64,000 nt of DNA from an uncultured Rickettsiales bacterium (GTDB taxonomy: Bacteria > Pseudomonadota > Alphaproteobacteria > Rickettsiales > UBA1997): positions 4,351 through 68,350 of the forward strand of contig CAJQHT010000030.1 of NCBI GenBank assembly GCA_905478245.1. The letters are read 5' to 3'. Positions 1-64,000 of the stretch are shown in pieces (positions within the stretch are counted from its first letter, which is position 1; each line of letters starts with the position of its first letter). Below the pieces are notes generated by a model, which was given only the letters and a program-made list of their open reading frames with translations, made no database searches and had not been told where the DNA came from. The position numbers and the translations under genes are program-made.

Positions 1-837
1 AGCATTATTAGCTGAAAATTGTACCTTACCCTCATCATCAATCCACATTTCATCAGCATTATCTTCACCACTTAAAGATGCAACCCCCTCTCCAGAGCCA
101 ATTTCAACTGATTTTACCGCATTAATACTCATAAAGGCATTAGCAATATGACTATCTAATTTATTATAAATTGGCTGACCAATGCCAGCAGGAACATTCT
201 TTGCTACAACTTCAATTTTTGCCCCAATCGAGCTGCCATTTTTTCTAATCTTTGTTAAATATTCTTCTAAATCAATAATTAGATTTTTATCTGGACAGAA
301 AAAATCATTTTGATCAATTTGTTTATAATCAAAATTATCACGATTTATTTTCTTGTCTCCCATTTGTGATAAATAAGCTTGAATTTCAATATTGTATTTT
401 TCTTCTAAAATTTTTAAAGCAATCGCGCCAGCTGCAACACGCATTGCCGTCTCCCTAGCCGAAGATCTACCGCCACCACGATAATCTCTAATACCATATT
501 TTTTAAAATAGCTGTAATCACCATGACCTGGTCGAAATTTATCTTTTATGTCAGCATAATCTTTACTTTTTTGATCTTCATTATAGATAATTAAAGAAAT
601 TGGAGTTCCTGTGGTTTTACCCTCAAAAACACCAGATAATATTTTAACCCTATCACCCTCTTGTCTTTGGGTGGTAAATTTTGATTGCCCAGGCTTTCTT
701 TTATCGAGATATTTTTGAATATCTTCTTCATTTAAATTAATCATCGATGGGCAGCCATCAACAACGCAACCTATAGCCTCACCATGACTCTCGCCCCAGC
801 TAGTAAAAGAAAACAAATCACCAAATCTATTTGTCAT
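1..837 (-). CDS. aroC: Chorismate synthase (N-terminal ~279 codons; C-terminus lies beyond the window start)
   Basis: Own minus-strand translation from the ATG at 837-835 gives [33 protein letters not shown]... and later ...[40 protein letters not shown]..., both classic chorismate synthase signatures. The frame stays open to position 1, so it is absent from the ORF track. Its start overlaps the upstream stop as TAATG. Confidence 0.9.
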
Positions 838-1256
838 TATTTAGTTTTTTTAATTATTAATACAGGATTATCGCTAAAAGTTAAATTATTACCATTATCG
901 CTAACTAATAATTTGCCAGCTTTAATATTAACAGCCTCACCGTCAGCTATAACGTCAAATAGCAATATGTCTTCATTATTTTTATGTATAGCTTCTTTTG
1001 CCTCCATATTATAATAACTATCCTTGCTATGTTCAAACTTTATTTTTGGATTAATCATTACCTTCTTTATAATGCTACTTTTCTGATCTTTATATTTTGC
1101 AACAAATTTTATTACATTACTATTTTTATAAAAACCCAGCATAAAAAATAAAATAAGTCCTAAAAATATCAATAAGGCACTAGAAATTATCAAATATTTT
1201 CTAATCTTACTGTAAATGCTAATATTTTTAACTATATATTGTCTTTTATTGTACAT
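837..1256 (-). CDS. Small membrane-anchored periplasmic protein, possibly LptC-like
   Basis: 139 aa with a single N-terminal TM helix ([21 protein letters not shown]). The following beta-rich segment ([24 protein letters not shown]...[38 protein letters not shown]) resembles the LptC/OstA-like pattern. It is short for LptC and is not in an lpt context. Confidence 0.35.
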
Positions 1257-3680
1257 TTATAATTTATTATAATCTTTTAAACTATATTCATCTACCTGAA
1301 TTGCATCATTTATTGCCTCCTGAGCTGATTTTAAAATATTAGCTTCTGATTTAGTGATGATTTTCTTTTTTACTGCTTCATTTAATATTTCTAAAATAGG
1401 TTTTTTCGGCAATTTTTTAGATCTAATATTCTGATTTAATTTAGCAATTAAATCACCGGAATCTCTAAATAATTTTAAAGCATTTTCCAATCTTCCCATT
1501 GCTTCATTTTTATTTTTTGATAGATAGATTCCTGCCGTAATTTTTTCTCTGAATTGATCATTATTTAATGATAGTGCTGCAATTTTATGAGATAATTTAT
1601 CACTAGGATTACTGTCAAATCTATTAATTCTCGCAAATATTTTAAAGGGATATATTAAAATTTTTAATATTTTATTTTCAAATAAATTATCAAATAAACC
1701 ATCAAAAGCAAGTTGCATTTTCGTAAATAAATCCTTCATAATATATTTCACTACTAATTCATCATCTTTCTTAGATCCATCCTCTTGAAATTGTTTTAAA
1801 ACAGCAACCCCAATATACATATAAGATAAAATATCACCAAAACGACCATTAATCTTCTCCTTTCTCTTTAAATTACCACCAAAGAATAGCATTGCCACAT
1901 CAGCCAAATAAGCAAAGGTTGCACTTGCCCAAGCTAATTTCCTTTCATATCTACCCACAATTCCTTTATGGCTAGGAATGAATAATCTACCACGAGTTAG
2001 GCTAAGTAAAGCTGACCTAACTTTATTGCGCAACATATGTCCAAAATGTGCAAAAAACGCTTTATCAAAACTTCTTAAATCCCCTTTTTCTAAAGCTTCC
2101 ATCTCTTTATAGGCATAAGGATGGCACATTATAGAGCCCTGACCAAAATGAATCAGGCTTCTAGTAATAATATTTGCTCCTTCAACAGTAATGGAAATAG
2201 GAACAGAAAAATAAGGATTAGCTAAAATATTTCTTTTACCCTTGATTATACCAGCTCCACCAGCAATATCCATACCATCATTAATAATTTTTCTAAACAT
2301 TTCTGTGGAATGATATTTAGCAATAGCAGAAACTACAGCTGGCTTTATTCCAGCATTTACAGCTCCGGCAGTGAATGATCTAATGGCTTCCATTTGATAA
2401 TTATTAGAAATTATACGCACTAAAGCCTCTTCAACACCCTCAAATTTACCAATAGAAAGACCAAATTGTTTTCTAATGTTAGCATAAGCAGTAATATAGC
2501 GAGTTACTAATTTAGCACCTCCAGCACTTGTAGACGGCAAAGATATTCCCCTACCTGCAGCCAAACATTCCATCAACATCTTCCAACCCTTACCAATACC
2601 ACTTTCTCCGCCAATTATGTCATCCATATCAATAATTACATCCTCGCCATTAATTGGAGAATTAATGAAATGAGTAGATAAAGGGTTATGTCTTCTACCT
2701 AAAATAACACCTTTAATATCACTTTTGATCAAAGCGCAAGTAATACCAAGATCTTCACCTTTTTTTAATATATTCTCTGGATCCTTTAATTTAAAAGCTA
2801 AACCAATTACAGTTGATACTGCCCCAAGAGTAATGTAACGCTTTTTCCAATTTAATTTGATTTTAATTTTATTTTTATCTTTAAAAATGACACCGTCAGA
2901 TTCAATAGAATTAGCATCACTACCAGCACCAGGCTCCGTCAAAGCAAAACATGGTATATCTTTTCCAGATGCTAATCTTGGCAAATAATAATCTTGCTGC
3001 TTTTTGGTGCCATAATATAATAATAATTCAGCAGGACCAAGAGAATTAGGCACCATAACTGTAATAGCTAAAGGAACAGATCTTGAAGAAAGTTTTTGAA
3101 TCACCGCACTATGAGCATAAGCAGAAAAGCCAAGACCACCATGTTTTTTTGGAATTATCATACCAAAGAACTGCTTTTTCTTAATAAAAGCCCAAATCTC
3201 TTTTGTTAAATCTTTTGTTTTTGAGACCTCATCATCATCACACATTGCACATAATTGCTCCGTTTCATTATCCAAAAAATCTTGCTCTTCTTTAGTTAAT
3301 TTTGGATATTTTTGCTTAAAGATCCATTTAAAGTCTGGTTTTCCAGAAAATAACTGACCGTCAACCCATACATTGCCAGACCTAAGCGCCGTCCTTTCTG
3401 TGTCAGAAATTTTTGGTAATAATTTTAATTTTTTAATTAATTTAACAATATATCTTGTTATTAAATATCTCCTAAGAGATCTAAATCCAATAATAAATGG
3501 AATTGCCGCATACCACATCCAGAAAGTTGACTGTGGATCAAATTGTAAAATTAAAACAAAACCTAAAACAATCCAAGAGTAAATAGAAAAGCCATTATAG
3601 GCAAAAATTACCGCCAAAAACAATATGGAATAATTAAAAATATGTAAATTTGCTGAAATTAATAAATATAGATCATTCAT
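1257..3680 (-). CDS. fadE: Large FadE-type acyl-CoA dehydrogenase
   Basis: 807 aa with N-terminal hydrophobic helices followed by acyl-CoA dehydrogenase motifs (FALTEPGAGSD, LAAGRGISLPS, GAGIIKG). Size and architecture match E. coli-type FadE. Confidence 0.8.
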   Translation of the reverse strand: MNDLYLLISANLHIFNYSILFLAVIFAYNGFSIYSWIVLGFVLILQFDPQSTFWMWYAAIPFIIGFRSLRRYLITRYIVKLIKKLKLLPKISDTERTALRSGNVWVDGQLFSGKPDFKWIFKQKYPKLTKEEQDFLDNETEQLCAMCDDDEVSKTKDLTKEIWAFIKKKQFFGMIIPKKHGGLGFSAYAHSAVIQKLSSRSVPLAITVMVPNSLGPAELLLYYGTKKQQDYYLPRLASGKDIPCFALTEPGAGSDANSIESDGVIFKDKNKIKIKLNWKKRYITLGAVSTVIGLAFKLKDPENILKKGEDLGITCALIKSDIKGVILGRRHNPLSTHFINSPINGEDVIIDMDDIIGGESGIGKGWKMLMECLAAGRGISLPSTSAGGAKLVTRYITAYANIRKQFGLSIGKFEGVEEALVRIISNNYQMEAIRSFTAGAVNAGIKPAVVSAIAKYHSTEMFRKIINDGMDIAGGAGIIKGKRNILANPYFSVPISITVEGANIITRSLIHFGQGSIMCHPYAYKEMEALEKGDLRSFDKAFFAHFGHMLRNKVRSALLSLTRGRLFIPSHKGIVGRYERKLAWASATFAYLADVAMLFFGGNLKRKEKINGRFGDILSYMYIGVAVLKQFQEDGSKKDDELVVKYIMKDLFTKMQLAFDGLFDNLFENKILKILIYPFKIFARINRFDSNPSDKLSHKIAALSLNNDQFREKITAGIYLSKNKNEAMGRLENALKLFRDSGDLIAKLNQNIRSKKLPKKPILEILNEAVKKKIITKSEANILKSAQEAINDAIQVDEYSLKDYNKL

Positions 3681-3681
3681 T

Positions 3682-4551
3682 TTATTCTCCTTGATTTTTT
3701 AACATTAACTGACAAGATGTTTTGACTAAATTTCTAACTCTTAATATATAAGAAGCTCTTTGCGTAGGAGAAATAACACCCCTAGCATCAAGTAAATTTA
3801 ATATATGGCTAGCCTTTAAAGCCTGCTCATAAGCTGGAATTGGTAATTTTTTTTCACTAAGAAGCTCTGACTGCTGCTCTATTTCATCAAAATTCCTAAA
3901 TAAATTATCAATATTAGAATATTCCATCATGAAGGCTGAGCTTTGCTGTTCATTTTCTAAAAAAACATCTCTATAAGTAATTTTTTTATCTCCTGATTTA
4001 CCATTCCAATCAATATCGAAAATACTATCAACTCCCTGAATATGCATAGCAATTCTTTCAAGTCCATAAGTTAATTCACCAGGAATAAGTTCACATTCAA
4101 TGCCACCAACTTGCTGCATATAGGTAAATTGAACAATTTCCATACCATTATACCAAACTTCCCAACCAAGACCAGCTGCTCCAACAGTAGGATTCTCCCA
4201 ATCATCTTCAACAAAACGAATATCGTTTAATTTTGTATCAATACCAATTCTTCTCAAACTTTCCAAAAATAAATCCTGTATATCATTAGGTGCAGGCTTT
4301 AATAAAACCTGATATTGGTAATAATGACCCAGGCGATTAGGGTTCTGACCGTATCTGGCATCAGTTGGCCTACGGGAAGGTTGTACATAAGCAACATTCC
4401 AAGGTTTTGACCCAATTGCCCTTAATATTGTTGCTGGATGAAGCGTTCCAGCCCCAACCTCACTATCAAAAGGCTGTAAAATAGCACAACCATAATCAGA
4501 CCAGTAATTTTGCAAGGTTGCAATAATATTTTGAAATGATTTATCTTTCAT
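3682..4551 (-). CDS. glyQ: Glycine--tRNA ligase alpha subunit
   Basis: 289 aa with [56 protein letters not shown] and [22 protein letters not shown]. This is a highly conserved GlyQ sequence. Confidence 0.95.
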
Positions 4552-4604
4552 GATGATAATAATACTTAATTACTTTCTTAATAAATATATTTCTAAATCA
4601 AAAA

Positions 4605-4943
4605 TCACATTGCAAATGAATTGCCACAACCACAATTAGCAGTTGCATTAGGATTATTAATTTTAAAATAAGAACCGCCCAAATTAGAAACAAAATCTAA
4701 AGAACAGCCTTTTAAAAATTCCAAAGATGTCTTATCTATTACAATGATTATTTGATTCTCTTCCTCTATTTTTAAATCATCATCATGAATCTCGCCATCT
4801 AAATTGAAATTATATTGAAAACCACTGCAGCCACCACCAAGAACCTTAATGCGTAAATATTTTTTGACATTCTCATCCTTAGCTCTAATTTCTACAATTC
4901 TTTTTACCGCACTATCTGTAACTTTAATAACTTCTTCCATCAT
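4605..4943 (-). CDS. erpA: Iron-sulfur cluster insertion protein (HesB/IscA/ErpA family)
   Basis: Contains GGGCSGFQYNF and the C-terminal CGCGNSF motif. I trimmed the start to the MMEEV methionines (4943/4940), because the track's upstream extension overlaps the end of hisE. Confidence 0.85.
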   Translation of the reverse strand: MMEEVIKVTDSAVKRIVEIRAKDENVKKYLRIKVLGGGCSGFQYNFNLDGEIHDDDLKIEEENQIIIVIDKTSLEFLKGCSLDFVSNLGGSYFKINNPNATANCGCGNSFAM

Positions 4944-4947
4944 AGAT

Positions 4948-5286
4948 TTAACTTTTTTTAAAATTAATTTCATCAATTTTTTTAACTCCACCTCTTTTTT
5001 TTAGCTCATCAATAACTTCACTTAAATCAATATCCTTAATTGCAATTAAAGCCATTAGATGGTAAATAACATCAGCCGCCTCCCCTATTAATTCTTCTCT
5101 TTTTTTACCATATTGCATTTCAATATTAGCAATACTAAGCTCAAAAGCTTCCTCCATTAATTTTTTACTAACAGCTTCAGAGGTTAGGCTAGCTAAATAA
5201 GCTGTATAAGATTTACTAGGATCTAGATTTTTTGATCTTTCCTTTATCTGGGTAAATAGATTTTCTAAATAAGAAGAATTGCTCAT
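4948..5286 (-). CDS. hisE: Phosphoribosyl-ATP pyrophosphatase (MazG-like HisE)
   Basis: Shows the HisE pattern: YTAYLAS...SKKLMEEAFELSIA...EELIGEAADVIYHLMALIAIKDIDLSEVIDELKKR. The start is taken at MSNSSYLENL (5286). Confidence 0.75.
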   Translation of the reverse strand: MSNSSYLENLFTQIKERSKNLDPSKSYTAYLASLTSEAVSKKLMEEAFELSIANIEMQYGKKREELIGEAADVIYHLMALIAIKDIDLSEVIDELKKRGGVKKIDEINFKKS

Positions 5287-5368
5287 TTTCAATAAAATTA
5301 ATAATATAAACATTAACGCTAAATGACACCATTTAAAAAATAAGATTTATCGGTATCTTAAGGTATTA

Positions 5369-5537
5369 TACCATTTTAACTTCTAAAACAGTTATTTTAT
5401 TAAATGATTAAATTCGTTATCTTTTTAGTTAAAATTGATAAAAAGCCTCGTACAATATGTTCATATTGCAGCTCGTTTTTTACCAATTTTACCATAAAAA
5501 TATTTAGAATTTAATTCATTTATAAGTTAGAATGGTA
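5369..5537 (+). mobile_element. Palindromic MITE-like element, variant 2 (full length)
   Basis: Termini are TACCATTTTAACTT...AAGTTAGAATGGTA. The two arms are similar to each other internally, for example ATGATTAAATTCG...AAAATTGATAAAAAGCCTCG versus the reverse complement of the ATGAATTAAATTCT...AAAATTGGTAAAAAACGAG arm. TTA flanks lie at 5366-5368 and 5538-5540. The centre and TIR core are shared with variant 1. Confidence 0.8.
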
Positions 5538-5633
5538 TTATCTATAAATCAAAAACTTGGGTGTTAATTAAAAAAATCAAAATTTTGATTTACAGACAAT
5601 CCCCTTAACGACAGTCTAACAGAATATATATAT

Positions 5634-6179
5634 TTAATCAAGTAGTATTTTTTTATAAAATTCTATAATTTTTTTATTTAAAGCACCCTGATGTCTATGA
5701 ATTATTTCCCCCTTCTTATTTATTAAAAATGTCTCCGGAACAGCTTTAACAAACAATAACTTCAATAATTCACCCTTTTTATCAACTCCAATTTTTATGT
5801 AAGGATTTTGATATTTTTCTAAGTATTTTTTAGTATTTTCATCAATATCCTGAAAAGCAACGGCATAAATATCAACCAAACCGCTTTTTGATAATTTTAT
5901 TAATTCATCATGCTCAGCTAAACAGGTAGTGCACCAAGAAGCAAAAATATTAAGTAAAGAATAATTGTTTTTAACCAAATCTTCATTGGTTAATTTATCA
6001 TTTTTATCATAAAGATTAGTAAAAGATAATTCTGGTAATTTAATAGATTGAGCACGATTAAATTCTGCTAAGCTATTCTGCTCTTCTTTTAATTTGTAAA
6101 CAGCTAAAAAACCTAAAATAAAAATCAATATCAATACCAGCAAAGGCAATAATGACAATAAATTCTTTGATTTAGGCAT
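5634..6179 (-). CDS. ccmG: Thiol:disulfide oxidoreductase, cytochrome c biogenesis (CcmG/DsbE, TlpA family)
   Basis: 181 aa with an N-terminal membrane anchor, the thioredoxin-fold WCTTC active site, and the VPETFLINKKGEI motif. Confidence 0.8.
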   Translation of the reverse strand: MPKSKNLLSLLPLLVLILIFILGFLAVYKLKEEQNSLAEFNRAQSIKLPELSFTNLYDKNDKLTNEDLVKNNYSLLNIFASWCTTCLAEHDELIKLSKSGLVDIYAVAFQDIDENTKKYLEKYQNPYIKIGVDKKGELLKLLFVKAVPETFLINKKGEIIHRHQGALNKKIIEFYKKILLD

Positions 6180-6909
6180 CTTTTTTAAATAACATGATAT
6201 AATTTACATCCAGATTATCAATTAATTTCCATTTATCATCAAAAACATCATAATCAAAACCCTTCTCTTCTAATAATGTAAAATCACCACTGTCTAAAAC
6301 CATATCATTAATCTGAGAGGGCTTTAAAAACTTCTTCCAATCATGAGTTCCAATTGGTAACCATTTTAAAATATACTCAGCACCAATAATGGCCTTCAAA
6401 TAAGAGGAAATAGTTTTATTTAAAGTTGCAATCAATAAAATACCATCTTTTTTTAAGCATTTTGTTAAAAATCCAATAAAATCTTCAATATTATCAACAT
6501 GTTCCACCACTTCCAAAGCCAAAACAACATCAAATTTTTTTGTTTTTTTAGAAAAATCTTCGATATCAATATTTTGATAATTAATATTTAACCCGGATTC
6601 TTTAGCGTGTAATTTTGCAACTTCAATATTCTTTATAGAAGCATCAATTCCAGTCATTTTCGCCCCCATTTTTGCCAAAGGCTCACAAATTAAACCACCC
6701 CCACAACCAATATCAGCAATCTCTATATTTTTTAAAGGTAGGCTTTGATCTTTAACCTGAAAATTCTCAATTATTTTATTTTTAACAAATTCTATTCTAA
6801 TTGGATTAAATTTATGAAGAGGCTTAAATTTACCACTCTCATCCCACCATTCTTGAGCTATATCCGAAAACTTCTTCACCTCCTTTGAATTTATTGTATT
6901 TTGACTCAT
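6172..6909 (-). CDS. ubiG: Ubiquinone biosynthesis O-methyltransferase
   Basis: Has the SAM-binding motif DIGCGGGLICEPLAKMGAKMTGID, then LEVVEHV and IGAEYILKWLPIGTHDWKKFLKPSQ typical of UbiG. It overlaps ccmG by 8 nt. Confidence 0.9.
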   Translation of the reverse strand: MSQNTINSKEVKKFSDIAQEWWDESGKFKPLHKFNPIRIEFVKNKIIENFQVKDQSLPLKNIEIADIGCGGGLICEPLAKMGAKMTGIDASIKNIEVAKLHAKESGLNINYQNIDIEDFSKKTKKFDVVLALEVVEHVDNIEDFIGFLTKCLKKDGILLIATLNKTISSYLKAIIGAEYILKWLPIGTHDWKKFLKPSQINDMVLDSGDFTLLEEKGFDYDVFDDKWKLIDNLDVNYIMLFKKDA

Positions 6910-6948
6910 ATTAACTATTAACTTTACAATTAATTATTCATTAAAAAA

Positions 6949-7827
6949 TTAAGAAATAATATTATCTTTTGCCATCCAATTTTTAACCTTGACCACCAAA
7001 AATAAATGCACTTTTTTTACTCCAAGCATTACAGCAATATCCTGTCTTGCCAATTCTCCTATTTCTTTAATAACAGCACCTTTTTTACCTACAATTATTG
7101 CTTTTTGACTCTCACGCAAAACACAAATTGTTTGATAAATTTTAACATCACCATTATCAAAGTTCTGCCAAGAATCATTTTCTATATGCACTGAATAAGG
7201 CAAATCTTGATGTAGTTTTATAAATAATTTTTCCCTCGTAATTTCACTTGCCAGATATTTTATTGGCGCATCAGTTATTTCATCATCACGAAATATCCAG
7301 GGAGAATTTTTAGTAATTTTGATTAAATGATTTTTTAGAAGATCAGTGCCATCACCAGACTCAGCGCAAATCATAAAAATATTTTCTAATCCCTTGGACG
7401 ATACATCAGCAATAATTGTTAATAATTTTGCCTTTTTTACTAAATCAATTTTATTAATAGCAATAATTGGTTCAATTTCATGTTTTTTTAAATCAATTAA
7501 AATATTTTTTATATGTTCATCGCAGCCCTTTTGGGAATCAATTAATAAGCAAACATTATCAGCATCTTTAATGCCTTGCCAAGCTGATTTAACTATTGAA
7601 CGTTCCAAGAGGCGATTTTTATTTGGAATAAAAATACCAGGAGTATCAAAAAAAACAATCTGGGTTTTATCTTCAACTAAAATAGCCTTGATTGTGTTTC
7701 TGGTAGTTTGAACCTTGGGAGATACAATGGAAACCTTCTGCCCAACTAAATGATTACTTAAGGTTGACTTACCAACATTTGGTGGGCCAATTAAGGCAAT
7801 AACGCCACACTTTTCCTGATTATCCAT
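6949..7827 (-). CDS. era: GTPase Era
   Basis: G1 motif GPPNVGKST, G3 motif DTPG, G4 motif NKID, and a C-terminal KH domain (VLRESQKAIIVGKKGAVIKEIG). Confidence 0.95.
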   Translation of the reverse strand: MDNQEKCGVIALIGPPNVGKSTLSNHLVGQKVSIVSPKVQTTRNTIKAILVEDKTQIVFFDTPGIFIPNKNRLLERSIVKSAWQGIKDADNVCLLIDSQKGCDEHIKNILIDLKKHEIEPIIAINKIDLVKKAKLLTIIADVSSKGLENIFMICAESGDGTDLLKNHLIKITKNSPWIFRDDEITDAPIKYLASEITREKLFIKLHQDLPYSVHIENDSWQNFDNGDVKIYQTICVLRESQKAIIVGKKGAVIKEIGELARQDIAVMLGVKKVHLFLVVKVKNWMAKDNIIS

Positions 7828-7830
7828 ATC

Positions 7831-9189
7831 TTATTTAGAAAGAATTGATTGAAGCTCTTCCGAAATCAAAAAAGCCAATTCCAAGCTTTGTGAAGAATTT
7901 AATCTAGGATCGCAGTGAGTATTATATCTTTGCTTTAAGTCAATTTCAGATATTTTATGATTTCCTCCTAAGCACTCTGTAACATCTTGTCCGGTCATCT
8001 CAAAATGAATACCACCAGCATAAGTTCCAATAGCTCTATGCACATTAAAAAATGATTTAATTTCACTTAATATATCATCAAATTTACGAGTTTTAAAATC
8101 ACCAGCCTTAATAGTATTACCATGCATGGGGTCGCAAGACCAAACAACATTTCTACCTTCTCTTTTAACCTTTTCTACCAAAGGAGGTAGTAATTCCTCA
8201 ACTTTTTTAGCTCCCATTCTGGAAATAAGAGTAATTCTGCCAGCTACATTATTAGGATTTAATATATCTAACAACTCCATTAAATCATCTTGAGAAATAG
8301 TAGGACCAACCTTAAAAGCAACAGGATTATTAATGCCTCTCATAAATTCAACATGAGCTTCTTGAGGATTACGAGTTCTGTCTCCAATCCAAAGCATATG
8401 AGCGCTTAAATCGTAATAACCCCTATGTTTATTGCTATGATTATTTCTAGTAAAGGCCTGCTCATAATTCAGCATTAAAGCCTCATGAGAGGTATAAAAT
8501 TTTGCACTATTAAGCTGTAAAGTCTCTTTTAAATTAACACCACAAGACTCCATAAATGAAATTGATTGATTGATTTTATAAATTAATTCTTCAATGTTTT
8601 TATTCTTATCCAAACTATGAGCAAACTCTTCATTCCATCTATTAATATTTCCCAAACTAGAATAGCCACCAACAGCTAAAGATCTAATATAATTTAGAGT
8701 TGCCGCAGAATGAAAATAGCCAGTAATCAATTTTTCAGGATCACATATTCTAGCTTTTTCTGTAAATTCAATAGAATTAACATTATCACCCTTATAGCTC
8801 GGCAAAGTAACATTATTAATAGTTTCTGTATTGCTAGATCTTGGCTTAGCATATTGACCAGAAATTCTACCAACCTTAACAACTGGCTTTTTAGCGCCAT
8901 ACATTAAAGCCACTGTCATTTGTAATATCGTACGAAAGAAACTTCTAATATTATTATGATTAAATTCACTAAAGCTTTCAGCGCAATCTCCGCCTTGTAA
9001 TAAAAAAGCCTCACCCCTTGAAACTTGAGCTAATTCACTTTTCAAATTCTCAATTTCATCGACACTAACCAAAGGAGGGAAAGATTCTAATTTTTTCTCT
9101 ATTTTCTTTAATTCGTTTAAATCTCTATATTCAGGCTGTTGCTTTATTGGCAAATTACACCAAGATTCTAAATTCCAATTTTCTGTCAT
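7831..9189 (-). CDS. 3-deoxy-7-phosphoheptulonate (DAHP) synthase, class II
   Basis: 452 aa with WNLESW...LPIKQQPEY, GDCAESF, GRISGQYAKPRS, IGDRTR and CDPMHGNT. This is the plant/actinobacterial-type class II enzyme. Confidence 0.92.
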   Translation of the reverse strand: MTENWNLESWCNLPIKQQPEYRDLNELKKIEKKLESFPPLVSVDEIENLKSELAQVSRGEAFLLQGGDCAESFSEFNHNNIRSFFRTILQMTVALMYGAKKPVVKVGRISGQYAKPRSSNTETINNVTLPSYKGDNVNSIEFTEKARICDPEKLITGYFHSAATLNYIRSLAVGGYSSLGNINRWNEEFAHSLDKNKNIEELIYKINQSISFMESCGVNLKETLQLNSAKFYTSHEALMLNYEQAFTRNNHSNKHRGYYDLSAHMLWIGDRTRNPQEAHVEFMRGINNPVAFKVGPTISQDDLMELLDILNPNNVAGRITLISRMGAKKVEELLPPLVEKVKREGRNVVWSCDPMHGNTIKAGDFKTRKFDDILSEIKSFFNVHRAIGTYAGGIHFEMTGQDVTECLGGNHKISEIDLKQRYNTHCDPRLNSSQSLELAFLISEELQSILSK

Positions 9190-9230
9190 TTTATTATTAT
9201 AGTTTAAAGATGGACTTTGATAAAATATTA

Positions 9231-9250
9231 TACCATTTTAACTTTACAAT
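9231..9250 (+). repeat. Solo MITE terminus (variant 2 TIR)
   Basis: TACCATTTTAACTTTACAAT is preceded by TTA (9228-9230). It matches the left end of the 5369 element and lies in the divergent DAHP synthase/pheA intergenic region. Confidence 0.5.
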
Positions 9251-9301
9251 TATCAAGATATTTTATAAAATTTAAGAAAATTAATTAATTTAAATATCAA
9301 A

Positions 9302-10144
9302 ATGACAAAAACAATTGCCTTTGCTGGATCATACGGCGCTAATGCTGACCTTGCCTGTAAAACATTTTACCCAGAATGTAAAACATTATCATGTACCTCC
9401 TTTGCCGATGTATTTCAAGCTGTAAAAGATGAAAAAACTGATTACGGTATCATACCTCTTGAAAATTCTTATGCTGGCAGAGTATCTGAAATTCATAACC
9501 TACTCCAAGATAGCAATCTTTTTATAATAGCAGAGCATTTCTACCAAATAGAACACCATCTAGCAGCGCTAAAGGGCACTAAAATATCAGAAATTGAAGA
9601 AATATATTCTCATCCGCAGGCCTTAATGCAATGTAAGAACAATTTAAAAGACATTAAAGCAGAATTATTTAATTATTCCAACACAGCAGATGCAGCAAAA
9701 TTAATCAAAGACAGTCAAGATAAAAATAAAGCCGCTCTTTGTTCAAAATTAGCAGCAGAAATCAATAATTTAGAAGTGATAAAAGAAAACCTTGAGGATG
9801 CCAAAAAAAATAATATGACCTTATGGATAGTTCTCTCAAAAGAAGCAATAGATCCAGAAATAAAAGAAAATACAAAAATAGTTACCACAATGCTTTTTAC
9901 TGTACGAAATATCCCAGGATCACTCTATAAGTCACTTGGAGGTTTTGCCACTAACAATGTTAATATGCTGAAATTAGAAAGCTATATTCCTGGCGGCATT
10001 TCAACTCAAGCAAAATTCTTTATTTCAGTGGAAGGCCATCCAGATCAAGAAAATATCCGCCTCGCACTTGAAGAAATTGGCTTCTTCTCTAAAAGAATTA
10101 AAGTTTTAGGAGTTTATCCAGCTGACCCACTAAGATTTAAATAA
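9302..10144 (+). CDS. pheA: Prephenate dehydratase
   Basis: 280 aa with the PDT domain (GIIPLENSYAGRV, SHPQAL) and a C-terminal ACT domain (TMLFTVRNIPGSLYKSLGGFATNNVNMLKLESYIP). Confidence 0.9.
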   Translation: MTKTIAFAGSYGANADLACKTFYPECKTLSCTSFADVFQAVKDEKTDYGIIPLENSYAGRVSEIHNLLQDSNLFIIAEHFYQIEHHLAALKGTKISEIEEIYSHPQALMQCKNNLKDIKAELFNYSNTADAAKLIKDSQDKNKAALCSKLAAEINNLEVIKENLEDAKKNNMTLWIVLSKEAIDPEIKENTKIVTTMLFTVRNIPGSLYKSLGGFATNNVNMLKLESYIPGGISTQAKFFISVEGHPDQENIRLALEEIGFFSKRIKVLGVYPADPLRFK

Positions 10145-10149
10145 TATAA

Positions 10150-10731
10150 ATGCGCATAATCTCAGGAAAGCACAAAGGTAGAAAATTATTAGATTGCTAT
10201 AAATTAAAAAATCTTCGACCAACAACCAATAGAAACAGAGAATGTTTATTTAATATTCTTTTATCTGCAAGTTTTTTACAAGAAATTAATTTTGATTTAA
10301 AAAAATGCAATTTACTTGATGTTTTTTCTGGATCTGGAAGTATTAGTTTTGAAGCCTTATCAAGAGGATTAAAATCAGCCACTTTAATTGATAATAATAC
10401 TGAAAATTTAGAGACCTCAAAGAAAAATGCCAAAATTCTTAACGAAGAAAAAAATTGTAATTTTATTAATTTTGATTTATCAAGAAATCTTTTTAAAAAT
10501 AATAAAAATTATAATTTAATCTTCATAGATCCACCATATAATCAAAATCTAATAACTAGCACAATTAAAAATTTAAATAAAAATAATTTTATTGGAGATA
10601 ATGCTCTGATTATAATTGAACATAGTAAATATGAAAAATTAGACCATAATGAGATTAAAAAAGAATCGCTAGAACTAATATTGGAAAAGAAATACTCAAA
10701 AACAACTTTTAGTTTTTTTATCAAAAAATAA
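10150..10731 (+). CDS. rsmD: 16S rRNA (guanine966-N2)-methyltransferase
   Basis: MRIISGKHKGRKL...LRPTTNRNRECLFNIL, DVFSGSGSISFEALSRG and FIDPPY, which together are the RsmD signature. Confidence 0.85.
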   Translation: MRIISGKHKGRKLLDCYKLKNLRPTTNRNRECLFNILLSASFLQEINFDLKKCNLLDVFSGSGSISFEALSRGLKSATLIDNNTENLETSKKNAKILNEEKNCNFINFDLSRNLFKNNKNYNLIFIDPPYNQNLITSTIKNLNKNNFIGDNALIIIEHSKYEKLDHNEIKKESLELILEKKYSKTTFSFFIKK

Positions 10732-10769
10732 AGTCTTAAAAATACTGTATCAAAATAATATGATATGTA

Positions 10770-11909
10770 TTATTTAAAAAAACTAGCTACTTTCTTAAAA
10801 AAAGTCTGAGATTTAGGATTGGAATTATCAGTAATTAAAGAATCAAGATCGCTCAATAAAGATTTTTCTTTTGAGCCAAGCCTAACTGGAGTTTCAACAA
10901 AAATATCAATATACATATCACCTCTTCTATTGCCAGAGTTTATGATAGTCATGCCTTTAGATTTTAAACGAAAACGATCATTAGTTTGTGAGCCCTCAGA
11001 AATCTTTAAGCGCGCTTTTACTCCATCGATAGTTGGAACTTCAACAGTTCCACCAAGTGCCGCTATAGTCATTTTAATTGGCACGGTAACATAAATATCA
11101 TGATGCTTTCTATTAAAAAATTGATGATTTTTTACGGAAACAAAAACATAAAGATCTCCAGATTCTCCTCCTCTAACTCCTGATTCACCCTCGCCTGCTA
11201 AGCGTATTTTATTACCATCCTCAACACCGGCAGGAATTTTTACCGATAAATTACGATCTTTATTTACCCTACCTTGACCAGAGCAAGTTGAACAAGGATT
11301 CTTAATAACTTGACCAATGCCATTGCAAGACCCGCAGGTTCTCTCAACAATAAAGAAACCCTGCTGAGCTCTTACCTTGCCACTTCCTTGACAAGTAGAA
11401 CAATTAGAAGGACTCTTGCCATCTTTAGCGCCACTTCCATCACAACTAGAACAAGAGCTAGCAATAGAAAATTTAATTTTTTTCTCAATTCCTCTAAAAG
11501 ATTCAGCTAAATCAACCTCTAAATTATATCTAATGTCAGAACCACGCATAGAAACACTTCTCTTCTGACCTCTGCCACCACTAAGATCACCAAATATATC
11601 GCTGAAATTACTAAAGATATCACCAAAATCACTAAAACCGCCAGACCCACCAAAACCTCCAGAGCCTCCAGAGCCTCCACCTTGATCAAAAGCACCATGT
11701 CCATATTGATCATAAGCTGATTTTTTTTGATCATCCTTTAGAACCTCATAAGCTTCTGTTGCTTCTTTAAATTTCTTTTCAGAAGCTGCATCTCCAGGGT
11801 TTCTATCTGGATGGAACTTCATTGCCAATTTGCGATAAGATTTTTTAATCTCACCAGCATCGGCAGACTTAGAAACACCTAAGATATCGTAATAATCTCT
11901 TTTTGTCAT
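10770..11909 (-). CDS. dnaJ: Molecular chaperone DnaJ
   Basis: J domain (DYYDILGV...HPDRN), a G/F-rich region, and four CxxCxGxG zinc-finger repeats. Confidence 0.97.
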   Translation of the reverse strand: MTKRDYYDILGVSKSADAGEIKKSYRKLAMKFHPDRNPGDAASEKKFKEATEAYEVLKDDQKKSAYDQYGHGAFDQGGGSGGSGGFGGSGGFSDFGDIFSNFSDIFGDLSGGRGQKRSVSMRGSDIRYNLEVDLAESFRGIEKKIKFSIASSCSSCDGSGAKDGKSPSNCSTCQGSGKVRAQQGFFIVERTCGSCNGIGQVIKNPCSTCSGQGRVNKDRNLSVKIPAGVEDGNKIRLAGEGESGVRGGESGDLYVFVSVKNHQFFNRKHHDIYVTVPIKMTIAALGGTVEVPTIDGVKARLKISEGSQTNDRFRLKSKGMTIINSGNRRGDMYIDIFVETPVRLGSKEKSLLSDLDSLITDNSNPKSQTFFKKVASFFK

Positions 11910-11931
11910 TTTGATATTTACCTAATAAGTA

Positions 11932-12534
11932 CTATAAACCGGTAGAATTCTGAGCTAAATATTCAGCAACACCCTTGGCATTAGCAACCATACCTTTCTT
12001 GCCCTTATTCCAGCCAGCAGGACAAACTTCTCCATGCTCTTGATGAAATTGTAAAGCATCAACCATTCTTAAAGCTTCCTCAATACTTCTTCCAAGTGGC
12101 AAATCATTAATAATTTGATGACGAACATTACCCTCTTGATCAATTAAAAAAGTACCTCTAAAAGCAACGGCATCATTTGTTAAAACATCATAATCACGGG
12201 CAATTTGCTTAGTTAAATCAGCAATTAAAGGATATTGCACCTGACCAATGCCACCATCATTGATTGCTGTATTTTTCCAAGCTAAATGTGAAAATTGAGA
12301 ATCAACTGAAACACCTATAACTTCAACATCGCGATCTTTAAATTCTTGCAATCTATTATCAAATGCAATGATTTCAGAAGGACAAACAAAAGTAAAATCC
12401 AAGGGATAGAAAAATAATATACCAATCTTTCCTTTTAAGTAAGAAGAAAGGTTAAAATTTTCATTAATTTCATTATTTGGCATAACTGCACAAGCTGTGA
12501 AATCAGGGGCTTTTTTTCCAACTAAAACTGACAT
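11932..12534 (-). CDS. Typical 2-Cys peroxiredoxin (AhpC/TSA family)
   Basis: [15 protein letters not shown] contains the peroxidatic Cys and EVCPAGW the resolving Cys. 200 aa. Confidence 0.92.
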
Positions 12535-12743
12535 AATATAATAAATTTTAAATTAATAACATTATTTAAGTAAAAAACACTATAACTACTTCTAAAACTC
12601 TACCTAAAGCTTCATTATTTTTAAGCGTCTCTTTACAAATAGACTATCTCAAAAAATATATAGTTCTCTTTGTTAAAAATCAAGATCTCTTTTAAAAAAA
12701 AGTAGTAATATTAAATTTATTAAATAAGATAACCAGTAAATAA

Positions 12744-12790
12744 TACCAAATCCCAACTTTAATGAATTAAATTCTAAATAATTTTTTAGA
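12744..12790 (+). repeat. Partial MITE arm (variant 1 TIR fused to variant 2-type interior)
   Basis: TACCAAATCCCAACTTTAATGAATTAAATTCTAAATAATTTTTTAG is preceded by TAA (12741-12743) and ends 6 nt before the trpS start. Confidence 0.6.
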
Positions 12791-12796
12791 CAAAAT

Positions 12797-13777
12797 ATGA
12801 AAACTGTTTTTTCAGGAATACAGCCATCCGGCAATTTACATATTGGAAACTATTTCGGATCAATTGCTAATTGGATAGATTTGCAAAATAATCATAAGTG
12901 TATTTTTGGAATTATGGATCTTCATGCCATTACAGTTCAGCAAAACCCAAAAGAATTGCAAAAAAATATTCTTCAATGCGCAATCATCTATTTAGCTTGC
13001 GGTATAGATCCTAAAAAATCAATTATCTTTACTCAAAGCAGTGTCAAGGAACATGCAGAGCTAGCCTGGATCTTGTCTTGCTTTACACCACTTGGATGGC
13101 TTAATCGCATGACTCAATTTAAAGAAAAATCCCTAACATCTAATAATCAAAATTTAGGACTCTACGCCTATCCAGCACTTATGGCAGCAGATATTCTTCT
13201 TTATAAAACCAATATAGTTCCAACGGGAGAGGATCAAAAGCAACATTTAGAATTAACCAGAGATATTGCCCTTTCAATGAATAATCATTTTAAAACTGAA
13301 TTTCTACAAATTCCAGAACCATTAATAATAGGTGAAAATAAAAGAGTAATGTCCTTAATTGAAGGATCATCAAAAATGAGTAAGTCCGACCCAAGTGAAT
13401 ATTCCCGTATAAATCTTAGTGATGATAGCGAGATTATTGCCAAAAAATGTAAAAAAGCCAAAACAGACTCGGAAAATATTATTACTTACGATAAAAAAAG
13501 ACTTGAATTATTTAATTTAATCAATATTTTTGCAGCTTGCGAGAATAAAAAACCAGAAATACTCGCTAAAAAATATCAAAATAGCGGCTTTGGTACATTT
13601 AAGAAAGATTTCTCTGAAAGTCTAATTAATAAGATTATACCTATACAAAAAAATATTAAAGATTTAAATAATAATCTAGATTATGTTAAGGACATAATAG
13701 AGCAAGGTCATGATAAAGCCAGAGAAATAGCTTCTCAAAATTTAACAGAAATTAAAAAAATTATCGGATTAGCCTAA
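12797..13777 (+). CDS. trpS: Tryptophan--tRNA ligase
   Basis: SGIQPSGNLHIGNY carries the HIGH-type motif and KMSKS is present. 326 aa. Confidence 0.95.
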   Translation: MKTVFSGIQPSGNLHIGNYFGSIANWIDLQNNHKCIFGIMDLHAITVQQNPKELQKNILQCAIIYLACGIDPKKSIIFTQSSVKEHAELAWILSCFTPLGWLNRMTQFKEKSLTSNNQNLGLYAYPALMAADILLYKTNIVPTGEDQKQHLELTRDIALSMNNHFKTEFLQIPEPLIIGENKRVMSLIEGSSKMSKSDPSEYSRINLSDDSEIIAKKCKKAKTDSENIITYDKKRLELFNLINIFAACENKKPEILAKKYQNSGFGTFKKDFSESLINKIIPIQKNIKDLNNNLDYVKDIIEQGHDKAREIASQNLTEIKKIIGLA

Positions 13778-13788
13778 ATAAATTAATA

Positions 13789-14763
13789 ATGAAAAATTAT
13801 AAAAAAACCAATATAACTAACAGATCGCTAGAGGATGAGATTACTAGATTAAAAAAAGAGATGAACGGCGTTATATTAGCGCATTATTATCAAGATGAAG
13901 AAATACAGGATATCGCTGATTTCGTTGGTGATTCACTAGATTTGTCAAGAAAGGCAGCTCAAACAAATGCTGATGTAATTATTTTTTGTGGAGTTACATT
14001 TATGGCTGAAGTTGCAAAAATTCTCAGCCCTAAAAAGACAGTTATAATCCCAGATATGAACGCCGGATGCAGCCTTGAAGAATCTTGCCAGCCTGCGGCT
14101 TTTAAAAAATTTAGAGAAAATAATCCAAATCATCTAGCTATCACCTATATAAATTGCTCCGCTGAAATTAAAGCATTATCAGATATTGTTGTCACTTCAA
14201 CCAATGCTAAAAAAATTATTGAGCAAATACCACAAGATACACCAATTATATTTGCACCAGATCAGCATTTAGGTAGATATATCTCAAAAGAAACTAATAG
14301 AGAAATGCTGTTATGGCAAGGTAGCTGCATAGTTCATGAGCAATTTAGCGAAAAGGAATTGGTTAAATTAACAGTAAAACATCCAGATGCCCACATTATA
14401 GCCCACCCAGAATGTCCAGAAAATCTACTAAATTATGCTCATCATATTGGCTCGACTTCCTCTTTAATTAATTTTGTTAAAGAAAACCAAAATAGTGAAT
14501 TTATTGTTCTAACGGAACCAAATATAATTCACAAAATGAGACAGGAAAATCCAAATGCAAAATTTTATGATTGTAAATTCATTAATCAATCTGGCTGTGT
14601 ATTGTGCAATAATTGCCCTTATATGCAATTAAATAATATGGAAAAATTACACCATATTCTCAAAAGCCATCAAGAGGGAAAGGTGATAAATGAAATTACT
14701 TTGGATAAGAATTTAGCTAACAAAGCCAAAAATTCCCTAGTCAAAATGCTAGAAATGTCTTAA
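13789..14763 (+). CDS. nadA: Quinolinate synthase
   Basis: ILAHYYQDEEIQDIADFVGDSL, FCGVTFMAE, THPEC-like AHPECPE, and a Cys-rich C-terminus. Confidence 0.93.
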   Translation: MKNYKKTNITNRSLEDEITRLKKEMNGVILAHYYQDEEIQDIADFVGDSLDLSRKAAQTNADVIIFCGVTFMAEVAKILSPKKTVIIPDMNAGCSLEESCQPAAFKKFRENNPNHLAITYINCSAEIKALSDIVVTSTNAKKIIEQIPQDTPIIFAPDQHLGRYISKETNREMLLWQGSCIVHEQFSEKELVKLTVKHPDAHIIAHPECPENLLNYAHHIGSTSSLINFVKENQNSEFIVLTEPNIIHKMRQENPNAKFYDCKFINQSGCVLCNNCPYMQLNNMEKLHHILKSHQEGKVINEITLDKNLANKAKNSLVKMLEMS

Positions 14764-14774
14764 AAAGCAATAAA

Positions 14775-15698
14775 ATGGATATTATTAGAAATATAAATAA
14801 TATTTCAGAAAAGTTTAAAAACTCCTCCTTAACACTTGGAAATTTTGACGGATTACATAAGGGACATCAAGAAATATTAAAATTCACTAAAGAACTAGCT
14901 AACACAGACCAGCAAAAATCAGCCTTATTGACTTTCGAGCCACATCCTCGTCATTTTTTCAATAAAGATAAAAGTAAAAATAGTAGAATTTACTCTCTTT
15001 CACAAAAATTAAAAATAATTCAACAAGAAAATTTAGTGGATATTGTTTTTCTCATGAATTTTAATCAAAATTTAGCTAATTTATCAGCACAAGATTTTAT
15101 TAAAAATATTTTAATAAAAAAATTACAACCAAAAAATATTATTATCGGCTATGATTTTAGCTTTGGCAAAAATAGACTTGGTAATTGTGATCTACTTAAG
15201 GAATTATCAGATCAATATAATTATAAATTACATCAAATTAAAGCCAAAACAAATTCAGGTCAGAAAACTTACTCCTCAACCTTAGCTAGAAAGTTAATAG
15301 AAGAAGGGAATATAAAAAATACCGCAGAAATTCTAAATCGCAATTATGAAATTCAAGGAAAAATTATAAAAGGTCAGCAAAATGGCAGAAAAATTGGCTT
15401 TAACACCATAAATATTAAACCAAAATATCACATCATTAAGCCAAAATTTGGAGTCTATAAAACCATCACTCAAATATCTGGAAAAAATTATAATTCTATT
15501 ACGAATTTTGGCATAAAACCAACATTCACAGATCAAAAACCATTATTTGAGACTCATATTTTTAATTTCAACCAAGATGTTTATGGCAGAATAGCTAAAA
15601 TACAATTTTTAGATTTTATTAGACCAGAAATAAAATTTGATAATATCAATGAATTGAAGCATCAAATAATACAAGATTGTAAAAATGCCAAGATATAA
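14775..15698 (+). CDS. ribF: Bifunctional riboflavin kinase / FAD synthetase
   Basis: N-terminal FMN adenylyltransferase domain (GNFDGLHKGHQ) and C-terminal riboflavin kinase domain (GRKIGFNTINI...FETHIFNFNQDVYG). Confidence 0.93.
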   Translation: MDIIRNINNISEKFKNSSLTLGNFDGLHKGHQEILKFTKELANTDQQKSALLTFEPHPRHFFNKDKSKNSRIYSLSQKLKIIQQENLVDIVFLMNFNQNLANLSAQDFIKNILIKKLQPKNIIIGYDFSFGKNRLGNCDLLKELSDQYNYKLHQIKAKTNSGQKTYSSTLARKLIEEGNIKNTAEILNRNYEIQGKIIKGQQNGRKIGFNTINIKPKYHIIKPKFGVYKTITQISGKNYNSITNFGIKPTFTDQKPLFETHIFNFNQDVYGRIAKIQFLDFIRPEIKFDNINELKHQIIQDCKNAKI

Positions 15699-16425
15699 AA
15701 TCACCATTGAATATGATGGCACAAATTATTGCGGTTGGCAAAAACAGCCAGATCAAAAAACTATACAATCAACCATTGAGCTCTCTCTTAAAAAAATATT
15801 TAAAAAAGATATAGAAATTTTTGGATCCGGAAGAACTGACTCAGGAGTTCATGCCCTGGGTCAAGTTGCTCATTTTGATTTAGAAAAAAAATTAACAGAA
15901 TTTGAAATAATGATGGCCATAAATCACAATATTGGCCATGAAGAAAATATCTCCATTATAAAATGTGAAGAGGTAGAAGTTAACTTTCATAGTCGCTTTA
16001 ACGCCAAAATGCGCTTCTATGAATATAAAATTATCAATCGTACAGCAAGATTAACTTTAAACAAAAAAAGAGCTTGGCATGTTCCAATTAAGCTAGATCT
16101 AGCCAAGATGCAAGAATCAAGTCAGTATTTTATTGGAACTCATGACTTTAGCAGCTTTAAAGATAGTGAATGTCAAACCAAAAATTCAATCAGAACTATA
16201 AATAATATCAAAATTACTCAAAATAACGATGTTATATTGTTTGAAATATCAGCAAAATCATTTCTTCACCATATGGTAAGAAATATTGTCGGCACACTTT
16301 ATTTAGTAGGAAAAAATAAATTAGCAATAGATGAAATTGTAAATATTTTAGAAGCAAAAGATAGAACAAAATCAGGGCCAAATGCTCCTGCCTACGGTCT
16401 TTATTTCACCAAAGTGGAATATTAA
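15685..16425 (+). CDS. truA: tRNA pseudouridine(38-40) synthase
   Basis: YDGTNYCGWQKQP plus GSGRTDSGVHALGQVAHF, which carries the catalytic Asp motif. It overlaps ribF by 14 nt. Confidence 0.95.
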   Translation: MPRYKITIEYDGTNYCGWQKQPDQKTIQSTIELSLKKIFKKDIEIFGSGRTDSGVHALGQVAHFDLEKKLTEFEIMMAINHNIGHEENISIIKCEEVEVNFHSRFNAKMRFYEYKIINRTARLTLNKKRAWHVPIKLDLAKMQESSQYFIGTHDFSSFKDSECQTKNSIRTINNIKITQNNDVILFEISAKSFLHHMVRNIVGTLYLVGKNKLAIDEIVNILEAKDRTKSGPNAPAYGLYFTKVEY

Positions 16426-16451
16426 CAGTAAATTTCAACTTTAAATTCTTA

Positions 16452-16637
16452 TACCAATTCTTAATCTTTAAAATTAAGTTAAAATAATAAATAATCTAAC
16501 TTCATATTTTTTAATTAAAATCTACAAAAAGCCCATAAAAAATATTATGAAATATGAACATACAGACTACTCTTTTTTATAATTTTTATCTAAAAAATAT
16601 TTTGCCTATATCATTCATTAAAGATTAAGAATTGGTA
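16452..16637 (+). mobile_element. Palindromic MITE-like element, variant 1 (full length)
   Basis: TACCAATTCTTAATCTTTAAAATTAAGTTAAAATAATAAATAATCTAAC...TGCCTATATCATTCATTAAAGATTAAGAATTGGTA. TTA flanks at 16449-16451 and 16638-16640. Same orientation as the 23826 copy. Confidence 0.85.
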
Positions 16638-16640
16638 TTA

Positions 16641-17087
16641 TTAATCAGATAATCCTTTTGATCTTCTTTCCTCCATCATGGCTACCCAGCCACTTTTCGC
16701 CCTAATTCTTCTAGCATTAATTCTTTCCTTAAGTTCAACCGCCCTATTATCTTTAGCATATTTTTCACGCCATTTATTTTTTTCTTTTAAGTTTCGTTCT
16801 CTTTTTTCCTTTTTCCTATCGTCCTTTTTCTTGCTTAACCCCCTACTTACTAAATCAATAGTGATTTGTCGATTTTTATCATGCAATCTTTTATGGTGCA
16901 TAATAATATTATCAACAAACATGCGAAACCTCCTTCTAGCCATCTTCTTTCCCTTGGATCTTGACATAGTTTTTAAACCTGCCGCACCAAATAATAAAGA
17001 ATAAACACCAGAACCGCTCGGCAGAGATCTGCCAGTCTTGGCCATACTGGATATTGCCCCTATTGATGTCGAATCTATATAGCGCAT
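16641..17087 (-). CDS. Orphan highly basic hypothetical protein bracketed by inverted MITE copies
   Basis: 148-aa ORF. The alternative start MSRSKGKK would give about 108 aa. The K/R/E-rich tail reads KKKDDRKKEKRERNLKEKNKWREKYAKDNRAVELKERINARRIRAKSGW. I recognise no family. The sequence is visibly less AT-rich than its surroundings. The opposite-strand frame is also open, so coding status is not certain. Confidence 0.5.
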   Translation of the reverse strand: MRYIDSTSIGAISSMAKTGRSLPSGSGVYSLLFGAAGLKTMSRSKGKKMARRRFRMFVDNIIMHHKRLHDKNRQITIDLVSRGLSKKKDDRKKEKRERNLKEKNKWREKYAKDNRAVELKERINARRIRAKSGWVAMMEERRSKGLSD

Positions 17088-17139
17088 AAACTATTGGTTA
17101 AAGAAAAGATCTTAATATTAAAATTTAAAAAACACATTG

Positions 17140-17310
17140 CACCAAATCTAAAGCTTTAATGAATGATGTAACTAAAGATTTTTTCCAAGAAAAATTATAA
17201 AAAAGTCGTCAGTATGTTCATATTTTAACGAGGCTTTTTATGATTTTAATCAAAAAATATAAAGTTAGATTATTTATTATTTTAACCCATTTTAAAGTTG
17301 GGAATTGGTA
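17140..17310 (-). mobile_element. Palindromic MITE-like element, variant 1 (full length, one tip degenerate)
   Basis: The right roughly 95 nt are near-identical to the 35507 copy (...GAGGCTTTTTATGATTTTAATCAAAAAATATAAAGTTAGATTATTTATTATTTTAACCCATTTTAAAGTTGGGAATTGGTA). TTA lies at 17311-17313. The left tip has decayed to GCACCAAATC. Confidence 0.8.
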
Positions 17311-17382
17311 TTATACAACATTACTTAATTTTGTGCAAGTTATTTAATGAAGAAAAAACTTTAATATTGCAGCAAATTATTC

Positions 17383-17427
17383 AAAAAATATTGTGCCTGT
17401 ATCATTCATTAAAGGTGGGAATTGGTA
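17383..17427 (+). repeat. Half MITE (right arm of variant 1)
   Basis: AAAAAATATTGTGCCTGTATCATTCATTAAAGGTGGGAATTGGTA is followed by TTA at 17428-17430, which is the reverse-strand TAA stop codon of mnmE. Confidence 0.75.
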
Positions 17428-18756
17428 TTATTTACCAATACAAAAACCAGAAAATATCTTATCCAACACATCATCAACCTCCACCCTTCCTGATATTTTT
17501 CCTAAATTTCTAATAGCAACTCTTAGATCCTCACTTGCTAGTTCAATTTCTTTATTTAAAGAAAATTCTTTTAAACTATCTATAGTTTCACCCAAAATAT
17601 CGCGATATCTAGCTCTTGTAATTAAAGGATTAGAGTTATTTAAAGTTATTTTTTTAATTTTACTTTCAATTTCTTCCAGCAATATATCTAAATTAATTTT
17701 ATTTTTAATTGAAACTAAAATTGGCCTAAACTCAGCTATTCTAGCTGGTATTTCCACCTCCCTTAAATCAATCTTATTAATCACAATCAAAGAATCCTCA
17801 TCAATTAATTCCAGATTAGCATAATCAAAATTTTCAATATCATCACCATTAATAACTAGAATTTTTAAATCAGATTCATTAGCCTTCCTTAGAGATCTTT
17901 TCACGCCTTCCTGCTCAATAATGTCATTAGAATCCCTAATGCCAGCAGTATCAGCTATTACAACTTTAAAACCTGCAATCTGTAAAGCTACCTCAACAAT
18001 ATCTCGCGTTGTTCCTGCTATATCAGCAACAATTGCCACATCGCTTTTTGCTAAATAATTAATCAGGCTAGACTTACCAGCATTAACTTGACCAATAATA
18101 GCTAAGGATAGGCCATTTTTTATCTTAAAACCAATTTTATTATCGTCTAAATGTTCTAATATTGCTAAATTTAGCTTATTTACCCTATTCTCCAAATCAT
18201 CGATAATATTTTTAGGTAAATCTTCATCAGGAAAATCAATAAAAGCTTCTAAATTAGCCATAATATCTATTAATTCACTTCTCCAATCTTCATAAATTCG
18301 ACTCAAATCACCATTCATTTGTCTCATTGATTGTCGATGTTGCTGCCTGGTCTCGCTTTTAATTAAATCTGCTATTGCTTCAGCCTGAATTAAATCCATC
18401 TTACTGTTTAAGACTGCAATTTTACTAAATTCACCAGGATCAGCCATTCTAACATCGTCAATTTCACTTAAAATCGCCATAATCCTCTCCAAAACATAAA
18501 CCGAACCATGAATATTAATCTCCACAACATCTTGACCCGTAAAGCTATTTGGACCCTTAAAATAAGTAATTAAAGCTTGATCCAGCTCTTCCTGTAAAAT
18601 AGGATCAATTATTTTGCATAAAGTTGATTTTCTGTCTATCAAATCTTGATTTATACCAAGAAATTGCATGCAAGAAAGAGTTTTATCCCCAGAAATTCTT
18701 AAAATAATAACAGCGCCACTAGAAATAGCGGTAATGGGAGCAAATATTGTAGCCAT
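17428..18756 (-). CDS. mnmE: tRNA modification GTPase MnmE (TrmE)
   Basis: 442 aa with FTGQDVVEINIHGS, G-domain motifs (GQVNAGKSSL, DTAG, NKID) and the C-terminal CIGK motif. Confidence 0.95.
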   Translation of the reverse strand: MATIFAPITAISSGAVIILRISGDKTLSCMQFLGINQDLIDRKSTLCKIIDPILQEELDQALITYFKGPNSFTGQDVVEINIHGSVYVLERIMAILSEIDDVRMADPGEFSKIAVLNSKMDLIQAEAIADLIKSETRQQHRQSMRQMNGDLSRIYEDWRSELIDIMANLEAFIDFPDEDLPKNIIDDLENRVNKLNLAILEHLDDNKIGFKIKNGLSLAIIGQVNAGKSSLINYLAKSDVAIVADIAGTTRDIVEVALQIAGFKVVIADTAGIRDSNDIIEQEGVKRSLRKANESDLKILVINGDDIENFDYANLELIDEDSLIVINKIDLREVEIPARIAEFRPILVSIKNKINLDILLEEIESKIKKITLNNSNPLITRARYRDILGETIDSLKEFSLNKEIELASEDLRVAIRNLGKISGRVEVDDVLDKIFSGFCIGK

Positions 18757-19818
18757 TTATGGAAAAATAGGAAGTAAATTTAAACCTTCTCTTTCGTCAA
18801 AGCCAAATAAAATATTCATATTCTGTACAGCCTGACCAGAAGAGCCCTTGGTTAAATTATCAATCACGCTAACAATAACCATTTTACCAGCAATTCGTGA
18901 CTCAAATAAAGCAATTTTACAATTATTAGTAGCTAAAACATCACGCGTAGAAGGATATCCACTAACTATTTCAACGAAATATTCATCTTCAAAATAAGTT
19001 TCAAGGGTATTTTTTGCATCTGAAATCTTTATATTATCATTTAAATCAACATAAATGGTTGAAATAATTCCTCGATTCATTGGCACTAAATGCGGAGTAA
19101 AGCTAATTTTAATATCATTAGAATTACTTACAAATTGCAATTCTTGCTCTATTTCCGCTAAATGACGATGAATATTAACATTATAGGCTTTTACACCTTC
19201 ATTAACCTCAGTAAATAGTAGGCTTTCTTTTAAAGCACGCCCTGCCCCGCTAATTCCAGATTTAGAATCAATAATAATATTATCTTGCTTGATAATTTTT
19301 GACTCAAGAAGTGGCAATAAAGGCAATAAAGCAGAAGTTGGATAACATCCTGGGCAAGCAATAAGGCGTGGTTGAGATTTTTTAATATCTTTTCGTACAA
19401 ATTCACTTAAGCCATAAATTGCCTCATTTTGTAATTCAGGAGAAATATGGTCAGACCCATACCATTTCTTATAATCATCAATATTTTTAAGACGAAAATC
19501 AGCAGATAAATCAATAATCTTTAAATGATCTAAATTTTTATCAATCAAGATATCGCCGATTATTTTCTGGCTAGTAGCATGTGGTAAGCAGCAAAAAACC
19601 AGATCAATCTCTTTTAAATTAATCTCTTCTAATTTTTGAATTTTAGGCAAATTATAGCTTGATAAATGAGGATATATATCCTTTATCTCTTTTCCAGCAT
19701 TGGCAAACGCAACTAAATTAACAATCTCAGCCTTTTGATGATTTAATAAAATACGAATCAACTCAACACCAGTATATCCAGAAGCGCCAATAATTGCTAT
19801 TTTTATTTTTTTCAACAT
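18757..19818 (-). CDS. argC: N-acetyl-gamma-glutamyl-phosphate reductase
   Basis: N-terminal IIGASGYTGVELIRIL, the active-site region PGCYPTS, and C-terminal DNLTKGSSGQAVQNMN. Confidence 0.93.
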   Translation of the reverse strand: MLKKIKIAIIGASGYTGVELIRILLNHQKAEIVNLVAFANAGKEIKDIYPHLSSYNLPKIQKLEEINLKEIDLVFCCLPHATSQKIIGDILIDKNLDHLKIIDLSADFRLKNIDDYKKWYGSDHISPELQNEAIYGLSEFVRKDIKKSQPRLIACPGCYPTSALLPLLPLLESKIIKQDNIIIDSKSGISGAGRALKESLLFTEVNEGVKAYNVNIHRHLAEIEQELQFVSNSNDIKISFTPHLVPMNRGIISTIYVDLNDNIKISDAKNTLETYFEDEYFVEIVSGYPSTRDVLATNNCKIALFESRIAGKMVIVSVIDNLTKGSSGQAVQNMNILFGFDEREGLNLLPIFP

Positions 19819-19833
19819 ATAATTAAATATTTA

Positions 19834-19852
19834 TTAAAGATGAGAATTGGTA
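19834..19852 (+). repeat. Solo MITE terminus (variant 1 right end), degenerate
   Basis: TTAAAGATGAGAATTGGTA is followed by TAA, 16 nt upstream of the argC start. Further element-like debris (GTCGTCAA..., ATACCATTTAA) follows up to about 19940. Confidence 0.45.
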
Positions 19853-19942
19853 TAACATCAAATCATAACAAAAGAAAATATAATTTTCAAGCCTATAGCA
19901 AGTCGTCAAATGATAATGACTTTCAAATACCATTTAATTCAC

Positions 19943-19980
19943 AAAAAAAAGGCCCTCTTTAAATATTAAAGAGAGCCTTT
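19943..19980 (-). terminator. Rho-independent terminator downstream of the OMP gene
   Basis: The minus strand reads AAAGGCTCTCTTTAATATTTAAAGAGGGCCTTTTTTTT. This is an approximately 11-bp stem with one mismatch and a short loop, followed by a T8 tract. Confidence 0.7.
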
Positions 19981-20022
19981 AAATAATATTTTGAATTCAA
20001 ATTAGAATTCTAAATAATTAAA

Positions 20023-20562
20023 TTAGAAATTAAAAGATACGCCTACTTTTACAACTTCATAGTCAGTTCTGAAGCTATCAGTTGTATTTAAAGCATCTTT
20101 TGTTTTACCAAACTCAGAAACTTCATAAGCAACACTAAGGTTAAGAGTGTCATCTAAAGCATAATCTAAACCAAGACCATAAATAAATGCTTCTTCAGTT
20201 ATGTCAGCGCCATTATCTATACGATTTTCTGAATGACCAATAGTTATAAAAGCTGCAACTTTATCATTAACATCATAACCAACATCAAGCTTAACGCCGT
20301 AGCTATATCTTAATTCAACAGTTTTAGCATTATTTTCATTAGCATTATTGTTGAAAAATACACCAGGAGCAATAAAGAAAGTATCAAGATCAATAACTCT
20401 TTTATAATTAACACCAACGCCAATATCAGAATTTGATTGAGTTTCAAAATTTGATCTAGTATTTAATAAATCAAGACCAATATAATTTCCAGCATTTTTT
20501 GCGCTTGCTAAAGATGCTAATAAAGAACCAATAATAGCACTAATAATAAATAGTTTTTTCAT
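20023..20562 (-). CDS. Small outer-membrane beta-barrel protein (OMP_b-brl/opacity-like family)
   Basis: 179 aa with a signal peptide (LLASLASA/KN), alternating beta-strand pattern and a C-terminal VGVSFNF ending in Phe. Confidence 0.7.
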   Translation of the reverse strand: MKKLFIISAIIGSLLASLASAKNAGNYIGLDLLNTRSNFETQSNSDIGVGVNYKRVIDLDTFFIAPGVFFNNNANENNAKTVELRYSYGVKLDVGYDVNDKVAAFITIGHSENRIDNGADITEEAFIYGLGLDYALDDTLNLSVAYEVSEFGKTKDALNTTDSFRTDYEVVKVGVSFNF

Positions 20563-20817
20563 AATTTTAAAAAAATTTAATTAATATTTAAATACTTAAA
20601 GAAAAATTAAGCATTATTTTAAAAATCAAACCGAGATTATTATTAGTAATAAAATCTGATTCAATAATTTGGCAACAAAATAGTTACAAATCAAATATTA
20701 ATGGATAAATTAATAATATTCAAGGAAAGTTAATATGGCTGTGTCATTTTTATACAACTCCTCAGGCCTTTATTTGCAAGGCTTAAGGATATATATACAA
20801 AAAACCATAAATAAGAA

Positions 20818-21405
20818 TTATTTTTTCATTTTCTTCATTTTCTTACGATATTTTCTAGGCTCAATAAAAGCTCCACGCCAAATGCCAAGCCTTTTTTCAC
20901 TGGCTATATCTTCAATTTCTTGCAACTTAGGATCAATTTTATTAAAAGAATAAAGTATTACCATGCCATTTTTAACCAAATTCATATTAATATTTTCTTC
21001 TTTTAAATAACAATCTCCTAAAAATCTATTATACATATCTTTCTTTTTATATTTACAGGTAACAAATTTACCATTAATCATATCTTGTAAGAATTTAGCT
21101 GATATTTTGCCGCAATCATATTCAACATTATCCTCATCAAAACATGTTTGCTTATATTCCGGGGCATCAATATTAATTAATCTTATTTCATATTTCTTAG
21201 AATTATCTAAAAGCAAAACAGAATCACCATCTAAGGCGCGAGCAATACCTGAGATTTCTTTTATTTCAATTATTGGACTTAAAACTTCTGCAGCTAATAA
21301 ATTCTTACTTTGCAAACTATCGCCCTGCATAATCCCAAAGCCAACCCAAAATAAAAATCCTGAAATTAAAATTATAAGTGGAATATTTTTAACTTTTTTT
21401 AACAT
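20818..21405 (-). CDS. Membrane-anchored thermonuclease (staphylococcal nuclease, SNase) family protein
   Basis: N-terminal TM helix, then the SNase pattern DGDSVLL...IRLINIDAPE...DCYL...NMNLVKNGMV...ASEKRLGIWRG. The C-terminal tail is Lys-rich. Confidence 0.75.
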   Translation of the reverse strand: MLKKVKNIPLIILISGFLFWVGFGIMQGDSLQSKNLLAAEVLSPIIEIKEISGIARALDGDSVLLLDNSKKYEIRLINIDAPEYKQTCFDEDNVEYDCGKISAKFLQDMINGKFVTCKYKKKDMYNRFLGDCYLKEENINMNLVKNGMVILYSFNKIDPKLQEIEDIASEKRLGIWRGAFIEPRKYRKKMKKMKK

Positions 21406-21457
21406 ATTAACAATTCTCTTTTATTATTTTTAATCATTTTAAAAATGGAGCTTGACG

Positions 21458-21527
21458 TTAGAAATGAATTAAATTCTAAATATTTTTTAGGTAAAATTGT
21501 TAAAAAACGAGTCGTAATATTAGCAGC
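21458..21527 (-). repeat. Partial MITE (variant 2 arm plus centre, no terminus)
   Basis: TTAGAAATGAATTAAATTCTAAATATTTTTTAGGTAAAATTGTTAAAAAACGAGTCGTAATATTAGCAGC matches the reverse complement of the right arm of the 5369 element. It ends at the stop codon (21528-21530) of the hydrolase gene. Confidence 0.65.
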
Positions 21528-22379
21528 TTAATTAATTAATTTTCCCCATATTTCTGGCCATTTTTCATATTCATGATCAGCTTCTTCAATTAATTTAAAC
21601 TTCGCCTTATCGCTCTTAGAATAATTATTTACAAGATCAACAAAATCCTTTATAACATGATCAAAAACAATTTGATCATTACCTCCAGCTAAATGCAATT
21701 GATCAATTTTAAAAATTTTATCAATAAAATCAGCAGGATTTAGAGATAAAAATAGAGCTGTAGTCTGATGAATTTTACCTAATTTTTCATGATCTAAATT
21801 CGCCGCTATGGTTTTAATTGAAACAACATCATTTCGCAAAGAGGCAACCAAAACAGCCAAACCACCACCTCCAGAAAAACCATATAGATTTACTTTTTTA
21901 AAATTATATTTTTCTTTAATTTTATTAATAGCCTGATTCGTGGATCTAACAATTTTTTTTGAGAATCTAGCTCTTGACCAAAAATCAGAATTTTGACAAT
22001 TTTTATCATTATTAAAAGAAATATACTGACAAGGTCTAGCAAGATAAAGGATATTTTGAGATTTATCACTCAATGCCATTTTTAAAGAAATTGGATTAAT
22101 TGGAGTAGGGTTTTTAGATAGTCTATTGCGACTTCTCAATGCAAGACCATCTCCTTCTATATAAATATTTAAAATCTTATTATTGGGATTGGTAATTTTT
22201 TGATAAGAAAATAAATAAAAATCATCAGTTTTAATATTTTCCGACCTAAATTCTGTGTTTTTTACTAAATTATCAGCATATTTTACTCTATTTTTTACCC
22301 ATAGCATATTACCACAAGACGAAACAGCTAACAACATCAATAATAATGCTGTTTTTCTAAAAATATGCCAATTTTTCAT
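21528..22379 (-). CDS. Lipoprotein, alpha/beta-hydrolase fold (putative esterase)
   Basis: Signal peptide with lipobox LAVSSC, the nucleophile elbow GFSGGG, and a conserved NPTPINP...YLARPCQY block. Confidence 0.6.
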   Translation of the reverse strand: MKNWHIFRKTALLLMLLAVSSCGNMLWVKNRVKYADNLVKNTEFRSENIKTDDFYLFSYQKITNPNNKILNIYIEGDGLALRSRNRLSKNPTPINPISLKMALSDKSQNILYLARPCQYISFNNDKNCQNSDFWSRARFSKKIVRSTNQAINKIKEKYNFKKVNLYGFSGGGGLAVLVASLRNDVVSIKTIAANLDHEKLGKIHQTTALFLSLNPADFIDKIFKIDQLHLAGGNDQIVFDHVIKDFVDLVNNYSKSDKAKFKLIEEADHEYEKWPEIWGKLIN

Positions 22380-22399
22380 TATTTATCCCCTTAATTTTA

Positions 22400-22576
22400 C
22401 TAATTTATCTTACGAGCTTCATCAATTAACATAATAGGTATATTATCTTTTATTTCATAGGCAAGACCAGATTCCTTACAAATTAATTCTTGATTTTCTT
22501 TATCATAAATTAAAGATTTTTTACTTTTTGGACAAACTAGAATATCTAATAATTTTGGTGAGATTTCTTTATTCAT
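22400..22576 (-). CDS. Trm112/YcaR (UPF0434) family small protein; not in the ORF track
   Basis: Own translation gives [58 protein letters not shown] (58 aa, TAG stop at 22400-22402). The LLDILVCP...L...C....AYPI.DGIPIML..EAR pattern is typical of this family. Confidence 0.8.
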
Positions 22577-22668
22577 TGATTTTTACTAATTTAAATTATA
22601 ATATTATGGCAATACCAACATTCACCAAAGGCAAAATAGTAAAACTAATTATATCTACAGAAAATAAA

Positions 22669-23721
22669 ATGGCAAATAAAATTATTGGCATATTCGGCGG
22701 AGGACAGCTCGGAAAGATGAGCTGTGAAGCTGCTCATAAATTAGGTTTTAAGACTGCTATTTTTTGCCCAGAAAAAAATGCCATTGCCAGTAAAATTGCC
22801 AGTAAAAATTTCTGTGCTAATTATGAAGATAAAAAATCCCTAGATGCATTTATAAAATATGTCGATATTGCTTCTTTGGAATTTGAAAATATTCCAACCT
22901 CAACTATAGAATATGTTTCCAAGAAAATTCCAACATTTCCAAAAGCAGATATCTTAAAAATCACTCAAAATCGCTTATTAGAAAAAAACTTTTTAAGAAC
23001 AAGCGGAATTAATGTTACCAACTTTAAAGAAATAACATCTTTAAAAGAACTAGAAGAAGGTTTAAAATTATTTAACAATAAAGCCATTTTAAAAACTGCC
23101 ACAATGGGATATGATGGCAAAGGTCAATATATATTAGACAAATATAGTGATTTAACAAAAATAATAGCAGAAAATCAAAAAAATATCTTGATATTAGAAG
23201 AATTCGTTCAATTTGAACAAGAAATATCAGTTATAATAACCAGAAATGAAGCAAAAGAAATATCTTGCTACGATCCATTAACTAACATACATAGGAATGC
23301 TATATTGGATGAAAGTATATATCCAGCAAATATAAGTAATAATGTTAAAGTAAAATCTCAAGAAATAGCAAGTAAAATATCTAAATCTCTAGATCTAATT
23401 GGAATTTTAACAATTGAATTTTTTGTTTTACCAAATGGAGATCTGCTTGTTAATGAACTAGCACCTCGCCCACATAATTCTGGTCATTTTTCAATGGATG
23501 GAGCCATAACTTCACAATTTGAACAATTTATTAGAGCAATATCAGGTCTTGAATTTGGCAATAATCAATTCATCAAAACTGGAAAAATGAAAAACCTAAT
23601 TGGAGAAGATGTTAATAATACCTCTTTATATGAAAAGAATCCCAATGCCAAAATACATATTTACGGCAAAGAAGAAGTAAAAAAAGGCCGAAAAATGGGT
23701 CATGTGAATATCTTGGATTAA
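22669..23721 (+). CDS. purK: N5-carboxyaminoimidazole ribonucleotide synthase
   Basis: ATP-grasp enzyme with IGIFGGGQLGKM, LAPRPHNSGH and GRKMGHVN. I moved the start to MANKIIGIFGGG, because the track's 47-codon extension overlaps the Trm112-like gene. Confidence 0.9.
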   Translation: MANKIIGIFGGGQLGKMSCEAAHKLGFKTAIFCPEKNAIASKIASKNFCANYEDKKSLDAFIKYVDIASLEFENIPTSTIEYVSKKIPTFPKADILKITQNRLLEKNFLRTSGINVTNFKEITSLKELEEGLKLFNNKAILKTATMGYDGKGQYILDKYSDLTKIIAENQKNILILEEFVQFEQEISVIITRNEAKEISCYDPLTNIHRNAILDESIYPANISNNVKVKSQEIASKISKSLDLIGILTIEFFVLPNGDLLVNELAPRPHNSGHFSMDGAITSQFEQFIRAISGLEFGNNQFIKTGKMKNLIGEDVNNTSLYEKNPNAKIHIYGKEEVKKGRKMGHVNILD

Positions 23722-23780
23722 AAATACACAAAAATTAATAATCTTGATTTAAAAAATATAGATAAAACTATTTTTTAAAT

Positions 23781-23822
23781 AAAAATATTTAGAATTTAAT
23801 TCATTTATAAGTTAAAATGGTA
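23781..23822 (+). repeat. Half MITE (right arm of variant 2)
   Basis: AAAAATATTTAGAATTTAATTCATTTATAAGTTAAAATGGTA is almost identical to 5496-5537. Its flanking TTA (23823-23825) is shared with the next element. Confidence 0.75.
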
Positions 23823-23825
23823 TTA

Positions 23826-23998
23826 TACCAATTCCCATCTTTAAAATGGGTTAAAATAATAAATAATCTAACTTTATATTTTTTGATTAAAATCATAAAA
23901 AGCCTCGTTAAAATATGAAAATACTGACGACTCTTTTTTATAATTTTTATCTAAAAAATATTTTGCCTGTATCATTCATTAAAGCTTTAGAATTGGTA
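23826..23998 (+). mobile_element. Palindromic MITE-like element, variant 1 (full length, reference copy)
   Basis: 173 bp reading TACCAATTCCCATCTTTAAAATGGGTTAAAATAATAAATAATC...TGCCTGTATCATTCATTAAAGCTTTAGAATTGGTA. TTA flanks lie at 23823-23825 and 23999-24001; the latter is the lpxD stop codon on the minus strand. Confidence 0.9.
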
Positions 23999-25033
23999 TT
24001 ATTTAGCTGGCTTTTTTATTAAGCTTAATAATTTTAATGTCATTCTATGCCAATCACGAATTGGTAAAGCCGGGTAACCACCAACAGATTGCATTGCATC
24101 GACTGATTTAACCACACCGGAAGCGCCAGCTATCTTAGCTCCATCGCCAATTTCAATATGACCATTAACCGAAGCATTGCCACCAATTTGACAAAATCTG
24201 CCAACTTTAGTACTTCCAGCAACGCGAGAAGCTCCAGCCATCACTGTGCCATAGCCAATTTGCACATTATGGGCTATTTGAACAAAATTATCTAATTTTA
24301 CCTGATCGGAAATTATAGTATTCTCAATCGCACCGCGATCTATACAGCTATTAGCACCAATCTCAACATCATTACCTATTATCACCATGCCAATTTGTAA
24401 AATTTTATGATTTACACCTTGATCATGGGCAAAGCCAAAACCATCTTGACCAATTTTAGTGCCACTATGAATAATAATATTATCACCAATTTTACTATGA
24501 GAAATATTAACTAAATTTGAAATTTTAGCATTTTTACCAATTTCAACATTATCACTAATAACACTATTAACCCCAATAAAAGAATTATCGCCAATTTTTA
24601 CCTTATCACCCACATAAGCACCATCCATAATAGTCACATTCTGACCTAATTCGGCATTTTTACTAATTGTAGCAGTTTTAGAAATTTTATCATTAACTAT
24701 AATTTCATTCTCTTCAAAAAAATGATTTAATAGCTTAGCATAGGCAAAATATGGATTTTTATTAATTAAAGCAATAACATTTTCTGGTTTTTTTGGTAAA
24801 TTATTCTCACCAATAAAGCAAAAACCAACATTACTATCAATAAGCTTATTTAAGTAAGATCCTGAGCTTAAAAAAGAAATTTCAGTATTACTGCCAGCTT
24901 CCAAACTATTGATATTTGTTATTCTTTGATCTAAATCTATCTTAATATTAGTCTCTAAGGTTGAATCAGTTATTTTTAATATTTCTTTTAAAGTTAAAAA
25001 CTCAAACTTCTTTTTAAAAAATTTATTATTCAT
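23999..25033 (-). CDS. lpxD: UDP-3-O-acylglucosamine N-acyltransferase
   Basis: 344 aa with left-handed beta-helix hexapeptide repeats (IGDNxxI / IGxNxxI throughout) and an LpxD-type N-terminal domain. Confidence 0.92.
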
Positions 25034-25049
25034 ATTGTAATTTTTAGTA

Positions 25050-26075
25050 TTATTTAATAACGGTCTTTTTCTTTAATTTTATAGCTTCTTTTCTATCCTC
25101 AAGAGCTCTAAAATATACCTCAGAAATAAATCTAACACCCTTAGCTCCTCTTTTTAATTGTACCACAATTTCTACAACATTTTTAATATAATTCATAATT
25201 TCTGCAGGTTGCATGCCAAGACCAGCCTGCATCACCATTAATTTCAATTGCTCTAAGGCCATTTCTGGAGTATCGGCATGTAAAGTAGAAATAGAACCAG
25301 GGTGACCAGTATTAATTGCCCTTAAAAAACTAAAAGCCTCGGCGCCACGAAGCTCACCAACAATTATTCTATCAGGTCTCAATCTTAAACAAGCCTCTAT
25401 TAAATCTTGAGTATTAACATTAGCCCTACCTTGGCCACCTTTTGAAGCTAAAAGATGAACTCTATTTGGCTGCTCAGTTAAATCAATCTCTCTTGCATCC
25501 TCTACTGTAATTAATCTTTCGTCTTTTGGGATAGATTTTAACATAGCATTAGTAAAGGTGGTTTTACCAGTTGAAGTACCACCACTAATAATAATATTTT
25601 TTTTATATAAAACCGCCCTTTCTAAAAAATCCTTAATTCTACCCATATTGAGCAATTTCATCAAAACTAAATCATTTTTATCTTCCGTTGATTCAATGGC
25701 AGCATTTTTAAAAGCTCCCATCTTTTCATAATCGTCCAAACCCCAATTTAAAGAAGATTTTTTACGAATAGACATGATGACGCAACCTCTTTCACAGGCT
25801 GGAGGAAACACAACTTGAATACGATATCCTGCGGGTAAGGTAGCTGATAAAAGTGGCTCTTCTTCGCTAACCCTTTGATCAGTGGCCTGAGCCACAAGAC
25901 GCGCTAAAGATTTAAGATGCTCGAAATCAAAAGATGGTAGTTCATGAACTGACATATCCCCTCTTCTTTCAACCCAGATTTCTTTAGACTGATTAATGGA
26001 AACCTCACTTACACCATCCTGATCGAGAATTTTTTTTAAAGGCAGTAGATATGAATCTAAAGCTGCAATACTCAT
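25050..26075 (-). CDS. virB11: VirB11-family type IV secretion ATPase
   Basis: 341 aa with Walker [32 protein letters not shown], and the His box [14 protein letters not shown]. Confidence 0.8.
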
Positions 26076-26100
26076 AAATCAAAAAATAAATAATAAATCA

Positions 26101-27627
26101 TTAAAAAGAAAATAACATACCAAGTAAAACAACATAACCGTTATTATCTTGTATTTGCCTCGCATCTTCACTTAGACTATCTTGATCAGTACCATCAACA
26201 TTAGCATGATTTGAATTAAATTCAAATTGAGTTACCTCCAAATAAGGCAGCAAACCTTTGGCTAACCTATAATCAACACCAATAGATGTTGCCTCATATT
26301 GATTCTCCTGAAAATTACTATTAATATGAGTAACACTAAAAGCAACAGGACCAAATTGATAAGCTAAACCAGCACTATAATAAGTTGCATCATCGAATTT
26401 TTTTGCATCAGCAGCAGAGCAATCCTGATTGGAAATAGTTTTTGAAGAATCATATTGGCAAGAATAAATTCCGCTTTTAGCATTTAAGGAATCACCCCAA
26501 GAACCATAAGAGCCACCAACAGTAAAGCCAAAATAAGTTGCCATAACACCAATATCATAAGCATTCAGATCATTAATTTGCTCCTCATAATAAACACTCT
26601 CTTCAGCCTTACCAACTTCACCGGTAATTGAAATAGCAACACCTAAATTATCAATATTATTAGAATAATTTGCCCCCCAACTAATAACATTTTGAATATC
26701 ACCACCTAAATTACCGCCAACACTAGCACTGCTGCCACTATTTCCAGTATCAGGAGTTATACTACCACCAAATTGCCAGCCTGAAATTCTTGGCGTATAA
26801 TAACTAATTTTTGTTGCATCTTCAAGTTCACCAAAACTACCATCTCCGCCATCAATAAAACCAACATTTATATAATTTTCTCCACCACCATTAGTTGTAT
26901 CAGCTGTATCATACTCATTATCATAATATCTATCATAAAAACCTTGAGCATAACCACCATGAGAAATAGGAGATTGTGGAATTAAAATAAATCTTGGCAA
27001 TTTTACCTTATCACAATCATCGCCAGCATCGGCATTTGCATAGCCATCGCAACTTCCAATTTGAGTAATTCCATCTTGACTAGAATCAGCAAGCATCGGA
27101 GCATTAACATATTCTAAATATTTACCATTAATACCACCAGCCGCTCTAGCAAATACAGATGGTCCAACTTTCATTTTCTGATTAGCGCCAATATTATTAC
27201 CAAACTCAAATCTACCTGTTCTTGATTCAGTAAAGACATAACTTTTATCAGCATTAACACCTTCACTTCTACCATCACTAGAAAGATCAGCCTCCAATTC
27301 AATAACAGCACCATATTTCATGCCAAATTCATTAATTCCACCCACCTTAATATGAATTTCAGAATCATTAGCAAAATCAGCGGAATTACTATGAGGATTC
27401 ACTGTTCCGTCATTATCAGCATTATTATCCGGCAATCTATCTTGATCAAAAATATCCTTATTATCACGCGCAGCAGCTGTAACATTAACAAAACCACCAA
27501 TAGTTACGGTTGGTTTATTGGTAAAATTATCAAAAGAAGCTCCAGAACTACCTGGAGATTGAGCAAATATATTATTAGAAAATAAGGAAATCAGAGAAAT
27601 AATTAGGGTTAATTTTATTTTTGACAT
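26101..27627 (-). CDS. Outer-membrane porin
   Basis: 508 aa with a signal peptide (SNNIFA/QS), glycine- and aromatic-rich beta-strand periodicity, an acidic loop region, and C-terminal LLGMLFSF. Confidence 0.75.
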   Translation of the reverse strand: MSKIKLTLIISLISLFSNNIFAQSPGSSGASFDNFTNKPTVTIGGFVNVTAAARDNKDIFDQDRLPDNNADNDGTVNPHSNSADFANDSEIHIKVGGINEFGMKYGAVIELEADLSSDGRSEGVNADKSYVFTESRTGRFEFGNNIGANQKMKVGPSVFARAAGGINGKYLEYVNAPMLADSSQDGITQIGSCDGYANADAGDDCDKVKLPRFILIPQSPISHGGYAQGFYDRYYDNEYDTADTTNGGGENYINVGFIDGGDGSFGELEDATKISYYTPRISGWQFGGSITPDTGNSGSSASVGGNLGGDIQNVISWGANYSNNIDNLGVAISITGEVGKAEESVYYEEQINDLNAYDIGVMATYFGFTVGGSYGSWGDSLNAKSGIYSCQYDSSKTISNQDCSAADAKKFDDATYYSAGLAYQFGPVAFSVTHINSNFQENQYEATSIGVDYRLAKGLLPYLEVTQFEFNSNHANVDGTDQDSLSEDARQIQDNNGYVVLLGMLFSF

Positions 27628-27725
27628 ATCAATTATTTAAATATTTAAAAAATCCAAAATCATCTACTGATATTCTTAAGTAAAATAAATTTTAGAATCT
27701 CTATTAAGATTAGAAGTAATTATGT

Positions 27726-29240
27726 TTATTTGCAATTATTATTCACAAATAATTTAACAATATTTTTTTCATCAAAAGGAAGATGTTTATCTCCAACTAT
27801 TTGATATTTTTCATGACCCTTTCCAGCAATAATTAAAATATCACCTTCTTTTAAAAGTAAAATAGCCTCATGAATTGCATTTCTTCTATCACCAACTTCA
27901 ATCATCTTATCTTTATTGCTAATAGCTTCAGTAATTTGTCTACGAATTTTTTGCGGATCTTCACCGCGCGGATTATCATCTGTTACAATAATAAAATCAG
28001 CTAAATCATCAGCAATTTTACCCATAATTGCTCTTTTTTTACTATCTCTATCGCCGCCACAGCCAAATAAAATTACAACTCTATTTTTTGTTTGTTTTTT
28101 AGTAATTTTAATTAAATTTTCTAAAGCATCAGGACTATGAGCAAAATCAATATAAATCTTTGCCCCATTCTTTAGAGTAGAAACTTTTTCCATTCTACCT
28201 TCCACTACTGTCAAATTTACTAATTGCTTTGTTAATTTTAATAATTCTTCAGAATTTAAAGATAAATAAGATGAAATAAGAGTCAAGGCACAAATAATAT
28301 TTATAACTTGAAAATTTTCCAATAAAGATAATTCAAACTCATATTCTTGACCATATATTTGTAAAATAATTTGTCTTTTTTCATTATTTTCTATTGATGA
28401 AATTAATTTAAATTCATCCCCATTTTTACCATATGAAACAGATTTTAAAGAATTATCTGTAGCAATCTCAAATATTTGAGCAAAATTATCGCTATCAGCA
28501 TTAATAATTGCTAAAGTAGATTTATTTAATATTTCTCTAAATAAAATCATCTTTGCCGCAAAATAATACGCCATACTTTGATGGTAATCAAGGTGATCTT
28601 GGGTAAAGTTTGTAAAAGCTGCTGCCTTAAAATCAATATTATTAAGCCTACCTTGTTCTAAACCAATAGAGCTTGCCTCAATAATGACAAAATCAATATT
28701 ATATTTCTTAAGAATTGCCAAATTATGATGAAGACAAATAATATCAGGACTAGTTAAAGAGCTAGATATTAAATCATTTTGTAAATTATTTTGTAATTTA
28801 ATATCAACACAATTTACTCCCAAAGTACCAATAGTGGCAGCTTTTTTACCTAAAATTTCCAGAATTTGCCTTGAGAACTCCGCAACAGAAGTTTTGCCAT
28901 TAGTTCCAGTCACAGCAAAAATATTTTCCGGTAATTTATTTTTATAAAATTTCCGCAACATCTCACCTAAAAGATCTTGAGGATCTTCAGCTCTAATTAT
29001 TGTAATATTGTTTGCCAATTTTAACTCCAAAAACTTTCCGCATACAATAATATCTGCACCATTACTCACGGCACTGTCAACAAAGTCAGCACCATTTTTT
29101 AGCTTGCCAGGTAAAGCAAAAAATATTGAATTTTTTCTAATCCTTCTTGAATCAATATCAATAAAATCTACTTTTTTAGATAAATCTTGCTGTGATAAAT
29201 TATAATCATCGGAATTTATAAGTTCTTCTAAGAGCATCAT
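27726..29240 (-). CDS. murE: UDP-N-acetylmuramoyl-L-alanyl-D-glutamate--2,6-diaminopimelate ligase
   Basis: Mur ligase motifs TGTNGKTS and GCGGDRDSKKR, plus the DNPR motif (TDDNPRGEDP) characteristic of mDAP-adding MurE. Confidence 0.93.
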   Translation of the reverse strand: MMLLEELINSDDYNLSQQDLSKKVDFIDIDSRRIRKNSIFFALPGKLKNGADFVDSAVSNGADIIVCGKFLELKLANNITIIRAEDPQDLLGEMLRKFYKNKLPENIFAVTGTNGKTSVAEFSRQILEILGKKAATIGTLGVNCVDIKLQNNLQNDLISSSLTSPDIICLHHNLAILKKYNIDFVIIEASSIGLEQGRLNNIDFKAAAFTNFTQDHLDYHQSMAYYFAAKMILFREILNKSTLAIINADSDNFAQIFEIATDNSLKSVSYGKNGDEFKLISSIENNEKRQIILQIYGQEYEFELSLLENFQVINIICALTLISSYLSLNSEELLKLTKQLVNLTVVEGRMEKVSTLKNGAKIYIDFAHSPDALENLIKITKKQTKNRVVILFGCGGDRDSKKRAIMGKIADDLADFIIVTDDNPRGEDPQKIRRQITEAISNKDKMIEVGDRRNAIHEAILLLKEGDILIIAGKGHEKYQIVGDKHLPFDEKNIVKLFVNNNCK

Positions 29241-29419
29241 ACTTTATATTACTTGTTTTTTAAGTTCAGATAAATAAAATTAAGCTCTAAAAAACTTTAA
29301 GAAAATTTTAATCATTTAACTTAACATTTAAGTGATAATAAAATTACTTTCCTTATAAGTAAAGCTTGAACTTTAACTAGATCAACTATAACTATTAAAT
29401 TAAAAAACACAAATATATT

Positions 29420-30208
29420 ATGCCTCAAAATCAAGATTATCTAGAAATAGCTGGCAAAAAATTCTCTTCTCGCTTATTAGTTGGAACCGGAAAATATAAA
29501 GATTTTCAAGAAACAAAAGATGCCATTGAGGCCAGCGAAGCTGAAATTGTTACCGTTGCCGTTAGAAGAGTCAATATTGCTGCTAAAGACGAGCCAATGC
29601 TACAAGATTACATAGATCCCAAAAAATATACCTATTTACCAAATACAGCAGGCTGTTTTACAGCTGATGACGCCGTTAGAACTCTTAGATTAGCCAAAGC
29701 TGCTGGTGGTTGGAATTTAGTAAAATTAGAAGTATTATCAAATGATCAAACCTTATATCCAAAAGTAATAGAAACAATTAAAGCTGCAGAATTATTAGTT
29801 AATGATGGTTTTGATGTTATGGTTTACACTAATGACGATCCAATTGTGGCTCAAGAATTAGAGGATATTGGCTGCTGTGCTATTATGCCACTTGGCGCCC
29901 CTATCGGCTCTGGTCTTGGTATTCAAAATTTATTAAATATTGAATTAATTGTTAATCAAAGTAAAGTTCCAGTTTTAGTTGATGCTGGAGTTGGAGTACC
30001 AAGTGACGCAGCTAAGGCAATGGAAATAGGTTGCGACGGCGTTTTAATGAATAGTGCAATTGCTCACGCACAAAATCCTATCTTAATGGCTCAAGCCATG
30101 AATTACGCAGTTAAAGCTGGCAGAAATTCATTCCTTGCCGGCAGAATGGCTAAAAATTATCTGGGCTGCGCTTCTTCTCCAGATCAAGGAAGAATCGCTG
30201 TAAAATAA
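29420..30208 (+). CDS. thiG: Thiazole synthase
   Basis: 262 aa with [35 protein letters not shown] and [11 protein letters not shown]. Confidence 0.95.
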
Positions 30209-30213
30209 TAAAG

Positions 30214-30304
30214 TGTATTATTTTGATACAAATTGTATCATTATAAGACATGTGATTTAATAATATCTGTATTATTTTGATACATATTGTATTATTTTCA
30301 TACA
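30214..30304. promoter_or_regulatory. Array of four 17-bp palindromic units (TGTATTATTTTGATACA) upstream of the phosphomannomutase gene
   Basis: Units at 30214-30230 and 30268-30284 are identical. The unit at 30288-30304 has one change, and the unit at 30234-30250 is degenerate (TGTATCATTATAAGACA). Each reads TGTAT-N7-ATACA. The units form two pairs, each with 20-bp centre spacing. Confidence 0.5.
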
Positions 30305-30324
30305 TAATAAATATATAGTTCAAT

Positions 30325-31785
30325 ATGTCATATAAATTTCACAATTCAATATTACGCGCTTACGATATTAGAGGTATCATCGATGAAACATTGAGCAATG
30401 AAGATGCTTTTTTTATAGGAAAATCATTTGCCACGCACTTAAAAAAAGAAGGTAAAAATAAAGTTGTGATTGGCTATGATGGTCGCTTAAGTTCAGTTGA
30501 ATTAAAAGATTCCTTAGCAAAAGGCTTAGTTGAATCTGGCTGTGAAGTTGTTAATATCGGTCTTGGTCCCACTCCAATGCTTTATTTTGGTGTACATTTT
30601 TTAGAATTTGACGCCGGAATAATGATTACCGGCTCTCACAATCCCGCAAATCATAATGGCTTTAAATTAACTTTAAAAGATTCACCATTTTTCGGAGAAC
30701 AAATATTAGAATTAGGGAAAATTTCTCAAGAAGGTAATTTCATTGAAGGAAGCGGTAGCCTTAAAAATAAAAATATATTAGAAAATTATGTTAATAGAGT
30801 TATTCAGGATTCAGCATTATCAAAAGAAGGTGCATTAATTGATGAGATTGACGATTTCTTTCCCGAGGAAAGAATATTAAGAATAGCCTGGGATGCTGGC
30901 AATGGAGCCGCAGGAGAGGTTATGAAAAAAATTAGCAAAAGATTAAAAACTAAAAATTTTCTTTTATTTGACAAAATTGACGGTAGCTTTCCTAATCACC
31001 ACCCAGATCCAACTATGGAAGAAAATCTAATAGATTTAAAGAATTGCGTTTTTAAAAATAATTGTCATCTCGGTATCGCCTTTGATGGTGATGGCGACAG
31101 AATTGGCGTGATTGACGATGAAGGAGTAGTAATTTGGGGAGATCAACTTATGAGTATTTTTGCTAAATCTATTTTAAAAGAACAGCATGGCGCCACAATT
31201 ATTGCTGACGTTAAGGCAAGTCAAACCTTATTTGATGCTATTAAAGAAAATGGAGGCAAACCATTAATGTGGAAAACTGGTCACTCTTTTATTAAATCTA
31301 AAATGAAAGAAATTAACGCTCCATTAGCTGGCGAAATGAGCGGTCACATCTTTTTTGCTGATAAATATTATGGCTTTGATGACGCTTTATACGCCGCCAT
31401 CAGATTAATAGACATTTTATTATCAAGTGATAAAAAATTAAGTGATATCAGGAAAAAACTACCAAAAACATATGCAACCGCAGAAATCAGAATTGAATGT
31501 GATGATATTAAAAAATTCTCTATTATTAGCGATATTCAAGCCGAGCTAAGAAAGAACAATCAAGAATTTAATGATATTGACGGCGTCAGACTAAACAATA
31601 AAGATGGCTGGTGGCTTTTAAGAGCATCCAACACTCAAGCAGTTCTTGTTGCACGTTGCGAAGGCAAAACTCCAGAGCAATTAGAAAATTTAAAAGAAAA
31701 TCTGGCAAATATTTTGACAAAGAACAATGTCACCCTTCCAGAAATACTGGAAAATAAAACTGATTTCAAACAGGTGACAGGTTAA
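30325..31785 (+). CDS. Phosphomannomutase/phosphoglucomutase (alpha-D-phosphohexomutase family)
   Basis: Catalytic loop TGSHNPANHNGFK, metal-binding FDGDGDR, and sugar-binding GEMSGH. 486 aa. Substrate specificity cannot be decided from the sequence alone. Confidence 0.85.
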   Translation: MSYKFHNSILRAYDIRGIIDETLSNEDAFFIGKSFATHLKKEGKNKVVIGYDGRLSSVELKDSLAKGLVESGCEVVNIGLGPTPMLYFGVHFLEFDAGIMITGSHNPANHNGFKLTLKDSPFFGEQILELGKISQEGNFIEGSGSLKNKNILENYVNRVIQDSALSKEGALIDEIDDFFPEERILRIAWDAGNGAAGEVMKKISKRLKTKNFLLFDKIDGSFPNHHPDPTMEENLIDLKNCVFKNNCHLGIAFDGDGDRIGVIDDEGVVIWGDQLMSIFAKSILKEQHGATIIADVKASQTLFDAIKENGGKPLMWKTGHSFIKSKMKEINAPLAGEMSGHIFFADKYYGFDDALYAAIRLIDILLSSDKKLSDIRKKLPKTYATAEIRIECDDIKKFSIISDIQAELRKNNQEFNDIDGVRLNNKDGWWLLRASNTQAVLVARCEGKTPEQLENLKENLANILTKNNVTLPEILENKTDFKQVTG

Positions 31786-31791
31786 CAACAA

Positions 31792-32091
31792 ATGAGCAAG
31801 GATACAAAAACAGAAAATTTACAATTTCTAAAAAAAGAGGATAACTCCAGCTATGTATGGAAATTCATAGGAGATCCAAGAAGCAGTAAGGTTATAGCAG
31901 GATTTATAGCACCAGCTTTTGGATGCAGTCAAGCCATTATTACCACAAGAATTATGCCAAGATTAAGATATTTGCAAGAAAAGCTAGGAATTTGCATAGC
32001 ATATCCCCAATATTCAGATGAAGCATTAATTGTTGAAAATAAATCTACAAAAAATTTCTTTAGGGAAGCTGGGATTAAATCAATTTCTTGA
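31792..32091 (+). CDS. Hypothetical protein (possibly the N-terminal part of a frameshifted larger gene)
   Basis: 99-aa ORF starting 6 nt after the PMM stop. I recognise no family. Its 3' 62 nt are also open in the frame of the next ORF. Confidence 0.45.
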   Translation: MSKDTKTENLQFLKKEDNSSYVWKFIGDPRSSKVIAGFIAPAFGCSQAIITTRIMPRLRYLQEKLGICIAYPQYSDEALIVENKSTKNFFREAGIKSIS

Positions 32092-32131
32092 TCTATATCA
32101 AGAAAACAAAAAACATCAAGATAAAACAGTA

Positions 32132-33370
32132 ATGCTTATGCCAATGATGGGAGGTAGAGGAACTGAAAGAATAATACCACTCATTCATAAATATTTTCAA
32201 CAAAATCCAAGCGAAATTCAGAGCGACTTCCTTATAACTGGATTTGGCAGTATTAGTAATTTCTCTATTCTAGATGCAAAAAATTATTATAAATATATAT
32301 CTAGTCCATTTTATCTAATAATAGACAATGCTGATGAGAAAAAGATTGAGGCATCAAAACATCCAGCAGCTCAATTAGAGTTTTTGCTAAAAAATGAATT
32401 AGATCAAATAAAAGAAGTTGCGACAACAGTAAAAAGTGATGAAAAAAATCAACTAACCCAACTTAATGGTTTCAAAATAAGACATTATGCTCTCAGTAGA
32501 GGAGTTGTAGCAAGAATGCAGCAAGAAAGCGACAATAAATCCAATCCACAATACGATAAAATAATTTCAAATTGGACGCCATCTCCAGATGAAGGAGATT
32601 GGGGATTTGGAATAGAAGGTTTTATAGAAGATTGCTCAAATACAAGCATAACTTTGGAAGATAACAAAGATTCTCAATTAAAAAAACATTGCTTCAAAGG
32701 AGATCATGAAACAATTATTAGAAATTTATTAGAGAAAGCAAAAGTAAAAAATAATTTACCCAAATATATAGAACTAGGATCGTTCACTCTTTCACTTGGA
32801 GGTGAAAGCTATTATCTTGATTTTGACGAAGATGGATTAGTTAAAAATCATGAAAACAACAAAAATAGATTACTAACTGGCGGTGAAGACAATATTACTA
32901 CACCAAATCCATCGTTAAGAATAAAAGAAATAATAGAAACAGAAGCAAGGATAAGGCAACTAATAGAAGAGACAGAAGTAGAAAATCGTGACAAATTAGA
33001 GCAATTAGAAAAACTGCGGGAAAGGATCGTCAAAATACCAGAAACCATAAAAGGAAAAATATCAAGAAATGAAGAATTGACAATTGATGATATGGGAGAA
33101 ATACTGGAAATGGAAAGAAAAGCTCAGAAAGAAATACAGGAAAAGATCGAATCAATTTCTACAGAATATGATATACCCACAACCCTTAATCCAAAATTTG
33201 GTCATATCAGTAATCATGGAGTAGATAATAGTGGGTTATGTCGAGTCACATTTAAAGATGGCTCGTTAATAAGAGAATTAGAAGAGAGATATCAACATCG
33301 TCAAAAGCAGCAGGAAGAAATGGAGTCGACAAACCCAAGCTCGTCGCGCCAAGAGAGACCCAATCACTAA
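32132..33370 (+). CDS. Hypothetical protein with a C-terminal coiled-coil and a disordered polar tail
   Basis: The frame is open from 32030, where the track uses a TTG. The first ATG is at 32132 (MLMPMMGGRGTERIIPL...). A heptad-like E/K/R-rich region runs RIKEIIETEARIRQLIEETEVENRDKLEQLEKLRERI...ERKAQKEIQEKIES. I recognise no family. Confidence 0.55.
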   Translation: MLMPMMGGRGTERIIPLIHKYFQQNPSEIQSDFLITGFGSISNFSILDAKNYYKYISSPFYLIIDNADEKKIEASKHPAAQLEFLLKNELDQIKEVATTVKSDEKNQLTQLNGFKIRHYALSRGVVARMQQESDNKSNPQYDKIISNWTPSPDEGDWGFGIEGFIEDCSNTSITLEDNKDSQLKKHCFKGDHETIIRNLLEKAKVKNNLPKYIELGSFTLSLGGESYYLDFDEDGLVKNHENNKNRLLTGGEDNITTPNPSLRIKEIIETEARIRQLIEETEVENRDKLEQLEKLRERIVKIPETIKGKISRNEELTIDDMGEILEMERKAQKEIQEKIESISTEYDIPTTLNPKFGHISNHGVDNSGLCRVTFKDGSLIRELEERYQHRQKQQEEMESTNPSSSRQERPNH

Positions 33371-33453
33371 CAACAGCACAAGCAACAGAAGACAAGAGCC
33401 CTAGAACAAACTAGCCTAAAAAAATAATTATTAACTTTAATTAGCAAAAATCT

Positions 33454-33474
33454 TTATAAATGAATTAAATTCTA
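33454..33474 (-). repeat. MITE fragment (variant 2 interior)
   Basis: TTATAAATGAATTAAATTCTA matches the element interior. Its last three nt (CTA, 33472-33474) are the TAG stop of mlaC on the minus strand. Confidence 0.45.
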
Positions 33475-34104
33475 GTTATTAGCGCTTTTTCTCAATTCTT
33501 CGACCCTCTCACTCATATCTTGTAAAAAGCCATCTAGGCCTTTTTGAGAAATTACTGAATTAAATTCTGATCTTTGGGTCTCAATTAAACTAACCCCTTC
33601 GGCAATTATGTCTAAAATAGCAAATTCATCACTATTTTTTATTTTCTTTAATCTAAATGCAATATTAACATCTGGATTATCTTTTGTAACCAGCAAACAT
33701 TTTACCATAAAATATTTACCTTGATTTAAAACCTCTTTTATTTTAAATTTCTCACCATTGTAACCCTTAAAAGATGGGGCATATGTATATATTATAAAAT
33801 CACGATATAATTTTTGAAATTCAGTAAATTGCTCTTTAGTGGCAGAGCGATAATTTCTTGCCAAAACAAATCTAGCAATCCATTTACTATCCACAACTGA
33901 ATCCATTAATTGAATTATTTCATTTTTTCTATCTTGCAAAGGCATATTTTTATTACTAGCTATCTCAATAATATTGTCACCCAAATTATTGATAAAATTC
34001 TCCGCCTCTAAATTACTGTCAGCCCATGATCTTGTAGTAAAAAGGACCGTAATCATTATTATAAAAATAAACTTCAATTTATTTTGTAATTTTTTATTAT
34101 ACAT
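33472..34104 (-). CDS. mlaC: Phospholipid-binding periplasmic protein MlaC (Ttg2D family)
   Basis: 210 aa with a signal peptide. The pattern ...FARFVLARNYRSATKEQFTEFQKLYRDFIIYTYA...F is typical of MlaC/toluene-tolerance Ttg2D. Confidence 0.75.
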   Translation of the reverse strand: MYNKKLQNKLKFIFIIMITVLFTTRSWADSNLEAENFINNLGDNIIEIASNKNMPLQDRKNEIIQLMDSVVDSKWIARFVLARNYRSATKEQFTEFQKLYRDFIIYTYAPSFKGYNGEKFKIKEVLNQGKYFMVKCLLVTKDNPDVNIAFRLKKIKNSDEFAILDIIAEGVSLIETQRSEFNSVISQKGLDGFLQDMSERVEELRKSANN

Positions 34105-34917
34105 TTAATTATTCTTAATTTTATTATTAATTCGAGCTTCTCTATTTTGCATAAAAGCACTCCGCGCAGTAGCGTAAGGATCAAAAGAATTTTCTCTTAA
34201 ACCAGAGACTATATTCAACAAGCCCTCTCTTTTATCAATCAAAGAAATAACCGTAAGAGCCAAGAACGCATCGTCACTAACCAAATTATCACCATTAACA
34301 GTAACAGACTCAATAGAAATAACATCAAAAGCAATTCTGGCAGCAAAACCAGTAAAATCACGCAAATTTGAAGGACCTAAGAAAGGTATCACCAAATATG
34401 GACCAGGTCCAACACCGTAAGAAGCTAAAGTTTGACCAAAGTCCTCTTTATTATAGTCAATATCTTTTGCCGAAGCTACGTCAATAAAGCCAAGCAAGCC
34501 AATAGTGCTATTTATTAAAAAGGCTGAAAAGCTAGACATTGTATTTTCTGCACTACCCTGTAAAATTGAATTAAATATTGTAAATGGGGACGCTAAATTA
34601 CTAATAAAATTTCTAATAGATATTCGTGCTTTTTTTGGTATTGATTTCTGGTAACCGCGAGCAATATGTTCAAAGAAATAACGATCCGTTACATCGTTAA
34701 ATTTATATATTATGCGATTAACAGGCTCTAGCGGATCGTAAACCTCAGTATGCTCTCGTTTTAGATCAAAATTAAAATCTCCATAATCTTCAAAATCACT
34801 ATCTGTGTAAAGCTTATCATCGCTAAATGAATATGAGTTTTGCAATATTATAAAATTAGATAAAGCAATAATTATAATAATATTTAATATTTTAATTTTA
34901 TCTATAAATATTTTCAC
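34105..34917 (-). CDS. mlaA: MlaA/VacJ family outer-membrane lipoprotein
   Basis: DPLEPVNRIIYKFNDVTDRYFFEHIARGYQ...IRNFISNLASPFTIFNSILQG and GPYLVIPFLGPSNLRD, which are hallmark VacJ motifs. Confidence 0.85.
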   Translation of the reverse strand: MKIFIDKIKILNIIIIIALSNFIILQNSYSFSDDKLYTDSDFEDYGDFNFDLKREHTEVYDPLEPVNRIIYKFNDVTDRYFFEHIARGYQKSIPKKARISIRNFISNLASPFTIFNSILQGSAENTMSSFSAFLINSTIGLLGFIDVASAKDIDYNKEDFGQTLASYGVGPGPYLVIPFLGPSNLRDFTGFAARIAFDVISIESVTVNGDNLVSDDAFLALTVISLIDKREGLLNIVSGLRENSFDPYATARSAFMQNREARINNKIKNN

Positions 34918-34920
34918 AGG

Positions 34921-35478
34921 CTATTTATCCTTTTTATTATCATTACCACCGCCCTTATTACCCTCTTCATTATTCTTTTTATCATCCTTTCCTAAGGCAA
35001 GGTTATTATATATAATATCAGACAAGGAAATTTTCTCTCTTTGTGATTCCTCTTTTTCCAGCTCTTGATTTTTTTTCAGAATATAATTCTGCGCTCTAAT
35101 TTTAATTTGTTTAATTTTTTCATCAATATTTTGATCAATCTCATATAATCTTCTCATTGATTTTTTAGCTGCAGAATTATTCTCTTTAATTAAATAACAA
35201 TATATTAAACCAAAATGAGCTCTTTTATCCTCGGGCCAGAATTTCCTAACTATTTTTAATCTAAAAACTGTCTCACTAATATTTCCTTTTTTAAAATGCC
35301 TATTAGCTAAATCGTAATTTGATTTATGAAGATCTTGCATTTTTTCTGCAATAACATCAATCTCAAGTAACATATTTTTTAAAAAACCAGAAGCCCCATT
35401 GATAAACTTAATAGTCTTAGATGGCTCTTTATTTTTACCTTTATCTTTTTTTATAAGATTTTTAAAATATTTAAACAT
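34921..35478 (-). CDS. Hypothetical protein, TPR-like helical, with a low-complexity K/N/G tail
   Basis: 185 aa immediately upstream of mlaA on the same strand with a 3-nt gap. The helical repeat-like core reads YDLANRHFKKGNISETVFRLKIVRKFWPEDKRAHFGLIYCYL. The tail reads KDDKKNNEEGNKGGGNDNKKDK. Confidence 0.5.
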   Translation of the reverse strand: MFKYFKNLIKKDKGKNKEPSKTIKFINGASGFLKNMLLEIDVIAEKMQDLHKSNYDLANRHFKKGNISETVFRLKIVRKFWPEDKRAHFGLIYCYLIKENNSAAKKSMRRLYEIDQNIDEKIKQIKIRAQNYILKKNQELEKEESQREKISLSDIIYNNLALGKDDKKNNEEGNKGGGNDNKKDK

Positions 35479-35506
35479 TTAATATTATTTATTAAAATGG
35501 GTTTTA

Positions 35507-35679
35507 TACCAATTCCCATTCTTTAATGAATGATACAGGCAAAATATTTTTTAGATAAAAATTATAAAAAACGAGTCGTCAATATGTACATATTACGCGA
35601 GGCTTTTTATGATTTTAATCAAAAAATATAAAGTTAGATTATTTATTATTTTAACCCATTTTAAAGATGGGAATTGGTA
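35507..35679 (-). mobile_element. Palindromic MITE-like element, variant 1 (full length)
   Basis: 173 bp. Its reverse complement matches the 23826 copy exactly over the first approximately 83 nt and nearly so elsewhere, except the central approximately 20 nt (here AATATGTACATATT, a perfect palindrome). TTA flanks at 35504-35506 and 35680-35682. Confidence 0.9.
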
Positions 35680-36464
35680 TTAACATAAGATTGAACATAA
35701 ACAATATCCCAGCTGGCGATAATTTTAGAATCTAAATTAAATTTTTTCAAATAAAAATTGTTTAAATTTTCAAAATCTCTTTTTTTAATGAATTTATTAT
35801 GTTTCTTATTTGAATATGAAGCCCCTATATTTTTCATAGATCTTAATAATTCATAGACATTATCATAATATAAATCAATTCTTTGTTTTTTTAATATTTT
35901 ATAAGAGCCAAAATTGCTATTACACAAGATTTTCTCTAAATCTTCTAATTTTATAAAATTATTAATTGCTAAATCAATATTTAAAACCCTACAAGACTCT
36001 CTTAATTGCCATAAAGTATCTTCAGTAAAAATATTAAATATAAAAGCTGATCCAGATTTTAAAATCTTAGCAATATTATTAAAAGCAATATTCAGATTAC
36101 CCATCCACTGTAAAGCCAGAGAAGATAAGGCTAAATCAAAATAGGAATCTTTAATAGGCAGATTCTCAATATCGGCATTTATATTATTAACAAATTTACC
36201 ATCATCACTATTATTCAAAAACATTTCCAAGGAAATATCTAGTTGAAAAATATTTTTATCAATAAAACCGTTATTTATAATATTTTTTCTCAAAAAACCA
36301 CTACCACTACCTAGATCAATTATATTTTTTGATTTATCTATATCTTTTTTCGATAAATTAAATAAATTATTAGCAATTTGACGCTGCAAATCAGCTTTCT
36401 TGTCATAATTAGAAGAAAAACGATTAAAATTTGATTTGATTTTTGCTTTATCAACAATAAACAT
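35661..36464 (-). CDS. Class I SAM-dependent methyltransferase, BioC-like
   Basis: FNRFSSNYDKKADLQRQIANNL plus the SAM motif IIDLGSGSGFL and LSSLALQW. The last six codons (NTNSHL) and the stop are encoded inside the MITE at 35507-35679. Confidence 0.7.
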   Translation of the reverse strand: MFIVDKAKIKSNFNRFSSNYDKKADLQRQIANNLFNLSKKDIDKSKNIIDLGSGSGFLRKNIINNGFIDKNIFQLDISLEMFLNNSDDGKFVNNINADIENLPIKDSYFDLALSSLALQWMGNLNIAFNNIAKILKSGSAFIFNIFTEDTLWQLRESCRVLNIDLAINNFIKLEDLEKILCNSNFGSYKILKKQRIDLYYDNVYELLRSMKNIGASYSNKKHNKFIKKRDFENLNNFYLKKFNLDSKIIASWDIVYVQSYVNTNSHL

Positions 36465-36475
36465 AAAATATATAT

Positions 36476-37570
36476 TTAAGACGAAACTTTCTTCTCAATT
36501 AATGAAACTATATGATCCACCAACTCATCTGAATTAATTTTATGATTAGGCTTGCCATTTAAATAAACATTATGTCTATTATTATTTCCACCAGTAATGC
36601 CAATAGAAGTATGAGCTGCTTCACCAAGACCATTCACCACACAACCCAAAATTGAAACATCCAAAGACTCCTTGATATGTTCTACTCTTTTCTCAACCTG
36701 CTCTACAATCTTAATGACATCAAAAGCCTGACGAGCACAAGATGGGCATGAAATAATATTAATTCCCCTACTGCGCAAACCAAGTGATTTTAAAATATTA
36801 TAAGCAACTTTAATTTCCTCTTTTGGATTGGCAGATAAAGATACTCGCATCGTATCACCAATTCCATCAAACAATAATATTCCTAAACCAATTGATGATT
36901 TTACTGTTCCAGGCATCAAGGCGCCAGACTCCGTAATTCCAATATGCAAAGGATAATCACAAACTTTAGCTAAAGCACGATATCCAGAAATAGCTAACAA
37001 AGCATCAGAAGCTTTTACGCTAATTTTTATTTCAAAAAAATCATTATCTTCTAAAATTTTAATATGATTTAAAGCTGATTCAACCAAAGCCTCTGGTGTT
37101 GGAGTTTTATATTTATCAAGCAAGGATTGCTCAAGAGAGCCAGCATTAACACCTATCCTAATTGAACAACCGTAATCTTTTGCTGCTTTTACAACTTCTG
37201 CAACTTTAGCATTGCTGCCAATATTGCCCGGATTTATTCTTAAACATTTCGCGCCAGCTTTTGCTGCCTCTATTGCTCTTTTATAATGAAAATGAATATC
37301 AGCTATAATTGGCACATCGCACTTTGGAATAATTTTCTTTAAAGCTTCACTAGAATCGGAATCAGGCACAGAAATACGCATTAAATCAGCACCGAGCTCC
37401 GCACATTCATTAACCTGACGAATGGTAGCCTGTATATCAGTGGTCAGGCTATTGGTCATGGATTGCACTGAAATTTTTTCACCTCCGCCAATTCCAACAT
37501 CTCCAACAAATATCTTTCTTGACTCACGTCTCTCTATCTTGCGATATGGTCTAACATCTTCTATTGTCAT
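36476..37570 (-). CDS. ispG: 4-hydroxy-3-methylbut-2-en-1-yl diphosphate synthase
   Basis: [14 protein letters not shown], and the C-terminal Fe-S cysteines (ISCPSCAR...GCVVNGLGE). Confidence 0.95.
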
Positions 37571-37571
37571 A

Positions 37572-38672
37572 TTAATATCTTTCTAATTTATCTAAATTTA
37601 ATTCATGAAAATGGCACAAGAAATCAATAAAATACCCCTTATTATTTCTTAAAATATTTAATAATTTACCGCTATCTAGATAGTATTTTAAATAAAATAA
37701 AATAATAGTAAAGTCTTTAAATCCAGAGCCAGAATAGTTTTGGTAAGATTTTATATCATTAATTAAAAGAAAAGAAGAGACGGTAAAAATTCTTGAAATA
37801 ACAAATAATTCATCAATATCTTGATAATTTTGCCATTTTACATCATTATCAACATTAACTATTTCCAATGATTCTTGCAATAAACTCACTAATTTATCAT
37901 AATTTTCTGTAATTAAACAATCTTCAACAATCTTAATATTATTTTTATATTCAACTAAATACTTACTTATAAAAACCTTATTTAAATCAAAAATATCTTT
38001 CCAGATATTAATATCTGATTTTTGCAACCTGACATGTCTTGTTGTAATCAAATCATCAAATTCCCCACCCTGATCCAATTGATTTAAGTGAAAGGAAATT
38101 AATTGAGGCAAATGTGAAGTTAAGGCAAAAATCTTATCATGCTTAACATCCTCCATAACCTCAACATTAGAGCCCAATTTTTGCCAAAAAGATATAATTT
38201 TATTAATTTTATGATCGCTACATAGGCTATTCTGCGTGATTATTAACTTCTTTTCTTTAAATAAATCAGAAACAGAATTCTTAATGCCAGATTTCTCTAA
38301 CCCTGCAATTGGATGACAAGGTACAAAATTATTCGCTAATTTATTAAAATTTAGCAAAATATCAGATTTAACAAAAGATTTAACGGACCCGACATCAACA
38401 ATAATTGCATCATTATCAATTAATTTAACAATAGAATTTAAGATTGTGCTATAAGAGGATAAGGGTGATGCAATTATAACCAAATCCCTCTCCCCTATTC
38501 TGCTATCAAAATTATAAGATTTATCAATAATGTTATTTGTTAAGGCATAATTAATATTATCCATATTCCCGTCATAAGCCAATATCTCTTTTGCAATTTT
38601 TTTCATCGAAATATCCTTGGCAATTGAACCTCCAATTAACCCGATTCCAAATATAATTATTCTATCAAACAT
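37572..38672 (-). CDS. tyrA: Prephenate/arogenate dehydrogenase (TyrA family) with an extended C-terminal region
   Basis: NAD-binding [20 protein letters not shown], the catalytic [11 protein letters not shown], and [13 protein letters not shown]. The roughly 100-aa C-terminal extension has no assignable function. Confidence 0.75.
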
Positions 38673-38711
38673 AAATTTATTTATTTAAAGTCAAACTTTA
38701 TACTAAACTAA

Positions 38712-38735
38712 TACCAAATCCTACCTTTAATCAAG
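38712..38735 (+). repeat. Solo MITE terminus, degenerate
   Basis: TACCAAATCCTACCTTTAATCAAG preceded by TAA (38709-38711). Confidence 0.4.
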
Positions 38736-38865
38736 TAAAATTATTAAAAAATCTGGATTTAATATACAATTTTATTCATTTACTAATTAAAATACTACTT
38801 GTAATTTAGTTTTAATTAAAATATAATCAGGCAAATTTTAAAAAATACTATATTTACTTTAATTA

Positions 38866-39027
38866 ATGAAAAAAATCCTCATTATTACACTTATATTATT
38901 AATAAATTCATGTTCAGCTGCCAAAATAGTTGACATCAAAAGCCCGTGCGTCTCAAATGAAGAAGGGCCATGTGGACCAAAAAAATCAATCAATGACTGG
39001 TGGATAAAATCAAAAATACAATCTTAA
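38866..39027 (+). CDS. Small cysteine-containing lipoprotein (53 aa); not in the ORF track
   Basis: Own translation gives MKKILIITLILLINSCSAAKIVDIKSPCVSNEEGPCGPKKSINDWWIKSKIQS. It has the lipobox LINSC, and the mature peptide has two further Cys (SPC...GPC). Confidence 0.6.
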   Translation: MKKILIITLILLINSCSAAKIVDIKSPCVSNEEGPCGPKKSINDWWIKSKIQS

Positions 39028-39044
39028 ATTTAAATTCAATAATT

Positions 39045-39395
39045 ATGTCTTTTGTAGAAAAATACGGTAAAAAAGCAGCAACAAACAGAACTGCAGATGC
39101 TTTACAAAGAAAATCTGCCCAACCTCCTATTGAAAAAAAAGCAGAAAATAAACTTGATAGTAAGAAATCTTCTAAAGCTGATCTTGTTTATTTAGTTAAA
39201 GGAATAGATGACAATAAAAATGCTTGGTACTATGTTTTAGTTGAAAGGCTTAAGGTATCTTTATTTCTAAAAGCACTTAATGATGACATCATACATTTAG
39301 AAAATTACGGCATAATACTATATTCAGCATATGGAGACCATCCACCAGAAGACATCACTGCAAAATTAAAAGACGAATATGGTATCGACGGATAA
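39045..39395 (+). CDS. Hypothetical protein
   Basis: 116 aa from ATG 39045 (MSFVEKYGKK...). The track's GTG start at 39000 overlaps the lipoprotein gene. A basic N-terminus is followed by AWYYVLVERLKVSLFLKAL...YGIILYSAYGDHPPEDI. I recognise no family. Confidence 0.5.
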   Translation: MSFVEKYGKKAATNRTADALQRKSAQPPIEKKAENKLDSKKSSKADLVYLVKGIDDNKNAWYYVLVERLKVSLFLKALNDDIIHLENYGIILYSAYGDHPPEDITAKLKDEYGIDG

Positions 39396-39424
39396 TAAAT
39401 AATTATTACACATTACTTAAAAAG

Positions 39425-40828
39425 ATGCCACCAGGCAATATTGTTAAAAAAATATTTAAAAATATCGTGAAACACCCTTTTAAAAGCTTGTTTATTATAG
39501 CCATTATCAGTATTGCATTTAGTTTATATTCTAATTTATCTCATTCAGTCAATCAAGAAAACCTATATCAGGCAGCTGACGAGAAACAAAATATAAAATA
39601 TAAAATTAACAAAAATTCAACGTCAACCTTAAAAGTTAATAATGACCTAATACAATCAATCATTGATAAAGTAAAGGAAAGTTACGTTGAGGAAAAAACA
39701 AATGATGAATTAGCAGAAGCTGCAGCAAATGGCATCTTAACCTCTCTTGATCCGCACTCATCATATCTCTCTCTAGATGGCTTTAAGGAACTACAAGTTC
39801 AAACCAAAGGTGAATTTGGTGGACTTGGTATTGAAATCACCATAGACAATTCTTTAATAAAAATAGTTTCACCAATAGAGGGAACTCCAGCATATAAAGC
39901 CGGCATAAAGGCAAGTGACTATATTAGCAAAATTAATGGCAAATCCACAATAGACATCACCATAGAAGATGCAGTTAAAAAATTAAGAGGCAAGCCAGGA
40001 ACAAAAGTAAATATAACCATTTTAAGAGAAGGTAAAGAAAACCCTTTAGAGTTTTACATAAAAAGAGAGATCATAAAAATTAAAGCCGTCAGATCAAAAA
40101 GATATGACGATGTAATCTATGTCAAAATAAATAGTTTTTCAGGGCAAGCTGAATCAGAAGTTACCTCAATCTTAAAGAAATTAACAAAAGAAATTGGCGC
40201 AAAAAAAGTTAAAGGAATAGTTCTGGATCTGAGAAACAATCCAGGAGGATTATTAAATCAATCCGTAAAAGTTAGTGATATTTTCCTAGATAAAGGAAAG
40301 GTAATTGTTTCCATAAAAGGAAGAGATAAAGGTGAAAATATAGAATATAAAGACCAGGAAGATCAAATTCTAACAAAAAATATTCCAGTTGCAGTTCTTA
40401 TCAATGAAGGCTCAGCCTCAGCTTCTGAAATTGTAGCGGGAGCATTGCAAGACAATAAAAGAGCATTAATACTCGGCACAAAATCATTCGGAAAAGGTTC
40501 AGTTCAATCAATAATTCCACTAAAAAATAACCAGGGAGCCATAAGAATGACAACCGCCCTTTATTACACCCCGTCAGATATATCAATCCAGGCAAAGGGA
40601 ATAGTTCCTGACATCATAATCACAGAGGCTAAAATAGAAAAATCAGAAGAAAAGAAACATGTCAGATCAGAATCGTCTCTGAATGGTCATATTAAAAATA
40701 ATGCCAGTAAAAATAAAAAGAAATCTAACATAAAGGATGACAATATAGATATCTATAATAAAGACTACCAATTAGCTAGAGCATTAGACTTAGTAAGGGG
40801 CATTAGTTTCTATAAAAGTGATCTATAA
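39425..40828 (+). CDS. ctpA: Carboxy-terminal processing protease (S41 family)
   Basis: N-terminal anchor, PDZ domain (GEFGGLGIEI...VSPIEGTPAYKAGIKASDYISKING), and the catalytic region LDLRNNPGGLL...NEGSASASEI...GTKSFGKGSVQ. Confidence 0.9.
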   Translation: MPPGNIVKKIFKNIVKHPFKSLFIIAIISIAFSLYSNLSHSVNQENLYQAADEKQNIKYKINKNSTSTLKVNNDLIQSIIDKVKESYVEEKTNDELAEAAANGILTSLDPHSSYLSLDGFKELQVQTKGEFGGLGIEITIDNSLIKIVSPIEGTPAYKAGIKASDYISKINGKSTIDITIEDAVKKLRGKPGTKVNITILREGKENPLEFYIKREIIKIKAVRSKRYDDVIYVKINSFSGQAESEVTSILKKLTKEIGAKKVKGIVLDLRNNPGGLLNQSVKVSDIFLDKGKVIVSIKGRDKGENIEYKDQEDQILTKNIPVAVLINEGSASASEIVAGALQDNKRALILGTKSFGKGSVQSIIPLKNNQGAIRMTTALYYTPSDISIQAKGIVPDIIITEAKIEKSEEKKHVRSESSLNGHIKNNASKNKKKSNIKDDNIDIYNKDYQLARALDLVRGISFYKSDL

Positions 40829-40857
40829 AAAATATTTTAAATATAAGCTATTTAAAA

Positions 40858-41799
40858 ATGAGGCTTGCCATAACATTAATTACATCAATTTTCCTAACAT
40901 TTAGCACTAACATATCAGCTAAAAACACAATAGAAGTAATAGCAGACATAAATGATCAAGTCATTACAGATCTAGATTTAAGAAAACGCTATAAATTTTT
41001 TATCAAAACCTCCAATATTAAAATAAATTCAGATTCAGAAAAAACTCTAATATCAAATCAATTATTAGAGAAGCTAATAGATGAAAATATACAAAATCAG
41101 AACGCTAAGAAACTAAATATATCTCTATCAGAAGAAGAGCTAGATAAAACATTGGAAGAAATAGCTTCGGCACAAAATTTTAAAAATAAAAAGGAATTGA
41201 TATCTCATCTTAAGCAAAATAATATTTCTTATCAAGAATATAGAAATCAAATAAAATCACAAATATTATGGAAAAAAATTATAACCAAGAAAATTCAACC
41301 AAGAATTATAATCAGTGAGTCAGATATAGATGAAATGATAGAATTAAAAAAAATAAATGCTAAAACAACTAATTTAAAATTATCAGAAATATTCATTCCA
41401 TTTAAAAACAAGCAAGAAGAAAAAGATTCTTTAATATTGATAAATAAGTTAGCGGCAGAAGTCCAAAATAAAAATAATAATTTTCATAATATTGCCAGAC
41501 AATTCTCCAAAGGCATAGCCAATAGTTCGGATCAAGAAATTGGCTGGATAGAAGAATCAAGCCTACATCCTAAAATATTTAAAGAGATTAAAAACCTAAA
41601 AATTAATGATGTAAGTAATCCGGTAAAATTATCAAATGGTTATTATATTTTTAAAATCATTGATAAAAATACCATTAAGAACCTAGAAAAAGAAGATGAA
41701 AACAAAATAAGGCAAATTATTTTTTATAAAAAATTAACATTAAACGCCAAGAAATATTTATCTAAAATAAAAAAAGAAGCATATATCAGAATTAGATAA
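40858..41799 (+). CDS. SurA-like periplasmic chaperone / peptidyl-prolyl isomerase
   Basis: Signal peptide, a SurA N-terminal-like helical region, and a single parvulin domain (FHNIARQFSKG...GWIEES...NPVKLSNGYYIFKI). Confidence 0.7.
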   Translation: MRLAITLITSIFLTFSTNISAKNTIEVIADINDQVITDLDLRKRYKFFIKTSNIKINSDSEKTLISNQLLEKLIDENIQNQNAKKLNISLSEEELDKTLEEIASAQNFKNKKELISHLKQNNISYQEYRNQIKSQILWKKIITKKIQPRIIISESDIDEMIELKKINAKTTNLKLSEIFIPFKNKQEEKDSLILINKLAAEVQNKNNNFHNIARQFSKGIANSSDQEIGWIEESSLHPKIFKEIKNLKINDVSNPVKLSNGYYIFKIIDKNTIKNLEKEDENKIRQIIFYKKLTLNAKKYLSKIKKEAYIRIR

Positions 41800-41805
41800 C
41801 ACTAA

Positions 41806-41850
41806 TACCAATTCCCATCTTTAATGAACAAATATAACTAAATATTTTTT
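41806..41850 (+). repeat. Partial MITE arm (variant 1)
   Basis: TACCAATTCCCATCTTTAATGAACAAATATAACTAAATATTTTTT preceded by TAA (41803-41805), 4 nt after the surA-like stop. Confidence 0.6.
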
Positions 41851-41944
41851 AATATAAATTATATTGATTATTATTTATGAAATTAGTATTATGCTGGAAT
41901 GTTTTTCTTAACAGATTTTTTAACAAAATAAACTTACGAATAAA

Positions 41945-42355
41945 ATGACAAAATTAATAAAATATTTTATATTATTTCTTATCACCCCTTCAATTGCAAT
42001 GGCTCAAGATGCGGCAGCTCCTCAATCTAGCTTTGCTAGCTTTGTACCATTAATATTAATATTTGTAATATTTTATTTTCTATTAATAAGGCCTCAGCAA
42101 AAAAAAGCCAAAGAACATCAAAGCATGATAATTAATCTAAAAATAGGTAATGATGTTTGTACAGCAAGCGGCATATTTGGTAAAATTAAAAAAATAGACG
42201 AAAAAGAAAAGGTAACTCATTTAGAAATAGCCGATAAAACTGTTATAATAATATTAACAGCCAGCATTAATCAAGTTTTAGATAGTAGTAAAATATCCAA
42301 AATGATTACAAAAACTGCCAACTCCCCTAAAAAGAAGGCTAAAAAAACAGCATAA
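41945..42355 (+). CDS. yajC: Preprotein translocase subunit YajC
   Basis: FVPLILIFVIFYFLLIRPQQKKAKEHQSMI...GDVCTASGIFGKI is the YajC signature. The true start may be the internal MAQD. Confidence 0.85.
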   Translation: MTKLIKYFILFLITPSIAMAQDAAAPQSSFASFVPLILIFVIFYFLLIRPQQKKAKEHQSMIINLKIGNDVCTASGIFGKIKKIDEKEKVTHLEIADKTVIIILTASINQVLDSSKISKMITKTANSPKKKAKKTA

Positions 42356-42358
42356 ATT

Positions 42359-43876
42359 ATGTTATTTTTTTCTAGATGGAAAATATTACTAGTAATATTT
42401 ATTTGTACATTTTCGATAATATTATCATCAGTTAATTTTCTACCACAGAATTCAAAAATTAGCAGCATAATACCAGCAAAACCAGTAAATCTAGGCCTTG
42501 ACTTAAGAGGAGGATCTCACCTACTCCTTCAAATAGATTTTAATTTTTATCTAAATGAAAAGTTAGAGAATCTTAAAAACAACCTAAAAAAAAGCCTCAG
42601 AAAACAAAGGGTCAGAACAATACCAACTCTACAAAATAATGCAATCAGCATCCTTGCAAAACATAAAGAAGAATCAAAAAAGATTCAAAAAATCATCAAA
42701 GAAATTGACAAAGACGTCTCAATTAAAACTAATGGCAATAATATAGAAATATCATTTTCCAAACAACAATTAATAAAAATAAAACGCAATTTAGTTGCCC
42801 AATCAATTGAAATAGTCAGAAGAAGAGTTGATGAAACAGGAACTAGGGAGCCTATAATACAAGCTCAGGGAAAAGACAGAATACTCCTACAAGTTCCAGG
42901 ACTTGATAATCCAACTCAAATAAAAAACTTACTTGGCCAAACCGCTAAAATGACATTTCACTTTACCGACTCCGGAAATCAGGCCGGAAGAAATAATAGA
43001 AAAATGTATGACGCAGAAGGTAATTTATATTTAGTGCAAAAAGAAATAATATTAAGCGGAGATTTATTAATTGATGCCAATACAACCTATTACGAGGGTC
43101 AGCCAGCTGTTAGCTTTAGATTTAACCACCTTGGAACACAGAAATTTGCTCAAATCACTCAAGATAATGTTGGGCGTATATTTGCCATAGTATTAGATGG
43201 TAAAATAGTAACAGCACCCAGAATTAACACACCTATCACTGAAGGAAGCGGCATTATTTCAGGCAGCTTCACTGTACAGGAAGCAAATGATGTTGCCCTC
43301 TTACTAAGAGCCGGGGCTCTCCCCGCTCCACTAACAATAATAGAGGAAAGAACTGTTGGTCCGTCTTTAGGCTTAGACTCAATTAAATCTGGAGCCTATG
43401 CTTCAATTGCCGGCTTAATATTAGTTACTATTTTTATGGTAATATTTTACAAAAAATCTGGCCTAATTGCTAACTTAGCATTAATAATCAATATTGCCTT
43501 AATATTAAGCGCTTTATCACTGATTGACGCCACCCTTACCTTACCTGGCATAGCTGGAATAGTTCTAACAATGGGTATGGCCGTTGATGCCAATGTATTA
43601 ATATTTGAAAGAATAAAGGAAGAGCTAAAAAGTAATCACAACTTAATAATATCAATTGACCGTGGATTCTCTCAAGCCTTTAGAACAATTATAGATTCAA
43701 ATATAACAACTCTAATTGCCGCTATATTACTTTATATTTTTGGAAATGGCCCGGTTAGAGGTTTTGCCGTAACTTTATCATTTGGCATAATTGCCTCAAT
43801 GTTCTGCGCTATTATGCTGACTAGGATGATGATATCAATTTGGATCAAGAAAAGAAAACCAAAAACAATTTTCTAA
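42359..43876 (+). CDS. secD: Protein translocase subunit SecD
   Basis: 505 aa with LGLDLRGGSHLLLQ, RRVDETGTREPIIQAQGKDRILLQVPG, GPSLG, and C-terminal RND-like TM helices. No secF follows. Confidence 0.93.
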   Translation: MLFFSRWKILLVIFICTFSIILSSVNFLPQNSKISSIIPAKPVNLGLDLRGGSHLLLQIDFNFYLNEKLENLKNNLKKSLRKQRVRTIPTLQNNAISILAKHKEESKKIQKIIKEIDKDVSIKTNGNNIEISFSKQQLIKIKRNLVAQSIEIVRRRVDETGTREPIIQAQGKDRILLQVPGLDNPTQIKNLLGQTAKMTFHFTDSGNQAGRNNRKMYDAEGNLYLVQKEIILSGDLLIDANTTYYEGQPAVSFRFNHLGTQKFAQITQDNVGRIFAIVLDGKIVTAPRINTPITEGSGIISGSFTVQEANDVALLLRAGALPAPLTIIEERTVGPSLGLDSIKSGAYASIAGLILVTIFMVIFYKKSGLIANLALIINIALILSALSLIDATLTLPGIAGIVLTMGMAVDANVLIFERIKEELKSNHNLIISIDRGFSQAFRTIIDSNITTLIAAILLYIFGNGPVRGFAVTLSFGIIASMFCAIMLTRMMISIWIKKRKPKTIF

Positions 43877-43895
43877 TTAAAAAGGAAACTTGGCA

Positions 43896-44099
43896 TTAAT
43901 CTAGCAATAGATCTTTAATATCTTCAATATCCTGATTATAGATATTTTCCTTACCCACATCTTTTTTCTCAATTCCATCTTTAGATAAATCTGGCATTAT
44001 CTCGAATTCAGGCGGTATAACCAAAGGATCGCTAGGTAAAGGCTTAGCACAAGCGCAAAATAGTAATAGAATCAATAAATAATATTTGTTATTTTTCAT
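43896..44099 (-). CDS. Small proline-rich lipoprotein
   Basis: 67 aa with lipobox LFCAC and a PLPSDPLVIPPEFEIMP motif. It overlaps the 3' end of lspA by 11 nt. It may belong to the alphaproteobacterial DUF3035-type lipoproteins, but that is unverified. Confidence 0.5.
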   Translation of the reverse strand: MKNNKYYLLILLLFCACAKPLPSDPLVIPPEFEIMPDLSKDGIEKKDVGKENIYNQDIEDIKDLLLD

Positions 44100-44613
44100 C
44101 TTTTTTTATAAAAAAATTCTCAAGTAAAAGCATGGTAACGCCAATAAAAACAAAACTATCAGCAAGGTTAAAGGCAGGCCAATGGTAATTATACATATGA
44201 AAATCTAAAAAATCAGCAACAGCTCCATTTATAATCCTGTCAGCTAGATTACCAAGAGCTCCACCAATAATAAAAGATAGAGATATCATTAAATATTGAT
44301 ATTTATTGCGAAAGAGCCAAACAATCAACGCGATAATTATTAAAATATTCAAAATAATTATAAATATTCTAGCATTATCAAGCTCACTAAACATACCAAA
44401 ACTAACACCATTATTTAAAACTTGTACCAAATTAAAGAAGCTAGTAATTTCAAGAACAGGATAATAAATAACTTCACTTAACTGTAAATTATTTAATAAA
44501 TTAAAAATATAATATTTCGAATATAAATCAAGAATCATAAAAATAAAAGCTAAAGACATTCCAGTAAAAAAGAACTTTCTTTTAATGAAGAATTGATTAA
44601 TATTTTTATACAT
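44089..44613 (-). CDS. lspA: Lipoprotein signal peptidase (signal peptidase II)
   Basis: Four TM segments with NNGVSFGMF, GGALGNLADR and FNLADS motifs. Confidence 0.93.
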   Translation of the reverse strand: MYKNINQFFIKRKFFFTGMSLAFIFMILDLYSKYYIFNLLNNLQLSEVIYYPVLEITSFFNLVQVLNNGVSFGMFSELDNARIFIIILNILIIIALIVWLFRNKYQYLMISLSFIIGGALGNLADRIINGAVADFLDFHMYNYHWPAFNLADSFVFIGVTMLLLENFFIKKDEK

Positions 44614-44642
44614 AAATATTTTATTAATAATTAAATTGTAAA

Positions 44643-45563
44643 ATGATTAAAGTAATTTTTATGGGAACTCCTGATTTTGCCTGCCCCACTCTACAGGAAT
44701 TAATTAATGACCCAGAAATAAAGATATTAGCAACTTACAGTAAAGAGCCAAGTATATCTGGTAGAGGTAAGAAAATTAATAATTCACCAATCCATAATCT
44801 TGCCCTTAAACATAAACTTAAAATATTAAACCCAAAAAACTTCAAAGACACAAAGGCAATAGAAGAATTTGCTAATTTTCAAGCTGATATAGCAATAGTA
44901 GTTGCATATGGATTAATTTTACCAGAAAAGATAATTAATGCAACAAAATTCGGATGCATCAATTTACACCCTTCTCTCTTACCCAAATATCGTGGAGCTG
45001 CACCCATTCAAAGAACGCTCATGAATGGCGATAAAATAACTGCTAACTGCGTTATCAAAATGGATAGTGGTATTGATAGTGGCGACATCATTAATCAAGA
45101 AATTATCAAGCTTGATAATAAAATTACTTATCAAGAATTGGCACATAAATTTGCCAATGAAGGCGCGGGAATCATTATTAAATCAATCAAAGAATTGGTA
45201 AATAATACCGCCATTCTTACCAAGCAAAATCACGAAATATCTAGCTACGCTAAAAAAATAGATAAATCAGAAGCAAAAATAGATTGGTCCAAAGATGTTG
45301 AGTCAATAAATCAACAAATAAGAGCGTTATCAGGAAATATTACTGCCTATTTTATTCATAATGATGAAAGAATTAAAATATTAAAAGCAAAAATTATAGA
45401 TTTCACAAAAGAAAATCAAAATTATGGCCAAATACTCAATGATAAAATGCATATTAGCTGCAAAGTTGGTATATTACAGCCAGAAATTTTGCAAAAATCA
45501 GGCAAAAAAGCTCTAAACCTAGAAGAATTCTTAAAAGGATTTAGTGGTTTTTTAAAAATATAG
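44643..45563 (+). CDS. fmt: Methionyl-tRNA formyltransferase
   Basis: IFMGTPDFA, CINLHPSLLPKYRGAAPIQR, and a C-terminal tRNA-binding domain. Confidence 0.95.
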   Translation: MIKVIFMGTPDFACPTLQELINDPEIKILATYSKEPSISGRGKKINNSPIHNLALKHKLKILNPKNFKDTKAIEEFANFQADIAIVVAYGLILPEKIINATKFGCINLHPSLLPKYRGAAPIQRTLMNGDKITANCVIKMDSGIDSGDIINQEIIKLDNKITYQELAHKFANEGAGIIIKSIKELVNNTAILTKQNHEISSYAKKIDKSEAKIDWSKDVESINQQIRALSGNITAYFIHNDERIKILKAKIIDFTKENQNYGQILNDKMHISCKVGILQPEILQKSGKKALNLEEFLKGFSGFLKI

Positions 45564-45594
45564 TAACAATTTTTATCTTTAGAATTTAAAGATC

Positions 45595-46806
45595 TTATAG
45601 ATTACGATCCAAATATTCCTTAATTTTAGCTATAAATTCTTCCGTTGTTAAGTAATCATCATTTTTTAACAATAAAGCTAAATCTTTGGTCATGCAACCA
45701 TCTTCAACCACTTTAATAATAATATTTTCTAATTTGTTACTAAAATCAGCCAAAGCAGAGTTATTATCAAGTTTTGCTCTATGTTTTAAACCACCAGTCC
45801 AGGCAAAAATAGAAGCAATAGGATTAGTTGATGTCTTCTCCCCTCTTTTATATTGATGATAATGCCTTGTAACAGTTCCATGAGCAGCTTCAGATTCAAC
45901 CACTTCACCATCGGGAGAAATTAAAACTGAAGTCATAAGACCTAAAGAGCCAAAACCCTGAGCTAAGCTATCTGACTGAACATCTCCATCATAATTTTTA
46001 CAAGCCCAGACAAATTTACCTGGTGATTTTAAGGCAAAAGCTACCATGTCATCAATTAGGCGATGTTCATAAAAAATTCCAGCCTCTTCAAATCTTTCTT
46101 TAAATTCAGATTGATATATTTCCGCAAAGATCTCAACAAACTCTGTATCATATATTTTTAAAATAGTATCCTTGGTGGACATATAAAGTGGCCATTTCTT
46201 TGATAAAGCCATATTAAAACAAGAATTAGCAAAATCTGCAATTGATTTTCTTGTATTATACATTGTCATAGCAACACCGTCACTATCATTAAAATCAAAA
46301 ACTTCATGCTCTTCTGATTTTCCATTTTCATCAACCAATTTTAAAAATAATTTTTGGCCTTTTTTAGTTTTAATATCAAAAGCTTTATATTGATCACCAA
46401 AAGCATGTCTTCCTATGCAAATTGGACTATTCCAAGTTCGAACAATTCTTGGAATATTAGAAATTATTATTGGCTCCCGAAAAACTGTTCCACCAATTAT
46501 ATTACGAATTGTTCCATTAGGAGATCTATGAATTTTTTTCAAATTAAATTCTTTTTGACGAGCTGGAGTAGCTGTAATTGTAGCGCATTTAACTGCAACC
46601 TTATGTTTTAGAGTAGCGTTAGCAGCATCAATTGTAATTTGATCATCGGTTTTATCTCTATTCTCAATAGACAGATCATAATAATCAATTGGCAAATCAA
46701 GATACGGGAAAATTAATTCATCCTTAATCATTTTCCAAATTATTCTTGTCATTTCATCACCATCAATCTCAACTATTTTATTTTCTACTTTAATTTTATT
46801 GGTCAT
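45595..46806 (-). CDS. icd: NADP-dependent isocitrate dehydrogenase, type II (eukaryote-like homodimeric subfamily)
   Basis: 403 aa with [35 protein letters not shown]-like [27 protein letters not shown] and AHGTVTRHY. Confidence 0.92.
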
Positions 46807-46927
46807 TTTAAGTTTTTATTGTTTTTTTATATATGAATAATACTATTTCCTAAAGAATTAATTAAAAATTCCCAACAAAAAAGATTTCCTACAATATATT
46901 AAATATTATTGATTTTGCAAGCTATTT

Positions 46928-48289
46928 ATGACTACAACTCAAAATAAAATAAAACATTATCATAAGTATCTTCTACTATTGATTGCCATCATAACCCTAG
47001 CAATTCCCAAGATATCACAAGCTAAGATTTCAATCACAAATTGGCAAGAAGAAATTCATCTAAATAATAAAGGGAAAATTAATGAGGTCAGGATTAATGC
47101 TAAAATAGAAAATCTACCCAAAAATACTTATCATAATAATTTTACTATAATTTTCGACAAAAAACAAAAAATTAACATAATAAAAGTTAAATTTGACAAT
47201 AGAATAGCCAAGTATTCATTTAGTAATAATAAATTAGAAATAAAATTCAACGCTAAAAAATTTAATAAACAAAATATCCAAATAGAATATTCTTATGAAG
47301 AATTTCATAAAAAAAATAATCAATATTTAAGACAAGAATTTATATCTGCACCCAATTGGATTTCTGGCTCCAAAGCTAGTATAACCCTAAATATACCGGA
47401 CAATCTTGAATTACTAAGCCTTCATGATAATTTAGAAAAAATAGATAATAAATTAATATATCAAGGTATAATACCAAAAACAGGAATTTCAGAATTAATC
47501 AAATTAACCTCAAAATCAAGCATCTGGAATGTGACAATAGAAAATCATATTAATATTGATAAAAAACTAACATCCCTAACCGTTGAAATACCAATTTATT
47601 TTCTTGGATCAGGGCAAAAAATTAACAATAGCAAAGTAATATCAAATGCCTATATAAATTCATCGAAAACTCATGGCAAAATACATAATATCACCTATAA
47701 AAACATAGAACCACAAAACATTAACCTAAAGCTTAAAGCACAAATCAAAACTGGATCAGATAATAAGGTAAAGATAGATAGAGATGCTAATAATTATTTA
47801 AAAATATCAAAAGAAGATTATCAATTAATGGAAAATATCTTAAAGCAAATTAAAAATAATCCACAATATCAAAATTTACCACTTTATGCAAAAATTGGCA
47901 GCTTTGTTCATAATTACATTAAATATGAAAAATCTTATGTTGGCAAATTACTGGATATAAAATCTATTTTAAATATTAAAAAAGGAGTTTGTGTTGAATA
48001 TGCTACTTTATTTAATGCCCTAGCAAGAACAGCCAATATACCATCAGCAATTATTAATGGCGTTGCTAATGGCGAATATGATAAATTTGAAAGACATAGC
48101 TGGAATTTAATCTATCATAAAAATCAATGGATCGAGGTTGATCCAACATGGAATTTAATGTCAGGCATTGTTAGTTCATCTCACATTTATTTTTACGACA
48201 ATGAATTAACTTCAATTAATGCTAAATGGCAAGAAAAACAAGAACAAGACACTAAAGTTCTACTTAATAGTGATTTTATAATAGAATAA
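46928..48289 (+). CDS. Secreted transglutaminase-like cysteine protease superfamily protein
   Basis: Signal peptide (PKISQA/K), a long N-terminal beta-rich region, and a C-terminal transglutaminase core with candidate Cys/His/Asp residues (KKGVCVEYATLFNALAR...HSWNLIY...WIEVDPTW). Confidence 0.7.
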   Translation: MTTTQNKIKHYHKYLLLLIAIITLAIPKISQAKISITNWQEEIHLNNKGKINEVRINAKIENLPKNTYHNNFTIIFDKKQKINIIKVKFDNRIAKYSFSNNKLEIKFNAKKFNKQNIQIEYSYEEFHKKNNQYLRQEFISAPNWISGSKASITLNIPDNLELLSLHDNLEKIDNKLIYQGIIPKTGISELIKLTSKSSIWNVTIENHINIDKKLTSLTVEIPIYFLGSGQKINNSKVISNAYINSSKTHGKIHNITYKNIEPQNINLKLKAQIKTGSDNKVKIDRDANNYLKISKEDYQLMENILKQIKNNPQYQNLPLYAKIGSFVHNYIKYEKSYVGKLLDIKSILNIKKGVCVEYATLFNALARTANIPSAIINGVANGEYDKFERHSWNLIYHKNQWIEVDPTWNLMSGIVSSSHIYFYDNELTSINAKWQEKQEQDTKVLLNSDFIIE

Positions 48290-48356
48290 TACCATCTTTA
48301 AAACGTCTTAAAATAATAAGCAATCTAACATCATGTTTTTTGCTAAAAATTATTTA
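48290..48356 (+). repeat. Partial MITE arm (variant 1, with a 5-nt deletion in the TIR)
   Basis: TACCATCTTTAAAACGTCTTAAAATAATAAGCAATCTAACATCATGTTTTTTGCTAAAAATTATTTAG. The preceding TAA (48287-48289) is the stop codon of the transglutaminase-like gene. Confidence 0.65.
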
Positions 48357-48398
48357 GTTATATTACTCATTATGTGTGGGGCTTGTTATTAAAAGAGA

Positions 48399-49457
48399 TT
48401 ATAAATCCTCATAACCACAAATCTTAAGGCCATAACCTTCTAAGCCAATAACAGATTTTTTAGAATTCGTTAAAAGACGCATATTTTTAATACCAAGATC
48501 AAGTAAAATTTGCGCGCCAATTCCGTAATTTCTAAGCTCATTTTGATTTCTATTTACTTTCCCTTCAAGTAAATTAAGCAAGGGTTCACCTTGCTGTCTA
48601 ATAATAACAATAGCACCTTTTGGCATTTTAGATATTTTAGCAATAGATTTTTGTAAAATGCTATCATTTTGCGCTAAAATATCATTAAAAATATTTAAAT
48701 GATGCATTCTAACATTAATTTCCTCTTCTGAGTTAATTTTTCCCTTAATTAAAGCTAAATGCTCAGTATTATCAATTTTATTTTTATAAATTATAACATT
48801 AAAACCCGGTAAATGTGGAATTTTTACTTCTTTTACTCTTTTAATTAATTTATCATGGTGACGGCGATATTCTATTAAATCAGCAATAGTGGCAATTTTT
48901 AAATCATGTTTTTTAGCAAACTTATTTAAATCAGCCATTCTGGCCATAGTGCCGTCATCATTCATAATTTCACAAATAACTCCAGATGGATTAAGTCCGG
49001 CTAATTTTGAAATATCAATAGCAGCTTCAGTATGTCCAGCCCTCACTAAAACACCACCATCTTGCGCCTGAAGCGGAAAAATATGTCCGGGACTAACAAG
49101 ATGATTCTTTCCCTTATTCATATCAATGGCATCAGCAACAGTCTTAGCTCGATCATAAGCCGAAATACCAGTGCTAATACCTTCTTTTGCTTCAATTGAA
49201 ATTGTAAAAGCAGTTTTATTTCTAGATTGATTATTCATTGACATTAAGGGCAGATCAAGCTCTCTTACTCTCTTAGAGTCAAGGGATAGGCAAATTAGAC
49301 CCCTACCATATCTTGCCATAAAATTAATTATTTTATCATCACACATCTGCGCCGGCATCACTAAATCACCTTCATTCTCACGATTTTCATCATCAACTAA
49401 AATGAACATCTTACCATTCTTGGCGTCTTGAATTATTTCCTCTATTGAGCTTAACAT
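48399..49457 (-). CDS. ribB: 3,4-dihydroxy-2-butanone-4-phosphate synthase fused to a GTP-cyclohydrolase-II-like domain lacking the zinc cysteines
   Basis: The N-terminal half carries DHBP synthase motifs (DDENRENEGDLV, GRGLICL, GHTEAA). The C-terminal half aligns in layout with RibA, but VRMHHLNIFNDILAQ replaces the Cys-containing VRVHSECLTGD...RCDCG block. Confidence 0.85.
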   Translation of the reverse strand: MLSSIEEIIQDAKNGKMFILVDDENRENEGDLVMPAQMCDDKIINFMARYGRGLICLSLDSKRVRELDLPLMSMNNQSRNKTAFTISIEAKEGISTGISAYDRAKTVADAIDMNKGKNHLVSPGHIFPLQAQDGGVLVRAGHTEAAIDISKLAGLNPSGVICEIMNDDGTMARMADLNKFAKKHDLKIATIADLIEYRRHHDKLIKRVKEVKIPHLPGFNVIIYKNKIDNTEHLALIKGKINSEEEINVRMHHLNIFNDILAQNDSILQKSIAKISKMPKGAIVIIRQQGEPLLNLLEGKVNRNQNELRNYGIGAQILLDLGIKNMRLLTNSKKSVIGLEGYGLKICGYEDL

Positions 49458-49460
49458 AAT

Positions 49461-50075
49461 TTACTTAAACAAATTTAAATTATTCAAATATCTGATAATT
49501 TGATCAAATTCTATATTAATTACATCGCCAACTTTTAAAAAAGCAAAATTACTATTATTAAAAGTGTGATCAATGATATTTACCGTAAAATAATCAGCAA
49601 AAACATCGTTAATTGTCAAAGATACACCATTTAAAACGACAGAACCTTTTTGACAAATAAATTTACGCATATTTTCGCTAATTTCAAAAGAAAAACATAG
49701 TGACTCATCAATTTTTTCAATTGATTTGATCTTAACAATATCATCAATATGACCACTAACCAAGTGCCCACCAAGCTCATCACCAGCCCTTAAGGCAAAC
49801 TCAATATTAATTTTATCATTAATTTGCCAATATTTAATATTAGTTTTTAAAATAGATTCTTTTGAAGCTTGAAAATCAAGAAATAGTAAAGCGCCCTGCT
49901 CTTCTTTTTTTATTAAGGTTAAACAAACACCGTTACAAGAAACAGAACAGCCAATTTCTAAGTTGCGATCAGTAATTTCTTTACTTAAAAGTGAAAGTCT
50001 GATTAAAAGATCTTGATCTTGATTTTTAGTTAGATTTTCAATATTTGCTAAATTTGTAACAATGCCTGTGAACAT
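49461..50075 (-). CDS. ribE: Riboflavin synthase
   Basis: MFTGIV start, two lumazine-binding repeats (GCSVSCNGVCLT, GSVVLNGVSLT), and GGHLVSGHID. Confidence 0.93.
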   Translation of the reverse strand: MFTGIVTNLANIENLTKNQDQDLLIRLSLLSKEITDRNLEIGCSVSCNGVCLTLIKKEEQGALLFLDFQASKESILKTNIKYWQINDKINIEFALRAGDELGGHLVSGHIDDIVKIKSIEKIDESLCFSFEISENMRKFICQKGSVVLNGVSLTINDVFADYFTVNIIDHTFNNSNFAFLKVGDVINIEFDQIIRYLNNLNLFK

Positions 50076-50080
50076 AGTAT

Positions 50081-50977
50081 TTAGCAGGATTGAAGGCTTA
50101 AAATTTCTGATTTCATTTTAGATAAAGCAGCAGCTTCAATTTGACGAACTCTTTCTTTTGAAATTTTATAAATTTTACTTAAAGATTCTAAGGTTTGAGC
50201 TTTATCAGATAATTGACGAGCAGAAATAATTTGTTTTTCACGTTCATTTAATTTTTTAAAAGCCAACTCAACTAATTTCTCACTTTGGTTAATTTGCTGA
50301 GATTTAATCGCTAATTCTTCTTGGTTTTCATATTCAGATTCAAGCTGATCTATAAATTCTGCTTCACCATCACCATCTCTAATTAATCTATTCAAAGATC
50401 CATCAGAGTTTTGCAATCTAGAATTCATATTAATAACTTCTTTTTTGGAAACATTTAAATCATTGGATATAGCCTCAATATGTTCTGGCAATAAATTACC
50501 TTCATTTGCGGCATTTAATTTATTTTTAATCTTTTTTAAATTGAAAAATAATTTTTTCTGCGCTGCTGTAGTGCCAATTTTAACCAAAGACCAAGATTTT
50601 AAAATATATTCCTGTATATAAGACTTAATCCACCACATGGCATAGGTAGAAAAACGAAAGCCTTTTTTAGGCTCGAACTTCTTTACCGCTCTCATTAAAC
50701 CAAGATTACCTTCAGAAACTAGATCGACAACTGGTAAGCCGTAATTACGAAATTTAGTAGCAATTTTAACCACCAATCTTAAATGACTTTGCACCAACAT
50801 CTGAGCGGCATAATTATCATCATTTTGATTATATCTCATAGCATAATCATATTCTTCTTTTTCTGTAAGTAAGGGAATTTTATTTATTTTTTGTAAATAT
50901 TGAAAAAAACTACTTTCAGAGGATCGTGGAGCTAGAAAAGAACTGTTATTTATATATAATTCGTTATTTATTTTCAT
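50081..50977 (-). CDS. rpoH: RNA polymerase sigma-32 (heat-shock sigma factor)
   Basis: Sigma-70 regions 2-4, with an RpoH box-like segment (TTAAQKKLFFNLKKIK) and LVSEGNLGLMRAVKKFEP. Confidence 0.9.
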   Translation of the reverse strand: MKINNELYINNSSFLAPRSSESSFFQYLQKINKIPLLTEKEEYDYAMRYNQNDDNYAAQMLVQSHLRLVVKIATKFRNYGLPVVDLVSEGNLGLMRAVKKFEPKKGFRFSTYAMWWIKSYIQEYILKSWSLVKIGTTAAQKKLFFNLKKIKNKLNAANEGNLLPEHIEAISNDLNVSKKEVINMNSRLQNSDGSLNRLIRDGDGEAEFIDQLESEYENQEELAIKSQQINQSEKLVELAFKKLNEREKQIISARQLSDKAQTLESLSKIYKISKERVRQIEAAALSKMKSEILSLQSC

Positions 50978-51031
50978 CTTTATTGCATCTTAAAAAAAAT
51001 TAAAAAATTTCCATTTAATTATATTTTACCT

Positions 51032-51060
51032 TTGACAATAGTCAAGTAAATAATTAAAAT
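51032..51060 (+). promoter_or_regulatory. Candidate sigma-70 promoter for ispE (-35 lies within a small palindrome)
   Basis: TTGACA (51032-51037), a 17-nt spacer, then TAAAAT (51055-51060), about 31 nt upstream of the ispE ATG. The -35 is part of TTGACAATAGTCAA (TTGAC-N4-GTCAA). Chance matches are plausible in AT-rich DNA. Confidence 0.35.
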
Positions 51061-51091
51061 AGAGACCTATGAACATTAACTCAATGAAAAT

Positions 51092-51949
51092 ATGATAATA
51101 AAATCCTACGCAAAAATCAATCTTTTTTTAGAGATCATTAGCAAAAATAAACAAAATTATCATATTTTACGCAGCATAATCTGCTTTATCGACCTATATG
51201 ATTTAATAAAAATAGAGAAAAGCAATAGATTATCCCTAAATATTTCTGGAAAATATGCAAATTTTCTAGAAAATGATAATTCTAAAAACATTATCCTAAA
51301 AACCGTCAATCTTATGGCAAAAAGATTTAATATTTCTGATAATTTTGCTATTTCTTTAGAAAAAAATATACCAATTGGCGGCGGCCTTGGCGGAGGCTCC
51401 TCAAATAGTGCTTCAATTATATTAGCTCTAAATGAATTATTTAACCTTAAATTAAAAGAATCAGAATTAATTAAAATAGCTTTAGAACTGGGCTGCGACG
51501 TCCCTATCTGCTTAAATCAAAATATGGCAATAATTGAAGGAATAGGAGAGAAAATTACCTCAATCCATACAGACCAAAAACCATTATTTTGCTTAATAGT
51601 CAATCCAAATATACACCTATCCACGAAAGAAATATTTTCATCAATCAATATTAAAGGAAATAACAATAGCAAAATAAATCTAGAAAATAAAAATATCATA
51701 GATATTATTAAAAATAGAAATAATGATTTAGAGGAAATTGCCATTAAAATTGCACCTATAATTCAAACCATTCTAAATAAAACAGAAAAACAAAAAAATT
51801 GCTTAATCGCCAGAATGTCTGGCAGTGGCTCTAGCTGTTTTGGTTTATTTGAAAATGAAAAAGAACTAAATTTAGCCTATAATTCTTTAAAAAATGATTT
51901 TCCTGAATTTTACATAAAAAAAACACAATTAATTTATGAAAAAATATAA
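51092..51949 (+). CDS. ispE: 4-diphosphocytidyl-2-C-methyl-D-erythritol kinase
   Basis: AKINLFLEI plus the GHMP kinase motif PIGGGLGGGSSNSAS and SGSGSSCFGLF. Confidence 0.92.
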   Translation: MIIKSYAKINLFLEIISKNKQNYHILRSIICFIDLYDLIKIEKSNRLSLNISGKYANFLENDNSKNIILKTVNLMAKRFNISDNFAISLEKNIPIGGGLGGGSSNSASIILALNELFNLKLKESELIKIALELGCDVPICLNQNMAIIEGIGEKITSIHTDQKPLFCLIVNPNIHLSTKEIFSSINIKGNNNSKINLENKNIIDIIKNRNNDLEEIAIKIAPIIQTILNKTEKQKNCLIARMSGSGSSCFGLFENEKELNLAYNSLKNDFPEFYIKKTQLIYEKI

Positions 51950-52412
51950 CGGATTTTTACCACTCGAAATGCAAATCAGTAAAATCACCAAGCCTCTTTC
52001 AAAGAATAAACAAGATCATTTTGCCACTTTACACAATATAGTTAAAAATTGGTCAGATATTGTTGGCAAAAAATATGCTATATATTGCTATCCTAAAAAA
52101 ATCACCGCAAATCAATTTCAAAAATCTACTTTATTTATCTGCGCCCACAACTCAGCAGCAGCCTTTGCGCTAGATGCTAATAAAAATTATATTATTGAAA
52201 AAATCGCCTGCTATTTTGGCTATAAAATCATCAATAATATCAGAATTACTCAGGAATTACAAGAAATCAAAACTCAGATAAAAGAAGAAATAATATTAAA
52301 ATCAGAAGATAAAGAATATATCAATAAAATAACACGTGAAATTGAAGACGAACAACTAAAAAACACCCTAAGAGAACTTGGAAAATGTATTTTTAACAAG
52401 AAAACTGATTAA
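51936..52412 (+). CDS. DUF721 (DciA-like) protein
   Basis: 158 aa. WSDIVGKKYAIYCYPKKI...STLFICAHNSAAAFALDANKNYIIEKI matches the DUF721 pattern (W..IVG......P..........L.v.v.s.a.a..L). It overlaps ispE by 14 nt. Confidence 0.6.
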   Translation: MKKYNGFLPLEMQISKITKPLSKNKQDHFATLHNIVKNWSDIVGKKYAIYCYPKKITANQFQKSTLFICAHNSAAAFALDANKNYIIEKIACYFGYKIINNIRITQELQEIKTQIKEEIILKSEDKEYINKITREIEDEQLKNTLRELGKCIFNKKTD

Positions 52413-52478
52413 AATATTGATTTTATCAATATTCATAATTAAAGTTAAGAAAAGATTCTGACAATATTCATAAAATCA

Positions 52479-54245
52479 ATGACAAAAGAACAAAAATTAA
52501 CTGGAGCGCAAATTATTATTGAAGCCTTATTGAATGAAGGGGTTGATACTGTTTTTGGCTATCCAGGTGGTGCAATCCTGCCACTTTATGATGCTTTATT
52601 CACGCAAAATAAACTTGGTCATATTTTAACTAGACATGAACAAGCTGCATCTCACGCAGCAGAAGGATATGCCCGCTCAACCGGAAAAGTTGGCACCATA
52701 ATTGTCACCTCAGGACCAGGTGCAACTAACACCATAACCGGCCTTGCTGATGCTTACCTTGATTCCATTCCTTTAGTTTGTATTTCAGGACAAGTTCCAA
52801 CAAATGTTATTGGCACTGATGGCTTTCAAGAAGCTGATGTTACTGGACTTACCAGATCATGCACTAAGCATAATTATCTAGTTAAAGATGTTAATGATTT
52901 AGGTCGCATTATTCATGAAGCCTATTATATTGCCAAAACTGGCAAACCAGGTCCAGTATTAATTGACATACCAAAAGATGTTCAAAATAATATAGGTATT
53001 TATCACGGAAAAACTAAAATAAATCGTCCCTCTTATAAATTTAGCAATAAGAAGAATCTAAAAATTGACGAAGATTCAATTTCTGAAGCTATCAATTTAT
53101 TAAAAAATGCCAAAAAACCAATATTATATGTTGGTGGCGGGGTGATAAATTCAGGATCAAAAGCAAGTGAATTATTACTAAAATTTGTTGAATTAACAGG
53201 CTATCCAGTTACCAATACATTAATGGGTCTTGGCAGTTTTCCTGGTAGTAATGATCATTTCATTGGCATGCTTGGCATGCATGGCACCTATGAAGCCAAC
53301 ATGGCAATGCATGATTGCGATGTTATGCTTAATATTGGAGCTCGTTTTGATGACAGAATCACTGGCTTAGTTAGCAAATTCTCGCCAAATTCTAAAAAAA
53401 TTCACATTGATATTGACGATGTTTCTATTGATAAAATAATCAATGTTGATGTTAAAATAGTTTCTGATGCTGGTATTGCGATTGAGCAGTTAATTAAGAA
53501 ATGGCAAGAATTAGAATTAAGAAATAGAAAATCAGCCATAAAAGACTGGTGGCAACAAATTAAAAAATGGCAAGATATCAAAAGCTTGTCTTATGAAAAA
53601 TCTGACACAATAATTAAGCCAGCATATGCTCTTGAAACTTTAAAAAACCTTACCAAGGGTCAAAATACATATTTTTCAACCGATGTGGGTCAACATCAAA
53701 TGTGGGCAGCACAATATCTTTCTTTTGACAAACCAAAACAATGGTTAACATCTGGAGGACTTGGAACAATGGGTTACGGCGTTCCTGCTGCTATAGGTGC
53801 GGCAGTGGCCCACCCCAAATCAACAGCAATATGCATTAGTGGCGACGGTTCTTTTTTAATGAATATGCAAGAATTAAGCACTATTAAACAATATAATTTA
53901 CCGGTAAAAATTATCATTTTAAATAATCAATATCTGGGAATGGTAAGGCAATGGCAAGAATTAGTTTTTGAAAATAGAGAAAGTGAATCTTACATGGATT
54001 CTTTACCAGATTTCGTTAAATTAGCAGAAAGTTTCGGCATAAAAGGCATCAGATGCTCTGATCCAAAAGAATTGGAAACAAAATTTAAAGAAACTTTAAA
54101 TCATAAAGGGCCAGTTTTATTTGACTGCGTCATTGATAAAGCAGAAAATGTATTCCCTATGATTCCAGCAGGATCAGCTCATAATGAGATATTGCTCGGA
54201 TCTCAAGCCAAAAAATATGTACAAAAAAATAAAAATGCTGTTTAA
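52479..54245 (+). CDS. ilvB: Acetolactate synthase large (catalytic) subunit
   Basis: 588 aa with TPP-enzyme motifs GYPGGAILPLYDAL, TSGPGATN, GGLGTMGYGVPAAIGA and GDGSFLMNMQELST. Confidence 0.95.
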   Translation: MTKEQKLTGAQIIIEALLNEGVDTVFGYPGGAILPLYDALFTQNKLGHILTRHEQAASHAAEGYARSTGKVGTIIVTSGPGATNTITGLADAYLDSIPLVCISGQVPTNVIGTDGFQEADVTGLTRSCTKHNYLVKDVNDLGRIIHEAYYIAKTGKPGPVLIDIPKDVQNNIGIYHGKTKINRPSYKFSNKKNLKIDEDSISEAINLLKNAKKPILYVGGGVINSGSKASELLLKFVELTGYPVTNTLMGLGSFPGSNDHFIGMLGMHGTYEANMAMHDCDVMLNIGARFDDRITGLVSKFSPNSKKIHIDIDDVSIDKIINVDVKIVSDAGIAIEQLIKKWQELELRNRKSAIKDWWQQIKKWQDIKSLSYEKSDTIIKPAYALETLKNLTKGQNTYFSTDVGQHQMWAAQYLSFDKPKQWLTSGGLGTMGYGVPAAIGAAVAHPKSTAICISGDGSFLMNMQELSTIKQYNLPVKIIILNNQYLGMVRQWQELVFENRESESYMDSLPDFVKLAESFGIKGIRCSDPKELETKFKETLNHKGPVLFDCVIDKAENVFPMIPAGSAHNEILLGSQAKKYVQKNKNAV

Positions 54246-54259
54246 TTAAAATTATTAAA

Positions 54260-54775
54260 ATGTCTAAAGAAATAACAAAAAAACACGTAATTGCAATCTT
54301 AGTCGATAATGAAGCTGGAGCTCTTGCCAGAATTGTCGATCTATTCTCAGGCAGAGGCTACAACATCGAATCATTAAATGTTGCCCCAATAACAGAAGAT
54401 AAAAAAATATCCAGAATAACAGTTACAACTCATGGCAGTTCCAAAACAGTTGATTTAATTTGCAAATTACTAAATAGAATTATTCCTGTATATAAAGCGG
54501 TTGAATTAACTAAAGAAGAAGGCTATATAGAAAGAGAGTTAGCCTTAGTTAAAATTATTGGAGATGAAGAAAAAAGACAAAAGGCCTTAGCAATTATCGA
54601 TAATCACAGAACAAATGTTATCGACATAACCGGAGATTCAATTGTATTTGAAATAATTGGAAGCTCAGAGAATATTGATGACTTAATAAATGAATTATCT
54701 CCACTTGGTCTTGATGGAGTTTCAAGAACGGGAGTAGCCGCAGGTTTTAAAGGGGAAAAAAAGCTAACTAAATAA
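54260..54775 (+). CDS. ilvH: Acetolactate synthase small (regulatory) subunit
   Basis: ACT domain (HVIAILVDNEAGALARIVDLFSGRGYNIESLNVAP) plus a C-terminal ALS_ss_C region. Confidence 0.92.
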   Translation: MSKEITKKHVIAILVDNEAGALARIVDLFSGRGYNIESLNVAPITEDKKISRITVTTHGSSKTVDLICKLLNRIIPVYKAVELTKEEGYIERELALVKIIGDEEKRQKALAIIDNHRTNVIDITGDSIVFEIIGSSENIDDLINELSPLGLDGVSRTGVAAGFKGEKKLTK

Positions 54776-54785
54776 TAAATCTGAT

Positions 54786-54840
54786 AATTGGTATTATACC
54801 AAATCCCAACTTTAGAATAGGTTAAACCTATTTAACGAAT
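54786..54840. repeat. End-to-end MITE termini sharing one TTA (8-nt right end plus about a 44-nt left arm)
   Basis: AATTGGTA (54786-54793), TTA (54794-54796), then TACCAAATCCCAACTTTAGAATAGGTTAAACCTATTTAACGAAT (54797-54840). Lies in the convergent ilvH/comF gap. Confidence 0.55.
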
Positions 54841-54874
54841 TAGTTTAAAAAGAATCATCAATTTTTTTACAAAT

Positions 54875-55606
54875 TTACCAAACTCTTTTTGCCAAAACAA
54901 CAACATAAATTTTTCCAGAATTATTCTTCTTTAAAATTTTAGCACAGCTATCTATCGTTACGCCAGTTGTAAAAACATCATCAATAATTAAAATATTTTT
55001 TCCTTTTATTTTATTTTGATATTTCGAATTAAATTTAAAAGCACCTTTTAAATTATCCTTTCTGCCAATTTTACTCAATAAAAATTGTGGCTTCGTATCC
55101 TTGCTTCTAATAATTAAATCAAAAATAATATTCACCTTAGCAATTTTAGCTAGATTCTTAGCAATTAACGCACTCTGATTATATCTTCTTTTTCTTAGAC
55201 GCTTCTTATGTAGAGGAACAAAACTGATATAGTCAATTTCATTTAAAAAATCTTGACTTGCATTAGAAATTAATTTCGCAAAGAAGCTAGCTAGGATAGT
55301 TTTATCATTATATTTGAAATCAAAAATAAATTTTTTACTAACATCATTATATCTATAAATTGCAATTAATTTATGATATTCAGGCTTTTCTGAAGCGCAA
55401 GCAGCACATAGCATCTCTTTTTCAATTTCAAACTCAAAAGGATGGGAGCAAATCGGGCAACAAGGATCGGAAATAGATTCTAATTTATTAAAATCTTCCT
55501 GACAAAAATAACCATTAGCAATTATTTTCTTGCAAATAATACAATGACTAGGCATTATTATGCCTATTAAATACTTCAATAAAGGAACTAACTTTTTTAT
55601 AAACAT
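54875..55606 (-). CDS. comF: ComF family protein (phosphoribosyltransferase-like with N-terminal zinc ribbon)
   Basis: CxxC pairs (HCIICKK...CPICSHPF...CAAC) and the PRT motif ILIIDDVFTTGVT. The start is placed at MFIKK (55606) to avoid overlap with the divergent gene. Confidence 0.75.
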   Translation of the reverse strand: MFIKKLVPLLKYLIGIIMPSHCIICKKIIANGYFCQEDFNKLESISDPCCPICSHPFEFEIEKEMLCAACASEKPEYHKLIAIYRYNDVSKKFIFDFKYNDKTILASFFAKLISNASQDFLNEIDYISFVPLHKKRLRKRRYNQSALIAKNLAKIAKVNIIFDLIIRSKDTKPQFLLSKIGRKDNLKGAFKFNSKYQNKIKGKNILIIDDVFTTGVTIDSCAKILKKNNSGKIYVVVLAKRVW

Positions 55607-55612
55607 TATCTT

Positions 55613-56419
55613 GTGGTAAAAAATAATCAAATATTCGACAGAAATTTATTAAAAAATAATCTAGATAGATTTAGCAGTCAATTAATTAATCATAATTTTC
55701 TTTTCAAGGAAATTTCCAACAGAATTTATGAGAATGTTTTAGATTTCAAGCAAGATTTTTCTAATATTTTAGAAATTAACGCTCAAGATGGCTTCTTGGG
55801 AAGAAAAATTGCTCAAAAGAAAAATTGCCAGAATTTAATTCAAACTAATTTTTGTCATGAATTAAATAAAGCATATCCAGAAAATTCCAATAATATCACT
55901 TTAAACGAAGAAAATTTATGCTTTAAAGAAAACTCATTTGATTTAGTAATAAACAATCTCAGCCTGCATTTTATCAATGATGTTTTAGCTAATTTATTTG
56001 AAAATAAGCAAATATTAAAAGAAAATGGTGTATTTATTGGCTTCTTCTTTGGCGGTCAAACATTAAAAGAACTCCGAGAAATCTTTAACAAAGCTGAAAT
56101 AGAAATTTATAATAGAATTTCACCAAGAATAATACCTTTTATTGATGTTAAAGATGCAGGAATGTTAGCTCAAAAAGCTGGTTTTAAAAATATAATTTCA
56201 GATAATCAAAATATTGAAGTTTCCTACAATTCCTTATTGAAATTAATGCAAGATTTAAGAAATATGGGTCTTGGCAATATACTTTTTGATAGAAATAAAG
56301 AATTTTTGAATAAAAAAATGCTTTTTTTGATGGAAAATTTAATTAAAGACCTTTACAATGACGGAAATGAAGATTTTATTTCCACTTTTGAAGTTATAAC
56401 AATTACCGCTTTTAACTAA
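55613..56419 (+). CDS. Class I SAM-dependent methyltransferase (NDUFAF5-like alphaproteobacterial family)
   Basis: IFDRNLLKNNLDRFS...FLFKEISNRIYENVLD..., LVINNLSLHFINDV and FFGGQTLKELR. The GTG start at 55613 is uncertain. Confidence 0.6.
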   Translation: MVKNNQIFDRNLLKNNLDRFSSQLINHNFLFKEISNRIYENVLDFKQDFSNILEINAQDGFLGRKIAQKKNCQNLIQTNFCHELNKAYPENSNNITLNEENLCFKENSFDLVINNLSLHFINDVLANLFENKQILKENGVFIGFFFGGQTLKELREIFNKAEIEIYNRISPRIIPFIDVKDAGMLAQKAGFKNIISDNQNIEVSYNSLLKLMQDLRNMGLGNILFDRNKEFLNKKMLFLMENLIKDLYNDGNEDFISTFEVITITAFN

Positions 56420-57765
56420 TGCAAGAAATTACAAATTCCAAAAAAATCTATATAAAAACTTATGGCTGCCAAATGAATGTTTACGATTCTGATCGTATGT
56501 CAGATCTCATGACAGGCATTGGTTACACCCATATAGATACTCCAGAAAATGCTAATATGGTTCTGATAAATACCTGTCATATTCGTGAAAAAGCAGCAGA
56601 AAAATTATATTGCGATCTTGGCAGAATTAAAAAACACAAAGAGAACATGCAAAAACAAGGCAAGGAAATGATAGTTGCTGTTGCCGGTTGCGTTGGCCAG
56701 GCGGAAGGTAGGGAAATTTTTAAAAGAGCGCCAATAGTTGATATTATTGTTGGCCCTGAAAGCTATCAAACTCTTCCAGATCTTGTTGGAAAAGTATTAA
56801 GAGACAAATCAAAAGAAATTGATCTTGAATTTAAGCCTGTTAATAAATTTGACATTTTAAAAGAATCAAAAGAAAAAAGTGCTGTTAGTAGCTTTTTGTC
56901 AATTCAGGAAGGCTGCGATAAATTCTGTACTTTTTGTGTGGTTCCCTATACTAGAGGCAGTGAATTTTCACGCCCGGTTCAGCAGATAATAACAGAAGCT
57001 CAAAATTTAAGTAAAAATGGCGCTAAGGAAATTTACCTATTAGGACAAAATGTTAACGCCTATCACGGCAAAGATGAAAATGATAATGAAATAAATCTAG
57101 CAAAATTAATAAAAGAAATTGCTAAAATTGACAATATTAAAAGAATTCGTTATACCACATCCCACCCAAGAGACATGGATGATGAGCTAATAAAGGCACA
57201 TGGCGAGATTGAAAAATTAATGCCTTTTTTACATCTACCAATTCAATCAGGATCAAACAATATCCTAAAAGCCATGAATAGGAAGCATACTCATCAAGAT
57301 TATGTAAAAATTATTGAAAAATTACGCAAAACGACCCCAGATATCGGCCTATCATCCGATTTTATTGTTGGCTTTCCTGGTGAAACAGATCAAGATTTCG
57401 AAGATACTTTAGAATTAGTTAGAAAAATAAAATTTACATCCTGCTACTCATTTAAATATTCACCAAGACCAGGAACTCCAGCCCCAAACCTTGAGCAAGT
57501 AGATGAAACAATAAAAGCTAAAAGACTTCAAATCTTGCAAGATCTCTTAGCTCAGCAACAATTTGAATTTAATCAACAATTTGAAGGTCAAACAATGGAG
57601 ATTTTATTTGATCGCAAAGCTAAAAGCAAAGATCAAATTATTGGCAAAAGCCCTTGGCTACAATCAGTTGTAATTGAAGATAGAGATGGAAAATACCTCA
57701 ATCAATTCGTACAGGTAAAAATAACCAAATCACGGCCAAGTAGTTTGATTGCGGAAATTTTATAA
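56419..57765 (+). CDS. miaB: tRNA-2-methylthio-N6-dimethylallyladenosine synthase
   Basis: Begins with the UPF0004 domain (YIKTYGCQMNVYDS). The radical SAM motif is CDKFCTFCVVP, and a C-terminal TRAM domain follows. Confidence 0.95.
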   Translation: MQEITNSKKIYIKTYGCQMNVYDSDRMSDLMTGIGYTHIDTPENANMVLINTCHIREKAAEKLYCDLGRIKKHKENMQKQGKEMIVAVAGCVGQAEGREIFKRAPIVDIIVGPESYQTLPDLVGKVLRDKSKEIDLEFKPVNKFDILKESKEKSAVSSFLSIQEGCDKFCTFCVVPYTRGSEFSRPVQQIITEAQNLSKNGAKEIYLLGQNVNAYHGKDENDNEINLAKLIKEIAKIDNIKRIRYTTSHPRDMDDELIKAHGEIEKLMPFLHLPIQSGSNNILKAMNRKHTHQDYVKIIEKLRKTTPDIGLSSDFIVGFPGETDQDFEDTLELVRKIKFTSCYSFKYSPRPGTPAPNLEQVDETIKAKRLQILQDLLAQQQFEFNQQFEGQTMEILFDRKAKSKDQIIGKSPWLQSVVIEDRDGKYLNQFVQVKITKSRPSSLIAEIL

Positions 57766-57766
57766 A

Positions 57767-58489
57767 TTAAAGATTGGAAGATAGTTCCTTGCTTTTTTGA
57801 TTAATTTTACTACTCAATTCTGTAATAAAATCTTTTTTATCGGTTTTTGGATCAATTTGTGGCAAAAATTCTAATATTATTTTACCTTTTCTTTTAAAGA
57901 ATTTATTCTTATTCCAAAAATATCCAGAATTTAGGGCAGCTGGTATAATTTTGCATTTCAATTTAGAATAAATAGCGGTGATTCCTGCTTGATATGGATA
58001 ATCTTCATCATTAGCACCAATTGGAACGCGGGTTCCTTGTGGAAAAATAATAATTTGACGATCCTTCTTTAAATAATTATCACTATCTTGAATTAAAGAC
58101 TTCAAAGCCTTCATTCCACCCTCTCTATCTACAGCAATACCGCTCATTTTCCTTAGATACCAACCATAAAAAGGTATTTTTAGTAATTCTTTTTTATAGG
58201 CATAAACTGGTCTATTAAAAATCAAATGCATTATCATAGTTTCCCAGGCAGATTGATGCTGACAAGCTATAATAAAACCGCCCTCTTTTGGTAAATTTTC
58301 TTGACCGCGCACTTCGTAATCAATTCCACACAAATATTTTAACATCCAAACTATTAATTTAGACCAGATAAGCGCACCCTTATCAGCATGCTTAGAATCA
58401 ACACCAATAAAAACCACAGAATAAATTACAGGAATGATGATACCCCAGATAGCAAGAAATATTTCAAAAAGAATGGAGCGTAGGAACAC
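57767..58489 (-). CDS. plsC: 1-acyl-sn-glycerol-3-phosphate acyltransferase
   Basis: N-terminal TM helix, the acyltransferase HX4D-type block (CQHQSAWETM), and FPQGTR. Confidence 0.85.
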   Translation of the reverse strand: MFLRSILFEIFLAIWGIIIPVIYSVVFIGVDSKHADKGALIWSKLIVWMLKYLCGIDYEVRGQENLPKEGGFIIACQHQSAWETMIMHLIFNRPVYAYKKELLKIPFYGWYLRKMSGIAVDREGGMKALKSLIQDSDNYLKKDRQIIIFPQGTRVPIGANDEDYPYQAGITAIYSKLKCKIIPAALNSGYFWNKNKFFKRKGKIILEFLPQIDPKTDKKDFITELSSKINQKSKELSSNL

Positions 58490-58512
58490 TACTAAAAGAT
58501 AATTGATTAAAA

Positions 58513-58588
58513 TGGTGCCGAATGTCGGATTCGAACTGACGACCTACTGTTTACAAGACAGTTGCTCTACCAACTGAGCTAATTCGGC
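58513..58588 (-). tRNA. tRNA-Thr (anticodon UGU), CCA encoded
   Basis: The minus strand reads GCCGAAT-TA-GCTC-AGTTGGTA-GAGC-A-ACTGT-CTTGTAA-ACAGT-AGGTC-GTCAG-TTCGAAT-CCGAC-ATTCGGC-ACCA. This folds as a full 76-nt cloverleaf with one A-C mismatch in the T stem. Confidence 0.9.
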
Positions 58589-58826
58589 ATTATTAATAAA
58601 GAACCAGATAATATTTATCAATAAACATATCAGATTCCTCAAATTCAATATAGAAAATATTATTTATCATTTCTTTAAAAATCAAGAGAAATTTTATTAA
58701 TTATTTTATTTACCTTATTGCAATTTATATTATTTGTTGTAATCTATGAATCCATAATCAAACTCCATCTTTAAAATCATTAATACATTTAAAGAGATAA
58801 CATATTTAACTTATATTAAGAATTGA

Positions 58827-59369
58827 ATGTCTGCTGATTCTACAATAGTCAATAAATACGCAAAAGCAGCTTTTGCCATAGCTAAGAAAAACAAATTAGA
58901 AGATATTTTTGTATCTGACATTGATAAAATATGTCAAACAATAACTCCTCTTATCAAGGAATTATCAAATCCAGCTATTTCAAAGAAAAAACTACAAGAA
59001 GTCATAACCGAATCAGCAAATAAATTAAACATTAACGCTAAAGTTATTGATTTCCTGGTAAATGTTACTAATTCTAGAAGAATTAATATTTTAGATAAAA
59101 TACTAGCAGAAATAGAAGCTCTGGTAAAGGCAGATAAAAATATTATTCAAGTTGAGGTTACCTCATCTCGCAAATTAACACAAAACAACATTGCGGAAAT
59201 AAAGAATCTGTTAGAAAAAAAATATAACAATAGTAAGGTGGAAATAAGCGAAGAAGTAAAAAAAGAAATAATTGGTGGAATTATCATTAAAATTGGATCT
59301 TTAATAATTGATTCAAGTATAAAAAACCAACTATCAAGTATTTATGCTGAATGCAAATCAGCTATATAA
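58827..59369 (+). CDS. atpH: F0F1 ATP synthase subunit delta (OSCP)
   Basis: 180 aa with the N-terminal VNKYAKAAFAIA and C-terminal IGGIIIKIGSLIIDSSIKNQL pattern. It lies directly upstream of atpA. Confidence 0.88.
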   Translation: MSADSTIVNKYAKAAFAIAKKNKLEDIFVSDIDKICQTITPLIKELSNPAISKKKLQEVITESANKLNINAKVIDFLVNVTNSRRINILDKILAEIEALVKADKNIIQVEVTSSRKLTQNNIAEIKNLLEKKYNNSKVEISEEVKKEIIGGIIIKIGSLIIDSSIKNQLSSIYAECKSAI

Positions 59370-59396
59370 TTATTAATAATTTAAATTTTAAACATA

Positions 59397-60926
59397 ATGC
59401 AGTTAAATGTAGGTGAATTTTCTGATATTTTACAAAAAAGAATCGAAGGATTCCAAACTTCCGCAGAATTAAAAGAAGTCGGTCAAGTTGTTTCAGTCGG
59501 TGACGGTATTGCTAAAATATATGGCCTTGACAATGTTCAGGCTAGTGAATTAGTAGAATTTGAATCAGGCGTAAAAGGAATGGCTCTTAACCTAGAATCA
59601 GATAATGTTGGTGTAGTTATCTTCGGTGATAGTGAAAAAATCCGAGAAGGATCTTCTGTAAAAAGAACTGGTAAAATTGTTGAGGTTCCAGTTGGAAAAG
59701 GACTTCTTGGTAGAGTTGTCGATGCTCTTGGTAATCCAATTGACGGCAAGGGAGCTCTAAAGGATGTCGAATATCAAAGAGTTGAAATTAAGGCACCTGG
59801 AATTATTTCCAGACAATCAGTTTCAGAACCTATGCAAACAGGTATCAAGGCTATTGACAGTCTTATTCCAATTGGCAGGGGTCAAAGAGAATTAATAATT
59901 GGAGATAGACAAACTGGTAAAACAGCTATCGCAATTGACGCTATGATCAATCAAAGACCAGCTCATGAAACAGGAAATGATAAAGAAAAATTATTTTGCG
60001 TCTATGTTGCTATTGGTCAAAAAAGATCAACAGTTGCTAATATTGTCAAAACATTAGAAGAGGCAGGGGCCATGAAATATTCAGTTGTAGTTAGTGCCAC
60101 AGCTAGTGAATCTGCATCTCTACAATTTTTTGCTCCTTATACAGGGTGTTCAATTGGTGAATATTTCAGAGATAATGGTATGCATGCCTTAATTACCTAT
60201 GACGATCTCAGTAAACATGCTGTTGCCTATAGAGAGATGTCTTTACTACTTAGAAGACCTCCAGGGCGTGAAGCTTACCCAGGCGATGTATTCTATATCC
60301 ATTCCAGATTGCTTGAAAGGGCAGCAAAAATGTCTGATGCAATGGGCGGTGGCTCTTTAACAGCGCTCCCAATCATTGAAACACAAGCCGGAGATGTATC
60401 TGCATATATTCCAACTAATGTAATTTCAATCACTGACGGGCAAATCTTCCTTGAGACAGAATTATTCTATAAAGGTATCAAGCCTGCTGTTAATGTTGGC
60501 TTATCAGTTTCCAGGGTTGGTTCTGCAGCTCAAACAAAAGCAATGAAACAAGTTGCCGGAACAATTAAGCTTGATCTAGCACAATTCAGGGAACTGGAAG
60601 CCTTTTCTCAATTTGGCTCTGATCTTGATCAAACAACTCAAAAATTACTAGATAAAGGTAAAAAATTAACAGAACTATTAAAGCAGAATCAATATTCTCC
60701 TTTAAAAACTGAGGAACAAGTTGTTTCTATCTATGTTGGCGTAAAAGGCCATCTTGATTCAATTGATACTAAAGATGTATCTAGGTTTGAAACAGAATTT
60801 TTAAGAAAAATAAGATCAAAACATCAAGATATTCTAGACTCAATTAAAAAAGAGGGTAAGATAATTGAAAAAACTGAAGAAAATCTAAAAAATGCAATTA
60901 AAGAATTTATAGATTTTTTCAAATAG
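59397..60926 (+). CDS. atpA: F0F1 ATP synthase subunit alpha
   Basis: Walker A GDRQTGKT, plus ITDGQIFLE and [17 protein letters not shown]. Confidence 0.98.
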
Positions 60927-60933
60927 ATACAGC

Positions 60934-61833
60934 ATGTCAAATTTAAAAACTCTAAAAACTAGAATTAAGTCGGTAAAATCAACGCAAAAAATGACAAAGG
61001 CCATGAAAATGGTTGCCGCCAGTAAATTACGTAAAGCGAAAGTAGCGGTTGAAACATCTCGCCCTTATGCTGATAAAATTGCCGAACTTCTGTTTAATCT
61101 AGCTTCAAACATCTCGTCACAAACTCAAAATGACCGTAGGTTTGCAATGTTAAATGATTGCAATAAACACAAAACTAACAAAACTCACTTAATTGTCATA
61201 TTATCATCAGATCGTGGCTTATGCGGAGGCCTAAATACTTCAACAGTAAAATATGCCAAAAATTATATTAACTCACTTTTAAAAACTGGCAATAAAGTTA
61301 AAATATTCGCCGTTGGTAAAAAAGCCTACGATCAACTAAAGTCCTCTTTCCATGATTTGGTTATAGAGACTAAATTTGGTATTTTTAAAGACGATATAAA
61401 ATATGAAACAGCATTGGAAATAGCAAATCAACTTATAGAATTATTTGAGAAAGAAAATTTTGATATTTGCGATACAATTTATAGTAAATTCAAATCAGCC
61501 ATAGCTCAAGATGTTATAAAAAAACAATTAATACCAATTGATATCAAAAACACAAAAGGTAACGAGACTTTAATCACCTCCCCAGTAAATTACGAAGAAA
61601 ATAAAGAGAAACTGCTGCACGATCTATTGCCAAAAAACCTTGCTATGCAAATTTACAATGAATTGCTTGAAAATAGTGCCAGTGAACAAGGTGCCAGAAT
61701 GGCAGCCATGGAATCAGCTACAAATAATGCCGGTCAAATGATCAAAGATCTTACCTTAGTTTACAACAGAACAAGACAAGCAAATATCACTAGAGAATTA
61801 ATAGATATTGTCTCAGGAGCAAACGCTGTTTAA
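60934..61833 (+). CDS. atpG: F0F1 ATP synthase subunit gamma
   Basis: N-terminal LKTRIKSVKSTQKMTKAMKMVAASKLRKA and C-terminal NRTRQANITRELIDIVSGA. Confidence 0.95.
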   Translation: MSNLKTLKTRIKSVKSTQKMTKAMKMVAASKLRKAKVAVETSRPYADKIAELLFNLASNISSQTQNDRRFAMLNDCNKHKTNKTHLIVILSSDRGLCGGLNTSTVKYAKNYINSLLKTGNKVKIFAVGKKAYDQLKSSFHDLVIETKFGIFKDDIKYETALEIANQLIELFEKENFDICDTIYSKFKSAIAQDVIKKQLIPIDIKNTKGNETLITSPVNYEENKEKLLHDLLPKNLAMQIYNELLENSASEQGARMAAMESATNNAGQMIKDLTLVYNRTRQANITRELIDIVSGANAV

Positions 61834-61878
61834 ATTTTACAATTCCACATTTCATAGTAAATTCTTTTCTTCAGCGAA

Positions 61879-62781
61879 ATGAAGGACTTCTTCTCAGGAC
61901 AAAATTACTGGATAAATATTGATAAGCCCTACGGATATTCTTCTGCAAAAATTGTAGCAATAGTAAAAAGAATCACAAAGGCTAAAAAAGTAGGTCACGC
62001 TGGAACCCTAGACCCTCTAGCAACTGGTGTCTTACCAATTGCGGTAAATAAAGCCACCAAGACTTGTGACCTAATCATGAATCATAGTAAAAAATATTAT
62101 TTTGAAATTAGCTGGGGAGAATCAAGGGATAGCTACGATTTAGAGGGCAGGATTATAAAAACAAGTATAAATAGACCAACAAATCAAGAAATTATCAATA
62201 TATTACCTGATTTTCTTGGAAAAATAGAACAAATGCCACCAAAATTCTCAGCAATTAAAATAAATGGTCAAAAAGCTTATAATTTAGCACGAAAAAATCA
62301 AGACTTTGAATTAAAATCCAGAAAAATTCATATAACAGAAATTAGATTGATTTTTAATAATAAAAATCACGCTGCTTTTGAGGTAAAATGCTCAAAAGGT
62401 ACTTATGTTAGAGCATTATGTCGCGATATAGCACTAAAAACAGGAACATGTGGCTATATTTCTGTCCTAAAAAGACTCAAAACAGGAAATTTTGACATCA
62501 ATAACACAATTTCTCTTGATAAATTAAAAAACCTTGTTAACATCAATGCTATTAACGGTTCAATTTTTAAATTACGCGATGTTCTAGGTTTTATGCCTGA
62601 AATAACTCTAAATAACGAGTTTGCTTTCAAAGTAAAAAACGGTCAAACTATATTAATCAATAATTTGCCCAACATAAATCAAAATAATTTAATAAAAATC
62701 ATTAATAACGATGAATTAATTGGTCTTGGCAAAATAAATCAAGACAAACTAAAGCCAATTAATATTTTTAATAATTTATAA
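61879..62781 (+). CDS. truB: tRNA pseudouridine(55) synthase
   Basis: [16 protein letters not shown] carries the catalytic Asp motif. [16 protein letters not shown] and GTYVRAL are also present. Confidence 0.95.
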
Positions 62782-62797
62782 AGTTTTTAGATATAAT

Positions 62798-63067
62798 ATG
62801 TCAATCACTGCTCAAAATAAAAAAGAATTAATAACAAAGCACGCACAAAGTGAAAAAGATAGCGGCTCTGTTGAGGTTCAATGTGCAATTCTAACTAAAA
62901 GAATTGAAAATTTAACCGGTCACTTTAAAAATCATAAAAAAGATTTCTCTTCTAGAAGAGGTCTCTTAGTACTAGTAAGTAGACGAAGAAGTCTTTTAGA
63001 TTACTTAAAATCTAAATCACAAGATCGCTATTCTAAATTAATCAAAGAGCTAAAATTAAGAAAATAA
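62798..63067 (+). CDS. rpsO: 30S ribosomal protein S15
   Basis: 89 aa with [51 protein letters not shown]. Confidence 0.97.
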
Positions 63068-63136
63068 TTCTCTTTGAATTCAATCCTCTTTAGATTCCTA
63101 TTTCAGGATCTAAAATAACTTTAAAAAAAATAAAAG

Positions 63137-64000
63137 ATGTCCATGTTTAACGAAATAAAAAAAGAAATCAATTGGAATGGTAAAACACTAACTTTAGAAA
63201 CTGGCAAAATTGCCAGACAAGCTAGTTCAGTTGTTGCCAAAATGGGAAATACAACAGTATTATGTGCTGTTACAGTAGCAAAAGAAGCCTCTAAAAATAT
63301 AGACTTCTTTCCTTTAACCATCAATTATCTTGAAAAATTCTATGCCGCAGGTAAAATACCAGGTGGATTTTTCAAAAGAGAAGCTAAGCCTTCTGATAGC
63401 GCAACCTTAACTGCAAGACTTATAGATAGACCATTAAGACCATTATTTAATAATTTCTATAATGAAGTTAATGTTGTTTGTACAGTTTTATCCTATGATC
63501 CTGATTGTAATCCGGACATAGTTGCCTTAATTGGTGCTTCTGCCGCATTGTCAATTTCTGAAGCTCCTTTTGAGGGACCAGCAGCTGGTGCAAGAGTTGG
63601 TTACATAAATAATGAATATGTTTTAAACCCAAGCCGAGAAGAATTACAAAATAGTAATCTTGAATTAATAATGGCAGGAAATAAAAGCTCTGTTCTAATG
63701 GTAGAATCAGAAGCAAAAGAACTTAGTGAAGAAATCATGCTTGGTGCCGTTAAATTTGGTCACGAACAATTTCAGCCAGTAATAAAAATGATTGAAGAAT
63801 TAACTAAGGAAGCTGGAAAAGGGAAAATCACCAATGAAATTCCAGATAATTCTGCATTAAAAGATCAAATTCAAGATTTTGCCGGAGATAAAATTACTAA
63901 AGCCTATAAAATTACTGACAAGCAATCAAGAAGTACTGAATTACAAAATGTTAGAGATTATATAAGTTCAGAATTCATCAATGAAGATGAAGATGTTAGT
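63137..64000 (+). CDS. pnp: Polyribonucleotide nucleotidyltransferase (PNPase), N-terminal 288 codons; continues beyond the window end
   Basis: Own translation gives MSMFNEIKKEINWNGKTLTLETGKIARQASSVVAKMGNTTVLCAVTVAKEA...DFFPLTINYLEKFYAAGKIPGGFFKREAKPSD. It is absent from the ORF track because there is no stop in the window. Conserved rpsO-pnp synteny supports the call. Confidence 0.93.
   Translation, partial: MSMFNEIKKEINWNGKTLTLETGKIARQASSVVAKMGNTTVLCAVTVAKEASKNIDFFPLTINYLEKFYAAGKIPGGFFKREAKPSDSATLTARLIDRPLRPLFNNFYNEVNVVCTVLSYDPDCNPDIVALIGASAALSISEAPFEGPAAGARVGYINNEYVLNPSREELQNSNLELIMAGNKSSVLMVESEAKELSEEIMLGAVKFGHEQFQPVIKMIEELTKEAGKGKITNEIPDNSALKDQIQDFAGDKITKAYKITDKQSRSTELQNVRDYISSEFINEDEDVS

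Follow-up and report, generated by a model that had tools for sequence, protein, structure and literature searches.

The palindromic repeat at positions 35504–35682 of the window, that is, of the whole 64-kb stretch of DNA analysed here, belongs to a family of elements which very probably (we put this at roughly 85%) are non-autonomous MITEs. They consist of terminal inverted repeats (TIRs) of 19–20 bp around a non-coding, roughly palindromic filler, and the same ends bound an insertion sequence (IS) of 1108 bp that is of the IS630 type. The elements are shorter than about 300 bp, carry TIRs and are flanked by a target-site duplication for which empty sites exist; the autonomous IS with the same ends is located outside the window. 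Within the IS630 family, this pair of IS and MITE appears to be a new and distant member, atypical in duplicating 3 bp where TA is the rule.

The window has a GC content of about 30%, contains one tRNA-Thr gene and is made up of housekeeping and biosynthetic genes (lpxD, purK, bioC, mnmE and truA as well as genes for DAHP synthase, acetolactate synthase and ATP synthase). It is 99.97–100% identical to overlapping stretches of a 90-kb marine metagenome contig (ENA ERZ1764447 NODE_110), the stretches compared covering together about window positions 1–46,464. Identical contigs originate from the SOLA coastal station, and related sequences come from MAGs labelled Rickettsiales. At 40368–40526 on the minus strand there is a match to Rfam Rp_sR47 (Rickettsia sRNA47; 66 bits, gathering score 60); it lies antisense inside a ctpA-like peptidase S41 gene (39425–40828, plus strand), and a conserved coding sequence, rather than an sRNA, may account for it.

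Within the window the family comprises four full copies of 171–186 bp, one variant of 169 bp and about ten solo or short ends, located between genes. A profile built from the four copies recovered exactly the four that the preliminary description had listed (E values of 7e-39 to 1e-50) and also picked up the diverged 169-bp variant (5369–5537) together with several solo arms. The 173-bp element at 35507–35679 (minus strand) has two near-intact TIRs and is enclosed by TTA at 35504–35506 and at 35680–35682. The second 173-bp copy (23826–23998, plus strand) lies between TTA at 23823–23825 and TTA at 23999–24001, the former being held in common with the adjoining right end of a partial variant-2 copy (23767–23822, plus strand; 90% identical to 5482–5541). 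TTA is likewise found on both sides of the 186-bp copy (16452–16637, plus strand), in which both TIRs take the variant form TACCAATTCTTAATCTTTAA, and of the variant-2 element of 169 bp (5369–5537, plus strand), which has the ends TACCATTTTAAC...AGAATGGTA and a central hairpin like that of variant 1. The 171-bp copy at 17140–17310 (minus strand) is flanked by TTG at its left, degenerate end (CACCAAATC) and by TTA at the other.

The remaining members are shorter. An element of about 87 bp (41806–41892, plus strand) has an exact left TIR and the flanks TAA and TTA, and a solo arm at 17377–17427 (plus strand) ends in ...GGGAATTGGTA and is followed by TTA at 17428–17430. TAA precedes a solo arm with an internally deleted TIR (TACC-ATCTTTAAAA; 48290–48353, plus strand), a solo end (12744–12803, plus strand) and a solo degenerate TIR (38712–38730, plus strand). 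A solo TIR with one mismatch (19834–19852, minus strand) has a TAA flank on the plus strand, which reads TTA from the outside in. The solo end at 54797–54827 (plus strand) follows ...AATTGGTA-TTA, which is what remains of an abutting end, and a variant-2 solo end (TACCATTTTAACTTT; 9231–9260 with an approximate inner boundary, plus strand) is preceded by TTA. These readings agree with the preliminary description, which had placed TTA on both sides of three full copies and of the 5369–5537 variant, and TTA or TAA in front of the solo ends at 9231, 12744, 38712, 41806 and 48290.

The TIR of the window elements, TACCAATTCCCATCTTTAA, is far more frequent than expected, the 19-mer having 10 matches in the window with up to three mismatches (0.05 expected). 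Each copy is about 61–69% identical to its own reverse complement, and the predicted fold of 35504–35682 is one long hairpin (−45.1 kcal/mol, z = −7.7), in line with the long imperfect palindrome noted earlier. All six reading frames of the window copies contain stop codons. Terminator and promoter scans of two copies revealed nothing convincing, the sole match being a weak CCCAT...ATGGG hairpin within one arm.

An arm of 83 nt was said to be identical between the 23826 and 35507 copies, and positions 23825–23907 and 35598–35680 are indeed 100% complementary, with the other arm 94% identical over 66 nt. Similarity between copies ends at the element plus its triplet, and the flanking genes are unrelated, so that an origin in larger segmental duplications is practically excluded. 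One weak match (74%) extends leftwards from the 23826 and 35507 copies for about 20 nt; it would speak for such an origin, but it fits the remnant of a variant-2 end. Specifically, these 20 nt (35484–35503 and 23803–23822) resemble the variant-2 right end (..AAAATGGTA and ..AAAATGGGTT), which suggests that both copies inserted beside pre-existing ends. In the 16452 copy, TACCAATTCTTAATCTTTAA replaces ..TTCCCATC.. at both ends (16452–16471 and 16618–16637), a change concerted on the two arms that could derive from a master copy with such an end or from arm-to-arm correction. This copy and the 17140 copy are full copies in inverted orientation with a 148-aa, very basic ORF between them (16641–17087, minus strand), for which a family search returned no match. 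Together they form a unit of 859 bp (16452–17310) with TTA at both its borders, as in a composite transposon, an interpretation that is not required because the left copy has its own TTA on either side.

Conservation of the flanking triplet was assessed in a census in which the 19-mer served as query in scans of species-representative genomes and metagenomes. At least about 190 loci were retrieved, all from freshwater and marine MAGs or contigs whose genes are 65–70% identical to those of the window at the DNA level; with other fetched loci included, about 200 related loci amounting to 1.3 Mb were assembled. Among the matches listed, 246 non-redundant ends have a TTA or TAA flank in 85% of cases, in nearly equal numbers (TTA 105, TAA 103). 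Outside the terminal TACC, the same ends have T at position −3 (90%), A or T at −2 (93%) and A at −1 (93%), and only a mild bias beyond the triplet. The matches listed also include 85 non-redundant two-ended elements, of which 58 have an identical TWA on both sides, a further 10 have TWA on both sides but in unequal form, and in 17 at least one side is not TWA; where both sides are TWA, the triplets are thus the same in 58 of 68 listed pairs (binomial p = 2.4e-9).

Empty sites are available at two loci of related genomes. Locus L034 reads AATAAC-TTA-[169 bp]-TTA-CATACT, and locus L103, whose flanks are 91% identical, reads AATAAC-TTA-CATACT. In a second pair, L009 carries a 157-bp element and one extra TTA that are absent from L051 (95% identical); as this site lies beside a solo end, the pair could also result from recombinational deletion between two ends of the same orientation. 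For the window's own copies no empty sites were found, the nearest relative having a BioC only 58% identical and all contigs of the same population being filled. Two alternative ways of reading the triplet were considered. A TA duplication with one element-borne extra base predicts a middle base that is fixed by orientation, and the data disagree with this: TTA..TTA and TAA..TAA both occur within each of three subfamilies (8:3, 6:5 and 1:3), which excludes this model and leaves a duplication of 3 bp. A TA duplication with elements ending in CC...GG fails at both empty sites. The direct TTA...TTA thus represents a genuine target-site duplication of 3 bp, as had been deduced from the window, and the two proposed checks, conservation of TTA or TAA across copies and empty sites at orthologous loci, both came out in its favour.

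A partner for these ends emerged from the related genomes. Ends paired at distances of 600–5000 bp enclosed no autonomous copy, only housekeeping genes (PriA, VirB3, Ppa, Era, SdhB, Lpd and Lgt); a generic search for TWA-flanked inverted repeats 600–3500 bp apart gave chance matches only, and the multi-copy ORF families among the loci were restricted to ABC-transporter-like paralogues. In the MAG JAHXBS, four contigs break off exactly 231 nt into one kind of end, and others 75 nt into a second kind. The 231-nt end encodes the C-terminus of a transposase (...IIQPPYSPELNPIEKLWQYIKDH...), and the 75-nt end leads into MPKTIIDE...SIHRWAKQI, a helix-turn-helix N-terminus; a decayed transposase copy with LWFYDESRFG, VMDGAGWH and LPPYSPELNPIE is found in L066 and L170. 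A search with both termini returned hundreds of proteins that fall into two classes, one of about 158 aa with helix-turn-helix domains and one of about 100–200 aa with DDE_3. The complete IS, 1106–1108 bp in length and bounded by the exact 19-mer, is present on contigs that encode these proteins (loci L209–L218).

The two ORFs of this IS differ by one frame, and the change falls on a stretch of nine A residues (TTTTAAAAAAAAATC; L209 3460–3500, IS positions about 560–580), which looks like a site of transcriptional slippage or programmed frameshifting. The copy in L210 is 2 nt shorter. A conceptual fusion of 329 aa across the A9 run scores 219 bits on NCBIfam model NF033545 (IS630 family transposase; cut-off 100), matches Pfam DDE_3 (E = 3e-25) and HTH_33, and includes the motifs FFDES, IIMDGAGWH and PPYSPELNPIE. 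Judged by this predicted protein, the IS with the identical 19-bp ends is a member of the IS630 family (DDE_3, Tc1/mariner-like), and its closest annotated plasmid-borne relatives are rhizobial IS630-family genes with at most 32.5% identity. Of its ten loci, five have TTA on both sides (two long NCBI contigs among them), one has TAA on both sides and four have unequal triplets; these four are short metagenome contigs that represent three distinct sites and may be chimeric. An unrelated DDE_Tnp_1 (IS4/IS5-like) gene is located 1.1 kb from the IS630-type copy of L210 (L210 5132–5908; GCA_038141345.1) and has no bounding TACCAATTCCC ends.

From the length of the duplication, the preliminary description had linked the family to PIF/Harbinger-Tourist or IS5 elements. 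This was a reasonable lead, given that the duplication is 3 bp of the form TWA and that both groups are reported to make 3-bp duplications (PMC4122938), but it is overturned by the IS630 type of the same-ended IS. Tourist-like MITEs moved by a PIF/Harbinger or IS5-family (ISL2/IS1031-type) transposase are now very unlikely: the only coding element found with exactly these ends has a transposase of the IS630 family, ORFs of the IS5 or Harbinger type between such ends are absent from the matches listed for the 1.3 Mb of related loci, and the DDE_Tnp_1 gene near the IS of L210 lacks them.

The family is diverse across these genomes. Its many subfamilies range from 34 to 241 bp, with modes at 159 and 169 bp, and have unrelated interiors, only the 19–20 bp ends being in common. 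The smallest elements are perfect palindromes of 34 bp, that is, two fused ends. A 153-bp palindromic element in L033 (107–259) and a 34-bp perfect palindrome in L162 (10797–10830) occupy the same site with 100% identical flanks, which indicates that the 34-bp forms arise by in-place collapse of the palindrome's centre. Abutting elements with one triplet in common are frequent (GGTA-TTA-TACC, with GGTA-TWA-TACC common across loci). The element is also present in MAGs that were submitted under the names 'Rickettsia typhi', 'Ulvibacter sp.' and 'Candidatus Actinomarina sp.' (loci L007–L058 of CAMDRL, L004–L067 of JBLHPX and L003–L035 of CAXPEK), in which many contigs break off 126–146 nt inside the repeat. 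These species labels look wrong; where compared, the genes resemble those of the window, identity to the window being 70% for L003, and L009 matches a Rickettsiales MAG at 95% identity. A literature search with the end sequence returned primers only, without relevant context. Neither this TIR nor a bacterial IS630 member that duplicates TWA turned up in the papers that could be searched; the family may nevertheless already be catalogued in ISfinder. Transposases, but not these repeats, are dealt with in a study of aquatic Rickettsiales MAGs (10.1101/2023.01.31.526412).

When stop codons of ORFs converging on an element were plotted against the element end, 20 of the 66 cases among the matches listed fell into two peaks, at −3 (12) and at +16 (8). 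The stop at −3 is the duplicated TAA itself, and that at +16 is the TAA at TIR positions 17–19. In the window, the right TTA of the 23826 copy provides the TAA stop of lpxD (23999–25033, minus strand), the TTA beside the solo end at 17427 provides that of mnmE (17428–18756, minus strand), and the last six codons and the stop of bioC (35661–36464, minus strand) lie inside the TIR of the 35507–35679 copy (..YVNTNSHL*). Homologues of bioC end earlier than the window gene. The closest syntenic relative, L203, whose GcpE is 84% and whose BioC is 58% identical, has a bioC spacer of 16 nt, and no family member was found in 20.8 kb.

The Rickettsiales-like setting, the high intergenic density and the palindromic units are also features that one would expect of host-maintained palindromes of the REP/BIME or Rickettsia palindromic element (RPE) type, spread by recombination or some unknown route instead of DDE transposition. 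We consider such an origin highly improbable in view of the precise 3-bp duplication, the empty sites and the cognate IS. In addition, RPEs are noted for in-frame coding insertions (PMC10969869), whereas all frames of the present elements are closed, and an NCBIfam search gave no match to an RPE-domain model at E up to 10.

Whether the family is still active in the lineage of the window is a separate matter. Analysis of Pfam gene tables and tblastn with the IS630-type transposase detected neither a transposase nor a remnant of one in the window, as had been reported, or in the approximately 75 kb read of its 90-kb contig; the IS was seen in other genomes only. No insertion polymorphism was found, every contig of the same population carrying the same insertions, and the four copies are 79–93% identical over their whole length. 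The preliminary characterization as an 'apparently recently mobile' palindromic MITE thus holds for the MITE family with its TIRs, whereas recent mobility is only weakly supported. A low-coverage contig, L079 (ERZ1764452 NODE_48820), is 93.7% identical to window positions 34532–37317 as a whole, but identity rises to 100% over the element and the sequence directly beside it; a mosaic strain or a chimeric assembly may be the reason.

It is accordingly quite conceivable, if somewhat short of an even chance, that the family is a fossil whose IS630-type transposase has since been lost, the copies being inert or exapted as hairpins, for instance as mRNA 3' structures. The lack of a transposase in the contig read, the divergence of the copies, the many solo or degenerate ends, the uniform insertions in the population and the strong RNA fold are all compatible with this idea. 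It is less easily reconciled with the arm of 83 nt that is identical in two copies, with the failure to predict a convincing terminator, and with the exact 19-bp ends, which are kept across genomes whose genes are only 65–70% identical. That the ends are conserved far beyond the host genes suggests that, somewhere in these lineages, a transposase still selects for them.

For the MITEs as derivatives of an IS630-type element, we propose the following course of events. The transposase would bind the common ends and excise the DNA between them, the excised DNA would be joined to a T-W-A target opened by a staggered cut of 3 nt, and repair would leave TTA...TTA or TAA...TAA. Insertions at or just before gene ends would survive because TAA is a stop codon, restored either by the duplicated TAA or by the TAA at TIR positions 17–19. 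The argument for mobilization in trans is the identity of the ends, since the window elements and the 1108-bp IS have only the terminal repeat in common. From this identity we infer that the MITEs were probably moved in trans by the IS630-type transposase through cut-and-paste chemistry, and that the genome of the window presumably has, or had, such an enzyme. More tentatively, and with somewhat less than even confidence, we suggest that a bacterial lineage of IS630-family transposases with a 3-nt stagger at T-W-A has spread through marine and freshwater groups labelled Rickettsiales, accompanied by swarms of MITEs that have only the TIRs in common with it, its ends staying almost invariant while host genes diverged to 65–70% identity, and that its TAA-compatible target lets it land harmlessly on stop codons, so that compact, transposase-poor genomes tolerate a high repeat load.

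These results offer a named enzymatic source, of the IS630 type, for dense palindromic repeats in aquatic lineages labelled Rickettsiales; in the related Rickettsia, such repeats have long been without a mechanism. They also illustrate that duplication length alone misassigns transposon families. If an IS630-type transposase with a natural 3-nt stagger indeed exists, it would be a useful comparison for target spacing in Tc1/mariner elements. At a practical level, the repeats break metagenome assemblies, with many contigs ending inside them, and they rewrite the C-termini of genes such as bioC.

Among known systems, the IS630 family provides the closest match. Typical features present here are a partner IS of about 1.1 kb with short TIRs, DDE_3 and HTH domains, the motif PPYSPELNPIE and two ORFs that need a frame change, as well as short derivatives with only the ends in common and AT-rich, TA-containing targets. 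RUP of Streptococcus pneumoniae with IS630-Spn1 is an example of an IS630 MITE. Different from these are the hosts, which here are aquatic MAGs mostly labelled Rickettsiales, and the duplication, which is TTA or TAA and not the TA classically duplicated by IS630 and Tc1/mariner elements (PMC4122938, PMC7386202). TAA duplication is reported for most fungal Fot elements of the IS630-Tc1-mariner group (PMC7386202). Since Fot elements belong to the same supergroup, a 3-bp duplication is plausible, but atypical, for a bacterial member. Zator elements of this supergroup also duplicate 3 bp; Fot and Zator are, however, eukaryotic and have transposases of different clades, and the likeness considered here is at the superfamily level. 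PIF/Harbinger duplicates TWA. With PIF/Harbinger-Tourist and IS5 elements the family shares 3-bp duplications in AT-rich targets (PMC4122938) and many short derivatives, but its cognate IS is of the IS630 type and has no second, Myb/MADF-like ORF. RPEs, too, are dense palindromic repeats of Rickettsiales, 100–170 bp in length, that sometimes alter gene ends; the present elements are nevertheless not RPEs in the described sense, from which they are set apart by closed frames, the absence of RPE-domain matches, clear TIRs, the duplication and the cognate IS, and they touch only the 3' termini of genes. Finally, the Correia elements of Neisseria are likewise abundant intergenic MITEs with conserved TIRs, TA-containing targets and size variants due to internal deletion, and they are orphans in most genomes. 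They duplicate TA, however, and no transposase is known for them, whereas the family described here has an identified partner IS and a 3-bp duplication.
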